A DNA stretch of 64,000 nucleotides from Candidatus Sericytochromatia bacterium (GCA_035285865.1 JAYKHS010000007.1:45240-109239), one strand, 5' to 3'; positions 1 through 64,000 are shown, counted from the first letter of the stretch. Numbers and translations are program-made. The notes: a model not told the origin generated them from the sequence alone.

Positions 1-70
1 GGTGCTCTCCGCATCCCGTGAGGACGCCGAACGACGCCGGGCAACGGGCTTGCCGGGGGATGATCGGTAG

Positions 71-1981
71 ATGGACCTCACGGAAGTCCTGGTGGTCGTC
101 TTCGCCTCGGCCATCGCCGGCCGGCTGGTCGACTTTTCTGCCGTCTGGTTCCTGTTCCACCCCTATCGCAAGGTCAACCTGCCCCTGATCCGGGAGCTGG
201 GTGTCCTGCCGAGACGTCAGGAAGCCCTCGCCGACCAGGTCGCCCTGCTCATCGAAGAGCGTCTGATCACCCGGGAACGCATCTCGGCCTATCTGGAATC
301 CGGCGAAATCGCGACCAAGGTCCAGGGCTCCGTGCGTGCCATCCTGCACGACGTCCTGACCACGCCTCATCCTTCGGTGCGGGACATGCTGCAGCGGCAC
401 CTGGGCGAGGCCGTCGACGTCGATGCCGAGATTGCCATGCTCTCGGAACGTGCAGCCGAAGCCCTCGCCGGGTTGCTCGCCCGACCGGGCTTCCGTGCGC
501 GCCTGACCAACCTCGCGGAGGACCTGCTGCGTCAGTGGGGACCGCGGACGCTCGACGAGTCCTTGCCTCCCGACCTTGCCGACCGCATCATCCACCATCT
601 CTCGGGTCGGTTCGTGGAGTGGACCGACAACGCGGACGGCGAGGCCAGGCGCCTCGACGCGTGGCTTGCCTCACTGGGCCCATTGCCGGATCTGGTCCCC
701 CAGGAGACGCTGGACCTGATCCAGGAGCGCCTGAAGGATCGCCTGCCGGACCTTGCCCGCATCCTCGAGGACGTCCTGCAGGAGCCTCGGGTCAAGGCGT
801 TCCTGAGAACCTATCTGGTCGAGGTCGTCGACCGGCTGGTGGCCACCAGCCCGAATCTGTTTTCCGTCGAGGGTCTGCTCGGCGCGTGGAGGCAGCTTTT
901 CCCCGAGGACTTCGCCAAGCGCCTCGACCAATTCGTCGACGACACCCTGCCCCGGCTGCGCAAGGCCCTCGAGAATCCGGACACGCTGGCCTTCGTGCGT
1001 GCCCGCATCGACCGGGCCTTCGCGGAGGCGCGCGTGACGCCGGTAGGCGCTTGGTACGGCCGTCTCGGCGATCGTGGCCGCGCAGAACTGGTCACGGCGG
1101 TGGCCACCCTGCTGCGCAGTCCCATAGCCCTCGCCGTGGCCACGGAGCTTGCCAGACTCGGTGTCCAGCGTCTGCTGGCCACGCCCATCGAACGCTTCCT
1201 GCCGGCGTCATGGCGCGAGGCTGACCCCGTCGGCCGCCGTCTGGCCGAGTTGGAAGAAGTCCCGATCGAGGACTGGCCGGAGGTGCTTCTGCCCCGCCTT
1301 CAGGAACTGCTCACCGGGCAGGAGTTGACGGACGGGTTGCTGGCGGCGGCCACCAACGGAGATGGGCGAAGCCTCGCTGCCTGGCTGCGTGCCCACGTGC
1401 CCGAGGAGACCGATGCAGGGCGCGAGTGCGCTGCCTATGCCGCCGCCCTCGAAACCGGCACGAACCGACCCGAGGGGCATGCGACCCCCCTTCGCGTGGC
1501 GGTGGATCGCGCGTGTGCGATGGCTGCGGAGCCCGCGGCCCAGGCCACCCTCAGGCGCTGGGTGGCCCGGGGCATCGAGGCCCTGGCGGGCCTGCCCGTG
1601 GGTCGGCCCGCGGACTGGCTCGACGAAGCGCGGGCCGAGCGTCTGGAATCCCTGCTGGTGACCCAGGTGCAGGGCCTCCTCCGCAGCCAGGCCCACCGGG
1701 TGGCAGAAACCCTGGACTTCAAGGACATGGTGCGGGCCGGCATCATGCGCGCTGAACCTGCGGCCATCGAGGACGTCGTCAAGCGTCGCCTCGCCCGTCG
1801 GGAGTTCAACACGATCTTCCTCATCGGCCTGATCTTCGGCGGTGGCGTGGGGTTGGCCGCGACGCTGCTCTTCAGGCAGGTCGCCGTCTGGTCCGTCTCG
1901 CTCGGCTGGAGCGGTGCGGCAGGTGTGGCGGCAGCAGGCGTGGGCATGGTGCTTGTGATGCTGAGGTTCGTCCGGGTATGA
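71..1981 (+). CDS. DUF445 (YheB-like) family membrane protein
   Basis: N-terminal TM followed by WFLFHPY...GVLPRRQEALA, long helical middle, C-terminal 'I..IGLIFGGGVGL' TM; typical DUF445 layout. Confidence 0.75.
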   Translation: MDLTEVLVVVFASAIAGRLVDFSAVWFLFHPYRKVNLPLIRELGVLPRRQEALADQVALLIEERLITRERISAYLESGEIATKVQGSVRAILHDVLTTPHPSVRDMLQRHLGEAVDVDAEIAMLSERAAEALAGLLARPGFRARLTNLAEDLLRQWGPRTLDESLPPDLADRIIHHLSGRFVEWTDNADGEARRLDAWLASLGPLPDLVPQETLDLIQERLKDRLPDLARILEDVLQEPRVKAFLRTYLVEVVDRLVATSPNLFSVEGLLGAWRQLFPEDFAKRLDQFVDDTLPRLRKALENPDTLAFVRARIDRAFAEARVTPVGAWYGRLGDRGRAELVTAVATLLRSPIALAVATELARLGVQRLLATPIERFLPASWREADPVGRRLAELEEVPIEDWPEVLLPRLQELLTGQELTDGLLAAATNGDGRSLAAWLRAHVPEETDAGRECAAYAAALETGTNRPEGHATPLRVAVDRACAMAAEPAAQATLRRWVARGIEALAGLPVGRPADWLDEARAERLESLLVTQVQGLLRSQAHRVAETLDFKDMVRAGIMRAEPAAIEDVVKRRLARREFNTIFLIGLIFGGGVGLAATLLFRQVAVWSVSLGWSGAAGVAAAGVGMVLVMLRFVRV

Positions 1982-2619
1982 ACGCGACCGTCCGTCGGAT
2001 CGCGACCCTGCTGCTTGCCGTCCTGGTCCCACTCGGTCCGGTCGCGGGTCCCGCTGGGGCCGCGGGCGTCGTCACGATCGAGGATGCGGAAGGTCGCTTG
2101 CTGTGGGGCAAGGGCGTCGAGGGGCATACTCCTTGGTCCGAACGCAGCGTCTGGGTCGAGGGGGAGTGGATCTGGAGCGCCGCCCCCATCGATGCTCCGG
2201 ACCCGCAGCAGCTCCGCTTCGCGTTGCCAAAACTACAGGACAACATCTTGAAACTTAGCGACCTGTTTTTATATCAACAAATGAAGTCAGGCAACAAAGA
2301 TACAATGGTCAAGGAGCAGGAGGCCCTGCGCCTGAGGCTCCGGCGTCACTTCGACGAAGGGGCTGTGCGTGCGGTCCGCTACGCCGGCGGCCCCGGCGCG
2401 TGGCAAGTCCAGGTCGCCTACGAGCTCCCGGCCTTCGAATCGGCGATTGGCTTCCGCGCGTTCTCCGAGGCCCCGCGCCCGGTGGAACCGACCCAGCTCG
2501 AGAAGGTCGTGGCGGGAGAGCGCTGGTGGAACAGGGCGTGGGACATGGCGTGGCTGGCCACGATGGGCCTGGCCGTCACGGTGGCGGTCCTGCTTGTGGA
2601 CGCCACCACGCGGCGCTGA
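1978..2619 (+). CDS. hypothetical exported protein with C-terminal membrane anchor
   Basis: ATGA overlap with upstream gene, signal-peptide-like N-terminus, hydrophobic C-terminal helix. Confidence 0.6.
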   Translation: MNATVRRIATLLLAVLVPLGPVAGPAGAAGVVTIEDAEGRLLWGKGVEGHTPWSERSVWVEGEWIWSAAPIDAPDPQQLRFALPKLQDNILKLSDLFLYQQMKSGNKDTMVKEQEALRLRLRRHFDEGAVRAVRYAGGPGAWQVQVAYELPAFESAIGFRAFSEAPRPVEPTQLEKVVAGERWWNRAWDMAWLATMGLAVTVAVLLVDATTRR

Positions 2620-2627
2620 TACCCGGA

Positions 2628-3719
2628 TCAGGGTGCAGGTGCCGGCTGGAAGGTCCCGTCCAGGATCTGCGCGCGCCAGCGTTCGACACGACGCTGCAGA
2701 TGCCGCAGGTTGTGGATGGACAGCAGCGTGTGGGCCAGCCACTCTCCGGCGCGGACAAGGTGATGCAGGTAGCGACGGTCGAACCTGGCACACGTCATGC
2801 AGTCGCAATCCGAGTCGATGGGCAAGGCATCCTCCGCGAACCGCGCGGCCTTGATGTGGAAGCGGCTCTCTCCGGACCAGACCGTACCGTGCCGCGCCAT
2901 CCGCGTGGGATGCACGCAATCGGCCATGTCGATGCCGTGGGTGATGGCGAGATGAAGATCCTCGGGCGTGCCGATGCCCATCAGGTACCGTGGTTTGGTC
3001 GCCGGGAGCAACGGGGTCGTGACGGCAAGCGTCGCCGCCATGTCGGCCCGGGACTCTCCGACCGAGAGCCCACCCACGGCATATCCGGGAAAATCCATCG
3101 GCACGAGTGCCTCGGCCGACCGACGCCGCTCGGCGGGATCGATGCCGCCCTGCACGATGCCGAAGAGCGCCTGATCCGGACGATCGTGGACGGCAAGGCA
3201 GCGCTCGGCCCACCGCGTCGTTCGATCGACGGCGCGGCGAACCTCGGCCGGATGGGCCGGTAGCCGGATACACTCGTCGAAAGCCATCGCGATGTCCGCT
3301 CCGAGATCCATCTGGATCCGCATCGAGGTTTCGGGGTCCATGAACCATCGCGAGCCGTCGATGGGGCTGCGGAAGCGGACGCCCTCGTCGCTGATCGAGC
3401 GCAGCGCCGCCAGAGAGAAGACCTGAAAGCCGCCGGAGTCCGTCAGCATCGCCCGGGGCCAGCGCATGAAAGCATGCAGACCGCCGGCCCGCGCGACGCG
3501 CTCGGAACCCGGACGCAGCATGCAGTGGAAGGCGTTGGCAAGGACGATGCCCGCTCCGGTATCGGCCACCTGCTCCGGCAGCAGGGTCTTGACCGTCGCC
3601 TGGGTGCCCACGGGCATGAAGGTGGGCGTCGGAATGTCCCCGTGGGGAGTATGCAGGATGCCCGCACGCGCCGACCCGACCTGGGCCAGCACCGTCATGC
3701 GGACGGGTGGCTGAGTCAT
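2628..3719 (-). CDS. tgt: tRNA-guanine(34) transglycosylase
   Basis: TPTFMPVGT, TDSGGFQVFSL, DEC, GIVQGG, GGLSVGE, RYLMG, Zn site CDCMTC...HN. Confidence 0.97.
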   Translation of the reverse strand: MTQPPVRMTVLAQVGSARAGILHTPHGDIPTPTFMPVGTQATVKTLLPEQVADTGAGIVLANAFHCMLRPGSERVARAGGLHAFMRWPRAMLTDSGGFQVFSLAALRSISDEGVRFRSPIDGSRWFMDPETSMRIQMDLGADIAMAFDECIRLPAHPAEVRRAVDRTTRWAERCLAVHDRPDQALFGIVQGGIDPAERRRSAEALVPMDFPGYAVGGLSVGESRADMAATLAVTTPLLPATKPRYLMGIGTPEDLHLAITHGIDMADCVHPTRMARHGTVWSGESRFHIKAARFAEDALPIDSDCDCMTCARFDRRYLHHLVRAGEWLAHTLLSIHNLRHLQRRVERWRAQILDGTFQPAPAP

Positions 3720-3889
3720 CGACCGACTCCCATCGGCCGCGGCGCACCGGGAAGCGAAGCCGGCGTCGGCGTCGGCGTCGGAGCCAGCGTCGGGTCCCCG
3801 AGGACGAAGCCGGGAAACTCACATGCCGCGAGCGACACCGCGACGACACACAGCAAAGCTGCCGCCATCGACCTGCTCAAGGTTGCCAA
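3716..3889 (-). CDS. small (57 aa) lipoprotein, absent from ORF track
   Basis: Hand translation MATLSRSMAAALLCVVAVSLAACEFPGFVLGDPTLAPTPTPTPASLPGAPRPMGVGR*; lipobox LAA-C; GGAG upstream of TTG 3889 (alternative ATG 3868); TGA overlaps the tgt ATG. Confidence 0.7.
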   Translation of the reverse strand: MATLSRSMAAALLCVVAVSLAACEFPGFVLGDPTLAPTPTPTPASLPGAPRPMGVGR

Positions 3890-6831
3890 GCCCGGACTCC
3901 TTCCCGCGTCGCGAGGCGACGTGCCTCGACGACAGCCCCCGCACGCCGGAGGCGCTCCAAGGGGTCTCCCACCATGGTGCCATCCACAGGCGACAAGCGC
4001 ATGGCATCCGGATCAATCTCCTGCCACAACCGCAGGCTGCGGGCCTGCTCGAGGAAGGCACCCAGGCGCCCGTGCCAGATGGTCGCCACGGTGGCCTCCC
4101 GAGCTGCCAACGCGTGGTCGCCGTGATGCCAGGCCCATCGGGCGCGCGCACGACGGGCCAGGGCCTCCTGACGGCGGTCCCCGGCCGCGAGGGCCAGCCG
4201 CAGGGATTCGTCCAGCGTGGTGCCGGCACCGGCCATGTCGCCATCGAAGGCAAGGGCGATGGCGCGGAGCCGCATGTAGTCGCTCCACGGGGCGCCGACC
4301 GCCATCTTCCTCAGGAGCACGGCGGCCCGCTCGAGCGCAGGTTCGGCTTCCTCGACCCGAGGTTCCGTGAGCGCCGCACGGACCTGCAGCAACGCGAGAC
4401 AAACCGCCGTCAGCGGGTCGCCGGCCAGCACCGCACGCCGTTCCCAGTCCGCCACGAGCGGACGAATGGTGTCCCACTCACCGAGTTCGAGGCGTACCAC
4501 GCCCATGTTGAGCTCCATCGCCAGCCACCGGCGGGTCGCCGACTCCTGCAGGTAGAGCCGGCGACATCGATCGAGGGCGCGCGCCGCCGCACGCAGATCC
4601 CCGCGCGCGTGCAGGATCGTGCCGAGGTTATGCCACGCATCGCCCTCGCCCAGGCGATCCCCCAGTGCCTGCCGCAGGACCAGCGCCTTCATCGCGTGGC
4701 GACGTGCGGAACCGACGTGGCCCACGAGGCGCTCGTGCACGGCCAGGTCGTGCTGCAGGCGCGCAAGCAGGGCATCGCGCGCCGGTCCAGCCGGCTGCAT
4801 CCTTACGCGGTGGAGAACGCTCCGGGTCCGCTGACGCGCCTCTCTCCAACGCCCGAGACGCATTGCGAACCAAGCCCGCTCGGCAGCGACCCGGTCGGCC
4901 TGCGCACCGGGAGCGAGGCGATCCTGGATGCGCTCCAGCAAGGCAATGCCGAGGCCATACTCACCCAAGGCATCCATCACCCGCAAGACGGCCAACAACA
5001 ACTCCATGTCGGGCGGATCGGCTTCGAGCAGGGGCAAGATACGGGGCCACTCGCTGACGACCGACGGCGCCTCGCCCGCCGCCAGGCGGACGCGAAGCCA
5101 GAGGGCCCAGTCCCGGGCGTCCTGTGGCGGGCCCGAGCGCTCGAAAAAGACCAGCGCCTCCCGAGGGCCACCGGCATCCAGCGCCTCGCGGGCCGCATCC
5201 AGCCAGGCCACGCGAGCCTCCTCGGAATAGCCCGCAGCCGCCCACTGGCGGGCACGCCACGACGGCGGCAGCAACGCCATGGCAGAGCACGCTGCCACCC
5301 GGGCATGCCGTTGGCGACGCTCGGGTTCGAGCATCTGGCCGTACAGGGCCTCCTGAAGCAGGGCGTCAGCAAAGCCCCATTCGTCATCACCGCAAGGGCG
5401 AATGATGCCATGCGCGGCCAGGCGGGCTGCGGCACCCTGCTCCTCGGGCCGCAGGAGCGCATCCCAGAGCGGGCGCGGCCAGCGCGGCCCGAGCACGGCG
5501 GCAAGCAGGGCAACCTCCCGCACCGCTCCGGGCAGATGATCCAGACGGGCCTGCATCAGGCCATGGAGGCCCGGGGGGGACTCTCCACCCCCGGCCTGCA
5601 ACAGCTCGCGAAGATGCAGCGGATTGCCCGAGGCCCTGCGGACCACGCTGCGGAACGCCTGAAGCTCATCCGGCGTGACCCGAGCGACCTCCACGCCGGT
5701 CCACAGGCGCAGCAGGTGCAAGGCTTCAGCGTCACTCAGGCCCGCCAGTTCCACGCGCTCCGCTTCGAAGCCGGCGAGGCCCTTCGGGTCCCTGCCGGCG
5801 AGTACGACAAGGTCCTGCCCGGCCCTCCGTACAAGGGCAGCTGCCAGGACACGCTGCGTCCATGCATCCATCCACTGCACGTCATCGAGCAGCCAGACCA
5901 CGGGGTCCATCCCGGCAGCACCAGCGACCCGGGCTTCGCCATCCTTGGCACCGGGTGCCGGACAGGGGGACCCGGGAGCAAGCAATGGCCAAAGTCGACC
6001 GAGATAGGCCCCGGGCTCCTCCGCACGGTGTGCCGCCATGCCCGCACGGATGATTCTCACGCCCGGCGACCGCCGCGCAAGGGAGTGCAGCCGGGCCAGC
6101 AGGGCTGTCTTGCCGATCCCTGCAGGCCCATGAAGCAAGATCGCCCGGGGGTACCCTCGGCCGTCCAACAGAGCGGTGAAGCGATCCAGGAGCTCGGTGC
6201 GGCCGACGAAGGGACCGCGATGTCCCCAGCCGGCGCTCTCCGGCCGGACACCGAGTACCCTGTGGCAGGCGACAGGCTCGGGAAATCCCTTGAGAACGGC
6301 CGGTTCCAGCGGCAGGAAAGCGAAGCGCCGGCGCGCCATGCGCCGGGTCACGTCGCACGCGAGGATCGAACCGGGCGCGGCATGGGTCTCGAGGCGCTTG
6401 GCAAGGTTGACCGTCGCCCCGAGCACCGTCCACGTGCCCTCGCCCCCCGCCCGGACCGGCCCCGACACGACGTGACCGGTGGCGAGGCCGACCCGCATGG
6501 CCACCGCGCGCGCGACATGCGGGTGCGCAGGCAGCGCCGCCAGCGCGGCCTGCATCGCCACCGCGGCCTGCACGGCCCGGGCTGCGTCGTCTTCGTGCCC
6601 GACGGGGTCCCCGAAACAGGCCAGCAGACCGTCCCCGAGAAAGCGATCCACCCTCCCCCCGGCAGCCTCGACGGGGGGCACGATCGCACCCAGGACGGCA
6701 TCGAGCAGTTCCAGCAACGCCTCCGGCTCGAGTTGCCGGGCGAGACCGGAGAAGTCGACAAGATCCGCGAACATCACGGTCATCCAACGTCGCCGGCCCT
6801 GCGACCAGAGCGGCAAGGACTCGGTCATCAC
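3877..6831 (-). CDS. class III adenylate/guanylate cyclase fused to AAA (STAND-type) ATPase and TPR repeats
   Basis: VMFADLVDFS, RFLGDGLLACFG, GATVNLAKRLE cyclase motifs; Walker A GPAGIGKT, Walker B LLDDVQWMD, GNPL; TPR-like C-terminus (AWHNLG). Confidence 0.9.
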   Translation of the reverse strand: MMTESLPLWSQGRRRWMTVMFADLVDFSGLARQLEPEALLELLDAVLGAIVPPVEAAGGRVDRFLGDGLLACFGDPVGHEDDAARAVQAAVAMQAALAALPAHPHVARAVAMRVGLATGHVVSGPVRAGGEGTWTVLGATVNLAKRLETHAAPGSILACDVTRRMARRRFAFLPLEPAVLKGFPEPVACHRVLGVRPESAGWGHRGPFVGRTELLDRFTALLDGRGYPRAILLHGPAGIGKTALLARLHSLARRSPGVRIIRAGMAAHRAEEPGAYLGRLWPLLAPGSPCPAPGAKDGEARVAGAAGMDPVVWLLDDVQWMDAWTQRVLAAALVRRAGQDLVVLAGRDPKGLAGFEAERVELAGLSDAEALHLLRLWTGVEVARVTPDELQAFRSVVRRASGNPLHLRELLQAGGGESPPGLHGLMQARLDHLPGAVREVALLAAVLGPRWPRPLWDALLRPEEQGAAARLAAHGIIRPCGDDEWGFADALLQEALYGQMLEPERRQRHARVAACSAMALLPPSWRARQWAAAGYSEEARVAWLDAAREALDAGGPREALVFFERSGPPQDARDWALWLRVRLAAGEAPSVVSEWPRILPLLEADPPDMELLLAVLRVMDALGEYGLGIALLERIQDRLAPGAQADRVAAERAWFAMRLGRWREARQRTRSVLHRVRMQPAGPARDALLARLQHDLAVHERLVGHVGSARRHAMKALVLRQALGDRLGEGDAWHNLGTILHARGDLRAAARALDRCRRLYLQESATRRWLAMELNMGVVRLELGEWDTIRPLVADWERRAVLAGDPLTAVCLALLQVRAALTEPRVEEAEPALERAAVLLRKMAVGAPWSDYMRLRAIALAFDGDMAGAGTTLDESLRLALAAGDRRQEALARRARARWAWHHGDHALAAREATVATIWHGRLGAFLEQARSLRLWQEIDPDAMRLSPVDGTMVGDPLERLRRAGAVVEARRLATREGVRAWQP

Positions 6832-6873
6832 ATGCCCCCCGGCAGCGATCCTGCTACGGGCGGGCGAGCACGC

Positions 6874-7689
6874 CTAGCGCGGCACGGACGACGACGGTTG
6901 GCCGGAGGTGCCACGCGCGACCAGCGCGCGCACCTTGGCCGCATCCGTCCGGCCGTCCGCACCCTTGAGCGCGGAGGCCACGATGGCGCCGGAGGCACAG
7001 GCCATGAATCCGGGCAGGGATTCGAGGGTCAGTCCGGACCCCACCAGCAGGGGCACGTCGGGCAGCACGGCTGCCACGCGCCGGAAGTCTTCCGGATTGG
7101 CTGGCAGACCGGTACCTGCCCCCGACAGGATCAAGGCATCCGCTCCACCGCGAAGGACGGCGTCGCGCGCCTGATCCTCGAGGCCGTAAGGAGCCAGCGG
7201 CACGGCATGCTTGACCGCCACGTCAGCGAACAGCGCGACATCGGTGCTGAGGGTACGCCGCAGTTGGGCCAGTTCCCACGCTTCGCCCTGGATGATCCCC
7301 TGATCGGCGAGCACGGCGCCGACGAGGACGTTAACGCGGATGAAGTCGGCCCCGACGGCATGGGCAACGGACAAGGCCGACGCCCCGTCGTTGCGCAGGA
7401 CGTTGATGCCCCAGCGGACTTCGGGAAAGCGGACGCGCAGGCGCTCGGCCAGCACGGTCATCGCCGCGACGGTGGCCGCGGAAACCCGACCCCGCACGAA
7501 GGGCCGATCCCCGTAGTTCTCGAGGACCAGAAGCCGCATGCCCCCAGCCACATAGGCTGCCACCTCGGACTCGGCATGTGCGAGAACGTGCTCGAGGCTT
7601 TCGGCAGCATCGGGCGCCCCGGGCAGGGGCAAGAGATGCACGACTCCCACCAGCGGCCAGTTACCGCCCGACAGCCAGTCCGGCCTCAT
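6874..7689 (-). CDS. BtpA/SgcQ family TIM-barrel protein
   Basis: GVVHLLPLPG, ENYGDRPF, GINVLRND, ADVAVKHA, GAGTG, VGSG; start reassigned to ATG 7689 (ATGA overlap). Confidence 0.9.
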   Translation of the reverse strand: MRPDWLSGGNWPLVGVVHLLPLPGAPDAAESLEHVLAHAESEVAAYVAGGMRLLVLENYGDRPFVRGRVSAATVAAMTVLAERLRVRFPEVRWGINVLRNDGASALSVAHAVGADFIRVNVLVGAVLADQGIIQGEAWELAQLRRTLSTDVALFADVAVKHAVPLAPYGLEDQARDAVLRGGADALILSGAGTGLPANPEDFRRVAAVLPDVPLLVGSGLTLESLPGFMACASGAIVASALKGADGRTDAAKVRALVARGTSGQPSSSVPR

Positions 7690-8504
7690 GCGCCCTCTCC
7701 CCTTGGTTCCGGAGCCAGGACCCGCTCGCCGGGAAGCCTGAGTTCGCGTCCATCCTCGTCCAGTTCCACCCTGACGGCGATGTTGGCCGGATCCACTGCG
7801 AGGACGATGCCCTTGCCATGGGGTGTGGTGACGGCCGCACCGACCATCGGCAACTCCTGACGCACCTCGAGGACCATCTGATGCTCGTAGGAGAGGCAAC
7901 ATTTCAGGCGGCCGCACATGCCGCTGTTTTTCGAGGGATTGGCGGGCAGGTTCTGGTCCTTGGCCATCTTGACGGTGATGGGCATGAAGGTCTTGAGAAA
8001 GGTGCTGCAACACAGTTCCTTGCCACACGCCCCGACACCGCCCAGCAGCCTCGCCTCGTCCCGCACGCCGATCTGGCGCAGTTCGATGCGTGTCCTGCGA
8101 AACAGCCCCGTCAGATCCCGCAGCAACTCCCGGAAATCGACGCGACCCTCCGCCGTGTAGTGGAAGGTCAGCCGGACGAAGTCGAAGGTGTAGACGGCAT
8201 CCACCAGGTCCATGCCCAGCCCGTGGGCCGCGACTCGCTCCGCACAGGCCTTCAGGGCCTTGGCTTCCTCGCGCCACTTGGTCTCCAGCTGAAGCCGATC
8301 CGCCTGCGTCGCGACGCGCAACAGCGGCACCGCCGGTCCGTCCACGCGCACTTCGGCGACGGAATCGGGCAACAGCAGTACCGGACCGCACTCAAGGCCC
8401 CGATCCGTCTCGTAGACCACGAAGGTCCCGGTGACGAGGTCGCCTTCGACGCCGTCGAGAGGACGGAGATCGCCTGGGCGAAGGCGGACGGCGGGCACGG
8501 GCAT
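7686..8504 (-). CDS. ricT: PSP1-domain regulatory iron-sulfur protein (RicT/YaaT)
   Basis: YTAEGRVDFRELLRDL, RIELRQIGVRDEA, GACGKELCC, SGMCGRLKCCLSYE; GGAG before ATG 8504; directly downstream of holB as in many bacteria. Confidence 0.9.
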   Translation of the reverse strand: MPVPAVRLRPGDLRPLDGVEGDLVTGTFVVYETDRGLECGPVLLLPDSVAEVRVDGPAVPLLRVATQADRLQLETKWREEAKALKACAERVAAHGLGMDLVDAVYTFDFVRLTFHYTAEGRVDFRELLRDLTGLFRRTRIELRQIGVRDEARLLGGVGACGKELCCSTFLKTFMPITVKMAKDQNLPANPSKNSGMCGRLKCCLSYEHQMVLEVRQELPMVGAAVTTPHGKGIVLAVDPANIAVRVELDEDGRELRLPGERVLAPEPRGEGA

Positions 8505-8515
8505 CTGCAGACTCC

Positions 8516-9622
8516 TCAGGCCAACCGGGCGAGGCCGTGCGCACCCGCCATCCACGCGTTCGGAGCCTGGACACCTGCCTCGAGACGCCGACGCACCTCG
8601 AGCAGCAGGGACAGCCTCTCCATGACGCCGTCCGCGCCACCGCAGGCCTCGATCACCGGACCGCAGTCTGCCGCATCGTCCGAGCGCGGGACCTGGCCCG
8701 TCCGGGCCCACCACCAAGCCTCGGCCACCCGATCGATCATCGTGTCGACCAGCCGCAGATGCACCTCGAGGACGTCCTGCGGGGCCTTGACCTCACACTT
8801 GTCCGGCCATGTCCTGATGGCTTCGAGTGCCGCGATGCGTCGGACGGGATCCCGCTCGAGCAACCAGGGCCGCGCGATGTCCCGCCACTCGTCCCCGGGA
8901 GGCCCGGGCTGACCGTCCTTCCGCTTGGAAGGGGGCTGGGCCAGGGCGTGCGCCACGCCCGGCCTGCCGGCCGAGACCCGCACGGCACGGGAACGAAGGG
9001 GGCTTTCGCCGACATTGTCCGCATCCAGCCACGTCCGGATACGCGCATCCGGGACAGGCCCGAACGTCACGCGACGACAGCGGGAGACGACGGTGGGCAG
9101 GATATCCGAAAGGGCAGACCCCAGCAGGATGATCACGGAAGGCCCGGGAGGTTCCTCGAGCACGACCAGCATCGAGTTGATCGCGGGGATGCTCATGCCG
9201 TCGATGCGCACGACATGGACCTGAAGCCTGCCTCGGAGCGGAGCCAGCTGCGCGCGACCCTTCAGGGTGTCCTGCGGGCCATCGACCAGCTTGGAGCCCG
9301 TCGAGGAAGACGGGGATATCTGTTCGATCGAGACGCCCTTGCGTCCGCCCAGCGGGAGATAGAAATGCAGATCGGGATGGTTCCCGTTGTCTGTCAACCG
9401 GCAGCTCTGGCACCTGTCCGGTTGCCGCGGGGCGCAGGGCGTGGCCGTCCCCAACCGATCACACAGCAGGGCCGCGGCCCAGCGCCGAGCCGTCGTGAGC
9501 TTGCCGGCACCCCGCGCACCTACGAAGAGCCAAGCATGATGGGGTTGTGACAGCGAACGATCCAGTTCGTCGAGAACCGTCTCGTCCACGAGCAGGCCCT
9601 CGGCCCACGGGGGGGTCGGCAC
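8516..9622 (-). CDS. holB: DNA polymerase III subunit delta'
   Basis: HAWLFVGARGAGK, Zn cysteines C..C..CQSC, NHPD, LEEPP, LPTVVSRC. Confidence 0.85.
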   Translation of the reverse strand: MPTPPWAEGLLVDETVLDELDRSLSQPHHAWLFVGARGAGKLTTARRWAAALLCDRLGTATPCAPRQPDRCQSCRLTDNGNHPDLHFYLPLGGRKGVSIEQISPSSSTGSKLVDGPQDTLKGRAQLAPLRGRLQVHVVRIDGMSIPAINSMLVVLEEPPGPSVIILLGSALSDILPTVVSRCRRVTFGPVPDARIRTWLDADNVGESPLRSRAVRVSAGRPGVAHALAQPPSKRKDGQPGPPGDEWRDIARPWLLERDPVRRIAALEAIRTWPDKCEVKAPQDVLEVHLRLVDTMIDRVAEAWWWARTGQVPRSDDAADCGPVIEACGGADGVMERLSLLLEVRRRLEAGVQAPNAWMAGAHGLARLA

Positions 9623-9632
9623 GGCGGCCGTC

Positions 9633-10580
9633 CTAGCCCTCGACGTGGTGGAAGTTCATCCCCTGGCCGGGCGCGGCGAAACAGATGACCTTGCTGCCGC
9701 CTTCCTTGCGGGCAAGATCCAGACGACGGGTCGCCATCTGCACGAGGGCGCGGGGCGAGGTCGTCTCCACCGTGGACGACACCCCGACGGCAGGTGCCAT
9801 GTAGGGCGCCAGCTGGAGCATCCGGCGGGTGAACCGCTTCAGGACCTCGACGGCCGCCTCGGCAGAGGTCGAGGGGAAGTAGAAGAGCAGGTCGAAGCCG
9901 TCCCAGCGAACGGCCCAGTCCGTCTGGCGGACCACCTGACGGACCACCTGGCCGACGTCCCCGAAGCGGGCATTGGCCTCGTCGGGGGTCATGGTCCTCG
10001 CCACCGCCGCAAACTCGGGCAGCCCCACGACGGCAACCGAGCCCGTCTCGCGACTGCGGACCAGGCGCTCGCACTCCTCGCGGAAACGCTCGTTGAAGTA
10101 GACGCGGTTCCACAGGCCCGTCAGCCTGTCCGTGCTGGTGCGCTTGTTGACTTCTTCCTCGAGTCGGGTGGCGTGGACCGACAGCCCGAGGGCCGGAGAG
10201 ACGAGCCGGGCAAGGGCACCCGCGAAGGCGAGATCTTCGTCGGCGACGAGCAGGGCACCGTAGACCTGGCGATTGGCGAGCACCGGCACGCGCACGGCAC
10301 CGGCGACGTCACCGAGGGGCACCGGCTCGGGATCGGCCGAAGTCAGGTCGGCCATGCGATCCGACGCGCCCTTGAAGAGCTTCTCGGCAGCCTGGCCGGA
10401 CGGCATGAAGCCGTCGGGACCGTTCAGGCGCAGGGCCACGGAGGCCGTCGGCCGGAACTCGGAAAGGGCCTCGGCGAGGCGGCCCAAGACGAAATCGAGG
10501 CTGCTGCTGGCCGGGACGGCCCTCGCGATCTGGACCAGAGCTTCGTACTGATTGGGCGCGAGCGTGGCGGACGCTTCCAT
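9633..10580 (-). CDS. GAF-like plus degenerate GGDEF domain protein
   Basis: TDRLTGLWNR entry motif; signature site reads RWDGFDL instead of RxGGDEF; start set at ATG 10580. Confidence 0.75.
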   Translation of the reverse strand: MEASATLAPNQYEALVQIARAVPASSSLDFVLGRLAEALSEFRPTASVALRLNGPDGFMPSGQAAEKLFKGASDRMADLTSADPEPVPLGDVAGAVRVPVLANRQVYGALLVADEDLAFAGALARLVSPALGLSVHATRLEEEVNKRTSTDRLTGLWNRVYFNERFREECERLVRSRETGSVAVVGLPEFAAVARTMTPDEANARFGDVGQVVRQVVRQTDWAVRWDGFDLLFYFPSTSAEAAVEVLKRFTRRMLQLAPYMAPAVGVSSTVETTSPRALVQMATRRLDLARKEGGSKVICFAAPGQGMNFHHVEG

Positions 10581-10679
10581 CGGGTTTCCTCGAGCAGGGT
10601 GCGGCAAGTGCATCATACCAAGCCCGAGCGCTGCATCACCCCATCGACGCGCAAGGACGGGCAGCCTAGACTTGGAGCC

Positions 10680-11549
10680 ATGTCAGCGCAGCCCTCGCCA
10701 GCCGCACCCCGGCCCGTGCTGGGCGTGTACGACTCCGGCGCGGGCGGCCTGTCGGTCCTGCGCCACTTGCGCGTGCGGCGTCCCGACGTCCCCGTCCTCT
10801 ACATGGCCGACACGGCCCGCGTGCCCTACGGGGGGCGGCCGGCAGACGAGATCCTGGCCTTCAACCGCGAGATCACGGACGGCCTCGTGGCGCGCGGGGC
10901 GCGTCACCTCGTGGTGGCGTGCAACACTTCCTGCGCGCTCGCGCTTCCGACGGTGCGGCACGAGGCCAAGGTGCCGATGACGGGCCTGTTGCCTGTCGCC
11001 GCTCGCGCCGCACTCAGGCACGGCAGGCGAATCGGCGTGCTGGCGACGGAAGCCACCATCCGCAGCGGGGCCTACGTCTCGGCCGTCAAGGCGCTCGATG
11101 CGGGTGCCACCGTAGCCCCGCTCGCCTGCCGGGACTGGGTGCCTCTGGTCGAAGCCGGCATCACGGAGGGTCCGCGCGCTGAGCGGGCCGTCGCCCAGGC
11201 CCTGCAGGCCTGGGCGGACGAGCCGCCTCCGGATGCCGTGATCCTGGGCTGCACGCACTTCCCGTTCCTGGCCGACGTCATCGCACGGCACCTTCCCGGC
11301 ACGCCTCTGGTCGACCCGGGCCCACTGGTGGCCGATGAGGTCCTGCAGGACCTGCCGGAAAAACCGGGGGAGGCGGCGCCCCTCACCCTGCTGGTCAGTG
11401 GCTCGCCCGAGGCATTCCTCGCTACTGCCGAAATCCTGGTCCCGGGCCTGGATCCTGCGGAGGTCCTCGCCTGGCAGGTCCCGCTGGACGCGCAACCCGG
11501 TGGCCCTGACGCCCGACCGGGTGCCGCCGGTATCGCCCGGTTACGCTGA
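10680..11549 (+). CDS. murI: glutamate racemase
   Basis: GVYDSGAGGLSV, PYG, VACNT, ILGCTHFP; start reassigned to ATG 10680. Confidence 0.95.
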   Translation: MSAQPSPAAPRPVLGVYDSGAGGLSVLRHLRVRRPDVPVLYMADTARVPYGGRPADEILAFNREITDGLVARGARHLVVACNTSCALALPTVRHEAKVPMTGLLPVAARAALRHGRRIGVLATEATIRSGAYVSAVKALDAGATVAPLACRDWVPLVEAGITEGPRAERAVAQALQAWADEPPPDAVILGCTHFPFLADVIARHLPGTPLVDPGPLVADEVLQDLPEKPGEAAPLTLLVSGSPEAFLATAEILVPGLDPAEVLAWQVPLDAQPGGPDARPGAAGIARLR

Positions 11550-11604
11550 CGCGTCGGCACGCGGGCAGCAGGCAGGGAAACCGGGAGTCTTCTGCCCGGA
11601 TGGC

Positions 11605-12180
11605 TCAGGGCTGGCCGGACAAGCGCGTCACGGAGGCGTCGCGCTGCAGGCGTCCCCCGATCCCCGCGACCGTGTCCACCCACCAGCCCCACTCGGCCGC
11701 GTGGTCGTGGCCATCCGCCCATCGGCGTGCCCACGGGTCCCCTTGCTCGGCCACCCCGACGAGATAGGCGCAACGACGGGCTGCCGCATCCAGAAACATC
11801 CGGCCGGCCAAACGCTCGGCGGGCGGCAGGTCCGACCAACCGGCGGCCGGCAAGGCGGCCGGCAGCATCGACAATTGACGCGCGACCCGGGCAAGGTACT
11901 CGTCCTCGAGCGGCCCCGCCCCCGCGAGCGCACGTCGGATGCGTACCCCGCCGGTGCCTGCAGCCGCCGGATTGAATCCGCCGCCTTGTCCCTCACCCAG
12001 AAAGAGCATGCCGGCGCCCCCGATGGTCAGTGGCCGGTTGGTACCTGCGGCCGGCGCGAAAGCAGGTGCAGGCGCGGCGTCGGACGGTGACGACGCAGGC
12101 TCCGGAGCTCCATGGGGCGTCCCGGCACACCCCCCGGTCAGGACCATCAGGGAAAGCCACGAGCGGCGCATCAGGGACAT
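11605..12180 (-). CDS. hypothetical lipoprotein
   Basis: MSLMRRSWLSLMVLTGGC signal/lipobox-like N-terminus followed by a Pro/Ala linker. Confidence 0.5.
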   Translation of the reverse strand: MSLMRRSWLSLMVLTGGCAGTPHGAPEPASSPSDAAPAPAFAPAAGTNRPLTIGGAGMLFLGEGQGGGFNPAAAGTGGVRIRRALAGAGPLEDEYLARVARQLSMLPAALPAAGWSDLPPAERLAGRMFLDAAARRCAYLVGVAEQGDPWARRWADGHDHAAEWGWWVDTVAGIGGRLQRDASVTRLSGQP

Positions 12181-12251
12181 GGTCCCAGACTGTCGGCGAC
12201 GGACCGGCGCCAACCAGTCCCTCGTGGAGGGGACGTTTCGTGCCGAACGGC

Positions 12252-13061
12252 CTACCGCCGCTTCCGCACGGGGTCCCCGTACAGGAAGCGCATGGCGGCA
12301 GGCAAACGGCGGCGCCAGGACCGCTCGTCGTGGCTGCCGGTGCGAACTGGATGCCACGTCAGATCCCGGCCTTCGACAAACCCCTTGCGCCGCAACAGCT
12401 GGGCCATCCATTCGGCGTGTTGCAACGGATAGCCGCCGGCCTCGCGTCCACCGCAATCCAGCCAGATGCGCGGCTGCCCCCAGGCGGGTGCCTTGGCCAC
12501 GAAGGGGAAGGCTTCACCGTCCGCGACCCAGAGCGAGGGCGACATGCACAGGAGGCGCGCGAACCGGTCGTTGTGGCGAAAAAAGGTCACGAGCGCCGCG
12601 AGTCCCCCCATCGAGGATCCTCCGATGAGCCAGTCCTCCCGGTCCTGGGAGACCTGCAGGTTTTGCCTCGCCCACGTCGCGAGATCCGCGGCGATCCAGT
12701 CCGCAAGCACCAGCCCGTGCGCCGGCTCTTCCGGCTCGACCGGCCACGGCGCCAGTTCCTGCACGCGCGAGGCCCCGCCGTGATGCAGCGCGAGCACCAC
12801 CGGCACCACCAGGCCGCGTTGCGCGCGGCGATCGAGGACGCGGTGCAGGTGCCATCCCCCCGCAAAGGTGCCGTGGTCCTCGAAGAGATTCTGACCGTCG
12901 AAGAGGATGGCGAGCGGCCACTGCCGGTCGACTCGCCCGTATCCGGGTGGCGTGTAGAGCGTCGCGGGCAGTTCGGCCGGCAGACCCGGAATGCGGAACC
13001 GCGGCCCGGGCCGAAGGGTGCCGGGCGGGGCCGGCGATCGCAGCTTGCGGGGGGGCGTCAT
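12252..13061 (-). CDS. alpha/beta hydrolase, esterase family
   Basis: ILFDGQNLF, nucleophile elbow GGSSMGG, SPSLW, DCGGRE, HDERSW. Confidence 0.9.
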   Translation of the reverse strand: MTPPRKLRSPAPPGTLRPGPRFRIPGLPAELPATLYTPPGYGRVDRQWPLAILFDGQNLFEDHGTFAGGWHLHRVLDRRAQRGLVVPVVLALHHGGASRVQELAPWPVEPEEPAHGLVLADWIAADLATWARQNLQVSQDREDWLIGGSSMGGLAALVTFFRHNDRFARLLCMSPSLWVADGEAFPFVAKAPAWGQPRIWLDCGGREAGGYPLQHAEWMAQLLRRKGFVEGRDLTWHPVRTGSHDERSWRRRLPAAMRFLYGDPVRKRR

Positions 13062-13086
13062 GGGGGTTTCACGCTACCATGGGCAG

Positions 13087-14400
13087 GTGAGCGGGGCCAA
13101 AATGGGCGCGGACGGCTGGGAAGTCGCCGTGGTGGGCGGCGGGGCGGCAGGCATGCTGGCCGCCCTCGAGTCGGCGCGCGCCGGTGCACGCACCATCCTG
13201 CTCGAGAAGACGAGTCGGCTTGGCACCAAACTGCGCATCTCCGGCGGGGGCCGCTGCAACATCACCAATGCCTTGGACGACCTGAAGGCATGGGAGCGGA
13301 TGTTTCCGGGAAACGGGGCCTTCCTGCGTCATGCCCTGCGTGCTTATCCCCCGGCAGCGTTCCTTGACCTGATGCACGAGGAAGGAGTTCCGACCCATGT
13401 CGAGCCCCCCTACGGCAAGGTCTTCCCGGCCAGTGGCAAGTCCGGCGACATCCTCGATGCCCTGATGCGGGCCATGCGCCGGGCGGGCGTCACGATCCGG
13501 ACGGATGCCCCCGTGCGGGACGTCCTGACAGGAGAGGACGGCGCGGTTTGCGGCCTGCTGCTGGACGGCGGTCGCCAACTGGCTGCGGGTGCCGTCATCT
13601 GGTGCACCGGCGGGCGTTCCTTCCCGAAGTCGGGAAGCACGGGGGACGGCTATCCGGTGCTGCGCAGGCTAGGCCACACCATCGCACCGACGTACCCGTC
13701 GCTCGTCCCGTTGCGGGTCTCGGGCACGACCGAACATGCGGGTGTGGCGCTGCGTGGCATCCGCGGGAGGGCTCGGGTCCCCGGGCAGGGTGAGCCCATG
13801 CCGTGGGAGGGTGACGTGCTCTGGACACACTTCGGGCTCTCCGGGCCGATCGTCCTGCAGTTGAGCCGAGCACTCGCCGAAGGCTGGGTGCGGGGCACCG
13901 CCGGCCGGCTGGAGCTCGACCTCGTCCCGGACCGCTCGGCCGAGCAGCTTGACCAGAGCTTTCGGCAGCTGGTGACGTCGGCCGGTGGGAGGACGGCCCG
14001 AAGCCTCGTGCCGGACCTGGTGCCCCGGGCGCTCGTACCCGAGGTGCTGGCATCGGCCGAAGTCCCCGCCGAACGGCGTCTCGCGGAGATGACGCGTGCA
14101 GAGCGGCAGCGCCTGGTCTCGACCTTCAAGGGGTGGGCCTTCGCACCTTCGGGCTGGCACTCCTTCGAGGCGGCGGAAGTCACGGCCGGTGGCGTGGTGG
14201 TCGCGGAAGTGAATCCGCGCACGATGGCCTCGCGCAAGGTGAATGGCCTCTACCTCGCGGGCGAGGTGCTGGACGTGGACGGCTTCGTGGGGGGCTACAA
14301 CCTGCAGGCCGCGTGGTCGACGGGTGCGGCTGCAGGCAGGGCCGCGGCCGCCCGAGCCGTCACGTGCCGATCCGCGTCCCCGTCTGCTACGATCCGCTGA
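13087..14400 (+). CDS. HI0933/BaiN/YhiN family NAD(P)/FAD oxidoreductase
   Basis: GGGAAG, KLRISGGGRCNITN, GKVFP, TGGRSFPKSGSTGDGY, THFGLSGP, VTAGGV, GEVLDVDG..GGYNLQAAWSTG; start GTG 13087 or ATG 13102. Confidence 0.93.
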   Translation: MSGAKMGADGWEVAVVGGGAAGMLAALESARAGARTILLEKTSRLGTKLRISGGGRCNITNALDDLKAWERMFPGNGAFLRHALRAYPPAAFLDLMHEEGVPTHVEPPYGKVFPASGKSGDILDALMRAMRRAGVTIRTDAPVRDVLTGEDGAVCGLLLDGGRQLAAGAVIWCTGGRSFPKSGSTGDGYPVLRRLGHTIAPTYPSLVPLRVSGTTEHAGVALRGIRGRARVPGQGEPMPWEGDVLWTHFGLSGPIVLQLSRALAEGWVRGTAGRLELDLVPDRSAEQLDQSFRQLVTSAGGRTARSLVPDLVPRALVPEVLASAEVPAERRLAEMTRAERQRLVSTFKGWAFAPSGWHSFEAAEVTAGGVVVAEVNPRTMASRKVNGLYLAGEVLDVDGFVGGYNLQAAWSTGAAAGRAAAARAVTCRSASPSATIR

Positions 14401-14417
14401 CCTTTTCCGGAGACACC

Positions 14418-15920
14418 ATGCGCCATCCCCGCTCCAGCGGCCTGCTGCTGCACCCCACCTCACTGCCCGGTCCGTTCGGGATCGGCGACATCGGTCCCAT
14501 GGCGCACAGCTTCGTCGACTTCCTCGCCATGGCCGGGCAGTCGCTCTGGCAAGTCCTGCCCCTGGGGCCGACCAGCTTCGGGGACTCGCCCTACCAGTGC
14601 CTGTCCTCGTTTGCCGGCAACCCCAACCTGATCTCGCCCGAGGCACTTGCCGAAGCCGGTCTCGTGACGGCCGAGGAGTTGGCGGCCTATCCGCGATTCG
14701 ATGACGGCCGCATCCGCTTCGGCCCGGCCATCGAGGCCAAGCAGGCACTCCTGCGCGAGGTCCATCGCCACTGGGAAGGGCGGGCGAGCCAGACGCTCAA
14801 GGACCGCTTCTCCCGCTTCGTGCGGGGGCACGCACAGGCCGGCTGGCTCGAGGATTTCGCCCTCTTCATGGCCCTCAAGGCCGCCCATCAGGGCGCTCCG
14901 TGGCCGCAATGGCCGGCTGCCATCCGGGACCGAGATGCGGGAGCCCTCGACGACGCACGGCGCCGCCTCGCCCACGACATCGGTTATCACCTGCTCTGCC
15001 AGTTCCTCTTCCGCGAGCAGTGGGATGCCCTGCGCCAGCGCGCGGCCCTGGATGGTATCAAGCTGGTCGGGGACATCCCCATCTTCGTCGCCTACGACTC
15101 GGCTGATGTCTGGCGCGACCGCTCCCTTTTCCAACTGGATGATCAGGGCCGTCCGAAGGCCGTGGCCGGCGTCCCGCCGGACTACTTCAGCCGGACCGGC
15201 CAGCTCTGGGGCAATCCCCTGTACGACTGGCAGGCGGTGGCGGATGACGACTACCAGTGGTGGGCCCGCAGGCTGGGTCATGCCCTCTCGCTCTGCGACA
15301 TCCTGCGCCTCGACCATTTCCGAGGCTTCGAGGCCTACTGGGCCGTCCCGGCCGGTGCCCCGACGGCCGAGAGCGGAGCCTGGGAACCCGGTCCCGGGCA
15401 GGCGTTCCTCGATGCGATGCGGCGTCATCTGGGCCACCTGCCCCTGATCGCCGAGGATCTGGGCGTGATCACCCCTCCCGTTGCCGCGCTCCGCGACGAC
15501 AACGAACTGCCGGGGATGCGCATCCTGCAGTTCGCCTGGGATGGCAAGGCGACCAACGACTTCCTGCCGCACCGCCACGACCCGCGCAGTGTCGTCTACA
15601 CCGGCACGCACGACAACGCCACCACGCGCGGCTGGTGGCAGGGTGCGTCCAAGGAGGAGCGGGCGCGGGTGGCGGCCTACCTCGGCAAGCCTGTCGACGA
15701 TCCCGCCTGGGCGCTGATTGAACTGGGCATGCGTTCGCCGGCGGACCAGGTCATCATCCCGCTGCAGGATCTCCTCTCGCTCGGGGACGAGGGGCGCATG
15801 AACCTGCCGGGCGCAGCCGAGGGCAACTGGGGTTGGCGCCTCGGGCAGCCCGGACTCTCCGAGGCCATCGCCCGGAGGCTCGGCGACCTCACGAGAACCT
15901 ACGGACGCTGGCCTGCCTAA
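14418..15920 (+). CDS. malQ: 4-alpha-glucanotransferase (amylomaltase, GH77)
   Basis: SGLLLHPTSLP, WQVLPL, SPYQ, GDIPIFV, QLWGNP, RLDHFRGF, AEDLG, YTGTHDN, MNLPG...GNW; GGAG upstream of ATG 14418. Confidence 0.97.
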   Translation: MRHPRSSGLLLHPTSLPGPFGIGDIGPMAHSFVDFLAMAGQSLWQVLPLGPTSFGDSPYQCLSSFAGNPNLISPEALAEAGLVTAEELAAYPRFDDGRIRFGPAIEAKQALLREVHRHWEGRASQTLKDRFSRFVRGHAQAGWLEDFALFMALKAAHQGAPWPQWPAAIRDRDAGALDDARRRLAHDIGYHLLCQFLFREQWDALRQRAALDGIKLVGDIPIFVAYDSADVWRDRSLFQLDDQGRPKAVAGVPPDYFSRTGQLWGNPLYDWQAVADDDYQWWARRLGHALSLCDILRLDHFRGFEAYWAVPAGAPTAESGAWEPGPGQAFLDAMRRHLGHLPLIAEDLGVITPPVAALRDDNELPGMRILQFAWDGKATNDFLPHRHDPRSVVYTGTHDNATTRGWWQGASKEERARVAAYLGKPVDDPAWALIELGMRSPADQVIIPLQDLLSLGDEGRMNLPGAAEGNWGWRLGQPGLSEAIARRLGDLTRTYGRWPA

Positions 15921-15956
15921 GGTCCTCAAGGCCCCGTGACGTGCTAGATTGAAGCC

Positions 15957-16928
15957 ATGAACTTTCTTGACCAGCTCAAGAATCTTGCCAACAAGGGCAA
16001 GGACGAGCCGAAGCCTGCCGCCGAGGAAGGCGGTCTGCCTGCTGCGCGCCCGCGGAAGCGGCGCAAGCAGAACCTGAACCCGCTCGATCCCAAGAACCTG
16101 CCGGCCCTGATTCCGGTTGCCATCGCGGCCATCGGCGGGCTGGTGTTCGTCATCTATCTGGCGATCCAGAACATCTTCTTCGCGCCGCCTCCCATCCCGA
16201 CGGATACCCCTCCCCCGCTCCAGACGCCGCCCCCGGCTACCGACAGCGTGCCGGCCGGATCCGCGACGGGCACCTTGCCGGTGGCGATGGATGCTTCTGC
16301 CGCGATGGACCCTGCGAACCCGGTCACGAGCGTGGCGACCTACTATCCGCCACCCCGGCCCATCAGTCTGCCGCAGGCCGGAGCTACCGGCCAAGCCGCC
16401 CAACCCGCGGCCAATCCCGCGATGATGCCGGCCTCCAGCGGCAACCAGATACCCCGTCTTGACGTCCTCTACGTGCCCGAGCAGCCCAATGCTCCGGTGC
16501 ACCTGGCCAGCACGGCAGAGGAACTCGGGCAAACCGACCTGATCTTCTGGCAGATGATTCCGGTCCGGGACATCCGCGTCAGGGTCCACCAGCGCCAGCG
16601 CTTGTCGACCACCGGCGAGGCCGTGGTCCTGATCGAGTTCGAGGATGACCCCGCGGCCATGGCCGGGCGCGTCACCCGCAAGAAACCCGACAACACGGTG
16701 GAGACCTACATCCTTGCATCGCGGGACACGGCGTGGGTACCCGAATCGACGACCCTTCGCGGGGCACAGTACCTGAATCTGGTGTCCCCCGTGACGGCTG
16801 CCCGCGCCGGTGCCGTGCTGGCCGGATGGGAGGATCTGATCAGGCGAGCAGTCGAAGCGGCCGCGCTCACGGCCTCGGGGTCCGGAGCCGCCCAGCCTGC
16901 TGCCGGGGCGCTGCCGCAGCGCCCCTGA
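15957..16928 (+). CDS. hypothetical bitopic membrane protein with Pro-rich linker
   Basis: Charged N-terminus, one TM helix, Pro/Ala linker, globular C-terminus; TGcTAGATT 6 nt before ATG. Confidence 0.65.
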   Translation: MNFLDQLKNLANKGKDEPKPAAEEGGLPAARPRKRRKQNLNPLDPKNLPALIPVAIAAIGGLVFVIYLAIQNIFFAPPPIPTDTPPPLQTPPPATDSVPAGSATGTLPVAMDASAAMDPANPVTSVATYYPPPRPISLPQAGATGQAAQPAANPAMMPASSGNQIPRLDVLYVPEQPNAPVHLASTAEELGQTDLIFWQMIPVRDIRVRVHQRQRLSTTGEAVVLIEFEDDPAAMAGRVTRKKPDNTVETYILASRDTAWVPESTTLRGAQYLNLVSPVTAARAGAVLAGWEDLIRRAVEAAALTASGSGAAQPAAGALPQRP

Positions 16929-16937
16929 GGCCCGCTA

Positions 16938-16978
16938 GCCAAAGAGCCCGTGCGCCAGCTGGCGGCGGGCTCTTTGGC
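16938..16978. terminator. stem-loop, probable terminator
   Basis: gccaaagagcccg ... cgggctctttggc 13-bp inverted repeat just after the stop. Confidence 0.65.
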
Positions 16979-17055
16979 ATGGGGGAGAGAGCGATGGCCT
17001 GCGCGACTCCCGGAGGCTTCACCAAGTCTTCCCCGCGCCCGCCCTGTACGAAATC

Positions 17056-17084
17056 TTGACAGCTCGTGCACGGCCTAGTACGGT
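17056..17084 (+). promoter_or_regulatory. sigma70-type promoter of the tetR-fadE operon
   Basis: TTGACA (17056-61), 17 nt, TACGGT (17079-84). Confidence 0.65.
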
Positions 17085-17108
17085 TGTCCTATTAGGACGC
17101 TCGTACCA
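17076..17108. promoter_or_regulatory. putative TetR operator (inverted repeat over -10/+1)
   Basis: TAGTACGGTTGTCCTA-T-TAGGACGCTCGTACCA with perfect core GTCCTA-T-TAGGAC. Confidence 0.55.
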
Positions 17109-17771
17109 ATGGCTCGCATGTCTGCTCCCCCGTCCGCGACACCTTCGGCGATTGTCGCGGCGGCTGCGGAGTTGTTCCGCAAGCACGGGTATGCAGGGAC
17201 CTCCATCCAGCAGGTTTCGGCTGCCGTGGGACTGTCCAAGGGCAACCTGACCTACCACTTCCCCAGCAAGCGCGAGCTTTTCGATGCGGTCCAGCACGAG
17301 GCCCTGCGCTACGTTGAAGAGCGGGTCATGGACCGGTCCTTTGCCGAAGGCCCGGATACCCTGTCCGGCCTCGAGGCGTTCGCGCGCCGCCTGCGCCGCC
17401 TGTTCGTGGACGAGCAGGACGTCTTCGTGGGGTGCCTCTTCACGAATGTGGCGATGGAGACGCGACACGCGGATCGCGCCGTGGCCGACATGGCCCGCCA
17501 TCCGCTGGTGGTCCTGCGCGAGCGCGTGGCCCATCATCTGGCCCGCGGTCAGGCGCTGGGCGAGGTGCGCACCGATCTTCCGCCCGAGACGCTTGCCCGG
17601 ATGTTCTTCTGGCTGTACGAGGGGGCCCTGACGATGGCCCGGGCTCTCGAGGACAGCGCCGAATACGACCTCTTCCGCAGTTCGCTGCGGCAGTGGTTCG
17701 CCCCTGGTGCCGCCCGTCCGGATGGGGCGGCCAAGGTTCCAACCCACACGATGCCTTCAGGAGGCCAGTGA
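17109..17771 (+). CDS. TetR/AcrR family transcriptional regulator
   Basis: HTH GYAGTSIQQVSAAVGLSKGNLTYHFPSKREL; GC.F motif of the NemR-like C-domain. Confidence 0.93.
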   Translation: MARMSAPPSATPSAIVAAAAELFRKHGYAGTSIQQVSAAVGLSKGNLTYHFPSKRELFDAVQHEALRYVEERVMDRSFAEGPDTLSGLEAFARRLRRLFVDEQDVFVGCLFTNVAMETRHADRAVADMARHPLVVLRERVAHHLARGQALGEVRTDLPPETLARMFFWLYEGALTMARALEDSAEYDLFRSSLRQWFAPGAARPDGAAKVPTHTMPSGGQ

Positions 17772-17776
17772 CGATC

Positions 17777-20245
17777 ATGGAAGCAGCAATCTGGGGGGGG
17801 ATGGCCGTACTGGCCATCGGCCTCCTCTATGCCAGACAGGGATACTGGGCGTGGGTCGTGCCGGGCGCGGCCGGCCTGACGTGGTGGTGGCAGCAGGGTG
17901 GCGTGGAGACCACCGGCTTCCAGGCTGCGGCCGGGCTCTGGGCGTCGGCGGCCGTGCTCTTCGGCGTCGCGCCGCTGCGTCGGGCCCTGTTGTCGGGCGG
18001 CATCATGAAGTTCGTGACGACCATCCTGCCCAGGATGGGCGAGACCGAGCGCATCGCACTCGAGGCCGGAACCGTCTGGTGGGATGGGCAGATCTTCTCG
18101 GGCAACCCCGACTGGAGCAAGCTCCTGAACTTCCGGGTCCAGCCCCTGTCCGCCGAGGAACAAGCCTTCATGGACGGACCCGTCGAGAAGGTCTGCTCGA
18201 TGATCCACGACTTCAATGCCGAGCAGGCGGGTGACCTGCCCAAGGAAGTCTGGGACTATCTCAAGCGCGAGAAGTTCCTCGGGATGATCATCCCCAAGGC
18301 CTACGGCGGACTTGAGTTCTCGGCCGCCGCGCAGTCGGCGGTGATCGTCAAGCTGGGCAGCCGCAACGGCACGGCCGCCGTAAGCGTGATGGTGCCCAAC
18401 TCGCTTGGCCCTGCGGAGCTGCTGCTGCACTACGGCACGGAAGACCAGAAGAACTACTATCTGCCCCGCCTCGCCATCGGCGAAGAAGTCCCGTGCTTTG
18501 CCCTGACAGGTCCCGAGGCCGGCTCGGACGCGGGTGGCACCCAGTCCACGGGCGTCGTCTGCCGCGGGATGTGGGAAGGCAAGGAAGTCCTTGGCATGAA
18601 GCTGAACTGGCGCAAGCGCTACATCACGCTGGCCCCGGTGGCCACCGTGCTGGGCCTCGCCTTCAAGCTGCTCGATCCGGATCACCTGATCGGCGACAAG
18701 GACGATCTGGGCATCACCTGCGCCCTGGTTCCGGCGGACCTGCCCGGCATCGAGATCGGCGAGCGCCATGACCCTCTGGGCAACAGCTTCATGAACGGTC
18801 CGACCTTCGGAACGGATGTCTTCGTGCCGCTCGACTTCATCATCGGCGGACAGAAGATGGCCGGCCAGGGCTGGCGCATGCTGATGGAGTGCCTGGCGGC
18901 CGGACGGTCGATCTCGCTGCCCGCCTCGGCCTGTGCCGCGGCCCAGGGTTGCACGCGGGCGGCAGGTGCGTACGCGACGATCCGCGAACAGTTCGACATG
19001 CCCATCGGTCGCTTCGAGGGCATCGAGGAACCTCTGGCGCGCATCGGTGGCCTCACCTACCTGATCGACTCCATGCGTCGCCTGACGGCGGGTGCCGTGG
19101 ATTCGGGCGAGAAGCCCAGCGTCATCTCGGCCATCGCCAAGCGGTGGGCGACGGAAACGCAGCGGCAGATCGTCAACGACGCGATGGACATCGTGGCGGG
19201 GGCCGGCATCAGCCAGGGCGAACGCAACGTCATCGCCCGGGCCTACCTGAGCACGCCCATCGGCATCACGGTCGAGGGTGCCAACATCCTGACTCGAACG
19301 CTCATCGTCTTCGGGCAGGGGGCCATCCGCTGCCATCCCTTCGTGCAAACCGAGATGCGGGCGTGTGCCGAGAAGAACGTCGCGAAGTTCGACGGGGCCT
19401 TCTGGGGCCACATCAACTTCGTGTTCAGCAATGGGGTCCGGTCCTTGCTGCTGGGCCTGGTGGACGGTGCGTGGGCCCGGCCCGGGCATCGGCATGCCAA
19501 GGTCGCGCGGTATCTTGGCCAACTCAGCCGGATGTCCGCAGCCTTCGCGCTCTGCTCCGATGCCGCGATGGGTACGCTGGGCGGCTCGCTCAAGGGGGCC
19601 CAGAAGCTGTCCGGCCGCTTGGCGGATGCGCTGGCCTACAACTACATGGCTTCCGCTGCCGTGAAGCGCTTCGTCGACGAGGGCTGCAAGCCCGAGCACG
19701 AGCCCTTCATGGACTGGAGCGTGCAGTTCGCCCTGTACCAGATCCAGGAGGCCCTCGACGGCTTCCTGCGTAACCTGCCGCTCCGGCCGGCCGCGTGGGC
19801 CCTCCGGCTGGCCGTGTTCCCCTTGGGTCGCCGTTATGCCCTGCCGGGCGATCGCGTCGGCGGCAAGGTGGCGCGTGCCCTGCTGGATGACCGTCAGGAG
19901 CGTCTGGACCTCACCCGGGACATCTACATTCCTCGGCTGGGCGAGCCTGGCCTCGGACTGTACGAAGAGGCCCTCGACGCCGTCGTGGCCGCACAGCCTG
20001 CCGTCCGCAAGTTGAAGGAAGCCCTGCGCAGCCGCAAGCTGAACAAGTTCCCCGAGCAGACGCAGGTGGAACGGGCGCTCGAGGCCGGCATCCTTACGGC
20101 CGAAGACAAGGCCCTGATGGATCGGGCGGATGCCTTCCGCGACGACGCCATTCAGGTGGACAGCTTCCCGAAGGAGAGCTTCCCCCGGCGTCCCCGGGAG
20201 ATCCACTCCAGCCCGGTGCGGGAGGCGGTGTCGGGGCGGCGGTAG
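17777..20245 (+). CDS. fadE: long-form acyl-CoA dehydrogenase (FadE type)
   Basis: N-terminal TMs, ALEAGTVWWDG, MVPNSLGPAELL, CFALTGPEAGSDA, KRYITLAP, GRSISLP, ITVEGANILTR, C-terminal DUF1974-like region ending IQVD. Confidence 0.93.
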   Translation: MEAAIWGGMAVLAIGLLYARQGYWAWVVPGAAGLTWWWQQGGVETTGFQAAAGLWASAAVLFGVAPLRRALLSGGIMKFVTTILPRMGETERIALEAGTVWWDGQIFSGNPDWSKLLNFRVQPLSAEEQAFMDGPVEKVCSMIHDFNAEQAGDLPKEVWDYLKREKFLGMIIPKAYGGLEFSAAAQSAVIVKLGSRNGTAAVSVMVPNSLGPAELLLHYGTEDQKNYYLPRLAIGEEVPCFALTGPEAGSDAGGTQSTGVVCRGMWEGKEVLGMKLNWRKRYITLAPVATVLGLAFKLLDPDHLIGDKDDLGITCALVPADLPGIEIGERHDPLGNSFMNGPTFGTDVFVPLDFIIGGQKMAGQGWRMLMECLAAGRSISLPASACAAAQGCTRAAGAYATIREQFDMPIGRFEGIEEPLARIGGLTYLIDSMRRLTAGAVDSGEKPSVISAIAKRWATETQRQIVNDAMDIVAGAGISQGERNVIARAYLSTPIGITVEGANILTRTLIVFGQGAIRCHPFVQTEMRACAEKNVAKFDGAFWGHINFVFSNGVRSLLLGLVDGAWARPGHRHAKVARYLGQLSRMSAAFALCSDAAMGTLGGSLKGAQKLSGRLADALAYNYMASAAVKRFVDEGCKPEHEPFMDWSVQFALYQIQEALDGFLRNLPLRPAAWALRLAVFPLGRRYALPGDRVGGKVARALLDDRQERLDLTRDIYIPRLGEPGLGLYEEALDAVVAAQPAVRKLKEALRSRKLNKFPEQTQVERALEAGILTAEDKALMDRADAFRDDAIQVDSFPKESFPRRPREIHSSPVREAVSGRR

Positions 20246-20261
20246 CGCGCCTTCGGACCAA

Positions 20262-20299
20262 GACACCCCCTGTTTCCGGTTTCGGGAGCAGGGGGTGTC
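20262..20299. terminator. stem-loop after fadE
   Basis: gacaccccctg...cagggggtgtc inverted repeat. Confidence 0.7.
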
Positions 20300-20396
20300 C
20301 TCGAAAAGCTGCCTCTGCACGACCATTCATATGGTATGCTTATCTCAGCCAGCGTTTAGATAATTATCGGCTATCTTTGAGCTATAGGAGTCTCCT

Positions 20397-21497
20397 TTGC
20401 ATCGAGTCAACATCGCACTGCGCAGTGTCGTCCCCTTTGCCTTGGCGTGCACCATCGGCCTCGCTGCCTGCGCTCCTGCTTCGACAACCACCACCACTTC
20501 GACCCCTGCTCCCGCAAGTAGCCCCTCGCCCGCAAGTAGCCCCTCGCCCGCAACCAGCCCCTCGCCCGTGGCACAGGTCACGCCAACCCCGACCCTCACC
20601 TTGGGAACGCCTTCGATCGTGGCGAGTTTCGACGCAAGCCAAAGACAGTTCGCTGAGGGCCTCGCGTTGGACAAGTCAGGTGCTTATGCCTACACTGCCA
20701 CGCTCGCCGGCGAGATTTTCAGGGTCAACCTGCAGGATGGCAAAAAACTGCGGGTAGCCACCCTTGAAAACTTTCCGCAGGACACCGAGGAAGGACAACT
20801 ATTTGTAGCGGGGGTTGCCTTCGATGCTGACGAGAATCTTGATATCGCCGTCGCCTACTTCGCCGAAGACGGCAAGTACGAATCTGGTATTTACCGCATG
20901 GCGAAGGGCGGTTCGGTTGCCAGCCTGCGCACACGAGTGCTGGGCTTTCCGAACGGCATTGCCTACGCTCCAGATGGCACGTGCTTCGTCAGCAACTCTT
21001 TCGGCCAGATCTTGACAGTCTCCGCATCAGGGGAGGCTTCCGAGTGGTTCAAAGAGGCTGGGGTGACCAACGGAGATGAGGATTCTGCCTGTGCCACCGG
21101 CTTGGTGATCGGTGCAAATGGCATTCATGTCACCGGTGATGCCGTGTACTTCACCAATTCCGACCGGGCTCAGCTGGTTAAGGTGGTCCGCAAATCCGAC
21201 GGCACGGCAGGAGAGCGGTCCTTCGTTGTGTCCTCCAACTGCGCCACATTCAACGGTGCCGACGGATTGGTCCTGGGTCCCGACGGTAACTTCTACGTAG
21301 CATCCAATAACCAGAATGCCCTGCTCAAGGTCACACCAGCCGGCGCTGTCAGTGTCGTAGCGAGCAGCTCGGTGTTCGCGTTCCCGACCAGCCTGGTCTA
21401 CAGCGCCAAGGACAGCGCGATTTACCTTAGTAATTTCGCCTACGGCGGCGATGTCAATAAGCCGGGTATCGTAAAGGTTCCCGTCCAGAGGAACTGA
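20397..21497 (+). CDS. SMP-30/gluconolactonase-like beta-propeller lipoprotein
   Basis: Lipobox LAAC, (ASSPSP)n stalk, repeated blades AEG, PNG, ANG, ADG, PTS; AGGAG before TTG start; visibly lower GC than neighbours. Confidence 0.8.
   Translation: MHRVNIALRSVVPFALACTIGLAACAPASTTTTTSTPAPASSPSPASSPSPATSPSPVAQVTPTPTLTLGTPSIVASFDASQRQFAEGLALDKSGAYAYTATLAGEIFRVNLQDGKKLRVATLENFPQDTEEGQLFVAGVAFDADENLDIAVAYFAEDGKYESGIYRMAKGGSVASLRTRVLGFPNGIAYAPDGTCFVSNSFGQILTVSASGEASEWFKEAGVTNGDEDSACATGLVIGANGIHVTGDAVYFTNSDRAQLVKVVRKSDGTAGERSFVVSSNCATFNGADGLVLGPDGNFYVASNNQNALLKVTPAGAVSVVASSSVFAFPTSLVYSAKDSAIYLSNFAYGGDVNKPGIVKVPVQRN
20509..20567 (+). repeat. 18-bp tandem repeat encoding the PASSPS linker
   Basis: cccgcaagtagcccctcg x2 plus one variant copy. 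Confidence 0.7.
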
Positions 21498-21515
21498 GAC
21501 CATTGAGGTCGATGC

Positions 21516-21555
21516 TCCCGCGCCCCGCGTTCCTGATGGAACACGGGGCGCGGGA
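21516..21555. terminator. bidirectional stem-loop between convergent genes
   Basis: tcccgcgccccg.gttcc-tgat-ggaac.cggggcgcggga. Confidence 0.7.
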
Positions 21556-21594
21556 TCTCTTGGGAAGTGTGTGAGCGGATGCGCGGACCGTCCT

Positions 21595-22488
21595 TCAGAC
21601 GAGTGCCGTGTCGAGGAACGGGAGTAAGTCCACGATGGCCTGTTCCCGTGGAGTAGGCGGCAAGCCCCGCCGCATCCGCATCTGCACCCACCAGGCGCGC
21701 CCGTGAACCTCGAGCCGGATGCCGAGGCGCACGAGGGGCACGGCCCACGGGTGGTGCTTGCGGGCCAGAAGCACACTACCCGCATAACCCTCACGAATGG
21801 CCTTGGCAAGAACCGCAGGGTCCGACCGCGTGGCCACGCCCTCGTGATGACGAACGTGGATCGCGGGCGCACACGCGATCGTCCAACCCGCCTTGCGCAG
21901 CCGCCATGAAAGGTCGAGGTCCTCGTTGTAGAAGAAGAAGCCCTCGTCGAGCCAGCCGATGGCGTCAAGCGCCTCGCGCCGAAGCAGAAGACAGGTCCCC
22001 GGCAGCCAATTCATCCGGACAAGGCCCCGGCCGCGTCGCCTCCACGGCGCCATCGGCGGCCCCTGGACCCGACCGTCCGGCCAGTGCATCAGGGGCGACA
22101 GGGCACCGAGCGTGGGGTCGGCATCCATGACCGCCACCAGCCTTTCGAGGGCTTGCGGCAGCATGGTGACATCGGAGTTGAGCAGCAAGACATAGGGCGC
22201 AGCTACGTGGCGACCGCCGCGGTTGCACGCAGCCGCAAACCCCACGTTCTCGGCATTCCGCAGGATGACGGCATCCGGTGCCGCCCGCTCCACAACGGCC
22301 AGACTGTCATCCGTTGAGGCGTTGTCGACCACGACCGCCACATAGGACTCGGGAACTGCTGCAGCAGGCAACGCGGCCAGAGTGGACGAGAGGACGGAGG
22401 CACCGTTCAGGTTCGGGATGACGACGACGACCCGCGGTGACGCCTGGAGAGCGGCTGGCGGGACGGATGGTCCGGGGGCATGGGGCAT
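21595..22488 (-). CDS. glycosyltransferase family 2 (rhamnosyltransferase-like)
   Basis: VVIPNLN, VVDNASTD, NVGFAAACNRG, LLNSD, GTCLLLRR, FFYNEDLDLSWR; start uncertain (22488 or 22500). Confidence 0.9.
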   Translation of the reverse strand: MPHAPGPSVPPAALQASPRVVVVIPNLNGASVLSSTLAALPAAAVPESYVAVVVDNASTDDSLAVVERAAPDAVILRNAENVGFAAACNRGGRHVAAPYVLLLNSDVTMLPQALERLVAVMDADPTLGALSPLMHWPDGRVQGPPMAPWRRRGRGLVRMNWLPGTCLLLRREALDAIGWLDEGFFFYNEDLDLSWRLRKAGWTIACAPAIHVRHHEGVATRSDPAVLAKAIREGYAGSVLLARKHHPWAVPLVRLGIRLEVHGRAWWVQMRMRRGLPPTPREQAIVDLLPFLDTALV

Positions 22489-22518
22489 GGGCAAGCCCAT
22501 GCTAGCAGGGCCGCCCGT

Positions 22519-23046
22519 TCAGAAGCCCCACTCACCCACATAGGCTGCGAAGGCCTGCCACTGCCGAAACGGGATGATGCCCGGATCCGCACCCTCAGGC
22601 GTATCCCAGGCCTTCAGGAACTCCCTCCGCAGGCGATAGGCAAGCGGTGCCCCTCCGATCATCAGGTCGTCCAAAGTGCCCACCCATTCGGGAATCTCCT
22701 CCCATCCCGTCACGTGCCGCAGGGTGCGCAGCACGGCAGGGTCACCAAGCTGATCGACTCTGGTCTCGTGCAGCCACCGATCGAGCAGGGCAAGGCGACG
22801 AGGTTGCTCGGCAGGATCCATGAAGGAAACCGTCGTGCGGCAGGACTCGGCCAGATCTTCGAGTGAGCGGAACCAGAACAGCACCGGCCCGACGTCCGGC
22901 AGGTCCGGGAGCCGAACGCAATAGCCCACCAGCGTGGCCGGTGCCACACCGTCCCGGACCAGTTGCGCAAGGGCCCCGAGGGCAATCGGCGGGGCCGGGG
23001 CGCGGACGGGCGTGATGCCGAGATCGGTGACGAGCGTGTCCTGCAC
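22519..23046 (-). CDS. hypothetical protein
   Basis: AAGGAG upstream of GTG, protein-like composition. Confidence 0.6.
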   Translation of the reverse strand: MQDTLVTDLGITPVRAPAPPIALGALAQLVRDGVAPATLVGYCVRLPDLPDVGPVLFWFRSLEDLAESCRTTVSFMDPAEQPRRLALLDRWLHETRVDQLGDPAVLRTLRHVTGWEEIPEWVGTLDDLMIGGAPLAYRLRREFLKAWDTPEGADPGIIPFRQWQAFAAYVGEWGF

Positions 23047-23300
23047 GATGAACTCCTTCCGGAACCCGGTCCGGCCGCGATGCCTTGCATCAACATCTTC
23101 AGGGATTTCTCCTGCCGAAGAACACGTCTTTTCCGGACTCTTGAAAATCCCGGAACATGTTGCCTTGAGCTTGCCGAGACCCCCTGCACGGTGGAAGAAA
23201 CGAAGCCACTGGCGGCGTGCTTGTCAAGGAAAGCACCGGTGCGTGCGGCCGGTCAGCGGGGCATGAACCGAGGATTCTCGAACGGATCGGCGACTCCCTC

Positions 23301-23329
23301 TTGACGCTGACGCCGCGGCTGCCTACGAT
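23301..23329 (+). promoter_or_regulatory. sigma70-type promoter of the ankyrin lipoprotein gene
   Basis: TTGACG, 17 nt, TACGAT. Confidence 0.65.
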
Positions 23330-23387
23330 ATCTTTAACGCCTCATTAATGCGTTCTTCATCAGATACCTTTTACGGAGTGCCCGTTC

Positions 23388-23996
23388 ATGAATAAGTTTC
23401 GTGCGGTGGTGATGGCGGTTGCCCTCGGCAGCGTGGCCGCCTGTGGCCAGGTCTCCCCCGTGGCTCAGGGACAGGCCGTCACGGTCCTGTCGGCCCGCTC
23501 GGCGGCGACCGAAGCGCGGCTCCTCGATGCCGCAGGCAAGGGTCAGACCGAGTCTGTCCGCGCCCTGCTTGATCAGGGTGCGCGGGTCGATGCCCAGAAC
23601 GGCAATGGCTACACGGCCCTCGCCCTCTCGGCTTGGCGCGGCCATCAGTCGACCGTCGCCCTGCTGCTGTCCCGCGGTGCGCAGGTCAACCTCGCGACCG
23701 AGGACCGCAAGACGCCGATCCACTGGGCGGCCGTGGCCGGCCATGCGGGCATCGTCCGGGATCTCGCCGCGGCAGGCGCCCTCGTCGACAACCGTGACAA
23801 GGATGGCTGGACCCCCCTCGCGTGGGCCTCGTTCAATGGCAAGGTGGAAGTCGTGCGGGTCCTTATCGCTGCGGGAGCAGACGTCAATGCCCGCAACGAC
23901 CGCGGCACGACGGTGCTCGAGCTGGCGCGCAACGGCGGCTTCCTGCTGCCCAACTTCGAGTTGCTGCGCATCCTCCGCGAGGCCGGCGCACGCTAA
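23388..23996 (+). CDS. ankyrin-repeat lipoprotein
   Basis: Lipobox VAAC; repeats GYTALALSA..G, KTPIHWAA..G, GWTPLAWA..G, GADVN. Confidence 0.92.
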   Translation: MNKFRAVVMAVALGSVAACGQVSPVAQGQAVTVLSARSAATEARLLDAAGKGQTESVRALLDQGARVDAQNGNGYTALALSAWRGHQSTVALLLSRGAQVNLATEDRKTPIHWAAVAGHAGIVRDLAAAGALVDNRDKDGWTPLAWASFNGKVEVVRVLIAAGADVNARNDRGTTVLELARNGGFLLPNFELLRILREAGAR

Positions 23997-24010
23997 GCCC
24001 CGCCTCTGGG

Positions 24011-24039
24011 GGGCCGGCTCTCGCGCAGGGGGCCGGCCC
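24011..24039 (+). terminator. stem-loop after ankyrin gene
   Basis: gggccggc...gccggccc followed by a T-containing tract. Confidence 0.5.
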
Positions 24040-24126
24040 TTCGTCCGTTTTGCGGACAGGCAGGGCACTTGACCAGTCAGGGAGTCATCCCCGATGATCT
24101 CGCCTGTACCAGAGGAGTCTGCCCCG

Positions 24127-25491
24127 ATGTCCCATCCCTTTCGCAAGGCCGGAGCGTGGTCCGCCGCTTTGATGAGCGTGGCTGCCTGCACCGCCACGCC
24201 GCCCGCCCTCAAGCCCGCGACCGAACTCGCCGGGACCGGCTCCCCCTTGGTCGTCACCCGCGAAGAGCAGATCCAGGCCATCAAGGACACGGTCTCTGCC
24301 GCACAGGGTCTCAGCCGCAAAATGTCGGGCGGCGGTGCCTCGGCTCTGAACAGCGCCCCGGGTAGCCTCAAGGACAGTGGCACTTCGGCGCTCAACAATA
24401 CGGCAGCCCTGAACAATACCTCAGCACTCAACAACACGGCGGCACTCAACAATACGGCCGCCCGCAGGATCCTTGCGGCGGATGTCGCCGGTCGCCTGAC
24501 GCAGGCCGCAGCCACGTGGAAAGCCGATGCCTCGGCCTCGTTCTCCGTGGACTACGACGCGACCACCCGACAGATCACCGCGCTCTCGGGTTCGGACTGG
24601 CGGATCGGCATCGGCATCGAGGGCGGTGGCACGCCCGCACGCCGCGCCCAGGCCTCCCTGCAGAACCTGCCGGACAACTCCAGGGTGGACTTGGCCCTCG
24701 GCATCCGTGCCGACACGTGGACGGCCTTCCCCTTCGGTGTAGAGACGGCGACGGATGGCAGCACGTCTTCCGTGATGCCGTTTGAACTCTTCTACAACCA
24801 GCTGCCCGACCTGGGCACGCTGCAGCAGGTGTCCGTGGATGCCGGCGTCCTCTTCGGGGGGGATGCCGACAAGAGCGCCAGCCTCAAGGTCGTCGCCGAG
24901 GAGTTCAAGGACGCAACCGGAGTGCTTGCGGATTCACCCTCACCGGATGCGTCGGCCTCAACCGCTGCCGCACCGCTGCGTCTGCCCCACCGGCTCTCGG
25001 TCAGGATGACCAGTTCAGGCAACGCCATGGACATGGCCATGACCATGAAGCCGACCGATACCTACGTGGAGATGGACCTGAAGGGCACGGTGGCCCTGAA
25101 AATGCCCAATGGCAAGGCACTCGAGTGGACCGTCGCCAACCGCATCCAGATCGACCCGAAGCGCGAGGCCAGCGACCGCCTGGAGGTCGACTGGACCCTG
25201 CCCGCCAAGTCCATCCGCTTCACCGGCACGGGCACGGCTGCCCCCGATGGCACCGTCACGATCGACGGCCGCTTCGTCTCGACGATCGATGGCACGGAGC
25301 TGGGTCGGACCCGCTACACCACGACGGACAAGGACTCCTCGGGCGGCGTGCTTTCTCCCGCGGTCCTGTTCCCGGACGCGAGCACGCTGGAGCTCAAGGG
25401 CGAGGACTTCGTCGACCTCGGTCCCTACGCCGACAAGCCGGCCTCGGGCAGCTTGAACCCCATCGAACCGGCCACGACCAGCGCGAACTAG
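24127..25491 (+). CDS. hypothetical beta-rich lipoprotein with (S/A)ALNNT repeats
   Basis: AGGAG before ATG 24127, lipobox VAAC, four tandem hexapeptides. Confidence 0.75.
   Translation: MSHPFRKAGAWSAALMSVAACTATPPALKPATELAGTGSPLVVTREEQIQAIKDTVSAAQGLSRKMSGGGASALNSAPGSLKDSGTSALNNTAALNNTSALNNTAALNNTAARRILAADVAGRLTQAAATWKADASASFSVDYDATTRQITALSGSDWRIGIGIEGGGTPARRAQASLQNLPDNSRVDLALGIRADTWTAFPFGVETATDGSTSSVMPFELFYNQLPDLGTLQQVSVDAGVLFGGDADKSASLKVVAEEFKDATGVLADSPSPDASASTAAAPLRLPHRLSVRMTSSGNAMDMAMTMKPTDTYVEMDLKGTVALKMPNGKALEWTVANRIQIDPKREASDRLEVDWTLPAKSIRFTGTGTAAPDGTVTIDGRFVSTIDGTELGRTRYTTTDKDSSGGVLSPAVLFPDASTLELKGEDFVDLGPYADKPASGSLNPIEPATTSAN
24385..24456 (+). repeat. four 18-bp coding repeats, (S/A)ALNNT
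   Basis: tcggcgctcaacaatacg / gcagccctgaacaatacc / tcagcactcaacaacacg / gcggcactcaacaatacg. Confidence 0.8.
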
Positions 25492-25507
25492 CATTCCCGT
25501 ATCGACA

Positions 25508-25543
25508 AGAGCCCCTGCAACCCATATGGATTGCAGGGGCTCT
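25508..25543. terminator. bidirectional stem-loop between convergent genes
   Basis: agagcccctgcaa...ttgcaggggctct 13-bp perfect stem. Confidence 0.75.
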
Positions 25544-25560
25544 CCCGTTTCAAGTCAGAC

Positions 25561-26526
25561 TCAGATCTTCGGCACGACGGCCACGCGCAGGCCGCCCATC
25601 TTGACGTAGCTGTAGGGCATAAGGAAGTAACCACCCGCGGCCCAATCGCTGCCCCACGAGTTCCGGATGACGAGGACCTGCTTCTTGTCGTCGTAACCGA
25701 CGGCCAGAACCGCATGGCCGCCCATGAACTTGTCGTTTTCGGTCGGGATCGGCATCAACCCGTCCTTGCCAGTCTTGCCGATGCTCTGGAAGACCATCAT
25801 GCCGAGCAGCACGGGCATGCCCTTCTCGAGGCTGGTCCGCACGGCAGACAACTTGGTGGCCACGCTGAAACCCGAGACGATCCGCTTCTTCTTGGCTGCG
25901 GCCACGAGATCGGACCCGGGCTTGCGAGAGAGAAAATCCTGACGCAGCTTTGCATCTTCCTGGCCCTTGGCGTCCAGATAGGGGAACGCGGCCTCATCGA
26001 CGGTACCCAGGTTGTCGAGCATCTTGGTCGCCAGCTCCATCGGAGCACCCGAATCCTCGTTGCGCATGCCCATGGCCGCACGCGTCTGGTACCACGTGTA
26101 GGCCGGGGACTGGGGCTCGTCGTTGCCGCGCTTGCGCAGCAGGAACTCCTGCAGACCCTTGACGGTGGCGAAGGACGTGCAGCTGCCGAACTGCCCCTGA
26201 TTGGCCACCGGACTGCACTGACGCCGCAGGTCGACGCTCACGGGGCGGCTGGCCATCGTCTCGAAGCCGATGAGACCCCTGCCATCCTCGCCATCGAGGC
26301 TCACGCCCTTGGCACCCTTGAGGTCGGCACCGAGCCCGAACTTGAATCCAGCCCGCCGCCTGCCATCAAGCAGGGAGAGCTCGTCCATCTCGGCTGCGCG
26401 CGACATCATGGCCGCAGAAACGGGCTGGCCGAGGCCGGGTGCCATGGTGGCCGAGGGCGCGCCGCAACCGGCAAGGGCCGAGAGGGCGAGCAAGCCGGGA
26501 AGCATGATTCGGGTGCGGGTCTTCAT
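25561..26526 (-). CDS. papain-family (C1A) cysteine peptidase, lipoprotein
   Basis: Lipobox LAGC; QGQFGSCTSFA, GGHAVLAVGYDD, IRNSWGSDW..GGY. Confidence 0.93.
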   Translation of the reverse strand: MKTRTRIMLPGLLALSALAGCGAPSATMAPGLGQPVSAAMMSRAAEMDELSLLDGRRRAGFKFGLGADLKGAKGVSLDGEDGRGLIGFETMASRPVSVDLRRQCSPVANQGQFGSCTSFATVKGLQEFLLRKRGNDEPQSPAYTWYQTRAAMGMRNEDSGAPMELATKMLDNLGTVDEAAFPYLDAKGQEDAKLRQDFLSRKPGSDLVAAAKKKRIVSGFSVATKLSAVRTSLEKGMPVLLGMMVFQSIGKTGKDGLMPIPTENDKFMGGHAVLAVGYDDKKQVLVIRNSWGSDWAAGGYFLMPYSYVKMGGLRVAVVPKI

Positions 26527-26571
26527 ATCGGGTCATCGCCCGGGATGCACCCGCGGATTCTTGTCCCGAGG

Positions 26572-27687
26572 TTAACTCATGGCCAAGGATGAACCAAGGC
26601 GACGACGTCCCGCCTCGGCCCAGTCATCCCAAAGCCCCAGCCATACCGCGAGGATCGCCGGACCGAGGAACAGTCCCAGCAGCCCGAAGATCGCAAGCCC
26701 CCCCAGGATGGCGAAGAAGGTCTGCAGGTACGGCAACCGTGTCGCATTGGCAATCACGAGGGGACGCACGAAGTTGTCCACGGTGCTGACCAGCAGGAAA
26801 CCCCAGGCCAGCAACGCCACACCTTGGAGCAGGTTGCCCGTCACGAGCAAGGCCAGCGACGTCGGAATCCAGACGAGGGTCGCCCCGAAGGGCAGCATCG
26901 CCATGACGGCCGTCGCCACGCCGAGCAGGGCCGGAGCCTTGATGCCCACGAGACTGTAGCCGACGGCCGCGACCAATCCCTGGGAGATCGCTGCCCCGAT
27001 GACACCGGCGAAGACGGCACGCAGCGCATCCCGCATGGGCTGTGCGAGCCGCACTGCCCGCTCCCCGAGCAGATGCGTGGCCACGGCACGGGCCTCGCGG
27101 GTGTAGCGCTCGCCGTTGCGGAAGATGAAGAACAGCGTGAAGAGCGCCAGCCCCCCCTGCAGGAAGCCCTTCAGGAAGCTGGCCAAGATGAGGCCACCCG
27201 GTCGGAGCAACGGCAGCACCACCTCGCGTCCCATGAAGCCACCCTTGCGAATGGCTGCCTGAAGATCCTGATAGCCCGCGGCGGCACCCGGAAGCTGCTC
27301 AAGCATGGGCGGCAGGGGCGGGGGAGCCTGCCAGTGGCGCATGAAGGCGTCATAGGTCGGCCCGACCTCCCGTGCCAAGGATGAAACGATGACGCCCGCA
27401 GGCAGCAGCAACACCGCCGCCACGAGCAGCACCGTCGCGCCGGCGGCGAGGTTGACCCGCCCGCGGAACATGTCCCTGATGCGGCTGTAGAGGGGCCAGC
27501 TGATGGCCGCCAGCACGAAGGCCCAAGTGATGGCCTCCCAGAGCGGCCGAAGCAGGATGGCCGTCAGCAGGATCAAGGCCCCGATGGCCACCGGCCAAGC
27601 CAAGGTTGGCGGCAGCAGCCTGTCACCGAACGGTCGCAAGCCGGTCGTCGGGGCACCGGGCCCGGGGGTCACTTCGGGTTGTTCCAT
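26572..27687 (-). CDS. AI-2E family transporter
   Basis: Multiple TMs, LPFGATLVWIP, VDNFVRP, GGL..FG..GLFLGP. Confidence 0.9.
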   Translation of the reverse strand: MEQPEVTPGPGAPTTGLRPFGDRLLPPTLAWPVAIGALILLTAILLRPLWEAITWAFVLAAISWPLYSRIRDMFRGRVNLAAGATVLLVAAVLLLPAGVIVSSLAREVGPTYDAFMRHWQAPPPLPPMLEQLPGAAAGYQDLQAAIRKGGFMGREVVLPLLRPGGLILASFLKGFLQGGLALFTLFFIFRNGERYTREARAVATHLLGERAVRLAQPMRDALRAVFAGVIGAAISQGLVAAVGYSLVGIKAPALLGVATAVMAMLPFGATLVWIPTSLALLVTGNLLQGVALLAWGFLLVSTVDNFVRPLVIANATRLPYLQTFFAILGGLAIFGLLGLFLGPAILAVWLGLWDDWAEAGRRRLGSSLAMS

Positions 27688-27733
27688 GGGGTTCCTGTCA
27701 CGATGCACCTCGGCACGGGCCCATCGTACCCCC

Positions 27734-28552
27734 TCAGGGGCGAGTCCAAGGCGCGGCCCCCTGCATCATGTCCCCGAGGATCCCCGACACCAGGGCCGGC
27801 TGCCGCCACGGCACGGCGTGACCGCAATCAGGCGCCACGACACGATCGGCCAGGCCAGCCGTGCGGGCCATGATCGTCTCGTCATCGCCACCGATCAGCA
27901 GGCGAGTTGGACAAGCCGGAGCTTCCGTGACGCGGGTGCCGCGATGGTCCGCCCAGCACACCAGCAGCCTCCCGAGCGCCTCCCCGCGCACACGCGCAGC
28001 CATCAGTCCGACCGTCGCACGCTCGCGCCCTGCGAGCAACGGCTGGGCATCCCAATCGGCAAGCACGGTGACGCGGTCCTCCGCACCGAACCGCGAGGCC
28101 CACGCCTCGAGCCATGTCTCCCGACCGGGCTGGCCCTCCGCAGCCGAGCGGCCAGGAGCACATGAGACGCCCAGCACCCCCTTGCATGCCGGTCCGAGGC
28201 GGCGGGCCAGATGCCACGCGACGCGTCCACCCATGGAGTAACCGCAGAGCAACGGTTCGCGCAGGCGGTCCCCGCAGACCCCGACAAGGTCGCCGAGGAA
28301 AGCTGCCGGGCCATCCTCGTCGGCGGCAAGCCAGGCCGTCGCACCCGACCCAGGCAAATCGGGGGCGAGGATGGTCCAGTCGACCGGCAGACGTGAGGCG
28401 ACTCCCTCCCACATGCCCCCCGGCCAGCTGAAACCGGGGAACAGCAGCACCGTCGGGCCTGCGCCCCCCTCGAAGGCCCAGAGGCCGATCCTGCGCCCGC
28501 CGGCTGCGAAGACCTCGGAAGGCCGCAGGCGCGGGGAGGCTTCAGCCGCCAA
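27734..28552 (-). CDS. alpha/beta hydrolase (MenH-like)
   Basis: APDLPGSG, GYSMGGRVA, GGDD, CGHAVP. Confidence 0.8.
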   Translation of the reverse strand: MAAEASPRLRPSEVFAAGGRRIGLWAFEGGAGPTVLLFPGFSWPGGMWEGVASRLPVDWTILAPDLPGSGATAWLAADEDGPAAFLGDLVGVCGDRLREPLLCGYSMGGRVAWHLARRLGPACKGVLGVSCAPGRSAAEGQPGRETWLEAWASRFGAEDRVTVLADWDAQPLLAGRERATVGLMAARVRGEALGRLLVCWADHRGTRVTEAPACPTRLLIGGDDETIMARTAGLADRVVAPDCGHAVPWRQPALVSGILGDMMQGAAPWTRP

Positions 28553-29768
28553 GCAGCTTGGTGACGACGCCCCTCAGGCCGTCGCCGAACAGGCCCTGGA
28601 ACATGCTGTTGCCCAGCATGTAGCCCAGCGTGGTGGCGGCGAAGCCGATGGCGAAGAAAGGCAAGCCGGCCGTGATGCCGAATCCGGCGGCGACGGCCAG
28701 AGCGCCGCCCGAGAAGATGGCCCCGAGGCCGCCCCCCACGAACCCCCCCGCCGTATCGGCGACGACCGCCCCGATGGTCTCGGGCAGGCCCTGACGGCCC
28801 GTCAGCATCATGTAACCGTTCTGCACCAGCGAGAGCACGCCGGCGAAAACACTGGAAACCTTGGCGGCCTTGAACGCGCCCTGCGCGATCTGCTTGAAGC
28901 CGGCCTTGATGACATTCCAATTCCACGGCTTGGCGGCCTTGGCCGCATCGCCGGCTGCCTTGGCGGCATCCCCGGCAGCCTTGGCTGCGTCTCCCGCCCC
29001 CTTGACCGAGCGCCCCGCCTGACCTGCGGCAGCACGGCCGGCATCACCGGCTCCGCGGGCGGCACTCGTCGGGCCACCCGCCCCGCCGGGGGCAGCCCCG
29101 CGCGCGGCACCGGACGCACCCCTTCCGGCCGCAGACGCACCACGGCCTGCAGCAGAAGCGCCGCTTGCGGCACCACCGCCCGCAGCACCCGACCCTCCAC
29201 CGGCGGCCATGGGCGGGGATCCGGAGGCCGCACCTGCTCCCTGCGGGGGACGAAGCCAGCGCGCACGCACGACCTCGACATCCTGAATCCGTTGCATGCC
29301 GGCCGGCGTCCTCAGGACACGGCTGTTCGTTACGACACGCTTCCCGAGGTCCTTGGGCAGCGTGGCCATGCCATCGAGCGCACCACGAACGGGCACGGCA
29401 CCAGCTGCTCCGCCACGCGCGGCACTGCCCGCCGCCGAGTGCACGGCCCGTCCGGCGTTGCCCGCAGCCTCGCGAACGGCGGTCGCAGCCCCCCCGGAGC
29501 CTGCCTGCCGGGCGGCTTCGACGGCGCGTTCCGCCACGTCACGGATGGGCTGGGCGCTGCCGCCCACCGAGCCTACGCCCTTGGCTACCGTCTGCCAGCC
29601 CTCGATGACCTCGCTGGGCGTGAATACGTCGCGGGCGTGCTGCATCAGCTTTTCGCCGCCCGGCCCACGCGCGAAGTCGCCCGCCCGTCGACCGGCAGCA
29701 CCGGCGATGTCCTTGAGCCTCGCCCAAGCACCTTGGGCGAAGTTCGAAAGGCCTTGGCTATCCATCAC
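28542..29768 (-). CDS. Gly/Ala-rich protein with C-terminal glycine-zipper membrane segments
   Basis: Low-complexity GAAAG region, (GDAAKAA)3 repeat, hydrophobic GxxxG-rich C-terminus. Confidence 0.7.
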   Translation of the reverse strand: MMDSQGLSNFAQGAWARLKDIAGAAGRRAGDFARGPGGEKLMQHARDVFTPSEVIEGWQTVAKGVGSVGGSAQPIRDVAERAVEAARQAGSGGAATAVREAAGNAGRAVHSAAGSAARGGAAGAVPVRGALDGMATLPKDLGKRVVTNSRVLRTPAGMQRIQDVEVVRARWLRPPQGAGAASGSPPMAAGGGSGAAGGGAASGASAAGRGASAAGRGASGAARGAAPGGAGGPTSAARGAGDAGRAAAGQAGRSVKGAGDAAKAAGDAAKAAGDAAKAAKPWNWNVIKAGFKQIAQGAFKAAKVSSVFAGVLSLVQNGYMMLTGRQGLPETIGAVVADTAGGFVGGGLGAIFSGGALAVAAGFGITAGLPFFAIGFAATTLGYMLGNSMFQGLFGDGLRGVVTKLLGG

Positions 29769-29949
29769 ATGGGTGCTATCCCCGAAATGGCCGGAGAGGT
29801 CGGTTAACGAAGCCTCAAACCTGCATTAAGGCTAACCGGACCGAGGTTTGCCGACCCCGGCAAAACCGTGTTAGCATCGGCCTTGGAGGGCGTCGCAGCC
29901 GTGCGTCCGCCCGCGTCGCCCCCGCAGGTCCCGTCCCAGGAGCGCCCCA

Positions 29950-31293
29950 TTGTCCGTCTCGGAAGTCCAGCGTTACCACACCCTCATCGACGAGGCAGCC
30001 TTGCCCGCCTCCGAACTGTCCGCTTTCCTGGACCGCATTCGCGAGGCGCGGGTGACCTTCGGGGAGCGGGTCAGTTGCCACTACTTCCGGCCCCAGATGC
30101 TGACGCCTGCCCAGTACGAGCAGATCCGCCGGGTGGTCCGGCACATCTGGTCCGCCCTCGAGAAGTTGGCTCCCGTCATCGCGGGGCGCGACGACCTGCA
30201 GGATCGCCTGGGCCTGACGCCCCGCGAGCGCGAGTTGGCTGCGATCGACCCGGGCTACCGTCGGGTCAGTCCGATGGCGCGCTTCGACAGTTTCCTCGTG
30301 GACGACCGCCTGAGCTTCGTCGAGCTCAATGCCGAATGCCCTGCCGGGCCGGCCTACACCGAGGTGCTCGCGGGCGTGTTCCTCGACTGGCCGCTGATGC
30401 ACAGCTTCCAGCAGGACTTCGACGTGCGTCCATTCGAGACGCGCAGGCGCCTGCGCGAGACCCTGCTCGCGACCTATGCCGAGTGGGGCGGAGATGGCAA
30501 GCCCGTCATCGCCATCGTCGACTGGAACGACGTGCCCACGTACTCCGAGTTCGAACTGTGCAAGGAGTATTTCACCTCCGAGGGTCTCGAGACGCACATC
30601 GCCGATCCACGGGAGCTGACCTACGACGGCGAGCGCTTGCGCACCAAGGACGGTGTCGCCATCGACCTCGTCTATCGGCGGGTCCTGACCAACGAGTTCC
30701 TCGAGAAGTTCGACGAAGTGCAGCCGATGCTCGAGGCCTACCGCGACCGCAAGGTCTGCGTCATCAACCCCTTCCGCAGCAAGTACCTGCACAAGAAGGC
30801 CATCTTCGCGCTACTCACGGCCGAGGACCTGCAGCACCTCTTCACGCCCGAAGAACAGAAGGCCATCCGGGCCCACATCCCCTGGTCGCGCATCCTGACC
30901 GAGATCCGCACGGAGCACGACGGCGAGGCCATCGATCTCGTGTCGTGGAGCAAGGCCAATCGCGAGCGACTGGTGCTCAAGCCCAATGACGAATACGGCG
31001 GCAAGGGCATCCACATCGGCTGGACGCTCGATCAGGCCGCGTGGGAACAGGCCGTCGACGATGCGGTCGACCAGGATTATCTGGTCCAACAGGCCGTCGA
31101 GGTCGCCTACATGGACTTCCCCACGTGGACGGGGGAAGGCCTCGCCTTCCAGCGCCAGCTCGTCGATCTCGACCCTTATGTCTTCGAGGGCGAGGTAGAG
31201 GGCATCCTCACCCGTCTGTCCGCCTCGGCCCTGGCCAATGTCACGGCAGGCGCCGGCATCGTCCCCACGTTCGTCGTCTCACCACGGAGCTAG
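29950..31293 (+). CDS. circularly permuted ATP-grasp ligase (glutathionylspermidine-synthase-like fold)
   Basis: RFDSF, FVELNAECPAG, IDLVYRR, INPFRS..LHKK, LVLKPNDEYGGKG, YLVQ, ANV..G.G. Confidence 0.85.
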   Translation: MSVSEVQRYHTLIDEAALPASELSAFLDRIREARVTFGERVSCHYFRPQMLTPAQYEQIRRVVRHIWSALEKLAPVIAGRDDLQDRLGLTPRERELAAIDPGYRRVSPMARFDSFLVDDRLSFVELNAECPAGPAYTEVLAGVFLDWPLMHSFQQDFDVRPFETRRRLRETLLATYAEWGGDGKPVIAIVDWNDVPTYSEFELCKEYFTSEGLETHIADPRELTYDGERLRTKDGVAIDLVYRRVLTNEFLEKFDEVQPMLEAYRDRKVCVINPFRSKYLHKKAIFALLTAEDLQHLFTPEEQKAIRAHIPWSRILTEIRTEHDGEAIDLVSWSKANRERLVLKPNDEYGGKGIHIGWTLDQAAWEQAVDDAVDQDYLVQQAVEVAYMDFPTWTGEGLAFQRQLVDLDPYVFEGEVEGILTRLSASALANVTAGAGIVPTFVVSPRS

Positions 31294-31297
31294 ACCC

Positions 31298-32428
31298 ATG
31301 TTCGAGCAGTTCACGCTGGGCGTCGAAGAGGAATACCAGATCGTCGATCCCGTCACCCGGGAGCTGCGCAGCCACATCTCGGTGATGATGGACGAGGGGA
31401 GCGTCCTGCTGGGCGAGCACGTCAAGCAGGAGATGCACCAGTCCGTGGTCGAGGTGGGGACCGGAATCTGCAAGAATGTCGCCGAGGCCCGGGCCGACGT
31501 GGTCAAGCTGCGCCGCATCGTGTCGGACCTGGCCCGCAAGAACGGGTTGGGGATCGCGGCGGCCGCGACGCATCCGCTCAGCGACTGGGCCCAGCAGGAC
31601 ATCACGGAAGCGCCCCGCTACCACGCCCTCGTCGAGGATCTTCAGGACATCGCCCGCGGCAACCTGATCTTCGGGCTGCACGTGCACGTGGGCATCGAGA
31701 ACAACGACCAAGCCATCGAGTTGTTCAACCAAGCCCGTTACTTCTTGCCGCACATCCTCGCGCTCTCCTGCAGCTCGCCCTTCTGGGTCGGCCGTAACAC
31801 CGGCCTGAAGAGCTACCGCTGCTCGGTCTTCAAGCGCTTCCCGCGCACGGGCATCCCGGATGCCTTCGAGTCCTACAGCTCGTTCGATCGGTACGTGAAG
31901 ACCCTCATCGAGACCGAGTGCATCGACAACGGCAAGAAGATCTGGTGGGACCTGCGGCCCCATCCGTTCTTCAGCACCATCGAGTTCCGGGTCTGCGACA
32001 TCCCGACCAGCGTCGATACGACCATCGCCATCACGGCGCTCATCCAGGCCCTCGTCGCCAAGCTCTACACCTTGCGGACGCAGAACATGCAGTTCCGCGA
32101 GTACCCCCGTGCCCTCATCGAGGAGAACAAGTGGCGCGCCAGCCGGTACGGGTTGGACGGGAAGATGATCGACTTCGGCAAGAACAAGGAAGTCCACACC
32201 AAGGATCTGATCCACGAACTGATCCAGTTCGTGGACGACGTGCTGGATCCGCTTGGCTCGCGTTCCGAGGTCGAAAACATCTACCGCATTCTGGATCAGG
32301 GCACCGATGCGGACCGTCAGCTCGAGGTCTTCAGGGAATCGGGCGGTGACGTCAAGGCCGTCGTCGACCACATTCTGGCACAGACCATGGTGGGCGTCCC
32401 CGAGCGGGCGGAGATTCCGCTGCTTTGA
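31298..32428 (+). CDS. ybdK: carboxylate-amine ligase (GCS2/YbdK family)
   Basis: FTLGVEEEYQ, VEVGTGIC, ATHP, FGLHVHVG, SSPFW, FPRTG, WWDLRPHP, EFRVCD, ENKWRASRYG; GGAG before ATG 31298. Confidence 0.93.
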   Translation: MFEQFTLGVEEEYQIVDPVTRELRSHISVMMDEGSVLLGEHVKQEMHQSVVEVGTGICKNVAEARADVVKLRRIVSDLARKNGLGIAAAATHPLSDWAQQDITEAPRYHALVEDLQDIARGNLIFGLHVHVGIENNDQAIELFNQARYFLPHILALSCSSPFWVGRNTGLKSYRCSVFKRFPRTGIPDAFESYSSFDRYVKTLIETECIDNGKKIWWDLRPHPFFSTIEFRVCDIPTSVDTTIAITALIQALVAKLYTLRTQNMQFREYPRALIEENKWRASRYGLDGKMIDFGKNKEVHTKDLIHELIQFVDDVLDPLGSRSEVENIYRILDQGTDADRQLEVFRESGGDVKAVVDHILAQTMVGVPERAEIPLL

Positions 32429-33453
32429 AAACCCGTCTCGACCTCGTGGCCTTCGACGAGGATCTCAGGCCTGGTGCCGCGAACGCGGTGCGGACCTGCC
32501 TGAAGGTGCGTGAGGGAGAGCGGGTCACGCTGATCACCGATCGGGACACCATGACGGTGGCCGCGTGTCTCTTCGACGAACTCAAGGCCGTGGGCGCCGA
32601 CGTGTCGGACTTCGTGGTTGAGGACTACACGCTGCGCCCGATGGGGCATACGCCGCGGGAGATCCTGGAGAGTGTCGCCCAGAGCGGGGCCACGCTCTAC
32701 GCAGTCAAGCCGCGTCCCGGCGAGGTGCCCAGCCGCGCCGAGGTGATCAACCTCGCGACCCGCAAGAAAGTCCGTTATGGGCACATGGTGGGCATCACGG
32801 AGCAGATCATGCGCATGGGCATGCGCGCCGACTTCGATCGCATCAACCGGATGTCGCTCGGCCTGAGAAGAATGCTCTCGGAGACCCGCGTCATCCGCGT
32901 GACCTCACCGGCGGGCACCGACCTCGAGGTCGAGCACGATCCCCTCAAGTACACGTGGATCAAGACCTCGGGGCTGATCTCGCGGGATGCCTGGGGCAAC
33001 TTGCCCGGTGGTGAGATTTTCACCCATCCGTCCCTCGTGCGTGGCGTCTGGGTCTGCGACGGCCCCGCTGGGGACTATTTCAGTTCCAAGTACGGAGACC
33101 TGGTCGCAACCCCGATGAAGGTCGAGATCACGAACTCACGCATTCGCAAGGTCTCCTCCGACCTCGAGGGTCTGGCGCAGGAGTTCTGGGACTACGTCAA
33201 CGACGCCCCCAACGCCAACCGCATCGGCGAAGTTGCCGTGGGCACCAACATCGGCGTCACCGAATTCACCGGCAATCTGCTTCAGGACGAGAAGATTCCC
33301 GGTTTCCACATCGCCTTTGGCGAACCCTGCGGGGTGCTGACCGGTGCAGACTGGTCCAGCCCCGCCCATATCGATCTCCTGGCCCGGGGATGCAACATCT
33401 GGCTGGATGGCCAGTGCATCATGGCCGACGGGGTGTTTCTGATCGACGGTTGA
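32425..33453 (+). CDS. M29-like aminopeptidase (thermophilic metalloprotease family)
   Basis: GTDL, GNLPGGEIF, IGEVAVGTN, QDEKIPGFHIAFG, HIDL; start overlaps ybdK stop. Confidence 0.85.
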   Translation: MKTRLDLVAFDEDLRPGAANAVRTCLKVREGERVTLITDRDTMTVAACLFDELKAVGADVSDFVVEDYTLRPMGHTPREILESVAQSGATLYAVKPRPGEVPSRAEVINLATRKKVRYGHMVGITEQIMRMGMRADFDRINRMSLGLRRMLSETRVIRVTSPAGTDLEVEHDPLKYTWIKTSGLISRDAWGNLPGGEIFTHPSLVRGVWVCDGPAGDYFSSKYGDLVATPMKVEITNSRIRKVSSDLEGLAQEFWDYVNDAPNANRIGEVAVGTNIGVTEFTGNLLQDEKIPGFHIAFGEPCGVLTGADWSSPAHIDLLARGCNIWLDGQCIMADGVFLIDG

Positions 33454-33479
33454 TTGGCCCCAACGGGCACGGAGGAAGC

Positions 33480-34520
33480 ATGGCGAAGCAGAAGAAGACA
33501 GTTGCGCTTCTGGTGGGCTGGGAAGAGACCTTCCCCAAGGCCTTCATCGAAGCTGTGAATACCAAGGGCAAGGGTGAAGTCGAGGCGGTCTTCGCCAAGG
33601 TCGGCGTCACCAAGATGAGCGATGGCAAGGCCTACGACGTCATCGTGGACCGCATCTCGCACGAGATCCACATGTACAAGCCGTGGCTCAAGAACCAGGC
33701 ACTCAAGGGCGCGTACGTCATCAACGACCCCTTCTGGTGGCTGGCCGATGACAAGTTCTTCGACAACGCGCTGGTCGAGCAGCTGGGCGTGGCCGTGCCC
33801 AAGACCGTGGTCCTGCCCTCGTTCACGCCCAATCCGAACACCTCGGACAAGAGCCATCGCAACATGATGCTGATGGACTGGGAGGACATCTTCAACTACG
33901 TCGGCTTCCCCTGCTTCCTCAAGCCCTACGACGGTGGCGGCTGGAAGCACGTCTACAAGTGCCGCACGCCCCAGGAAGTCTTCGAGAACTACGCCAAGAG
34001 CGGTCAGCTCGTGATGGTCCTGCAGGAAGGCATCGAGTTCGACAGCTACTGCCGCTGCCTGTGCATCGGCAAGGACACCATCATCCCCATCAAGTACGAT
34101 CCGGGCGCCAAGGAGCGCACGGGCTTCGGGGCCTATGTCCAGTCCGACGAGTTCGAGAAGGGACCGCTGGCCGAGCGCATCCTGCGTGACGCCCGGGCGA
34201 TCAACCACGCGCTGGGCTACGACATGAACTCGGTCGAGTTCGCGATCCGCGACGGCATCCCTTATGCCATCGACTTCATGAACCCCGCCCCCGACATGGA
34301 CTTCTACTCGCTGACCGAGCCGTATTTCAAGAAGGTCGTCGACGCCTTCAGCGATTACGTCATCGAACTGGCGAAGTCTGGTGCGGGACCCAACACCCGG
34401 CACTATCCGTGGCGCGAGCTGCTCAAGACCGGAGGCAAGCTGCCCGCAGTCAAGACGTCCGTGACGCCCAAGGCGCGCAAGGCCGCGGCTCCCAAGGCCG
34501 AAGCCGCCGCGACCAAGTAA
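33480..34520 (+). CDS. RimK-like ATP-grasp ligase
   Basis: VIVDRISH, VINDPFWW.ADDKF, VPKTVVLP, GFPCFLKPYDGGGW, LQEGI, GYDMNSVEFAIRDG.PYAIDFMNPAPD; GGAGG before ATG 33480. Confidence 0.88.
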   Translation: MAKQKKTVALLVGWEETFPKAFIEAVNTKGKGEVEAVFAKVGVTKMSDGKAYDVIVDRISHEIHMYKPWLKNQALKGAYVINDPFWWLADDKFFDNALVEQLGVAVPKTVVLPSFTPNPNTSDKSHRNMMLMDWEDIFNYVGFPCFLKPYDGGGWKHVYKCRTPQEVFENYAKSGQLVMVLQEGIEFDSYCRCLCIGKDTIIPIKYDPGAKERTGFGAYVQSDEFEKGPLAERILRDARAINHALGYDMNSVEFAIRDGIPYAIDFMNPAPDMDFYSLTEPYFKKVVDAFSDYVIELAKSGAGPNTRHYPWRELLKTGGKLPAVKTSVTPKARKAAAPKAEAAATK

Positions 34521-34531
34521 AGCCGTCAACC

Positions 34532-34571
34532 GGCCGCCCCTCGTCTGCCCTCAGGCCGGCGAGGGGCGGCC
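34532..34571 (+). terminator. terminator of the ligase operon
   Basis: ggccgcccctcg...cgaggggcggcc followed by ttctt. Confidence 0.75.
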
Positions 34572-34647
34572 TTCTTGAAACGGGAGTTGGCCTCGTGCAT
34601 CGATGCACCCTTGCGGACTTGACCCACAGGTGGTACCACGACGCTCC

Positions 34648-35142
34648 ATGAGCATCGACATCCAGCATCACGCCCTTGCCCACCTGACACTCCTGTCCGA
34701 GCCTCAACCGCCTGCCTTGGTGCAATCGGTCGCACGGAATCCGGGCACCTCTCCGTGGATGGCCGCGGCAGCGCCCGTGGTGCTATCCATCGGTTCCGCC
34801 GTCGCGTCCGCTCAGGTATGGCCCAGGATGTTTTCCAGCGACGGCAGAGAGAACTGGGCGGCCGCCAACGCCATCGGAGCCGTGACGGATACGCTGGCCT
34901 TCGGTTCCGGGCACTTCCTTGCCGGAGACGTGCCGCGCAGCATCGGCATGGCGCTGGGTGGCATGGCCGTCAGGCAACTGGCGTGGGCTGGCTTGATGTC
35001 GAGCATCTCTCACAACTGGACGGGCGGGTCCACCAAGCAGCCTTGGGACGATGCGGTCATGGTGGGCTCCCTCGGCTTGCTCGGCCTCGTCTACATCGGC
35101 ATTCCCGTGGACGCTTGGCAGACCGCTGCCGCAGCACGCTAA
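34648..35142 (+). CDS. hypothetical membrane protein
   Basis: Several hydrophobic segments, GSGHFLAGD motif; start set at ATG 34648. Confidence 0.55.
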   Translation: MSIDIQHHALAHLTLLSEPQPPALVQSVARNPGTSPWMAAAAPVVLSIGSAVASAQVWPRMFSSDGRENWAAANAIGAVTDTLAFGSGHFLAGDVPRSIGMALGGMAVRQLAWAGLMSSISHNWTGGSTKQPWDDAVMVGSLGLLGLVYIGIPVDAWQTAAAAR

Positions 35143-35385
35143 AGGCAACACGCACGGCGCGCCATCAAAGCCTGCCAGACCGATTGCTGGGCTGATCCAA
35201 GGGTCTTTCTGGAGCGAGCGCGCTTTCTGTCCGCAACAGAACCACAGGTCGTGCATCGCCGTGGGACCCTCGAGGCAAGTTGCTTGATAGCCACCTACTG
35301 AACCTCAACGGCTCAGGGCAGGGTCCCCCCGCCGAACGCGAGTGCGCGAGGCAAGAAAGCTGTCCCCTTGGATGCATCAGGCGCT

Positions 35386-35394
35386 TGTGGATAA
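35386..35394 (-). promoter_or_regulatory. perfect DnaA box (TTATCCACA)
   Basis: tgtggataa on the + strand inside a roughly 600-bp gene-free interval. Confidence 0.35.
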
Positions 35395-35767
35395 CCGACC
35401 GCCGTGTCACACCGACGGTCCACAGGAACCCTTGCCAGAAGTTGGAACCACCCGAACAGACAAGGTCCCCGCAGGCAGGCCACGGAAGCCCTCCGGTCGA
35501 CGGCAGCAACTCGCCTGCGACGCAGGATTCGGCGATCGCGCCCAAAAGCCGGACAATGGGCGGGCGAGCCACCCTCCAGACGGCCAGGCCGGTGCAGGAT
35601 TCGCCTTCTTCAATGTTTCTTTTCAGCAGCATAACCTCTCCTTAACGACATTCGTGTCCTGACACCGGATAGTGGAAAGGTGCGGCGGACCTGCAACGTT
35701 GCCGGCGACGCTTGCCCTCGGGTGTGTTATTAAATTTCCATTGTCCCGACCTTGGGTGCTTTTCCTG

Positions 35768-36520
35768 ATGCGTGGTTCTCTCTTCAAGTCCCTGCGGCAC
35801 TGCGGCAGCCTTGCCGTCGTGGGCGCCGTCCTTGTCGGCTGTGGCACGGGATCGACCCTGGGCGGACCGGATCCCTTCGCCGGCGCCACACCCCCCGCGC
35901 CCGAACCGACCATGCTGCCGACGTTCCCCGGTATCGGGCGTGGCGTGCCGGACAATGGCGCGGCACAGTACTGGGCCCGGGCCGTCAGCCAGGCGCACCA
36001 GCAGGTACCCGCCTACACGGCGCAGATGACCTACCTGCAGATTGCCGGCAGCAAGACCGTTCGTGGCGTCTACGACCTGCGGGGCAAGCGGCCTCGGTTG
36101 CTGCGGATCCAGATCCTGCAGGGCGAAGGCCAGGGGACCAAGCTGTCGTGGTCGGGCGGCAGGACCATCAAGGTACGCGCCGCAGGCCTGCTGAGTGCCA
36201 TTCCTCTGGATCTGCCCCTGACGGACCCGCGCATCATCTCCCCGCGCGGCTACACACTCGACCAGACGGATATCCCGGGTCTGCTCTCCCTGTTGAACCA
36301 TCCGGCGGCCCAGGTGCAGTTCCTTGGCGAGCAGGGGGGAATGGCAACGCTGCGCATCACGGGCAGCCACCTGCTCAGCGGCGTGCGCGACATGACCGCC
36401 CGTATCAACACCCGCACGGGCTTCGCGTCGAGCGTCGAGATGTCGGACGGACGACAGGTCGTCTTCCGCATCGAGCTGATGAACTTCCGTCCCGTTCAGG
36501 ACGTCTCGGTCGAGATCTGA
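35768..36520 (+). CDS. LolA-like/DUF1571-like lipoprotein
   Basis: Lipobox LVGC, Pro stalk, beta-rich body (YTAQMTY, RPRLLRIQILQG.G.GTKL, DPRI...RGY); family assignment by fold resemblance only. Confidence 0.65.
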   Translation: MRGSLFKSLRHCGSLAVVGAVLVGCGTGSTLGGPDPFAGATPPAPEPTMLPTFPGIGRGVPDNGAAQYWARAVSQAHQQVPAYTAQMTYLQIAGSKTVRGVYDLRGKRPRLLRIQILQGEGQGTKLSWSGGRTIKVRAAGLLSAIPLDLPLTDPRIISPRGYTLDQTDIPGLLSLLNHPAAQVQFLGEQGGMATLRITGSHLLSGVRDMTARINTRTGFASSVEMSDGRQVVFRIELMNFRPVQDVSVEI

Positions 36521-36536
36521 TGCATTGATTGCGGAG

Positions 36537-37356
36537 ATGTCGCCCGAGGTAGCCCTCTGGTGGGGCCTGATGAGCCTTGCCGGCGTGCTGAACATCGCCC
36601 TTTGGCGTGGCTGCGGCCGCGAGGGGATGACACGGGCGGCGAGGACCTGAAGGGTCTTCTGCACTACCGCGTGTGGCGCTGGATTCTTGCGGGCGGATTC
36701 GCACTGGGTTGCGCATCCCGTTCCCGCGCCGATGGCCAGAGGATCGCGATGCTGGACACCCCGATCGCCAGTGTGGCCGTCGGCCGCAGCATCGCGGCGA
36801 TAGCCGAGACGATGTTCGTCGCGCAGTGGGCCTTGTTGCTGAACATGTTGGCACGCCATTCGGGCTCTCGGACCACCCGCGTGCAATCAGGATGTTGGTG
36901 CCCATCATCCTGATTGCCGATACTTGCTCCTGGACGGCGGTCCTGACGACCAACTACCAGAGCAACGTCGGCGAGGAGTCGTTGCGGGCCGCAACGGGCA
37001 CGCTTTTCGTCGTGGGCTTGGTGGCCTCATGGAGGCGGACACATGCGGGAGCTCGCCCCTTCGTGACTCCGGCCATCACCCTGAGCGTCCTCTATGTCCT
37101 GTACATGGTCACGGTCGACGTGCCCACGTACATCACGCGGTGGCACGCCGACACGCTTGCGGGCAAGCCACATCTGGATTTGGCGGCCAGGTGGCTCGAC
37201 GCGACGCGCGTGGTCTTTACCGGACGATTAGAGGACTGGCGGGACGAGATGCCGTGGATGTCCCTTTACTTCAGCTGTGCCGTCTGGATGAGCCTTGCCA
37301 TGGTTTGCCTGCCCCGCTTTCCTGGACAATCGCCGAGCAGTGCCACACCGGACTGA
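36537..37356 (+). pseudogene. multi-TM membrane protein broken by two frameshifts
   Basis: Coherent hydrophobic protein split over three frames: MSPEVALWWGL.. (from 36537), ..GCASRS..VGRSIAAIAETMFVAQWALLL (frame of 36560), ..ADTCSWTAVLTTNY..EESL..WMSLYFSCAVW (frame of 36673). Confidence 0.7.
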
Positions 37357-37371
37357 AACCGGCGCGTCTGC

Positions 37372-38109
37372 CTAGATGTCCAGCGAGACATCCGAAACGG
37401 AGCGGAACTGCTTCAGATCATGCGAACCACCGGCTCTCTCGGGTCGCTCATTTCGACGAATGCCGCATGACCCGAGCGCGCGTCGATGCCCCGTAGTCAT
37501 CGATACCATCCCGGACAGCAGGTGGGAGCCGGTGACCTTGAGGTGGGCCAAGCCCGCCTGTTCACCAAGGAAAGTCACCCGTTCGGACGGATGATTCAGG
37601 AGACCGAGCAGTCCGGGAATGTCTATCTGGTCCAAGGTGTCGCCTCGAGGCGAGTTGATACGCGGATCGGTCAGGGGCAGATCGATGGCCACGGCACCCA
37701 GCAAGCCTGCGGCACGGACCTTGATGGTCTTGCCACCGGCCCACGAGAGTTTGGTGCCATGGCCGTTCCCCTGAAGAATCTGGATCCGCATCTGGCGGGG
37801 ACTCTTGCCCCTGAGGTCATAGAGTCCCCGGTACAGCTGACCGTTGGCCTTCTAGAAGTAGGACATCTGGGCGGTGTAGGCGCGCACGGCCCCGTGCGCC
37901 TGGTTCACTCGGCCCCTCCAGTAGGACACGGCCTCTTGGACCGGCGCACCGGGCATCGACGGCTGGCCGCCGAATTCCGGCAAAGGTGTGGCCACGGGAA
38001 GCGTGAGCACGGGATCCGGACGGGCGGGGGACTGACCGCAGGCCGAAAGCAAGGTGGCGGCCAGTAACGGCCAACCGCGCACCCGCACGGTTGCGAAAAG
38101 GAATCTCAC
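37372..38109 (-). pseudogene. disrupted paralogue of 35768-36520
   Basis: Near-identical motifs (YTAQMSY, YDLRGK, RIQILQG.G.GTKLSW.GG.TIKVRAAGLL, LPLTDPRI); in-frame TAG at 37852-54 where the paralogue has Gln; compensating indels near 37490 and 37420. Confidence 0.8.
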
Positions 38110-38237
38110 GCAAGGTCTTTCACCCTTGAAGGCCGCGCCTTAACACCGTCTTATACATGCAATTTCGCTGTTACAAGCCTGTTGCAACACCTTGCAGGTT
38201 GTCGGCAGCCCATGGGTTCATCTATATTTAACAATCC

Positions 38238-38852
38238 ATGCGTTACCCGACCACCGTCGTCCTATCGGCAGCACTGACCCTCGCGCCCCTCGCAGGGTGC
38301 GCCAGCGCGAGCCTCGCACCGCCCCCTGCAACGACTGGCGAGATCCGCGTGGCGGCAGCGGGAGCGGATGCCGTCGAGAGCAAGCTTGGGGTGACTCGCG
38401 TGCTGGTCTCGACGGCCGGTGGCACGCACCTCGCTTGGCGTATCCAGGGCGACGACAGGCCGGTGCTGACTGAATTGTTGACCAATGACTCCCGGACCGA
38501 CGAACTGGCTTCCGGACTCGCGCTGCTCGCGGCGGACATGTTGATTGCCGGGGCGCGGGCGTGGCTGGTCTACGCCGCGACGCATCCCGGTAAGGAGTTC
38601 GATCGCGAGGCCTGCGTCCGTGCCATCGTGGCCGCCATGGTCGCGCAGGCCGTTTCGACGATTCCCGTCGTCGGGGGCGTCCTGAGTGGCCTTTTGCTGC
38701 CGATCGTCTTCGCCTGGATCGCGCGGTCTGGCAAGTGGCCGTGGCAGGTCAGGATGCGCGGCCTGCTCGAGATCGGCGCCCACCTGCACGCGGCCATCGT
38801 GAAGGCCCTTGCGGGAGCTGACGCACGTCCTCGTCCCGTGCCCGCCTCGTGA
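38238..38852 (+). CDS. hypothetical lipoprotein with C-terminal hydrophobic hairpin
   Basis: Lipobox LAGC; IPVVGGVLSGLLLPIVF. Confidence 0.6.
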   Translation: MRYPTTVVLSAALTLAPLAGCASASLAPPPATTGEIRVAAAGADAVESKLGVTRVLVSTAGGTHLAWRIQGDDRPVLTELLTNDSRTDELASGLALLAADMLIAGARAWLVYAATHPGKEFDREACVRAIVAAMVAQAVSTIPVVGGVLSGLLLPIVFAWIARSGKWPWQVRMRGLLEIGAHLHAAIVKALAGADARPRPVPAS

Positions 38853-39619
38853 AGACCAACGTCAATCGGTACCGGACGCTCTGGCTTTCGGACATCCACC
38901 TTGGCACGCGCGCCTGCCGTGCGGAGGCGCTCAAGAGCTTTCTCAAGACGCACCACGCCGAGACCATCTACCTTGTCGGGGACGTGATCGATGCGTGGAT
39001 GCTCAAGGACAAGTGGCACTGGCCCACGGCCCACAGTGACATCCTCCGGATGTTGGTGAAAAAAGCCAAGAAGTGCCGCATGGTTTATGTCCCCGGCAAT
39101 CATGACAGCCTGCTGCGCCCGTTCCTGCCGCTCGACATCGGTGCCATCGAACTCCGTCACGAAGCTGTCCACGTCACGGCGGACGGCCGTCGCTTGCTGG
39201 TGATGCACGGCGACATCTTCGACGGTGCACTCTCGCGCGGCAAGGTCCTGACGACCGTGGGCACCTGGATTTACGACGCCCTGATCGAGATCAACGGCTG
39301 GCTTCATCGATTGAACGCTCGGCTCGGTCGCCCCCACTTCTCCCTGGCGCAGTTCCTGAAGGAGAACAGCAAGGATGCCCGCGTCATGATCGCGCGCTTC
39401 CGCGAGCTGGCAATCGCCCACGCGGCCCGGCGGGGCTTCGACGGGATCGTGACCGGGCACATCCACCACGGCGAGTTGGCCATCGTGGACGAGATGCTCT
39501 ACGCCAACTCGGGCGATTGGGTCGACGACTGCACGGCCATTGCCGAGACGTGGACGGGCGAACTCGTGGTGCTGAGACAGACCGCGGAAGCGGTCACCGC
39601 CGAGACCGAGACCAGTTGA
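38849..39619 (+). CDS. UDP-2,3-diacylglucosamine diphosphatase-like metallophosphoesterase (LpxH/YbbF family)
   Basis: LSDIHLG, VGDVID, PGNHD, HGD, GHIH, NSGDWV. Confidence 0.85.
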   Translation: MKTNVNRYRTLWLSDIHLGTRACRAEALKSFLKTHHAETIYLVGDVIDAWMLKDKWHWPTAHSDILRMLVKKAKKCRMVYVPGNHDSLLRPFLPLDIGAIELRHEAVHVTADGRRLLVMHGDIFDGALSRGKVLTTVGTWIYDALIEINGWLHRLNARLGRPHFSLAQFLKENSKDARVMIARFRELAIAHAARRGFDGIVTGHIHHGELAIVDEMLYANSGDWVDDCTAIAETWTGELVVLRQTAEAVTAETETS

Positions 39620-40302
39620 TCGGAGCCCCCTGGGCCGTAGGCGGTGTGGACGGCTGCAAGTCCGGCTGGGTCCTGGCCGGGATGGGGCCAGACGGCTCGC
39701 TCGGACTCGAGCTCCACTCCGCCATCGACACTGTTTTGGAACGGGTTTCCGGGGTGGTCGCCATCGACATGCCGATCGGGCTTCCGGAAGCTGGCCCCAG
39801 GGCGTGTGACCTTGCGGCCCGCGGCCTTCTCGGTGCGCGGCGCCACAGCGTGTTTCCAGCGCCTCTGAGGTCGATGCTGGAGGCCAGAAGCCATGCCGAG
39901 GCCTGCGCCTTGGGACGTCGGACGGACGGTCGGGGCCTGTCGCTGCAATCGTGGAACCTGATCCCCAAAATCAGGGAAGTCGACGAATACGCCAGTCGGG
40001 TTCCCGCAGGACGCCTCATCGAGGTCCATCCGGAACTCAGCTTCAGGGGCATGCAGGGCGGGCATCCCTTGTTCGCGTCCAAGAAGACAGAGGAAGGCCG
40101 TCAGCAGCGCGCCAAGCTTCTGCGTCAAGCCTTTGCCGATTGGCTTCCCCAGCGGGCGCCCGCAGGATCCGGTGTCGACGACGTGCTGGACGCGTTCGCC
40201 GCCCTATGGACGGCGCTCAGACATCGCGACGGCTTGGCTGTCCCGACGACAGCAGCCGAAGAACGGGACGCACGAGGCCTGCTCATGCAAATCCACTGGT
40301 GA
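39616..40302 (+). CDS. DUF429 family (predicted RNase H-like nuclease)
   Basis: GVDGCKSGW, AIDMPIGL, RACD..AR, SVF, IEVHPE, DDVLDA; TTG start overlapping the upstream stop. Confidence 0.85.
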   Translation: MIGAPWAVGGVDGCKSGWVLAGMGPDGSLGLELHSAIDTVLERVSGVVAIDMPIGLPEAGPRACDLAARGLLGARRHSVFPAPLRSMLEARSHAEACALGRRTDGRGLSLQSWNLIPKIREVDEYASRVPAGRLIEVHPELSFRGMQGGHPLFASKKTEEGRQQRAKLLRQAFADWLPQRAPAGSGVDDVLDAFAALWTALRHRDGLAVPTTAAEERDARGLLMQIHW

Positions 40303-40412
40303 CGGAGGACCACGAAGCCACATTTTGCCAAGAAGAAACATTCCGCAAGAACGCGTATTTCCAGCGATGACTCGATTTAGCAATCAGACGGGCAGCAGAG
40401 AGGGAATGGATC

Positions 40413-41252
40413 GTGAGCAGCAGGCACGCCGCGCATCATCACGGTAGGCACCACGGCAGCCACAGGTCGCATCACGGCCATCACCACGGCTCGCACGGCC
40501 ATCACAGTTCGCACGGCCACGCCCACGGACCCCATGCGGCCCGCTCGGCCGCCCGTCACGCTGCGGATGCCGCCCACCGGAAGGCCGAGGCCGCGCGCAT
40601 CGCTCGAGAAGCCGCAGACAAGCAAGCGAAGCGCGAAGCAGCGCGTCACGCCGAAAAAGGGCACGGCGACCGGCACCAGCACGCGACGCCCCGGGGCCTG
40701 CGCTCGTCGGTCAAGCTGGATGAAGGGCACCACACCCGCCACTCCGAGCCCCACGCCCTCAAGGCTGCCTCGACGCCCTCCGGCCACGGGAGCAGGGACG
40801 TGTCCCCGAACGCCAAGGCGCAGATGGATCGCCTCACCGAGACGGCCGGACGGTCGGCTGCCCATCGCCGTCCCGGTGGCTGGTGCTATCGCGCGGTCAA
40901 GAAATTCATCGCCTCGACCCCGGGCGGATACGGCGGCCTGAACGCCGGCAACATCTACAAGATTCCACAGGCCCGGGCCCGGGACTTCGCGGACTTCATG
41001 AACCGGGACGGCAACGCCGCCAAGTACGGCCTGCGTAAGCTGGATATTTCCAATCCCTACGACGCGCCCAAGGGTGCCCTGGTGGTGGTGGCCCCGGGGA
41101 CTCCGGGGACCCGCCATCCGACGGCGGGCGACATCACCATCGCCGCAGGCGGCGGGCGATTCTACAACGACGGCAACATGGGTTACGGGGGTCCGAGGAA
41201 CTTCCCGCCCGGCAACCGGCATGTGCTGGGCATCTACGTTCCGGCGAACTGA
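40413..41252 (+). CDS. His-rich protein with C-terminal CHAP/NlpC-P60-like domain
   Basis: 19 His in the first 41 aa; GWCYRAVK...APKGALVV...HPTAGDI...FYND...GIYVP. Confidence 0.6.
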   Translation: MSSRHAAHHHGRHHGSHRSHHGHHHGSHGHHSSHGHAHGPHAARSAARHAADAAHRKAEAARIAREAADKQAKREAARHAEKGHGDRHQHATPRGLRSSVKLDEGHHTRHSEPHALKAASTPSGHGSRDVSPNAKAQMDRLTETAGRSAAHRRPGGWCYRAVKKFIASTPGGYGGLNAGNIYKIPQARARDFADFMNRDGNAAKYGLRKLDISNPYDAPKGALVVVAPGTPGTRHPTAGDITIAAGGGRFYNDGNMGYGGPRNFPPGNRHVLGIYVPAN

Positions 41253-41258
41253 CGCGGC

Positions 41259-42806
41259 TCAGGCCTCGGCCACCTCGAACGCCACCACGTTGCGTTCGGC
41301 CCGGCCGAACTCGATGCCGACCAGCGTGACGTGGGTACCGGGCTGGCGAACCTTGTCGGCATAGCCTCTGGCCAGAATCTGGGCCAGCGCTTGGCCCTCT
41401 GGCTGGTCGTCGACCACCTTGAATTCGAAGACATACGCGCGTCCCGGCACACGCAGCGTCAGGTCGATGCGTCCCTTGTTGGTGGCGTCCTCGACCCTCA
41501 GGTCCAGGCCAAGGGCTGCGAGGTGGCTGTAGAACACGCTGGCGTAATACCCCTCGAAGCGGGCGATGGGATTGTTGCGCAGCCAGTCGTGCGGGATGCT
41601 GGCGAACAGCCGATAGGTCGCGTCACGCAAGGCATCCAAGTTGCCGGCCAAAAGAGCTTCGGTAAGCTGTATCGTCAGGTCGCTCGCAGCACCGGCAGTC
41701 TGGCCCAATGCGGGCAACAGGCTGAGGTTCAGACTGGCTTCGACCTCGCGATTCGGATAGCCCAAGGTGTAGACCCAACTGCCCGTGGCGATTTCGCGCG
41801 CGTCATGAATGGTCAGGTACCCCGTCTGCCAGAGCAGCGCCTCGGGCTCGATATGGTCGACATCGAAGGCCGACATGATCTCCGCACGGGTGCGGCGCTT
41901 GGCCAGATCAGGCGAGAAGAACCCTCGTCGCGCCAGCAAGGCGACCAGAAAGCTGGGCGTCCCTGTCTCGAACCAGTACGGCCTGAACTGCTTGCTCTCG
42001 AGGAACAGCAGGACGTCAAAGGGATTGTAGACGGCCGTCCCGAGCCAGTTGTAGCCGTTGTACCAACGCCGGACGGCATAGAGGTCCACGGCGTCCAGTT
42101 CCGGCGCAAAGACGGTCTCGAGGTCCTCCTGCGTGTAGCCGCACAACGCCGACCAGCGGGCATCCAGCGTGATGTCGCGCAAATGGTTGAGGCCCGAGAA
42201 CAGGCTCACCTTGCTGAACTTGCTGACGCCCGTCAGGAAGACGAACTTCAGGTGGGCATCGGCGTCCTTGAGGACGCCATAGATGTCGCGCAACGCGTCA
42301 CGCATCTGGCGTGCCAGATCGGGCTGTTCCAGATGGTCCAGGATGGGCTTGTCATACTCGTCGACCAACACGACCACCCGCTGGCCGGACTTTCGGTGAA
42401 GTGCCTGAATGAGCTGGTGCAGACGCCCTCGGGTATCCTGCGCCCGGCCAATCAGGCCGCATTCCGTCTCGACTTCTTCCAACTGCCGCAGGATCCAGCC
42501 CTGAAGGTCTTCACGCGAGAAAGCCTGCCCACCCCCAAAGCTCAGGCGAACGACGGGGTAACGGACCGACCAGTCCCATCGGCTCTCCGCCGCAAGGCCC
42601 GTGAAGCGTTCGCGGTTCCCCTCGAACAAATCCTTCAGGGTGTCGAGGAAAAGGCTCTTACCGAAGCGGCGAGGACGGGACAGGAAGAACGCCTTGCCGG
42701 ACTGCACCAGATCCACGGCCATCCCCGTCTTGTCGACGTAATAGCAGCCGTCCTCGCGAATCTCGCGGAACGTCTGGATGCCGATTGGCAGAGTCTTGCG
42801 GGTCAT
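41259..42806 (-). CDS. AAA-ATPase-like plus PD-(D/E)xK nuclease (PDDEXK_9 type)
   Basis: LPIGIQTF, YYVDKT, SRPRRFGKSL, LVDEYDKP, FLTGVSKF..SLFSGLN, WYNGY, YPNREV, EGYY, GRIDL..VFEFK. Confidence 0.93.
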   Translation of the reverse strand: MTRKTLPIGIQTFREIREDGCYYVDKTGMAVDLVQSGKAFFLSRPRRFGKSLFLDTLKDLFEGNRERFTGLAAESRWDWSVRYPVVRLSFGGGQAFSREDLQGWILRQLEEVETECGLIGRAQDTRGRLHQLIQALHRKSGQRVVVLVDEYDKPILDHLEQPDLARQMRDALRDIYGVLKDADAHLKFVFLTGVSKFSKVSLFSGLNHLRDITLDARWSALCGYTQEDLETVFAPELDAVDLYAVRRWYNGYNWLGTAVYNPFDVLLFLESKQFRPYWFETGTPSFLVALLARRGFFSPDLAKRRTRAEIMSAFDVDHIEPEALLWQTGYLTIHDAREIATGSWVYTLGYPNREVEASLNLSLLPALGQTAGAASDLTIQLTEALLAGNLDALRDATYRLFASIPHDWLRNNPIARFEGYYASVFYSHLAALGLDLRVEDATNKGRIDLTLRVPGRAYVFEFKVVDDQPEGQALAQILARGYADKVRQPGTHVTLVGIEFGRAERNVVAFEVAEA

Positions 42807-42884
42807 GCCACCCCATCGTGGCCGACTCATCGGTGGTGCGCAAGCCTGCGGGCTGGCAAGGCTGGCACGCCTCGGCGACAGCCC

Positions 42885-43943
42885 TCAGAAGCCCTGGACC
42901 ATCCCCAACGTCAGCGTGTCCTGGACGGGCAGGCGCGCCCCGCCAGCACCGGGATAAAGGGCAGCCGCCGCCTCGTCATGCCGGGCCTCGAGCCGCCAGA
43001 GCCAATCCCGATGGGCCCGCCAGGAAGCCGTCGCCGTCACGGACCGGACCCAGGGCACGGGCCAGAAAATCGCACCCGGCACAAGGGCGCTGGCCGCCAG
43101 AGCTTCCTCGCGGAAGCCATCCACCCGCAACGCCAGGTCCAGCCGTTCCAGGGGCGTGGCCCGGACCGTGACAGCCGCCGCCTGCCACTGCGCGAGGCCG
43201 GTATCCCCACGCTCGGAACCGATGTCGACATGGGCCTGCAGCGCCCAGACCCGGTCCAACTGCCACGTCGCATGGGCATCGAGCAAGTGACGCCAGGGCC
43301 GCCCCTCCGGAGCACCGAGGGGCCTTTCCTGACTGCCGGCCCACAACACCGAACCCGACAGGCCCTCCCGCAGCTCCCACGCCCACTGCACCATCGGGGA
43401 CAACCCCGGCACCCCATCCGTCGCCGCGTTCCAGCCATTGGTCAACCAGAACGCCAAAGCATGGCCCGGCGCCAACGACCACGTGGTGCGCACGCCCGAG
43501 TGGTAGTAAGGCAGGGCATAAAACAGGTTGGATCGGGACCACGTCCAGTTCTGGCGGACAGCCACGGTCTCTGGCCCGATGGGTGACAGGAACAGCCCAG
43601 CATCGACCGCCCAGCGGGGAGCCACCGTACCCCCGGCCCACGCTTCGAGCAGATGCCTCCAGAGCGTCGCGTCGCTCGCTCCCTCGCCGGCCGCGGCGCG
43701 CCATTCGGGTTCGGACCCGTAATAGGCGGACGGCATCAGGCCCGTCTGCAGCGCCAGTCGTCCCCGCAGGGCACCGCGATCCCACGGCAGGTCCAGCACG
43801 GCATTCGCCACGCTGAAGCCTGTCCGCCCGTCCACCACGCGGTACGCGTTCACGAGGCCGTCGGGCGCGGTCAGGTTGGCCGAGGCCTGGACCTCCATCC
43901 AGCCCGCGGGCGCTACGGGTGGCGTGTAGGGGAGGTCGGTCAT
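42885..43943 (-). CDS. outer-membrane beta-barrel (putative porin, BBP2-like)
   Basis: DAGLFLSPIGPE, NWTWSRS.LF.ALPYYHSGVR, NGWN, LEARHD, terminal Phe; start uncertain, no clear signal peptide. Confidence 0.7.
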   Translation of the reverse strand: MTDLPYTPPVAPAGWMEVQASANLTAPDGLVNAYRVVDGRTGFSVANAVLDLPWDRGALRGRLALQTGLMPSAYYGSEPEWRAAAGEGASDATLWRHLLEAWAGGTVAPRWAVDAGLFLSPIGPETVAVRQNWTWSRSNLFYALPYYHSGVRTTWSLAPGHALAFWLTNGWNAATDGVPGLSPMVQWAWELREGLSGSVLWAGSQERPLGAPEGRPWRHLLDAHATWQLDRVWALQAHVDIGSERGDTGLAQWQAAAVTVRATPLERLDLALRVDGFREEALAASALVPGAIFWPVPWVRSVTATASWRAHRDWLWRLEARHDEAAAALYPGAGGARLPVQDTLTLGMVQGF

Positions 43944-44052
43944 GGGCGGTGATCGTACCAAGCGAGGAGCATGGGCGAATGGCCAGCGTGACCAAGCGCT
44001 TCTGCGAGCCTCTGCCAGGAAGAGAAACTGCTCCCCGGGAGTCCTGAGCCGC

Positions 44053-44436
44053 GTGCGGTTGTTGCCGGATCCGCACGTCCCGTCCTGGTGGCCTGCCGGG
44101 GATGCTTTCCTGTCGTCGGTGGCCATGGCATCTACCCCCGACCGCAGACACGAAGGCTTCGTCAGCGCAGCCTCGGCTTGCGAGACTTCAACCAAGCACC
44201 GGATTGGCAAACCTTCGGGCGCCGGCCCACTTGTCCTGGACCTGCGGTGCGAAGTCGTAGCGCATGGATTCATGCCGCTTCCGGTCACGCTTGAGCAGGG
44301 GCAGTCGGCAGGTTCTCTGGATTGGGCCCACCGAGAGCCGTTCGATCGCCTGCTGGTGGATTAGGCACGCGATGAGAGACTCGCGTTGGTTTCCAGCGAA
44401 ACCGCCTTTGACGGGCTTGGCAGCGTGCGGATCTAG
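44053..44436 (+). pseudogene. vapC: decayed VapC/PIN toxin
   Basis: VRLLPDPHV..WW...FVSAASACE..K..IGK...HREPFDRLLVD*A..ERLALVS; eroded LLDTH, SAWE and HRDPFDR motifs, TAG at 44362 and 44434. Confidence 0.75.
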
Positions 44437-44772
44437 TCGGTGGGGGGTCAAGGCAGGCCAACTCCCGGTCTCACGGGATTGCGCCTCTGGCCGCCACCGG
44501 CTGGGCACTGAGATCTCCCGAGGCGAATCTGTCCGGAACCACGTCCACCGCAAGCGACCGACAGAAGCGACAGGCTCACCTTCATCGCCCCTGAACCCAC
44601 CGCCATGAGGGACATTCTCTTGCACGAGTAAGTGCTGCGCGATGTCCAGGACGCGATGGGTGTCCCTGAACGTCACCAAGGCCCGGGTTTGCTGCGCCTC
44701 GGCTGTGGTTCCGGATCGGATGCGAACCCAACATGGACAAAGGGTTCCAGAGTCACGGGACAAGCCCTCGCC

Positions 44773-45654
44773 CTATGGCATCGACCTGACAAGGCGGAAG
44801 CCAAGGTTGCCGTAGCGGAGGCTCGGGACGTTGAAGTTGCGATTCGCCGCACGCGTGCTCGCGGCATCGTGGAGCCACGATCCACCCCGGATGACTCTGT
44901 ATCGAGTCGGCCCCAGAGGCTCAGCGAGCGATCCTGGATAGCTGCCGTACCAATCCTGGCACCACTCCCAAACGTTGCCCGCCATATCGTACAGGCCCCA
45001 CGGATTACATTGCGTCAGGCCGACCGGATGGGTCGTGCCGTCGCTGTTGCCGCCGAACCACGCATGGGTCCCCAGCAGGTTGCTGTCCGCTCCGAAGACC
45101 CACGCTGTCGCGGTACCCGCCCGATACGCATACTCCCACTCGGCCTCCGTCGGCAGACGCCAACCGGTCGTGCTGTCGGGCGCGGGCGACGTCAGCGTTA
45201 CCCTGCTGCAGTTGTAACTGCCCGTCCCCGGCTTGCCGGTACAAAACGACAGGTCATAAGCCTTGGGCAGGCCGTCCTTGGCCGACAGGGCGTTGGCGTA
45301 GGCCACGGCGTCGAACCAACTCAATGTCTCAACCGGGCGATTGTCATCATCTGCAAAGGTCGAGGGATTGTTGCCCATCAGCGCACGCCACTGGCCCTGC
45401 GTCACCTCAGTCGTCTGCATCCGGAAGGTACGGGTCAAGGTCACCGGATGTTGCATCTCGTCCGAGGAGCGGCCCGATTCCGATGACGGGGAGCCCATCT
45501 GGAAGGTACCGGCAGGCAGGTCGACAGACTGCATGGTCGCGACTCCGGGGAGCGTCAGGTTCTCGCCCAAGTGGCCAGCATTCGCGACACCAGCAACAGA
45601 GCCTGCCGCGACCAGACTGGCCGTGAACAATATTCTGGCGCGCCAAACCCGCAT
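44773..45654 (-). CDS. formylglycine-generating-enzyme (FGE-sulfatase/SUMF1) domain secreted protein
   Basis: Signal peptide; GTFQMGS, TEVTQGQW, RPVE.LSWFDA, RLPTEAEWEYA, NPWGLYDMAGNVWEWC.D, RVIRGGSW, GFRL; AAGGAG before ATG 45654. Confidence 0.92.
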   Translation of the reverse strand: MRVWRARILFTASLVAAGSVAGVANAGHLGENLTLPGVATMQSVDLPAGTFQMGSPSSESGRSSDEMQHPVTLTRTFRMQTTEVTQGQWRALMGNNPSTFADDDNRPVETLSWFDAVAYANALSAKDGLPKAYDLSFCTGKPGTGSYNCSRVTLTSPAPDSTTGWRLPTEAEWEYAYRAGTATAWVFGADSNLLGTHAWFGGNSDGTTHPVGLTQCNPWGLYDMAGNVWEWCQDWYGSYPGSLAEPLGPTRYRVIRGGSWLHDAASTRAANRNFNVPSLRYGNLGFRLVRSMP

Positions 45655-45840
45655 CACATCATCTCCTTCAACCATCATGGAAACATGAATCCGTTCGAAC
45701 CCAGGATTCGCACGCCATAGGATCGCCACGGGTACCGCGACCTTGCCCTTGGGGTCTTTCCCCTTGGCCAGAGTGTGGCGCCACGTGGCCAGATCAGGCG
45801 GCCACAGCGGCTGTGGAGTCCGAATCCATCAAGCCAGTGA

Positions 45841-46077
45841 TGGCAGAAACCGGAACATCCGGAGAAGCATCACGCCCAGGCAACGGCGGTCATCGATTCC
45901 GACCGCAGCCAGCGGCTCTTCACATGGCATCTGGTCGACGCCCTGCTCTACGGAACCCGAGACCTCGGCTCCCTCGCCAACCGCGTCCGGGAAGGCGTCG
46001 CACGGGCCTCACGCGCGCGCGGGCCGATCTACGAACAGACGCCGGCGATGGAAGGACGACGGGACGGGAATTTCTGA
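45841..46077 (+). pseudogene. start-less fragment resembling a caspase/metacaspase C-terminal region
   Basis: RLFTWHLVDALL...LANRVREGV....EQTP..EG resembles the C14 FT..L..AL...V...V...QxP pattern; no start codon after the TGA at 45838. Confidence 0.35.
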
Positions 46078-46104
46078 CGCTTCCGCGTCAGTGCCCCGCT
46101 GCCG

Positions 46105-47811
46105 TCAGTCCCCCTCGTCCAGCAGCTCCATCGTCTCGTCCGGTTGCCCGTCCTCGTCGGTATCCACGTGGACCGTCATCGGGCCCGAGCCGTCCCACGC
46201 CGCATAGTCCAGCCAGAGCGTCGCGGTCTTGTCGAGCGAGTTCGTGAAGTTCCGGAAGACGTGGTCGCCCGAATCGTCGATCCGGTGCACCACCACGTCG
46301 AAGCCGGTCTCTCCCGTGACGCCGCGAGCCTCGACGCGCAGGCGCCCCTTGGCCTGTTCGATCTCCACCTCGACCTCATGCCCGTCGCTGTCGCCGCCGG
46401 CGATGACCGCGAAGGCGTAGTCCGCCTGCTCGGTCTGCAGACCCAGCGTCAGGAACGGGGTCTCCGAGGTGCGGGTCACGTAGCACAGACGCCGACCGTT
46501 GGCATGAAACTTCACCTGATCCTGCTGTCCGGGATCCAGACGGATGTCGTCCACGCTCATCTCGTAGCCGGGGCCGACCACCGTGATGCTCGAGTCCTCG
46601 TCGTCCGACAGGGTCCGGCCATCCAGCGTGACCGTGAGATCGCCCTGTCCGGGGACCAGGAACACCGGGGGCGTGTCCTGCCGCCAGAGGTCTCCGCCCT
46701 TGGGCGACATGACCTGGCTGCCCGGGAAAGTGTTCACGAACTGGCCGTCCGCGAAGCCGACCTGATGGCCGGCATCGTCCTCGACCAGCGCCCGACCCTT
46801 GCCATGGGTGAAAACCTGTCGCCCCCGGGCGGCCGGAGGCTGTTCGTCGGCGCCCAGGTCCTCGCAGAACGGGCACTCCTGCGTTTGCTGGCGCACCGAC
46901 AAGGGCGTCAGCGTCAGCGTGCCCGTGGTCGCGTCACCCTCATAGACGCTGTCCGGCTCGTCCGGATTCGTGGCCGCCATGTATGACCAGGTATTGGCGC
47001 CCGTATCGACCGTCACCCGGCGCTCCTGACCGGGATGGTTGTTGTCGTAGACCTGCACGTAGCGGAGCGCACCCGCACCCGCGGCGACGCCCCACGGCGT
47101 GATGGCGTGACCGGCCTGGTACCCCCGCTTGTAGATGCCCATCGTGTAGGCCTCGGCAGCACCGGCCCTGAAGCTGTCCAGCAGGGCGCGCATGACCTCG
47201 ACCGGCGTCAGGTCCTTGCGTTCGGCCGGCTGGGTCGGGCTGACGGCCTGCTGGGCAAACCAGTAGGCGATCTCACGCTGCAGCCCGGCATTGTTGGCGA
47301 ACGGCAAGGCGTAAGTGGTGTCGACGGCGCCAAAGTCCGCCGGACTGGCAAGCCCCTTGTGGAACATCAGGCTGAGCACGGCCATGCCTTCGCAATGCCC
47401 GCCGGACATGCTCTGGTTGGTCTCGTCCATCCACGACTGCGCAGCCGGCGTCAGCACGCAATCGTCCCCGTTACCCGAACCACAGACACCCGTCCCGAAC
47501 AGCCGCACCATCTCGGCCGCCGTCAGGTTGACCACGCCCGCCTCACCCCCGTAGTTCTCGAAACCGAAGCCGTCACGCCCCGGATCGAAGGCCAGGGCCC
47601 CCACCATCGGGTCGGGCGTCTTCCCCGGCGAGGCCGTCACGACGGGCGTCGGCGCGGGCGAAGCTGTCGGCTGGGCAGTTGCGGTCGGTGAGGCCGTGGG
47701 CGTTTCCGCCAAGGTGGCCAGCAAAGTCTGCGCCGCAGGTGTGCACGCGGCGAGGGCCAGGGTGGCCGCAACGGGTGCAAGGGCCGGAATCCATCGTTGA
47801 TGACGCTGCAT
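46105..47811 (-). CDS. lipoprotein with putative papain-like Cys-His-Asp domain
   Basis: Lipobox LAAC, Pro/Thr stalk, GF.FENY, GGHCEGMA, GHAITPW, VYDNN. Confidence 0.65.
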   Translation of the reverse strand: MQRHQRWIPALAPVAATLALAACTPAAQTLLATLAETPTASPTATAQPTASPAPTPVVTASPGKTPDPMVGALAFDPGRDGFGFENYGGEAGVVNLTAAEMVRLFGTGVCGSGNGDDCVLTPAAQSWMDETNQSMSGGHCEGMAVLSLMFHKGLASPADFGAVDTTYALPFANNAGLQREIAYWFAQQAVSPTQPAERKDLTPVEVMRALLDSFRAGAAEAYTMGIYKRGYQAGHAITPWGVAAGAGALRYVQVYDNNHPGQERRVTVDTGANTWSYMAATNPDEPDSVYEGDATTGTLTLTPLSVRQQTQECPFCEDLGADEQPPAARGRQVFTHGKGRALVEDDAGHQVGFADGQFVNTFPGSQVMSPKGGDLWRQDTPPVFLVPGQGDLTVTLDGRTLSDDEDSSITVVGPGYEMSVDDIRLDPGQQDQVKFHANGRRLCYVTRTSETPFLTLGLQTEQADYAFAVIAGGDSDGHEVEVEIEQAKGRLRVEARGVTGETGFDVVVHRIDDSGDHVFRNFTNSLDKTATLWLDYAAWDGSGPMTVHVDTDEDGQPDETMELLDEGD

Positions 47812-47864
47812 CGCCGAATGCTACGCCCCGGCGAGGATGCCTGTCCAACTCGGCCCAGCCGGCG

Positions 47865-49115
47865 TCAGGGAAGGGCTCCCCGAAGCACCCGCGGATAGGG
47901 CCCCCCGGGCCCGGTCCAGGCGCGCACGTCCTCGCGCTGGGCCAATCGCGCCGCCACGACGAGCGTGCCATCCGTCTGGACGACCACCCAGCGCTCGCCG
48001 ACCTCCCGCGCGAGCAGCCACGAGCGGCCACTGACCGCCACGACATCCGGGGCATCCACCGCAGTAGCCAGATCATCCAGCCGGACACCGGGGGCCTCCA
48101 TGCGAATGCGCCGCCAGCCATAGCCCCCGCCCGACGCAGACGGTGCCACGCCCAGCCTCAGGACCAGCAAGTCGCCGATACCTGCGAACCCCGGGCGCAT
48201 CGCGGCGACGTAGCGATCTCCGGCGGGCAGCGCCGGCAGCATGGCGACAGGCGGCGGGGCGGACGGGGTCGGGGCCGCCACCGATCGAGGCTGGACGGTC
48301 GGACGCGGCAGGCGCGCCTTCCGTGCGGAACCGGAGAGGGAAATGTAGGCAATCTCGCCGGGAGCGGGCGAGGCCGTGGGCCGGGGCCTGGGCGAGGCCA
48401 GCGGTCGCGGTGGGGCAGGCGAGGCCACGGCCGTCGGCACGGGGCGGGGTGCGGGCGTTGCCGTCGGTCTGACGACAGGTGGACGAGGGACTGCAGTGGC
48501 AGCCGGGGCAGGGGTACGCGGGACAGCCGCCACGAGCGGCGTCGCGGAGCGGGCCAAGACCGCACCGGAACCGGTGGCAGCCGCCTGGCCCGACGATGCG
48601 GGGCCCGTTGCTGACCGAGCCGGACGCGCCGGCAGGGGCGGAACCAACGCTCCTGTCCGCTCGAAGGCCACCTGCGTCGCCTCGGAGCCCGGCGCATCCA
48701 GGAGAATGGCCGCCTGCCGGTACGGACTGCGCGCCTCGCCAATCACGAGCAAGCCGGGCCTCGTGCCCTTGGGCAGGAAGAATGAGACCTCCCACGACCC
48801 CGTCGCGAGGGGTGACAACTGTCGGAAGTCGGTCGAGGGCGCCTGACGATTGCGGGGGGGCAAATAGGTATACGTCTGGGGGTCCCGCTCCTCCGGTGCG
48901 TGATGCACGAACAGCCTGTCGCCTTCCGAAAGGTTTTCGACCTCGAGCCTTACGACGAGCCGATCTCCTTCTCGGGTCATCTCGATCAGAGTCGCGCCGA
49001 CGGCATCGTTGCCGAACGAACGCCAGACACCGGCGGCCCAAGCGGGAGCCGCGACCAGGGCAGGAAGCAGCAGCCCGATCGCGAGGCCCCGTCGACGCCA
49101 CGCCATGCCACGCAT
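47865..49115 (-). CDS. hypothetical secreted Pro/Ala-rich protein
   Basis: Signal peptide ending APAWA, Ig-like N-domain, long Pro-rich linker; start 49115 or 49106. Confidence 0.55.
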   Translation of the reverse strand: MRGMAWRRRGLAIGLLLPALVAAPAWAAGVWRSFGNDAVGATLIEMTREGDRLVVRLEVENLSEGDRLFVHHAPEERDPQTYTYLPPRNRQAPSTDFRQLSPLATGSWEVSFFLPKGTRPGLLVIGEARSPYRQAAILLDAPGSEATQVAFERTGALVPPLPARPARSATGPASSGQAAATGSGAVLARSATPLVAAVPRTPAPAATAVPRPPVVRPTATPAPRPVPTAVASPAPPRPLASPRPRPTASPAPGEIAYISLSGSARKARLPRPTVQPRSVAAPTPSAPPPVAMLPALPAGDRYVAAMRPGFAGIGDLLVLRLGVAPSASGGGYGWRRIRMEAPGVRLDDLATAVDAPDVVAVSGRSWLLAREVGERWVVVQTDGTLVVAARLAQREDVRAWTGPGGPYPRVLRGALP

Positions 49116-49210
49116 CCTGACATGCCCACGACCCCGGACGCCGTGACGACGGTCCATGTCGTGCAGGCACCCCTTCCAACGGCTACGCCTCGGCCCCTAC
49201 AATACCGGAC

Positions 49211-49993
49211 ATGGACGAGACCCTCTCCGTCGCCCTCGCCGCCGCGAATGCAGCAGGGGCCTTGCACCTCGAGGGCCTTGGCCGGGTCCGGCAGGTCCGC
49301 ACCAAGGCCCATAACGATCTGGTCACGGATGTGGATGTCGCGGCCGAGGCCGCCATCAAGGCCATCATCCGCGAGGCCTTCCCGGACCACGCCATCGTCG
49401 GCGAGGAGAGCGGCGGCACTCTCGTGGACGGTCCCTGCTGGGTCATCGACCCGCTCGACGGCACGACCAACTACGCGCACGGCTTCCCGTTCTTTGCCGT
49501 GTCGATCGCCCTGTGCAAGGACCGGCAACCGGTGCTGGGCGTCATCCACCAGGCGACCAGCACCGAGACCTTCTGGGCCCTTTCTGGCCGCGGGGCCTTC
49601 CTGAACGGCCAGCCCATCCGCGTCAGCACGGTGCCCGAGCCGTCGGGGGCCCTCGTCGCGACGGGCTTCGCTCCAGACGTGGGGCGCGACCCCAAGAACA
49701 CCGCCGAGTTCCTCGCGGCCCTGAAACAGGTCCAGGCCGTCCGGCGTCCCGGATCGGCCGCGATTGACCTCGCGGCCGTCGCCTGCGGGCGCTTCGATGC
49801 CTTCTGGGAATACGGCCTCGCAGCGTGGGACGTGGCAGCCGGCGCCCTGCTCGTCACCGAGGCCGGCGGACTCGTCACGGCCGTCGATGGTGGCCCCTTT
49901 GCCCTCGACGCCCGCACGATCCTCGCCAGCAACGGCCTGCTCCACGAGACCTTCCGCGAGGTTCTGGCAGGCAGGACCGAGGCGCGCCCTTGA
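49211..49993 (+). CDS. suhB: inositol monophosphatase family
   Basis: DLVTDVD, GEE, WVIDPLDGTTNYAHG, GSAAIDL, WDVAAG. Confidence 0.95.
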   Translation: MDETLSVALAAANAAGALHLEGLGRVRQVRTKAHNDLVTDVDVAAEAAIKAIIREAFPDHAIVGEESGGTLVDGPCWVIDPLDGTTNYAHGFPFFAVSIALCKDRQPVLGVIHQATSTETFWALSGRGAFLNGQPIRVSTVPEPSGALVATGFAPDVGRDPKNTAEFLAALKQVQAVRRPGSAAIDLAAVACGRFDAFWEYGLAAWDVAAGALLVTEAGGLVTAVDGGPFALDARTILASNGLLHETFREVLAGRTEARP

Positions 49994-50004
49994 AGAGCCG
50001 ATCG

Positions 50005-52176
50005 ATGAAGAGGCGCAAACCCGTCGACCGAAAGTCCCGGGCCTTTCCCGTGGGCTGGGTGGCCGGTCTGCTGATCGTCGCGGGTCTCGGCGCGGGCGCA
50101 GCGACCTTGCGAGCGCAGGCGGGCACCGGCATCTCGGGCCATCCGGCATCCGCCGGGGCGACACCCGTGGTCCCGACCGACCCCGAGGATGCCTTGGTCG
50201 CCTTCCATGCCGCCCGACGCGACCTCACCGAGGGCGACCCGAGCGGGGGCGCTTCCGTGGCGGGCGCTTCCCCGGCACGCGTGCGCCTCGAAGGCCTTGC
50301 CGAACGGGCACCGGGTCGTGCCCGGACACTGGCGCGCATCCTGCTCTCGGACCTCGATCGACAGACCGGAACGGCCGGGGCCGCAAGGTGGCTGGAGCAA
50401 GCTTCCCGCGAGGGACCCGACCTCGAGGCCTGGTCTGCCGTCGTTGCCGGTGGCGCCACGCTCGAGGCCAAGGCGCGGAGCATCCCTGCGGATGATCCCC
50501 TCGCCACGCTGGTATGGCTCGAGGCTGCGCGGTCCCTCAAGACTGTACCTGCGGCCGACCGCCTCGGGTGGCTGAAGCGCGCCGCGGCGAGCGGTCCGGG
50601 TGATCTGGCGGGTGCCACGCTCGCCCTGCGGTTGGAACTCGGGGATCCGGACGCGCTGGATGAGGCCCTCGGCCGACGGGACCTCGCCAGCCAATGGGTG
50701 CCGAAACTGAGGGCGATGGCCCCCGCCAGCCGTTCCCCGGAGGCCCGCATGCGGGTAGCGGGTGCGCTCATGGATCAGGGCCAATACGGACCAGCGGCAC
50801 GCTGGCTGGAAGGCCTGCCCGATGCCCTCGCCCGCTATCGACTCGCGCGGTGCGCCTGGAAGACCGGGGACCTCGCCCGTGCGCGCCGTGGCCTCGACGA
50901 AGCCCGGCGCCTCGACCCGTACCTCGCCCCCCGAGTCCGGATGACCGAGGCCGAAATCCGGGCCTCGGAAGGCAAGGGCGACGAAGCGGTCCGACTGGTC
51001 CGGGAACTGGCCCGGGGTTCGGGCAAGACCGCCCGGTACGCGCTGGTCTTCCTGCTGAAGGCGCATCTTCGGGCCGACCGGCTGGACGAGGCGGCGGCCG
51101 TCGACGCCGAGATGATCCGGCGATTCCCCGACGACGACGTGGCAGATGACGCCCGCTGGCGGTCGTTGTGGCGCGCCCACGACGCGGGACGAATCGCAGA
51201 CGCCCGCCGCTGGGCCTCCGCGCTCGCGGCCCGGAGTGGCGGCTACCGTCCCCCTGCGACCTTCTGGCTGGGCCGCATGGCCGAGGACGCGGGAGACGCC
51301 GCCGCGGCGCGGCGCCACTACTCCGAGGTGGCCCGACTCACCCCGACCGGCTATTACGGCTGGAGGGGCCGCATGAGGGGCCTCGCGCTCGACGGCGGCA
51401 CGGACCCCGGCTTCCGGATGCTGCCCGGAGACCTGCGCGAGCCGGCAGACCCTCTTTCTTCGTGGGTGCCTGCCACCGGATCGCTGCCCGCCCCATCCGG
51501 GCCGGATACCCGGGCACCTGCCGGCTGGGCGCCCGCCGTGCGCCTGCTCGCGGCGGCCGGCGTCTATCCCCCCGGCCTGCTGCCCGAGGGTCAGGCACGC
51601 ATCGGCCTGGCCTATGCCCGTGGCCAGTGGGCCGAAGGGGCATCGTGGGCCAAGGACGACCCGGCGAGCGGCTTCCCGCTTGCCTACGCCGCACCGCTGT
51701 TCCGCGCCGCCGGCCGCGAAGGCCTGGACCCGCTGTACTTGCTGGCTTTGGTCAAGCAGGAGAGTGCCTTCGATCCGCTATCCCGCTCTTGGGTCGGGGC
51801 GATGGGCCTCGCGCAGCTCATGCCCTTTACCGCCGAGTGGGTCGGCAAGCAGTTGCCGGGACCACCGCGGCCGCTCACGGACCCGGACTGGAACCTGCAG
51901 CTGGGTGCCTGGTACCTGGCGCATGCCGGTCGGGAAATGACGGGGGACCGCATCCTGCAGACGGCCGCCTACAACGCCGGCATCGGAGCCGCCAAGCGCT
52001 GGCGCGGCATGCTGCCCAAGGATGCCGAGGTCCGCATCGAGCACATCCCCTACAAGGAGACCCGCCACTACGTGAAAAAGGTCTTCGGGTACTACTGGAC
52101 CTACGCAGCCCGGTACAGGATGCCCGACCTCGCTTCGTGGCCCCGCCAGGAAGGCACGTCCGAAGCCAGCCGCTGA
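50005..52176 (+). CDS. slt: soluble lytic murein transglycosylase (TPR plus SLT)
   Basis: TPR-like helices, YYGWR, KQESAF, GAMGLAQLMP, AAYNAG, IPYKETRHYVKKV. Confidence 0.9.
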   Translation: MKRRKPVDRKSRAFPVGWVAGLLIVAGLGAGAATLRAQAGTGISGHPASAGATPVVPTDPEDALVAFHAARRDLTEGDPSGGASVAGASPARVRLEGLAERAPGRARTLARILLSDLDRQTGTAGAARWLEQASREGPDLEAWSAVVAGGATLEAKARSIPADDPLATLVWLEAARSLKTVPAADRLGWLKRAAASGPGDLAGATLALRLELGDPDALDEALGRRDLASQWVPKLRAMAPASRSPEARMRVAGALMDQGQYGPAARWLEGLPDALARYRLARCAWKTGDLARARRGLDEARRLDPYLAPRVRMTEAEIRASEGKGDEAVRLVRELARGSGKTARYALVFLLKAHLRADRLDEAAAVDAEMIRRFPDDDVADDARWRSLWRAHDAGRIADARRWASALAARSGGYRPPATFWLGRMAEDAGDAAAARRHYSEVARLTPTGYYGWRGRMRGLALDGGTDPGFRMLPGDLREPADPLSSWVPATGSLPAPSGPDTRAPAGWAPAVRLLAAAGVYPPGLLPEGQARIGLAYARGQWAEGASWAKDDPASGFPLAYAAPLFRAAGREGLDPLYLLALVKQESAFDPLSRSWVGAMGLAQLMPFTAEWVGKQLPGPPRPLTDPDWNLQLGAWYLAHAGREMTGDRILQTAAYNAGIGAAKRWRGMLPKDAEVRIEHIPYKETRHYVKKVFGYYWTYAARYRMPDLASWPRQEGTSEASR

Positions 52177-52224
52177 GCTTTCCGGACGGTTGCCCGCAAG
52201 CGCCGGAACCAGTATCCTTGCGCC

Positions 52225-55128
52225 ATGTTGTCCGCTGCGACACGCGCCCGCCTCGGCGTTTCCGCGGGTCCCGACGTGGCCCGCCGCTGGGACCGTGCGC
52301 TTGCCGATCATCCCGCCCTCCTGGGGCGTATGACGACGGCCGAGCGCCTGTTCCTGTCTGAGAAGTTCGTCGCGGCTGCCCTCGAACTGTCGGACATCCC
52401 CGAGGCCGAGGTCGCCGACGCCTGGCTCGCGACCCCGGAAGTGGCCGCTTTGCAGCACCTGGTCTCGGACTGGCGGGATCGCCTGCCCATCGACCACTTC
52501 CACCTCGCCGTCTCGACGTTGCAGTTCGCCGTCCGGACCCACGTCGCCGAGGATGCCGCGACCCAGCCCGAAGAGGCGCTCTCGCTCTACGAGGCCATCA
52601 ACCGCATCCTCGATGCCGTCATGCGGGAGACAGCCCAGGAGTGGGCCTTCCAGCAATCCGAAATCCGCCGCCTGAAACTGGAACTCGAAGGCCTCTACCG
52701 TATCGCCGATGCCGCGACCGGCGACATCGAAGCCTCGGGCCTGCTCGAAGTGGTGGCCCGCGAGGTCGCCACGGCCCTCTCCGCCGATCTGGTCGCCATC
52801 CTCGTGCCCGACACGGACGACGAGGAACCGGACACGGCCAGCGTGACGACCCTCGCCATCCGCGCGATGAAGGCACCCGAGGGCATGGATCGCCTGCTCG
52901 CCGGGATGACCTTCCGGCTGGCGGACGGTGGCGCTCTGGCCGAGGCGTGGAAGTCCGGCAACCTGGTCGTCAGCACGACACCGGCGACAGACCTCCATGT
53001 CACCCTGCGGCGACGCCAGACGCTGGAAACCTTGGGCTTCCATCACATGCTGGTGGCCCCCCTGCGCATGCAGAACGAAGTGCTGGGCCTCGCCTTCGTG
53101 GCGAACAACGCACCCGAGCGCACCTTCGATTCCGAGGCACGGCACCTCATCGGCACCATGGGAGCCCAGGCTGCCTCCGCCATGCGCAACGTGTCGCTCA
53201 TCGCCCGCAACCGCGCCCTGTCCCGCGACCTGGTCTTCGCGCTGTCGCAGGCGCTCGATGCCCGGGACTCATACACGCACAACCACTCGGCCAACGTCGC
53301 GACGCTGGGCCGCCGCATCGCCGAGGAAATGGGCCTGTCCACGCAGGAGTGCGAGGACATCTACATCGCGGGCCTGTTGCATGACATCGGCAAGATCGGC
53401 ATCGCGGACTCGGTGCTGCACAAGCCGGGTCCACTGAACCGTGCCGAGCGGCAGTTGATGATGCTGCACCCCGTCAAGGGCGCGGACATCCTCGGGCCCG
53501 TCCGGGGCCTGGGCCACCTCGTGCCCTGCGTCCGCCACCACCACGAGCGCTGGGATGGCAACGGCTATCCGGCCGGACTCAAGGGCGACGAGATTCCGCT
53601 GGGCGGGCGCATCCTCGCCATGGCCGACGCCTACGACGTCATGAACAACCACCGCGTCTATCGCCGCAGCAGGAGTCCCGAGGAGATCCTGCGCGAGATC
53701 AAGGCGATGAGCGGCAAGCAGTTCGACCCTCGTGTCGTCGAGGTCATGCTGCGGCTTGTCGAGCAGGAGGGCATCACCAACCTGACGCCGAACTCCGGGT
53801 CGGTCATGCCCGAGGAAGGCACCTACTACCCCGTCCGGGGCAACGAGATCGAGGGCGAGCATGACCTGTTGCCCGTCAACCGCCTGCTGGAGCAGATGAC
53901 CCGCTTGGGCGCCCCGGACATCCGCCTCGAAAGCCGGGGCAACGCTGCCGACACGCCCGACGATCCGTGGCGAAGGGTGCCCCTGACGCTCGGGCGCGCC
54001 TCCATCGGCGAGATGTGCGTGCCCCGCCAATTGGACAGCGCGACCGTCGAGGAGCTGACGCATTCGGTGCAGGACCTGGTGGGTCGCCACGGCAGTCTCG
54101 AGACGCAGCTCCGGCAGTTCCGCGAGCTGGCGGCGGTCTCGGCGCGCATGAACTCGGCCAGCTCGGCCGAGCAGGTGCTGCAGTACGCCGTAGAAGCCGC
54201 CAAGAAGCTGGTTGGGGCCGACACCGCCGCCTTTTGGGAGGCGCGCGACGAGCACCACCTGCAGTGTGCGGCCGCCGTCGGCAAGAGTCGCTGGTCATGG
54301 CAGGGCACGGTGCCCCTCGGCCACGACGGGGGGATCGAGGCCTACGTCGCCTACCGCCGCATCACGACGGCCGTCGTCGACTACCTGACGGAAGACCGCT
54401 TCAAGGTGCCGTCGTGGGTGCAGGAGGACGGCATTCGCTCCGCATTGGCCACCCCCGTCGAGCTGGGCCTTCGGCTCATCGGCATCCTGTCGGTCATGAC
54501 CTACGAAGAGACGGCGTTCTCGAACGAGGAGATCGAGTTGCTGAACGCGCTGGGTCACGCGACGGCCTCAGCCTACGAGAACGCGAGGCTGCGCAACCAG
54601 GCCCGACATCTTGAAGCCAGCGACCCACTGACGGGCTGGCTGAACCACCGTGGCCTGCAGGAACGCCTCGCCCGAGAAGCAGCCCAGGCCTTGGACCGCA
54701 ATGCCGTGCTCGCGTGCGTGCTCTTTGACGTCGACCACTTCGCGGGCCTGAATCTCCAGCACGGCTTTGCCGTCGGCGACGAGCTGCTGCGTCAGGTCAC
54801 GGGCATCGCCGCGCACCACGCCCCGCCCAAGGCCGTGCTGGGCCGGGTCGGCGGTGTCGAGTTCGCCATGGTGCTGCAGGGGGCCAATCGCTCCGAAGTC
54901 TTCGATGCAGCCGACAAGCTGGCGGATGCCTTCCGGCAGTCCATCGCCACCAGCCACTTCCCCGGACCGCAGTCGTCGGCCGTCCGGCTGACCATCTCGC
55001 TCGGCATCGCCGTATGGCCCGACTGCGGGGCAGACATCCAGTCCCTGCTGCTGGCTGCCCGTTCGGCCATGCGCCAGGCCAAGGCCAGCGGCCGCAACCA
55101 GACAGCGCGCTGGCAACCCCGGAACTGA
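52225..55128 (+). CDS. GAF / HD-GYP / GAF / GGDEF c-di-GMP signalling protein
   Basis: YTHNHS, LLHDIGK, HHHERWDGNGYP, ADAYD, QFDP; DPLTG, DVDHF, RVGGVEF (degenerate), SLG, AKASGRN. Confidence 0.9.
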   Translation: MLSAATRARLGVSAGPDVARRWDRALADHPALLGRMTTAERLFLSEKFVAAALELSDIPEAEVADAWLATPEVAALQHLVSDWRDRLPIDHFHLAVSTLQFAVRTHVAEDAATQPEEALSLYEAINRILDAVMRETAQEWAFQQSEIRRLKLELEGLYRIADAATGDIEASGLLEVVAREVATALSADLVAILVPDTDDEEPDTASVTTLAIRAMKAPEGMDRLLAGMTFRLADGGALAEAWKSGNLVVSTTPATDLHVTLRRRQTLETLGFHHMLVAPLRMQNEVLGLAFVANNAPERTFDSEARHLIGTMGAQAASAMRNVSLIARNRALSRDLVFALSQALDARDSYTHNHSANVATLGRRIAEEMGLSTQECEDIYIAGLLHDIGKIGIADSVLHKPGPLNRAERQLMMLHPVKGADILGPVRGLGHLVPCVRHHHERWDGNGYPAGLKGDEIPLGGRILAMADAYDVMNNHRVYRRSRSPEEILREIKAMSGKQFDPRVVEVMLRLVEQEGITNLTPNSGSVMPEEGTYYPVRGNEIEGEHDLLPVNRLLEQMTRLGAPDIRLESRGNAADTPDDPWRRVPLTLGRASIGEMCVPRQLDSATVEELTHSVQDLVGRHGSLETQLRQFRELAAVSARMNSASSAEQVLQYAVEAAKKLVGADTAAFWEARDEHHLQCAAAVGKSRWSWQGTVPLGHDGGIEAYVAYRRITTAVVDYLTEDRFKVPSWVQEDGIRSALATPVELGLRLIGILSVMTYEETAFSNEEIELLNALGHATASAYENARLRNQARHLEASDPLTGWLNHRGLQERLAREAAQALDRNAVLACVLFDVDHFAGLNLQHGFAVGDELLRQVTGIAAHHAPPKAVLGRVGGVEFAMVLQGANRSEVFDAADKLADAFRQSIATSHFPGPQSSAVRLTISLGIAVWPDCGADIQSLLLAARSAMRQAKASGRNQTARWQPRN

Positions 55129-55135
55129 GGGCCTC

Positions 55136-56110
55136 ATGTCCATCCCGCAGGTCGATCTGCATCTCCATCTGGACGGCGCTCTCCGGCCCGCAACCATCGT
55201 CGCGTTGGCGGAACCGCTGGGTCTCGACGGCGCGGCCATCCTTGACGGCCTTGCCGCCATCGGCGCCGGCAGGCTCGATGCCTACCTCGCCCACTTCGAT
55301 GCGGTGCTGCCCCTGCTGCAGACCCCGGAAGCGCTCGCCCGCGTGGCGGAGGAAGCCGTCCTCGATGCCGCTGAACAGGGGCTGGGCCACGTCGAGATCC
55401 GCATCTGCCCCTGGCAACACCTGAAAGGCAACCTCACGCTGGAACGGGCAACCCGAGCCATCCTCGAAGGCCTCGATGCCGGCAGCCGCAAGTCGGGCAT
55501 CCCGGCCCCGATGATCGTCTGCCTGCTCCACGGGATGTCCGAACAGGAGGCCGAGGATCTCGCGACGCTCGCGGTGCGCCTGCGTCCGGAAGGCGTTGCC
55601 GGCCTCGACCTCGCCGGGAACGAGGGCGGGGGCTTCCGCATCGAGTCGTTCCGCCGTGCCTTCTCCATTGCCGCCGAGGGTGGCCTGCGCCGCACGGTGC
55701 ACGCCGGCGAGGCGGGACCGGGCCTGCACGTCCGCCGCGCCATCCTCGAACTGGGCGCCGAGCGTATCGGCCACGGCACCGCCATTCTCGAGGACGAGGA
55801 GGCCATCGCGCTCGCCCGGGACCGGGGGGTGCTGCTCGAGTGCTGCCTGTCCAGCAACCTGCACACGGGTGCCATCGCCCGCCTCGAGGACCACCCCTTG
55901 CGCGCCATGATGGAGCGCGGCCTGAAAGTCTCCCTGAACACCGACAACCCGACCCTTTCACGCACCACCCTGGCCCGCGAATGGGAGCTCGCACGCACCC
56001 ACCTGGGCCTGACCGAAGACGAGGAAACCCGGATTCGGCAGTGGGCGTGGGACGCGCGCTTCCAGGCCGCGCCCCGCCTGCACCGGACCGGTCCCCTGAA
56101 GGAGGCCTGA
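55136..56110 (+). CDS. add: adenosine deaminase
   Basis: [37 protein letters not shown]. Confidence 0.9.
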
Positions 56111-56112
56111 AG

Positions 56113-56532
56113 ATGGAACGGTTGATCCTGAGCGATGCGCAGTGGCGGGCCCGGCTGACACCCGAGCAGTACGACGTGCTGCGGCATGCCGGCACGGAAC
56201 GCCCCCACACCGGCTGTTTCGTGGGCACCAAGACCCCCGGTACCTACGTCTGTGCCGGCTGCGGCAATCCGTTGTTCCCGAGCGGCACCAAGTTCGAGTC
56301 CGGCACGGGCTGGCCGTCTTTCACCCAGCCGGTTTCGGATGATGCGCTCGCCACCGTCGAGGACCGCAGCCACGGGATGGTGCGCACCGAGGTGCGCTGT
56401 GCCCGCTGCGACGGCCATCTGGGCCATGTCTTCCCGGACGGTCCGCCGCCCACGGGCCTGCGCTACTGCATGAACTCGGTGGCGATGAATCACGTGCCCG
56501 AAGGCGCCCCGCTGACCCTGGCCCAGCCCTGA
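56113..56532 (+). CDS. msrB: peptide-methionine (R)-S-oxide reductase
   Basis: [45 protein letters not shown]; GGAGG upstream. Confidence 0.97.
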
Positions 56533-56555
56533 ACCACCCGGTCGAGATCCCGAAC

Positions 56556-57338
56556 ATGCTGCCAACCCGTCGCCTGCGCCTGCCGTCCTTCCTGCCCCTC
56601 GTGCTGCTTGCCGGGTGTACAGGGGCGGGTGGCGCGACGGTTTCGGCCCCGACGCCCGGACCCGCCGGTGAACTTGTCGTCGAGATCAGCAACTTCGCCT
56701 TCAAGCCCGAGTCCGTCACCCTTGCCGTCGGGCAGTCCGTCCGCTTCGTGAACAAGGACTTCATGGCGCATACCGTGACGCCGCTCGATGCTGCGGCGTT
56801 CCCGGCCGAGGATGACATCCGCCCGGGTCAGGAGCGTCTGGTCACGCCGAAACGCGCCGGGTCGTGGGCCTTCCGCTGCGACTATCACCCCTCGATGAAG
56901 GGTGGCCTGACGGTGACGGGGGATGCGGCACCTGCAGCTTCGCCGACCCAGGCGCCCCTGCAGACACCGACACCCCAGCCAACGGCCATGCCGAGTCCTG
57001 CCGGCAGTGTCACGCTTTCACCAGCCATCCCGCCGCCATCGCCCTCCCCCTCGCCGACGCCAATCCCGACGGACTTCGTCGAGGTCAAGATCAGCGCCTT
57101 TGCCTTCGTGCCCGCAACCATCCTCGCGCGCCCCGGCCAGACGTTGCGCTTCACCAACGTCCACACCGGTGTCCCCCATACCGTGACATCGGTCGTGACG
57201 GGTTCCGAGGCACGGGTCTTCGATTCGGCGCGGCTCGAGACCGGACAGACCTACACCGTCTCGGTCCCGGCCACCGGCAGCTATCCGATCGTCTGCAACT
57301 TCCACCCGAGCATGACGGCGACGGTCAGGGTCGAGTAG
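56556..57338 (+). CDS. lipoprotein with two cupredoxin (plastocyanin/amicyanin-like) domains
   Basis: Lipobox LAGC; two type-1 Cu sites HTV...CDYHPSM and HTV...CNFHPSM joined by a Pro linker. Confidence 0.9.
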   Translation: MLPTRRLRLPSFLPLVLLAGCTGAGGATVSAPTPGPAGELVVEISNFAFKPESVTLAVGQSVRFVNKDFMAHTVTPLDAAAFPAEDDIRPGQERLVTPKRAGSWAFRCDYHPSMKGGLTVTGDAAPAASPTQAPLQTPTPQPTAMPSPAGSVTLSPAIPPPSPSPSPTPIPTDFVEVKISAFAFVPATILARPGQTLRFTNVHTGVPHTVTSVVTGSEARVFDSARLETGQTYTVSVPATGSYPIVCNFHPSMTATVRVE

Positions 57339-57359
57339 CACCGGAGCCTTCCCCTCGCC

Positions 57360-59444
57360 TCAGGGATAGCCCTCGGGCACCAACCGCGCCAGATGCCCGC
57401 CCACCTGCTCGAGGCGCGCCGAGGCCTCTTCGGCCGAAAGCCCCAGCAACCCCATCGCGGCCGCCAGGCGGACCTTACCCCCGGCCGCATCCAGCAGGCG
57501 TTCCGCTTCGGGCATGCCCTTCATCACGATCTCGTCGATGATGCGGATGGCACGGTCGCGCAATTTGCGGTTCGAGACGTTCACATCGACCATCAGGTTG
57601 CCCCATGTCTTGCCCGTGAGCACCATGATGCCGGTGGATAGGGTCCCCAACACGACCTTGGTCGCCGTGCCGGCCTTCAGGCGGGTGCTGCCCGTCAGCA
57701 ATTCGGGGCCCGTGACGATCTCGATCAGGTGGTCGACCGGGGGCTTGCCCTCCGGCCATCGGCCCTCCTGCGGCACGCACGTGACGAGCGCCGTCAGCGC
57801 TCCTTGGGCACGGGCGTGGGCGAGACCGGCACGGACATAGGCAGCCCCCCCTGAAGCCGACAGGCCGACCACGATGTCGTCCGGCCCGACGCCTGCTCCC
57901 TGCAGATCGGCCACGCCAAGTTCCCCACGGTCCTCGGCCCCTTCGACGGCACGCGTGAGCGCCGACGGACCACCGGCCATGAAGCCGAGGACGCGCTCGG
58001 GAGCCGTCGAGAACGTCGGCGGACATTCCGCCGCATCCAGCACGCCCAGTCGTCCCGAGGTACCGGCCCCGAGGTAGATCAGCCGGCCCCCGCGCCCGAA
58101 CCGCTCGGCCGCATCGGCCAGCAGGCTCGCCAAAGGCGCCCGGGCACTGCGGACGGCAGCCGTGACGCTGTCTTCCTCGGCCGCGAAGTGCTCGACGATG
58201 TCCCCGGCGGAGGCTCTGTCGAGGTAAAGCGTGCCCGGATGACGGCGCTCGGTCGGCGGCAGGTGGGGATCCAGCCTCACCCACGGCATCTCGACCAGCA
58301 AGCGCTGATAGTTGGCGCCCGGGGCAATCGTCCCGAGGATGGTGGCGCGACGGGCGCCCGTAGCCTCCGGAGCATGGTTGAGGCGACCGAGGACGGCTTC
58401 GTAGGCAAACAACGCAAAGGCCACAGCTTCGCGGGCCGCCGCCTCGGGCAACTTCTCGAGCACGAGGCCATGCTCGGCGATGAGGGCCTTCAGGCGACGC
58501 ATCAGCGTCCTGTTGCGCACGCCACCGCCGGCAACCCTGACCCGCGAGGGCCGGAACGACCGATTCGGGGGCTGCTCCATCCACTGCACCAGCCCCCGGA
58601 CGACCGTCCGGGCCGTCAGTTCGGTCGCCGTGGCCAGCACGTCCTCGACCGACAGCTCCAGTTGCATGGCCCGCTCCAGAAGACGCGCGACATAGGGCTG
58701 GCCAAACGCTTCGCGTCCCGTCGACTTGGGTGGAAGCTGCCCGAAGTAGGGGTTGTCCAGCAGCGCCCCGAGCAACACCGGATGCACCTGGCCACGGGCC
58801 GCCACCGCTCCGTCCCTGTCGCAAGGCAGGTTCAGCAGTTCCTGAGCCAGGCCGTCGAGGACCATGTTGGCCGGACCGGTATCGAAGCCCGCGGCCGGCC
58901 CCTGCCGCGGAAGCAGCGTGAGGTTCGCGATGCCGCCCAGATTGAGCAGCACCTCGTCGGCCTCTTCCGAGCCGTACAGGATCTGGTCCGAGTGGGGGAC
59001 CAGCGGTGCCCCCTGACCGCCCAGCGCCAGATCGGCCACGCGAAAGTCCCCGACGGTCGTCAGCCCGGTCAAGGCCGCGATTCGCGATGGCGATCCGAGC
59101 TGCACCGAGGCCACGCCCGGCAGATGCAGCACGGTCTGGCCGTGGCTGCCCACGAGCTGGATCGTCTCATCGGGCGTCTTGCGCCACGGCAAGGGCACAT
59201 CCGCGACGGCGGTGGCAAAGGCATCGGCCACCTCCACCTCGAGGCGCGCGACCTCCTCGAGGGGCGTACCGGGGCCCACTGCCCGGATGCGCGCGCCCAG
59301 TCCCTCCGGGTAGCGGACGGTCATGTGACCTTCGACGCGATGCCGGATGCGTCCCCCCGCCGTCCAGAAGACCACCTGCGCCACGTCGATCCCGTCGGCC
59401 GACGTGCCGGACATCAACCCGAGGACCCGCATCCTGTAAGCCAT
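57360..59444 (-). CDS. anmK-murQ: fused anhydro-N-acetylmuramic acid kinase / MurNAc-6-P etherase
   Basis: GLMSGTSADG, GSHGQT, GGQGAPL, NLGGIAN, FDTGPAN, KSTGRE; then TE, GAGTSGRLG.LDAAEC..TF, EGAED, GPE..TGSTRLKAGTA, GNLMVDV..SN.KL. Confidence 0.93.
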   Translation of the reverse strand: MAYRMRVLGLMSGTSADGIDVAQVVFWTAGGRIRHRVEGHMTVRYPEGLGARIRAVGPGTPLEEVARLEVEVADAFATAVADVPLPWRKTPDETIQLVGSHGQTVLHLPGVASVQLGSPSRIAALTGLTTVGDFRVADLALGGQGAPLVPHSDQILYGSEEADEVLLNLGGIANLTLLPRQGPAAGFDTGPANMVLDGLAQELLNLPCDRDGAVAARGQVHPVLLGALLDNPYFGQLPPKSTGREAFGQPYVARLLERAMQLELSVEDVLATATELTARTVVRGLVQWMEQPPNRSFRPSRVRVAGGGVRNRTLMRRLKALIAEHGLVLEKLPEAAAREAVAFALFAYEAVLGRLNHAPEATGARRATILGTIAPGANYQRLLVEMPWVRLDPHLPPTERRHPGTLYLDRASAGDIVEHFAAEEDSVTAAVRSARAPLASLLADAAERFGRGGRLIYLGAGTSGRLGVLDAAECPPTFSTAPERVLGFMAGGPSALTRAVEGAEDRGELGVADLQGAGVGPDDIVVGLSASGGAAYVRAGLAHARAQGALTALVTCVPQEGRWPEGKPPVDHLIEIVTGPELLTGSTRLKAGTATKVVLGTLSTGIMVLTGKTWGNLMVDVNVSNRKLRDRAIRIIDEIVMKGMPEAERLLDAAGGKVRLAAAMGLLGLSAEEASARLEQVGGHLARLVPEGYP

Positions 59445-59557
59445 GGCCCTAGCATAACCTTTTCTTATCCTCCGCCTGCCGATTTCATGGCAAACTGAAA
59501 ATGGCTCGCACCTGACCGCATCATCGCCGCCCGTTGCCGGGCCAACCCCTTTTTGCG

Positions 59558-61366
59558 ATGAGCACGCTGCGTACCTTCGACCTCGAACTGAGGCCCCTCG
59601 ATCGGGCCCAGCGCGAAGGCCTGCGCCGAATCCGCACTCAGGTCGAGTCCTGGTCGGCCCTCTGGAACGAAGCCCTCGCCCCGCTCGGCTGGGTGGATCT
59701 GGCCCAGTCCGTTCGGGATGAAGGCCTCGCCCGAGCCCGCACGATGCTCGACAGCGCCCGCGCGGGTGTCGAAGCCCTGCCCGAGCCTTTCCGCGGCACG
59801 CTCCTGGGCGCCCTCAGGACCCAGTACCGGGCGCTCACGGCCGGTGTCGCGGCCACCCGGGGCGAAGCCTGGACCTGGGCCGTATTCGCACCGGGCACGT
59901 GGACGCTCGTGCCTGCCGGGGATGACACCCTGCGCCTGCACCTGCCGCTGCTGGGCCGGGATCTGCCTGTCCACGCCCGCCTGCCCCAGGGCCTGGACAC
60001 CGAGACGTTCCGGCGCCAGACGGAGGGTGCCCGCTGGCTCGAGGCGCGCATCGGCCGCAGGCAGGGCCGCTGGGTGCTGCGCATCCGTTGCCGCCTCGCT
60101 GTCCGCACGCCCGTGGGCGTGGATCTCGGCATGCGCCACCGGGCGGTTGTGGCCGATGCCGACGGCCGACTCCTGCTCGATGCAACCGGTCGCCGTGAAC
60201 GCGGCAAGGTTGCCCGGATGGAGCGCGTGATGGCCTCGATGCAGCGCAAGGGCGCCCATCGGGCCGCACGACGCCTCGCCGCCCGGCGTGACCGCTATCA
60301 GGCCAACTGCGACCTCGCGGTGGCCGGGGCGGTGGTTCGCGCCGCCAGCAAGGTCGCAACGCCGGTCCTGCATCTCGAGAACGAGGCCACCTTCGCGACC
60401 TTGCCCGACGCCATGCGTCGCCGTCTGGTCCGCACCAGCCGGGCCATTCGCCGCAGCGCCAGCCGCGCCGGCGTGCCCGTCCGCTTGCTGGACGGTCGCC
60501 AGTCCACCCATCGCTGCGAAGCGTGCGGGACCCACGTCCCCGCTTCGTCTGCCCCCCTCGTGTCCTGCCGGTGCGGTTCGCGCCCGCGGGATCTGCAAGC
60601 GTCGCGCAACCTTGCGCGTCTCGCGTCGGCACGGGTTCGCCCGTCCGGCGAAGCTCCCCGACCGGATTCGGGGAGACAGGCCGTCGGCACGGCTGCATCC
60701 CCGCCTCCTGCCCGTTACAAGGGCGTGCAGGAGCGCGCGGGAAGGGGCACGCAAGTCCCCCATGCCTGGATGAACAACATCCCGTCCCTTGGTGCGCCCG
60801 CAAGGCGCCAGAAGGAGAAACCCCTCATGACGACCATCGTCAAGGATCTCGGCGAGACCACCCAGAAGCTCGTCGTCCACTCGCTCGACAACCTCAAGAC
60901 CTATGTCGAGAAGACCTCCCAGGAACTGGGCGGCGTCAACCTCGTTGGCGCGACCCGGAACGTCCTCGACACCGCGATTGACGGCGCCAAGAACGTCGTC
61001 AAGGCGGCCGAGACCCTCTCGGACGATCCCTTCACGGCCATCAAGGTCGTGGCCGATCGCTCCGTCGAGGCCACCCGGGAAGTCCTCAACACCATCGCCG
61101 AGGAAGGCCGCAAGGCCGATCTCGTCGGGGTGTCGAGCCGCATCGCGATGGAAGGGCTCAACACCCTTCGCTCCGAAGTGGATTACGGCCTCGAGACGGG
61201 CAAGGCGCTCGTGAACCGGCTTCAGGCCTCGGCCACGCCGACCCAGCCGGTCGTGACGCGTCCGCCTCAGGTGACCCGTGTCGAGATCGAACACGAGAAG
61301 CCCGCGAGGAGCAGCGCCAAGAGCACCGAGAAGGCCGCCGCGGCTGAAAAGCCCGCCAACGCCTGA
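59558..61366 (+). CDS. tnpB: TnpB/Cas12f-like RNA-guided nuclease domain in frame with a C-terminal amphipathic helical domain
   Basis: RuvC-I GVDLG (D at 60122), bridge-helix-like Arg-rich segment, RuvC-II LHLEN (E at 60377), STHRCEAC..CRC Zn finger, RuvC-III RDLQASRNL (D at 60590); no stop until 61366. Confidence 0.8.
   Translation: MSTLRTFDLELRPLDRAQREGLRRIRTQVESWSALWNEALAPLGWVDLAQSVRDEGLARARTMLDSARAGVEALPEPFRGTLLGALRTQYRALTAGVAATRGEAWTWAVFAPGTWTLVPAGDDTLRLHLPLLGRDLPVHARLPQGLDTETFRRQTEGARWLEARIGRRQGRWVLRIRCRLAVRTPVGVDLGMRHRAVVADADGRLLLDATGRRERGKVARMERVMASMQRKGAHRAARRLAARRDRYQANCDLAVAGAVVRAASKVATPVLHLENEATFATLPDAMRRRLVRTSRAIRRSASRAGVPVRLLDGRQSTHRCEACGTHVPASSAPLVSCRCGSRPRDLQASRNLARLASARVRPSGEAPRPDSGRQAVGTAASPPPARYKGVQERAGRGTQVPHAWMNNIPSLGAPARRQKEKPLMTTIVKDLGETTQKLVVHSLDNLKTYVEKTSQELGGVNLVGATRNVLDTAIDGAKNVVKAAETLSDDPFTAIKVVADRSVEATREVLNTIAEEGRKADLVGVSSRIAMEGLNTLRSEVDYGLETGKALVNRLQASATPTQPVVTRPPQVTRVEIEHEKPARSSAKSTEKAAAAEKPANA
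60603..60810 (+). ncRNA. putative structured RNA (omega-RNA-like scaffold / 5' leader) overlapping the tnpB 3' end
   Basis: Consecutive hairpins: acggg-UUCG-cccgt (60631-44), ctccccga/tcggggag (60654-75), gccgt/acggc (60680-93), ctcctgc/gcaggag (60705-33), gggg.ac-GCAA-gtcccc (60744-60), ggatg/catcc (60768-82), gcgcc/ggcgc (60794-808). Confidence 0.5.
60827..61366 (+). CDS. independently initiated 179-aa amphipathic helical (phasin-like) protein with Ala/Lys tail
   Basis: AAGGAG at 60812-17 before ATG 60827; abrupt change to AAG/ATC/AAC/ACC-rich codons; internal duplication (..ELGGVNLVG.. / ..EEGRKADLVG..). Confidence 0.75.
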   Translation: MTTIVKDLGETTQKLVVHSLDNLKTYVEKTSQELGGVNLVGATRNVLDTAIDGAKNVVKAAETLSDDPFTAIKVVADRSVEATREVLNTIAEEGRKADLVGVSSRIAMEGLNTLRSEVDYGLETGKALVNRLQASATPTQPVVTRPPQVTRVEIEHEKPARSSAKSTEKAAAAEKPANA

Positions 61367-61379
61367 TCGACGGCTGCAG

Positions 61380-61411
61380 CCGCCGGGTCCGGACCAGTCC
61401 GGGCCCGGCGG
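61380..61411. terminator. terminator between the tnpB fusion and tmk
   Basis: ccgccgggtccggac/gtccgggcccggcgg stem followed by ccttttg. Confidence 0.7.
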
Positions 61412-61425
61412 TCCGCCTTTTGAGG

Positions 61426-62079
61426 TCAGGCGAGGTCGGCGAGCGCCACCCCTGCCGCTACGAGAACCGCATCCGGATCGGCGGTGCCATCAACCCGAAC
61501 AATGCGTGCGCCATGTTCACGTGCAAGCACGGCAAAGCCTTCGCGCACCCGCTCGTGGAAAGCCACCCCGGCACCCTCGAGCCGGTCCGGACCACGCGAG
61601 GCGGCGGCGCGGCGCAGACCTTCCGCAACAGGCACATCCAGCCAGAGGGTGCGATCCGGCACGAGCCCGGCCGTTGCCCACGCATTGACCTGCTCGACCA
61701 TGGCGCGGTCGAGCCCTCGACCGAAGGCCTGGTAAGCCACCAGCGAATCGACGTGGCGATCGCAGAGCACCCACGCACCCCGCGCCAGAGCCGGACGAAC
61801 CACCTCGGCCAGATGCTGGGCACGGTCTGCGCCATACAGCAACAACTCAGCCAACGGGTCCACATCGTGCCCCGGTGCCAGCAACAACTGGCGAATCGCA
61901 CCCCCAAGACCCGTTCCTCCGGGCTCGCGGGTGACGACGACCTCCCTGCCCTCGCTGCCCAGCATCTCGGCAAGCGCGCGGATGAGCGTCGTCTTGCCCG
62001 CGCCCTCCCCGCCCTCGAAGGTCACGAAACGGCCCTTGCCGCTCCGAGGCAACGGGGATAGCCGGTCCACGCCGCTCAA
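61426..62079 (-). CDS. tmk: thymidylate kinase
   Basis: FVTFEGGEGAGKTT, TREPGGT, ADRAQH, CDRH.DS.VAYQ, PD.T.WLDV, DRLE. Confidence 0.96.
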   Translation of the reverse strand: MSGVDRLSPLPRSGKGRFVTFEGGEGAGKTTLIRALAEMLGSEGREVVVTREPGGTGLGGAIRQLLLAPGHDVDPLAELLLYGADRAQHLAEVVRPALARGAWVLCDRHVDSLVAYQAFGRGLDRAMVEQVNAWATAGLVPDRTLWLDVPVAEGLRRAAASRGPDRLEGAGVAFHERVREGFAVLAREHGARIVRVDGTADPDAVLVAAGVALADLA

Positions 62080-64000
62080 GGGACCGCTCCCGGAAGACGT
62101 GGGCGCAAGGGCGCTTCAGACGGCGACCAGACGGGCATCGGCAGCACCTGGGGCGACGACGACGCAGGCGACGACGCAGGCGACGACGCAGGCGACGACG
62201 CAGGCGACGACGCAGGCGACGGCGCTTCCGTGGCCCCTTCCGAAACACTGCTTTCCCGCGCGCCTGGCAACACGACGGGTTCCGCATCCTGGAAGGGATC
62301 CCAGGTGGGACCAGGTGACGGCAGACCCGGTGGGGGGCTGGCCTCGGGGAAGTTCCGCACGGGCAGGCCGGAGTGCCAGTCCTTCATGACCTTGCGCCAG
62401 ATGCGGGCGGCCACCCTCCCCCCGAAGGCCCCGTCCTTCATCGGTGCGCGATCGTCGTTGCCGACCCACACGGCCAGGCTGACCTGCGGCGTGAATCCTG
62501 CGAACCAGGCATCGCGGAACGCACTGGTCGTCCCCGTCTTGCCCGCGGCCGGCCGACCGATGCCCTGGCCCTTGGCCGTGCCGCGCTCGAGGACGCCGGA
62601 GAGCACCGAGACCAGGCGGGAAACGGCATGGGGCGGGGCTACCTCGGCCCGACGGGGTGCCGGACGCTCGTCGAGGCCGCCGCCCACGACCCGCACATGC
62701 AGCTGTGGCTGGACCCACTGGCCCTTGTTGGCGAACGCCGCGTAGGCGGCCGCGAGCTCGATGGGGTTGGTGGCTCCCGAGCCCAGTGCAAGCGTCAGGT
62801 CCCGGGGATGCGGTCCCCGCATGCCGGCCGCCTTGAGGATGGCCTCGACCGGCTGGCGCCCTACCTCGGCATAGGTCCGGACCGCCACCGTGTTGACCGA
62901 CTGCTCCAACGCGGCGCGAAGCGTCAGCGCACCATAGATGCGCCCGTCGTCGTTGCGCGGCTGGTACCAGCGCCCGTTGCCGGCCGGGTAGCGCGCCGCC
63001 GCGTCCACCACCACGTCCTCCGGCGTCCGGCCGGAGGCGAAGGCCGCAAGGTAGACGAACGGCTTCATGCAACTGCCCGGCTGCAGGTTCGCCATCGTCC
63101 GGTCGTAGTCCGTCGCCCCGACGCCACCCACAAGGGCCAGCACGTGGCCCGTGCCGGGTTCGACGGCCGCCATGGCCACCTGTCTGAAGCCCATCCGGGC
63201 ACCATCCGTCCGCACGGCCTCCTCGGCCGCGGCCACCGCCAACTCCTGCAACCGGGCATCCAGCGTCGTCTGGACCACAAGCCCGCCCTCCTGCACGCGC
63301 GCCGGCCCGAGACGCGCCTCGAGCACGCTCTGCAGGCGACGGCGGAACCAGCCGTGGTCATCCCGGGGCGAACGCTTGATGCCAAGGTGCCGACGCAGAC
63401 CGTGTCCATCGATCTCTCCGGCACGCCAACGGGCCACCTGTCGGGTGCGTGCCTCGCGAACCAAACGATCCGCCTTGAGATGACCGGCATTCACCATGCG
63501 GCCAAGCACGAAACGCTGGCGATCGATGAGTCGGTCGAGTCCATCGTCCGAGAAGGGATCGTATTGTGACGGTCCCTTGAGCATGGCGACAAGCACGGCC
63601 CCTTGGCCGGGATCCAGTCGGCTCGCCGGCTTGCCGAAGTAGACCTCCGCCGCTGCGGCAACGCCGTACGCACCCCGCCCCCACCAGACCTCGTTCAAGT
63701 AGCGTTCCAGAATCTGGTCCTTGGTCATGCCACGCGTGAGCTGGACCGTGACCATGGCCTCGCGCAACTTGCGGTCCAGGGTCTTGCGTCGGTCCTGGAT
63801 CAGCGTCTTGGCCAACTGTTGCGTCAGCGTCGACCCGCCCTCCCGAGCCTCTCCCGCGAGCAGGTTCTTGAACATCGCCCTTGCGAGGCCCTTGGGATCG
63901 AAACCGACATTGCCGTAGAAGCCGGGATCCTCGGTATCGATCAAGGCCTGCCGCAGGGACTCCGGCACGTCGGCCAGAGCCACGGCGTGCTGATGGCGTT
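62076..64000 (-). CDS. class A penicillin-binding protein (transglycosylase/transpeptidase), 5' end outside the window
   Basis: TED..FY..GFD, GGSTLTQQLAK, RKLRE, KDQILERYLN, QPGSCMKP, SVN, GKTGT. Confidence 0.93.
   Translation of the reverse strand, partial: RHQHAVALADVPESLRQALIDTEDPGFYGNVGFDPKGLARAMFKNLLAGEAREGGSTLTQQLAKTLIQDRRKTLDRKLREAMVTVQLTRGMTKDQILERYLNEVWWGRGAYGVAAAAEVYFGKPASRLDPGQGAVLVAMLKGPSQYDPFSDDGLDRLIDRQRFVLGRMVNAGHLKADRLVREARTRQVARWRAGEIDGHGLRRHLGIKRSPRDDHGWFRRRLQSVLEARLGPARVQEGGLVVQTTLDARLQELAVAAAEEAVRTDGARMGFRQVAMAAVEPGTGHVLALVGGVGATDYDRTMANLQPGSCMKPFVYLAAFASGRTPEDVVVDAAARYPAGNGRWYQPRNDDGRIYGALTLRAALEQSVNTVAVRTYAEVGRQPVEAILKAAGMRGPHPRDLTLALGSGATNPIELAAAYAAFANKGQWVQPQLHVRVVGGGLDERPAPRRAEVAPPHAVSRLVSVLSGVLERGTAKGQGIGRPAAGKTGTTSAFRDAWFAGFTPQVSLAVWVGNDDRAPMKDGAFGGRVAARIWRKVMKDWHSGLPVRNFPEASPPPGLPSPGPTWDPFQDAEPVVLPGARESSVSEGATEAPSPASSPASSPASSPASSPASSSPQVLPMPVWSPSEAPLRPRLPGAVP
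62158..62221. repeat. 12-bp perfect tandem repeat (about 5 copies) encoding (ASSP)n in the PBP tail
   Basis: caggcgacgacg repeated at 62165, 62177, 62189, 62201 plus partial copies. Confidence 0.9.

Follow-up and report, generated by a model that had tools for sequence, protein, structure and literature searches.

A TnpB-like gene of Sericytochromatia domesticated in frame with a host gene across a structured RNA

The exaptations of TnpB known to us (Cas12 effectors, Cas12k, TldR, sigma-linked dCas12f and Fanzor) consist of a separate protein and guide RNA and act on DNA. The locus described here has the protein fold and motifs of IS200/IS605 TnpB (ISDra2, AmaTnpB and the cyanobacterial family A7), and, as in those elements, its RNA begins within the 3′ end of the ORF, immediately after RuvC-III, is ~175 nt long and rich in hairpins, and carries a pseudoknot ahead of a variable 3′ segment. 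Mobile cyanobacterial copies likewise run 56-74 aa beyond RuvC-III over their own RNA, with a hairpin loop of CTTGGCA to set beside TCGGCA here. In contrast to IS200/IS605 TnpB, however, the present locus is immobile, syntenic and vertically inherited and lacks a GGGAGTGTCAA-type right end; its tnpB stop codon has been lost and the ORF crosses the whole scaffold into a host gene; and the 3′ continuation is mRNA instead of a trimmed guide. The covariance model built from this locus and its relatives (model R1) does not detect the RNA of family A7.

TldR proteins (Wiegand et al., 10.1101/2023.11.30.569447; Xiao et al. 2026) are, in the available text of these sources, domesticated TnpB proteins beside a presumably tuned host gene, as is the case here, and two relatives of our locus (G002 and G008) share their stepwise loss of the D/E/D triad and of C-terminal zinc finger and RuvC sequence. 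Compared with what that text describes, most members here have an intact triad where TldR has an inactivated one, the protein is translationally fused to its neighbor, the RNA inside the ORF is the neighbor's leader, and no target in trans was found. The available text of the preprint (10.1101/2023.11.30.569447) does not mention cyanobacteria, and the fusions in it are engineered dCas9 only. Among the literature matches listed, none was a natural fusion of TnpB to a host gene; the TldR supplementary tables might list such loci. Sericytochromatia are non-photosynthetic relatives of cyanobacteria; our literature search found nothing on TnpB in this group.

By both profile and fold, the closest solved structures are AsCas12f and OsCas12f, with dCas12f (9n9c/9n9m) at rank 15. 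The exapted, sigma-factor-linked dCas12f is likewise a Cas12f/TnpB relative repurposed for gene regulation, according to the available part of its description (PMC12259090). Set against that account, our locus has no CRISPR array and no sigma-factor partner, and its partner is a covalently fused helical protein outside known families. A different parallel is found in ribosomal-protein-type mRNA leaders, which are structured, play a pseudoknot against sequestration of the Shine-Dalgarno (SD) sequence, and are bound by a protein of the same operon. By analogy, the same logic may apply here, with a former RNA-guided nuclease as the binder and a former guide scaffold as the leader, but in this case the leader sequence also codes for part of the putative binding protein.

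TnpB half, fused frame and protein X

In the window, the whole 64,000-nt stretch of DNA that was analyzed, positions 59558-61366 on the + strand form a single open frame of 602 codons from the ATG at 59558; the same frame opens at 59534 and is free of stops from there to 61366. Residues 1-357 are TnpB/Cas12f-like, residues 424-602 constitute a 179-aa helical protein, X, and ~65 codons lie between them. The features of the coding region and its neighbors are as follows.

57360-59444, - strand: anmK-murQ fusion gene, conserved divergent upstream neighbor (Pfam AnmK and SIS domain in relatives)
59445-59557, no strand: divergent intergenic region of 113 bp between anmK-murQ and the fused ORF, with presumed promoters (ORF list)
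59558-61366, + strand: fused ORF, TnpB-like half, RNA-encoded linker, then X (ORF list and relatives)
59558-60628, + strand: TnpB/Cas12f-like domain, residues 1-357, with WED/REC, RuvC and Zn-ribbon (PDB profile, AF2, Foldseek, dN/dS)
60122-60124, + strand: RuvC-I aspartate D189 (GVDLG), kept in 13/14 sequences of alignment A1, Ala in G002
60377-60379, + strand: RuvC-II glutamate E274 (LHLE), kept in 13/14 sequences of A1, Ala in G002
60515-60574, + strand: Zn-ribbon cysteines C320, C323, C337 and C339, kept in 13/14 sequences of A1, deleted in G002
60590-60592, + strand: RuvC-III aspartate D345 (RDLQASRNLA here, HADLNAARNI in other genera), kept in 13/14 sequences of A1, Val in G002
60827-61366, + strand: X, 179 aa, acidic and helical, with its own ATG at 60827 and a conserved tail, PQVTRVEIEHEK
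61426-62079, - strand: tmk, convergent downstream neighbor in family f1 only (Pfam Thymidylate_kin in L041 and L044)

The spacings of about 110 and 60 bp reported in an earlier note on this DNA were correct: the anmK-murQ start (59444) lies 113 bp away from the fused ORF, and 59 bp separate the stop of X from the tmk ORF end (61426). A consensus scan, which is uninformative for this GC-rich lineage, returned 0 sigma-70 promoters and 0 terminators.

Searched as a single sequence, the TnpB half matched Pfam Cas12f1-like_TNB at residues 295-352 (E 6.9e-5; 23.4 bits against a cut-off of 26.3), OrfB_IS605 at 17.5 bits (cut-off 30.5) and NCBIfam guided_TnpB at 36 (cut-off 100); these matches are TnpB-type yet fall under the curated cut-offs, and the sequence of this genus is divergent. 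A 15-sequence profile searched against the PDB retrieved Cas12f and TnpB chains at 3.4e-25 (Cas12f 9nzq) to 1.5e-17 (TnpB 9nzp) with the motifs aligned. The AF2 model had a pLDDT of 71 and was confident to about residue 356, and Foldseek assigned it to Cas12f/TnpB with a probability of 1.00, the top matches being AsCas12f, OsCas12f and TnpB. HMM, family profile and fold searches agree on the TnpB-like domain that had been proposed from the sequence, with D189, E274 and D345 and a zinc finger of pattern CxxC..CxC inserted between RuvC-II and RuvC-III. The triad is intact here and in 13 of the 14 aligned sequences, but it is not universal: G002, of the same genus, retains none of the three catalytic residues and no zinc finger, and in G008 (family f2) the TnpB half is only a truncated remnant. 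Both still carry the RNA core and X, and they show that some lineages can do without catalysis.

The TnpB half had dN/dS values of 0.12-0.37 in 13 comparisons, G002 included at 0.23-0.26, and contained no stop or frameshift across about 350-450 codons in 15 of 15 genomes that stand 31-37% identity apart. It evolves faster than X, at 66-81% against 92-96% identity within the genus.

The fused frame measured 524-692 aa from stop to stop and was present in all f1 and f3 relatives that possess the TnpB half; in public data, gene callers predict proteins of 532-613 aa for it. The linker is 228-264 nt long across relatives, always a multiple of 3, as are all of its indels. No sequence of 15 had a stop in linker frame 0, compared with 13 of 15 in frame +1 and 12 of 15 in frame +2. 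The open linker frame is more than chance. The in-frame fusion first noticed in the window is real and conserved among relatives, and the check for a missed stop, made on an independent DNA run, revealed neither a stop nor an indel within the ORF.

In the 82.7%-complete genome that contains the locus (G000), we found no Y1 transposase (PF01797), no second TnpB of the same family and no member of the mobile sister family; model R1 located the structured RNA in one copy in the genome, and no right end of the GGGAGTGTCAA type seen in the mobile family occurred in this genus. Strong single-copy matches to the TnpB half were obtained in 6 of 7 f1 and 10 of 10 f3 genomes. By tblastn, anmK-murQ adjoins all 13 fused loci (L040-L052) but none of the 9 loci that are X-only or degenerate (L031-L039), and tmk is beside 4 of the 13 fused loci. 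The same fused, syntenic locus recurs in public MAGs (13 loci) and in GTDB (15 genomes) from two or more families, with the TnpB half retained at 31-37% identity across Sericytochromatia families (at least two). The mobile sister family (A7), for its part, is multi-copy in 55 of the 301 Cyanobacteriota genomes searched. Scanning metagenomes for P0014, the nearest unfused relative, yielded no confirmed locus.

Three observations had been set beforehand as counting against the domestication that the earlier note suspected: a stop after RuvC-III in relatives, X at an empty site, and near-identical tnpB copies elsewhere. No such stop was found in the relatives searched, the X-only relatives (f4) sit in a different gene context and not at an empty site, and near-identical copies elsewhere in the genome were not found. 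Domestication is borne out by the single copy, the missing tnpA, the synteny, the dN/dS and the identity across families given above. The marks of a mobile element (multiple copies, tnpA, ends) are absent from this locus, which is not a recent insertion but a fixed, single-copy gene, vertically inherited and under purifying selection.

X was present in 27 of 41 related genomes (f1, 7/7; f2, 1/1; f3, 10/10; f4, 8/8); within the order it is a core gene, and in family f4 it occurs alone. Its dN/dS was 0.07-0.24, save for 0.69 in the near-identical pair G023/G013, a value that is uninformative at a dS of 0.007. The AF2 model consisted of four long helices (pLDDT 47). A homologue search returned only 4 proteins, none of them named, nothing among PDB sequences fell under E 0.01, and Pfam gave no consistent match on 18 family members. 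A homodimer prediction, run without controls, scored 0.00 and is evidence neither way. The label "phasin-like" given to X in the earlier note is not supported: PF09361 Phasin_2 matched 1 of the 18 members at E 0.04, and the Atlas cluster with Phasin_2 scored only 0.89. X also had no PDB relative, and its fold model is of low confidence.

The structured RNA in the linker and the X leader

The linker is filled by a covarying structured RNA, as the suggestion of an RNA between the two halves had foreseen. It is composed of four covarying hairpins and a pseudoknot and is sited where omega-RNA lies.

60620-60794, + strand: structured RNA of ~175 nt (candidate omega-RNA-type scaffold), also translated as linker residues ~355-412 (covariance model R1)
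60624-60650, + strand: hairpin A1, folding in 15/15 sequences; helix 1 has double changes in 7/11 pairs
60653-60676, + strand: hairpin A2, 9/9 pairs compensatory and 94.8% of cells paired
60678-60694, + strand: AGGCCG-TCGGCA-CGGCT, invariant in 15/15 sequences, third codon positions included; possible small hairpin
60699-60741, + strand: long hairpin B, folding in 15/15 sequences; double changes in 15/16 pairs
60718-60723, + strand: CAAGGG, 5′ strand of the pseudoknot, in the loop of hairpin B
60744-60761, + strand: hairpin C; helix 5 is 100% paired and 2/3 pairs covary
60786-60791, + strand: CCCTTG, 3′ pseudoknot strand; pairing in helix 4 is 96.7%
60792-60811, + strand: variable spacer at the place of the omega-RNA guide (alignment A2)

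Double changes occurred in 34 of the 45 pairs of this named structure, and 79.6% of its cells were paired, compared with 62.8% after shuffling; none of 500 shuffles reached the observed values, and slid controls paired at no more than 47.9%. RNAalifold recovered compensatory changes in 23 of 36 pairs. The pseudoknot has one compensatory change, G-C to A-U, in G005. The segment around hairpin C, from GAAG to CATGCC, measures 20, 26, 29 or 41 nt by genus, in steps of 3 (26 nt here, 60741-60766), and the spacer at 60792-60811 forms, in this genus, a small hairpin, GCGCC-CGCAA-GGCGC. Model R1 scored 136.5 bits at 60620-60794, 114-159 bits at 13 of 13 fused loci and 50 bits at the degenerate f2 locus, and it matched near X in 0 of 8 X-only f4 loci.

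Selection on the RNA was also visible in the codons. The fraction of silent changes fell from 0.88 to 0.00 at residues 361-435, the collapse beginning at residue 361. Within-genus g1 pairs had a linker dS of 0.05-0.25, against 0.5-1.1 for tnpB, and a linker omega of 0.6-2.4. This contrast in dS is weaker or absent in three f3 pairs, with a linker dS of 0.127 against 0.245 and a linker omega of 0.19 in G011/G009, and linker omegas of 0.19 in G019/G025 and 0.45 in G017/G015. The linker peptide (AF2 pLDDT ~30) is predicted to be disordered.

An Rfam scan of 59300-61500 gave chance-level matches only. Under default filters, model R1 found nothing significant in 22 mobile-type tnpB loci (11 + 11), and with filters off all matches in such loci had E > 0.2; we discarded one match of E~1 over the gene 3′ end in L077 as evidence of a shared RNA. 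Mobile relatives do have a covarying hairpin, with the loop CTTGGCA, at the place of the TCGGCA segment. Position, architecture and this one similar hairpin loop are what suggest the name omega-RNA-type.

Just downstream of the spacer lies the start site of X.

60812-60829, + strand: SD AAGGAG (60812-60817) and X ATG (60827-60829), present in 16/16 loci

The GGAG core is invariant and stands 7-9 nt upstream of the X ATG in all 16 loci examined. Since X retains its own SD and ATG throughout, both the fusion and free X are plausible, as had been proposed. The tnpB ATG has no SD in this genus, and the fusion may accordingly be made at a very low level; GGAG-like sites occur upstream of tnpB in other genera.

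RNA-library contigs from three studies spanned 60630-61333, 60648-61338 and 60632-61217, each bridging the scaffold and X. Their starts fall within 18 nt of one another at the 5′ edge of the RNA, where the DNA contig continues past, and this clustering hints weakly at a 5′ end. Contigs do not reveal the real termini, the strand or the abundance of a transcript, and DNA may be present in RNA libraries. The RNA-library contigs of three runs did not cover the tnpB body (59558-60620), and missing cover proves nothing. No drop in silent changes was seen just upstream of the RNA, so no conserved promoter is evident there.

When the isolated 3′ segment was folded, a pyrimidine tract paired with the SD in most of 16 distinct sequences. 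This pairing was clear in g1, G006, G005, G011/G009, the G019 group and the G023 group, and was not in the minimum-energy folds of G004 (L009) and G017 (L010). The pairings include CCTCCAA:TTGGAGG in G017 and CCTCCAT:ATGGAGG in G019. The anti-SD partner differs between families, and in family f1 CCCTTG (60786-60791) has complementarity to the SD region as well; pyrimidine tracts that can pair with an SD arise easily.

Guide, relic or insertion

We considered whether the scaffold and the next 14-30 nt form a guide RNA for DNA binding or cleavage, in the manner of TldR or dCas12f or as an active nuclease. Such a guide, freed from the X message or still attached to it, would steer TnpB (or TnpB-X) to a DNA site elsewhere in the genome or to its own locus, the latter amounting to DNA-level autoregulation of X. 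A triad and zinc finger that are whole in all but one of the 14 sequences aligned, which share 31-37% identity, a fold and profile in agreement with RNA-guided nucleases and dCas12f, and an RNA at the omega-RNA position whose pseudoknot directly precedes a guide-length variable segment all fit this idea, as does the decay of triad and zinc finger in G002 and G008, which mirrors the pattern in the available text on TldR (10.1101/2023.11.30.569447). The locus itself, moreover, always matches its post-scaffold segment perfectly. However, no second site was found: among all 11-14-mers of 60793-60840 searched against G000, only a palindromic 14-15-mer recurred (at C4, C20 and C28), its flanks not being shared, and 16-20-nt patterns in G009, G011, G013, G019, G021, G023 and G025 matched only their own locus at 0 mismatches. 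The few 3-mismatch matches among the 9 relatives scanned were not common to sister genomes, and no second match exceeded chance level in G000 or these relatives, in a search where some genomes were 81-91% complete and short seed-only targets could escape 16-20-nt patterns. G026 and G015/G017 were scanned with another genus's pattern or without a self match and therefore test little. The RNA-library contigs also pass unbroken from the scaffold into X, and a guide leaves the retained frame into X unexplained. We regard this explanation as unlikely, if worth keeping in mind.

Less probable still is a locus in which only the RNA leader and X matter and the TnpB half is a slowly decaying relic, rarely or never translated, whose frame persists by chance or for a trivial reason such as ribosome traffic preventing upstream RNA termination. 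The loss of catalytic residues and zinc finger in G002 and the truncation in G008, both with RNA core and X kept, would be expected of a relic, and so would the missing SD at the tnpB start in this genus and the faster evolution of the TnpB half. A relic is hard to reconcile with the low dN/dS of that half, which extends to G002, with its freedom from stops and frameshifts in 15 genomes, with nearly invariant catalytic and zinc-binding residues, or with linker indels that are all multiples of 3 in the one frame that lacks stops. A recent IS1341/IS605-type insertion with accidental read-through, or an assembly error that deleted a stop, has TnpB homology alone in its favor and deserves practically no credence; it is refuted by the single copy without tnpA or any other family member in the genome, by the same syntenic fusion in the public MAG loci and GTDB genomes, and by the independent DNA run.

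A proposed regulator of the X message

We lean slightly toward the view that this TnpB was domesticated long ago and that its omega-RNA-type scaffold now serves as a coding linker and, at the same time, as the 5′ leader of an X mRNA controlled by TnpB. In an ancestor shared by several Sericytochromatia families, an IS200/IS605-type (Cas12f-like) element would have landed upstream of the core gene X, lost its mobility and then been inherited vertically, with the 3′ scaffold retained while the tnpB stop codon was lost. Through the loss of the stop, the scaffold DNA would have come to serve two roles, encoding the disordered in-frame linker from TnpB to X and, once transcribed, forming the structured leader at the 5′ end of the X mRNA. 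Two products would result: free X, translated from the internal SD and ATG on the leader-X RNA, and a TnpB-linker-X fusion, made by ribosomes that start at the tnpB ATG. We infer that the TnpB moiety may still bind its cognate scaffold, now on the X message, and may stabilize the pseudoknot CAAGGG:CCCTTG, a rival of the pairing between pyrimidine tract and SD. Because the bound pseudoknot would compete with that pairing, occupancy by the protein would set translation of the X mRNA, and perhaps also its 5′ processing and stability, and the fused X domain would couple this control to X assemblies.

According to the available text of PMC10278001, tnpB mRNA is trimmed on its 5′ side to omega-RNA in a RuvC-dependent manner, and the 3′ flanks are not cut. 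The likeliest use of the kept RuvC site here would be 5′ processing of the leader, DNA cleavage being less likely. If selection were for RNA binding alone, the D-E-D triad and zinc finger kept in 13 of 14 sequences would need this extra assumption of processing; lineages without the triad retain the frame and the RNA.

Carried further, and more tentatively, the TnpB-controlled leader suggests that the former nuclease could be an mRNA-bound regulator of X, in which the ribosome-binding site and coding region of X stand in place of the "guide", the protein binds and may even cleave the leader, the pseudoknot and anti-SD pairing act as a switch, and feedback or tethering is built in. Since the leader DNA also encodes the in-frame linker, translation would yield the regulator covalently attached to the protein under its control. 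The regulator-X circuit would then predate the split of several Sericytochromatia families.

Unlike the known exaptations, this locus joins a TnpB-type protein covalently to a host protein in a natural and ancient fusion, selection has acted on a ~175-nt stretch as folded RNA and as open reading frame alike, and a putative omega-RNA-type scaffold heads a host mRNA. Read conservatively, it is a clean, datable transposon domestication in a little-studied basal cyanobacterial lineage, and it flags X, an order-level core gene outside known families, as worth study. If the proposed control of the X message is true, the repertoire of OMEGA/Cas12 relatives would widen from DNA targeting to cis control of a message, and the locus would represent a compact natural RNA-protein switch.

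The fused TnpB-X gene and its distribution

The locus contains a single frame of 602 codons without a stop, with the following features and neighbor.

57360-59444 (-): anmK-murQ, one gene for a fused protein of 694 aa that combines AnmK (anhydro-MurNAc kinase) with a SIS-domain MurQ-like etherase
59558-61366 (+): fused TnpB-X frame
60620-60794 (+): RNA element in the linker between the two halves
60827-60905 (+): first ∼25 codons of X

The TnpB half, comprising the first ∼357 residues, carries the motifs GVDLG (D189), LHLE (E274), CEACG...CRCG (C320, C323, C337, and C339), and RDLQASRNLA (D345). X, a protein of 179 aa, starts in frame with this half at the ATG at 60827 and has AAGGAG in front of it at 60812-60817. 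On the 5′ side, 113 bp separate the fused ORF from the start of the divergent anmK-murQ gene; on the 3′ side, 59 bp separate it from the end of the convergent tmk ORF. The earlier note had read a fused frame, the RuvC acids, a Zn finger, a ribosome-binding site for X, and short gaps to the neighbors from this DNA, and all of these were confirmed on the sequence. With the single sequence, TnpB models scored under their curated cut-offs in every case (TNB, 23.4 bits versus 26.3; OrfB_IS605, 17.5 versus 30.5; guided_TnpB, 36 versus 100). A profile of the TnpB half built from 15 sequences (A6) matched Cas12f and TnpB chains of known structure at 3.4e-25 to 1.5e-17, and a Foldseek search with the AlphaFold model (pLDDT 71, confident up to about residue 356) returned AsCas12f, OsCas12f, ISFba1 TnpB, ISDra2 TnpB, and dCas12f, each with a probability of 1.00. 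The model of X, of low confidence (pLDDT 47), comprises four long helices plus a disordered tail that bears the conserved motif VTRVEIE; X had no Pfam family, PDB relative, or named homologue. Its nearest Atlas clusters were hypothetical proteins (0.93); since a phasin-containing cluster scored only 0.89 and no family matched, the earlier description of X as phasin-like was not supported and serves only as a lead.

We surveyed conservation in 40 relatives, including four families of Sericytochromatia (f1 to f4, the genus of the window lying within f1). Strong single matches to the TnpB half were found in the other three species in the genus (66-81% identity) and, beyond it, in three more f1 genomes and all 10 f3 genomes (31-37% identity). 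X was present in f1 (7/7), f2 (1/1), f3 (10/10), and f4 (8/8) and in 0/14 genomes from the remaining families in the class. Wherever both halves were present, they shared one open frame of 524 to 692 codons. Thirteen related public loci came from records titled as Sericytochromatia or ‘Candidatus Tanganyikabacteria’ MAGs; anmK-murQ was divergent and upstream in 13/13, the AnmK-MurQ fusion adjoining the TnpB-X gene in each. The tmk gene and a PBP gene lay downstream in f1 only (4/13 loci, some contigs being short). In the window, the C terminus of the PBP1-type (penicillin-binding protein) ORF (62076-62200 (-)) holds a run of SPASS repeats (PSPASSPASSPASSPASSPASSS) from a tandem 15-nt repeat. 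In f4, X occurs without a TnpB half and in a different neighborhood, with an RlmL-type methyltransferase and no anmK. In one f4 locus (L038, genome G012, oriented 1923-3548), X-like sequence ends a stop-to-stop frame of 541 codons whose part 5′ of X has a noncoding appearance and no TnpB similarity; this is probably an open GC-rich frame and not a second kind of fusion. A search of 1.84 billion representative proteins placed this fusion in only about seven clusters (532-613 aa and fragments), below which scores fell to those of ordinary TnpBs of 350-410 aa.

The linker as a structured RNA

Between RuvC-III and the ATG of X, several blocks are conserved at all three codon positions (AGGCCG.CGGCACGGCT, AAGG, AAG, CATG.C, and CCTT). 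Within the genus, dS was 0.05-0.25 in the linker versus 0.5-1.1 in tnpB, with a linker omega of 0.6-2.4; the contrast was weaker in three f3 pairs, where linker omega was 0.19-0.45. Of the codons that specify an identical amino acid, again within the genus, the fraction that differed silently was 0.5-1.0 up to residue 360, 0.45 at 361-375, 0.18 at 376-390, 0.00 over 391-435, and 0.07 at 436-450. Over the first ∼25 codons of X it was 0.00-0.07 among four species of the genus, and judging from these alignments the nucleotide-level constraint on the leader seems to extend into the coding start of X.

Every sequence folded gave the same four hairpins, and RNAalifold found compensatory changes in 23/36 pairs. 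In a structure of 45 pairs that we named ourselves, and which is somewhat favored by being derived from the same sequences, 34 pairs showed double changes and 79.6% of cells were paired, compared with a mean of 62.8% in shuffles (0/500 reached the observed value) and at most 47.9% in slid controls. The loop of hairpin B, CAAGGG, is complementary to an invariant CCCTTG ∼65 nt downstream, and this pseudoknot shows a compensatory change on both sides, from G-C to A-U, in one sequence (G005). A covariance model of the RNA matched the window at 60620-60794 with 136.5 bits, 13/13 fused public loci at 114-159 bits, and the degenerate f2 locus of G008 at 50 bits; it gave no match near X in eight f4 loci, and Rfam had no match to the linker RNA. 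An additional, miniature version of the RNA (25 bits) lies just past the end of anmK-murQ in one Sericytochromatia MAG locus (L052, 2697-2798 (-)), with hairpin A2, CAGGCCGCCGGCA, and CCCCTTGCAG present and hairpins B and C absent. A weak match elsewhere in the window (23529-23631 (+), 15.3 bits, E 0.01), missing from the whole-genome search at E ≤ 1, is probably due to chance.

Depending on the genus, the D345 codon and the start codon of X are 228, 237, 240, 252, 258, or 264 nt apart, and the hairpin C segment measures 20, 26, 29, or 41 nt; all of these length differences are multiples of three. Frame 0 of the linker was free of stops in 15/15 sequences, with stops in the +1 (13/15) and +2 (12/15) frames. 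Together with the conservation of the RNA, this indicates that the linker is selected both as RNA and as an in-frame open linker. The peptide that it encodes (residues 357-423) is predicted to be disordered (pLDDT ∼30).

Transcripts, a candidate switch, and the relation to omega-RNA

Contigs from RNA libraries of three studies (60630-61333, 60648-61338, and 60632-61217) each span the scaffold and the X ORF, and a DNA contig from a fourth study covers the whole locus, the ORF being without stop or indel. The starts of the three RNA contigs fall within 18 nt of one another at the 5′ boundary of the element, and adapter letters directly precede two of them. This clustering is a weak hint of an RNA 5′ end, as the contigs give neither strand nor level and RNA libraries may contain DNA. 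Silent sites just upstream (residues 346-360) are free to vary (0.88), so that no conserved promoter is evident just 5′ of the element and processing is mildly favored.

When the 3′ part of the element was folded alone, a pyrimidine tract paired with the Shine-Dalgarno sequence (SD) of X in most of 16 distinct sequences, but not in G004 or G017, judged by their minimum-energy folds. For f1, the pseudoknot strand itself serves as this tract (CCTTGC with GCAAGG-AGG, or CCTT with AAGG for the genus of the window). The f3 tract, CCTCCA(A/T), sits two bases 5′ of the pseudoknot strand and pairs with (T/A)TGGAGG, the flanking pair of the helix being A-T in G017 versus T-A in G019. On these predicted folds, forming the pseudoknot would compete with sequestering the SD, which is located 14-30 nt 3′ of CCCTTG, or about one guide length.

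Like omega-RNAs, the linker RNA starts within the 3′ end of tnpB, is of similar size with many hairpins, and has a pseudoknot just 5′ of a variable segment; the ISDra2 omega-RNA also contains a pseudoknot. Mobile cyanobacterial relatives (L065-L068) likewise extend 56-74 aa past RuvC-III and have a covarying hairpin with the loop CTTGGCA, at the place where the fused clade has GGCCG-TCGGCA-CGGCT. The position, size, and build of the linker RNA agree with what has been published on the range and processing of omega-RNAs (PMC10278001). Given this position, architecture, and similar hairpin loop, but with 0/22 mobile tnpB loci detected by the covariance model, sequence comparison makes descent from omega-RNA a well-founded inference and not a demonstration.

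Domestication of the TnpB and its alternatives

The assembly of the source genome (2.82 Mb, 32 contigs, 82.7% complete) holds one TnpB half, one X, and one RNA element. In this assembly we found no Y1 transposase and no further members of A7, the nearest mobile TnpB family. A7 proteins are 350-410 aa long, the family is multicopy in 55/301 Cyanobacteriota genomes sampled, and its copies end 3′ in a hairpin followed by GGGAGTGTCAA, which we take to be a typical IS605-type right end. In two loci (L007 of G011 and L012 of G009), GTGTCAAC stands directly 3′ of the pseudoknot strand CCCTTG, and its letters match the right-end terminus GGGAGTGTCAA of L065-L068; from its sequence it may be a vestige of a transposon end.

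The dN/dS of the TnpB half was 0.12-0.37 in 13 pairs. That of X was 0.07-0.24, apart from an uninformative 0.69 in the near-identical pair G023/G013 (dS 0.007), and dS was also lower in X. D189, E274, D345, and the four cysteines are retained in 13/14 aligned fusions. The exception, G002 in the genus of the window, carries D189A, E274A, and D345V and no longer has the Zn finger, though its frame is still open and its dN/dS is 0.23-0.26. G008 (f2) has a truncated TnpB remnant lacking RuvC-I, finger, and RuvC-III that is nonetheless in frame with X; a related public fragment (P0015) shows that there are f2-like lineages whose C-terminal half is intact.

A recent accidental fusion of TnpB with X is refuted by the single, syntenic locus and the common open frame. 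RNA-guided DNA binding or cleavage has the widely retained triad in its favor and is nevertheless unlikely: the one part of the spacer that recurs in the source genome is a palindromic 14-15-mer, patterns of 16-20 nt from two registers matched without mismatch only at the own locus in nine relatives, and matches with three mismatches were scattered and not common to sister genomes. A decaying TnpB relic upstream of a leader RNA would fit G008 and the lost residues of G002, and is rather less likely still given the dN/dS values, including that of G002. The candidate domestication proposed in the earlier note is well supported by the single copy, the synteny, and the dN/dS of 0.12-0.37, and we consider it very probable that a TnpB was domesticated here in ancient times together with its RNA, through which it is fused to a core host gene.

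In contrast to TldR and dCas12f-sigma systems, the fused clade mostly retains the catalytic triad, is covalently joined to its neighbor protein, and carries its RNA inside the ORF, at the head of the neighbor's mRNA. Literature searches and a search through the text of the TldR preprint turned up no such TnpB-host fusion; to that extent, a TnpB fused through its RNA to a host gene appears to be a new variant. We favor a mechanism in which the TnpB moiety would bind its old scaffold, now on the X message. By acting on the competition between pseudoknot and anti-SD pairing, such binding could govern how X is processed at the 5′ end and translated, and through its fused X domain the regulator would be tethered to X.
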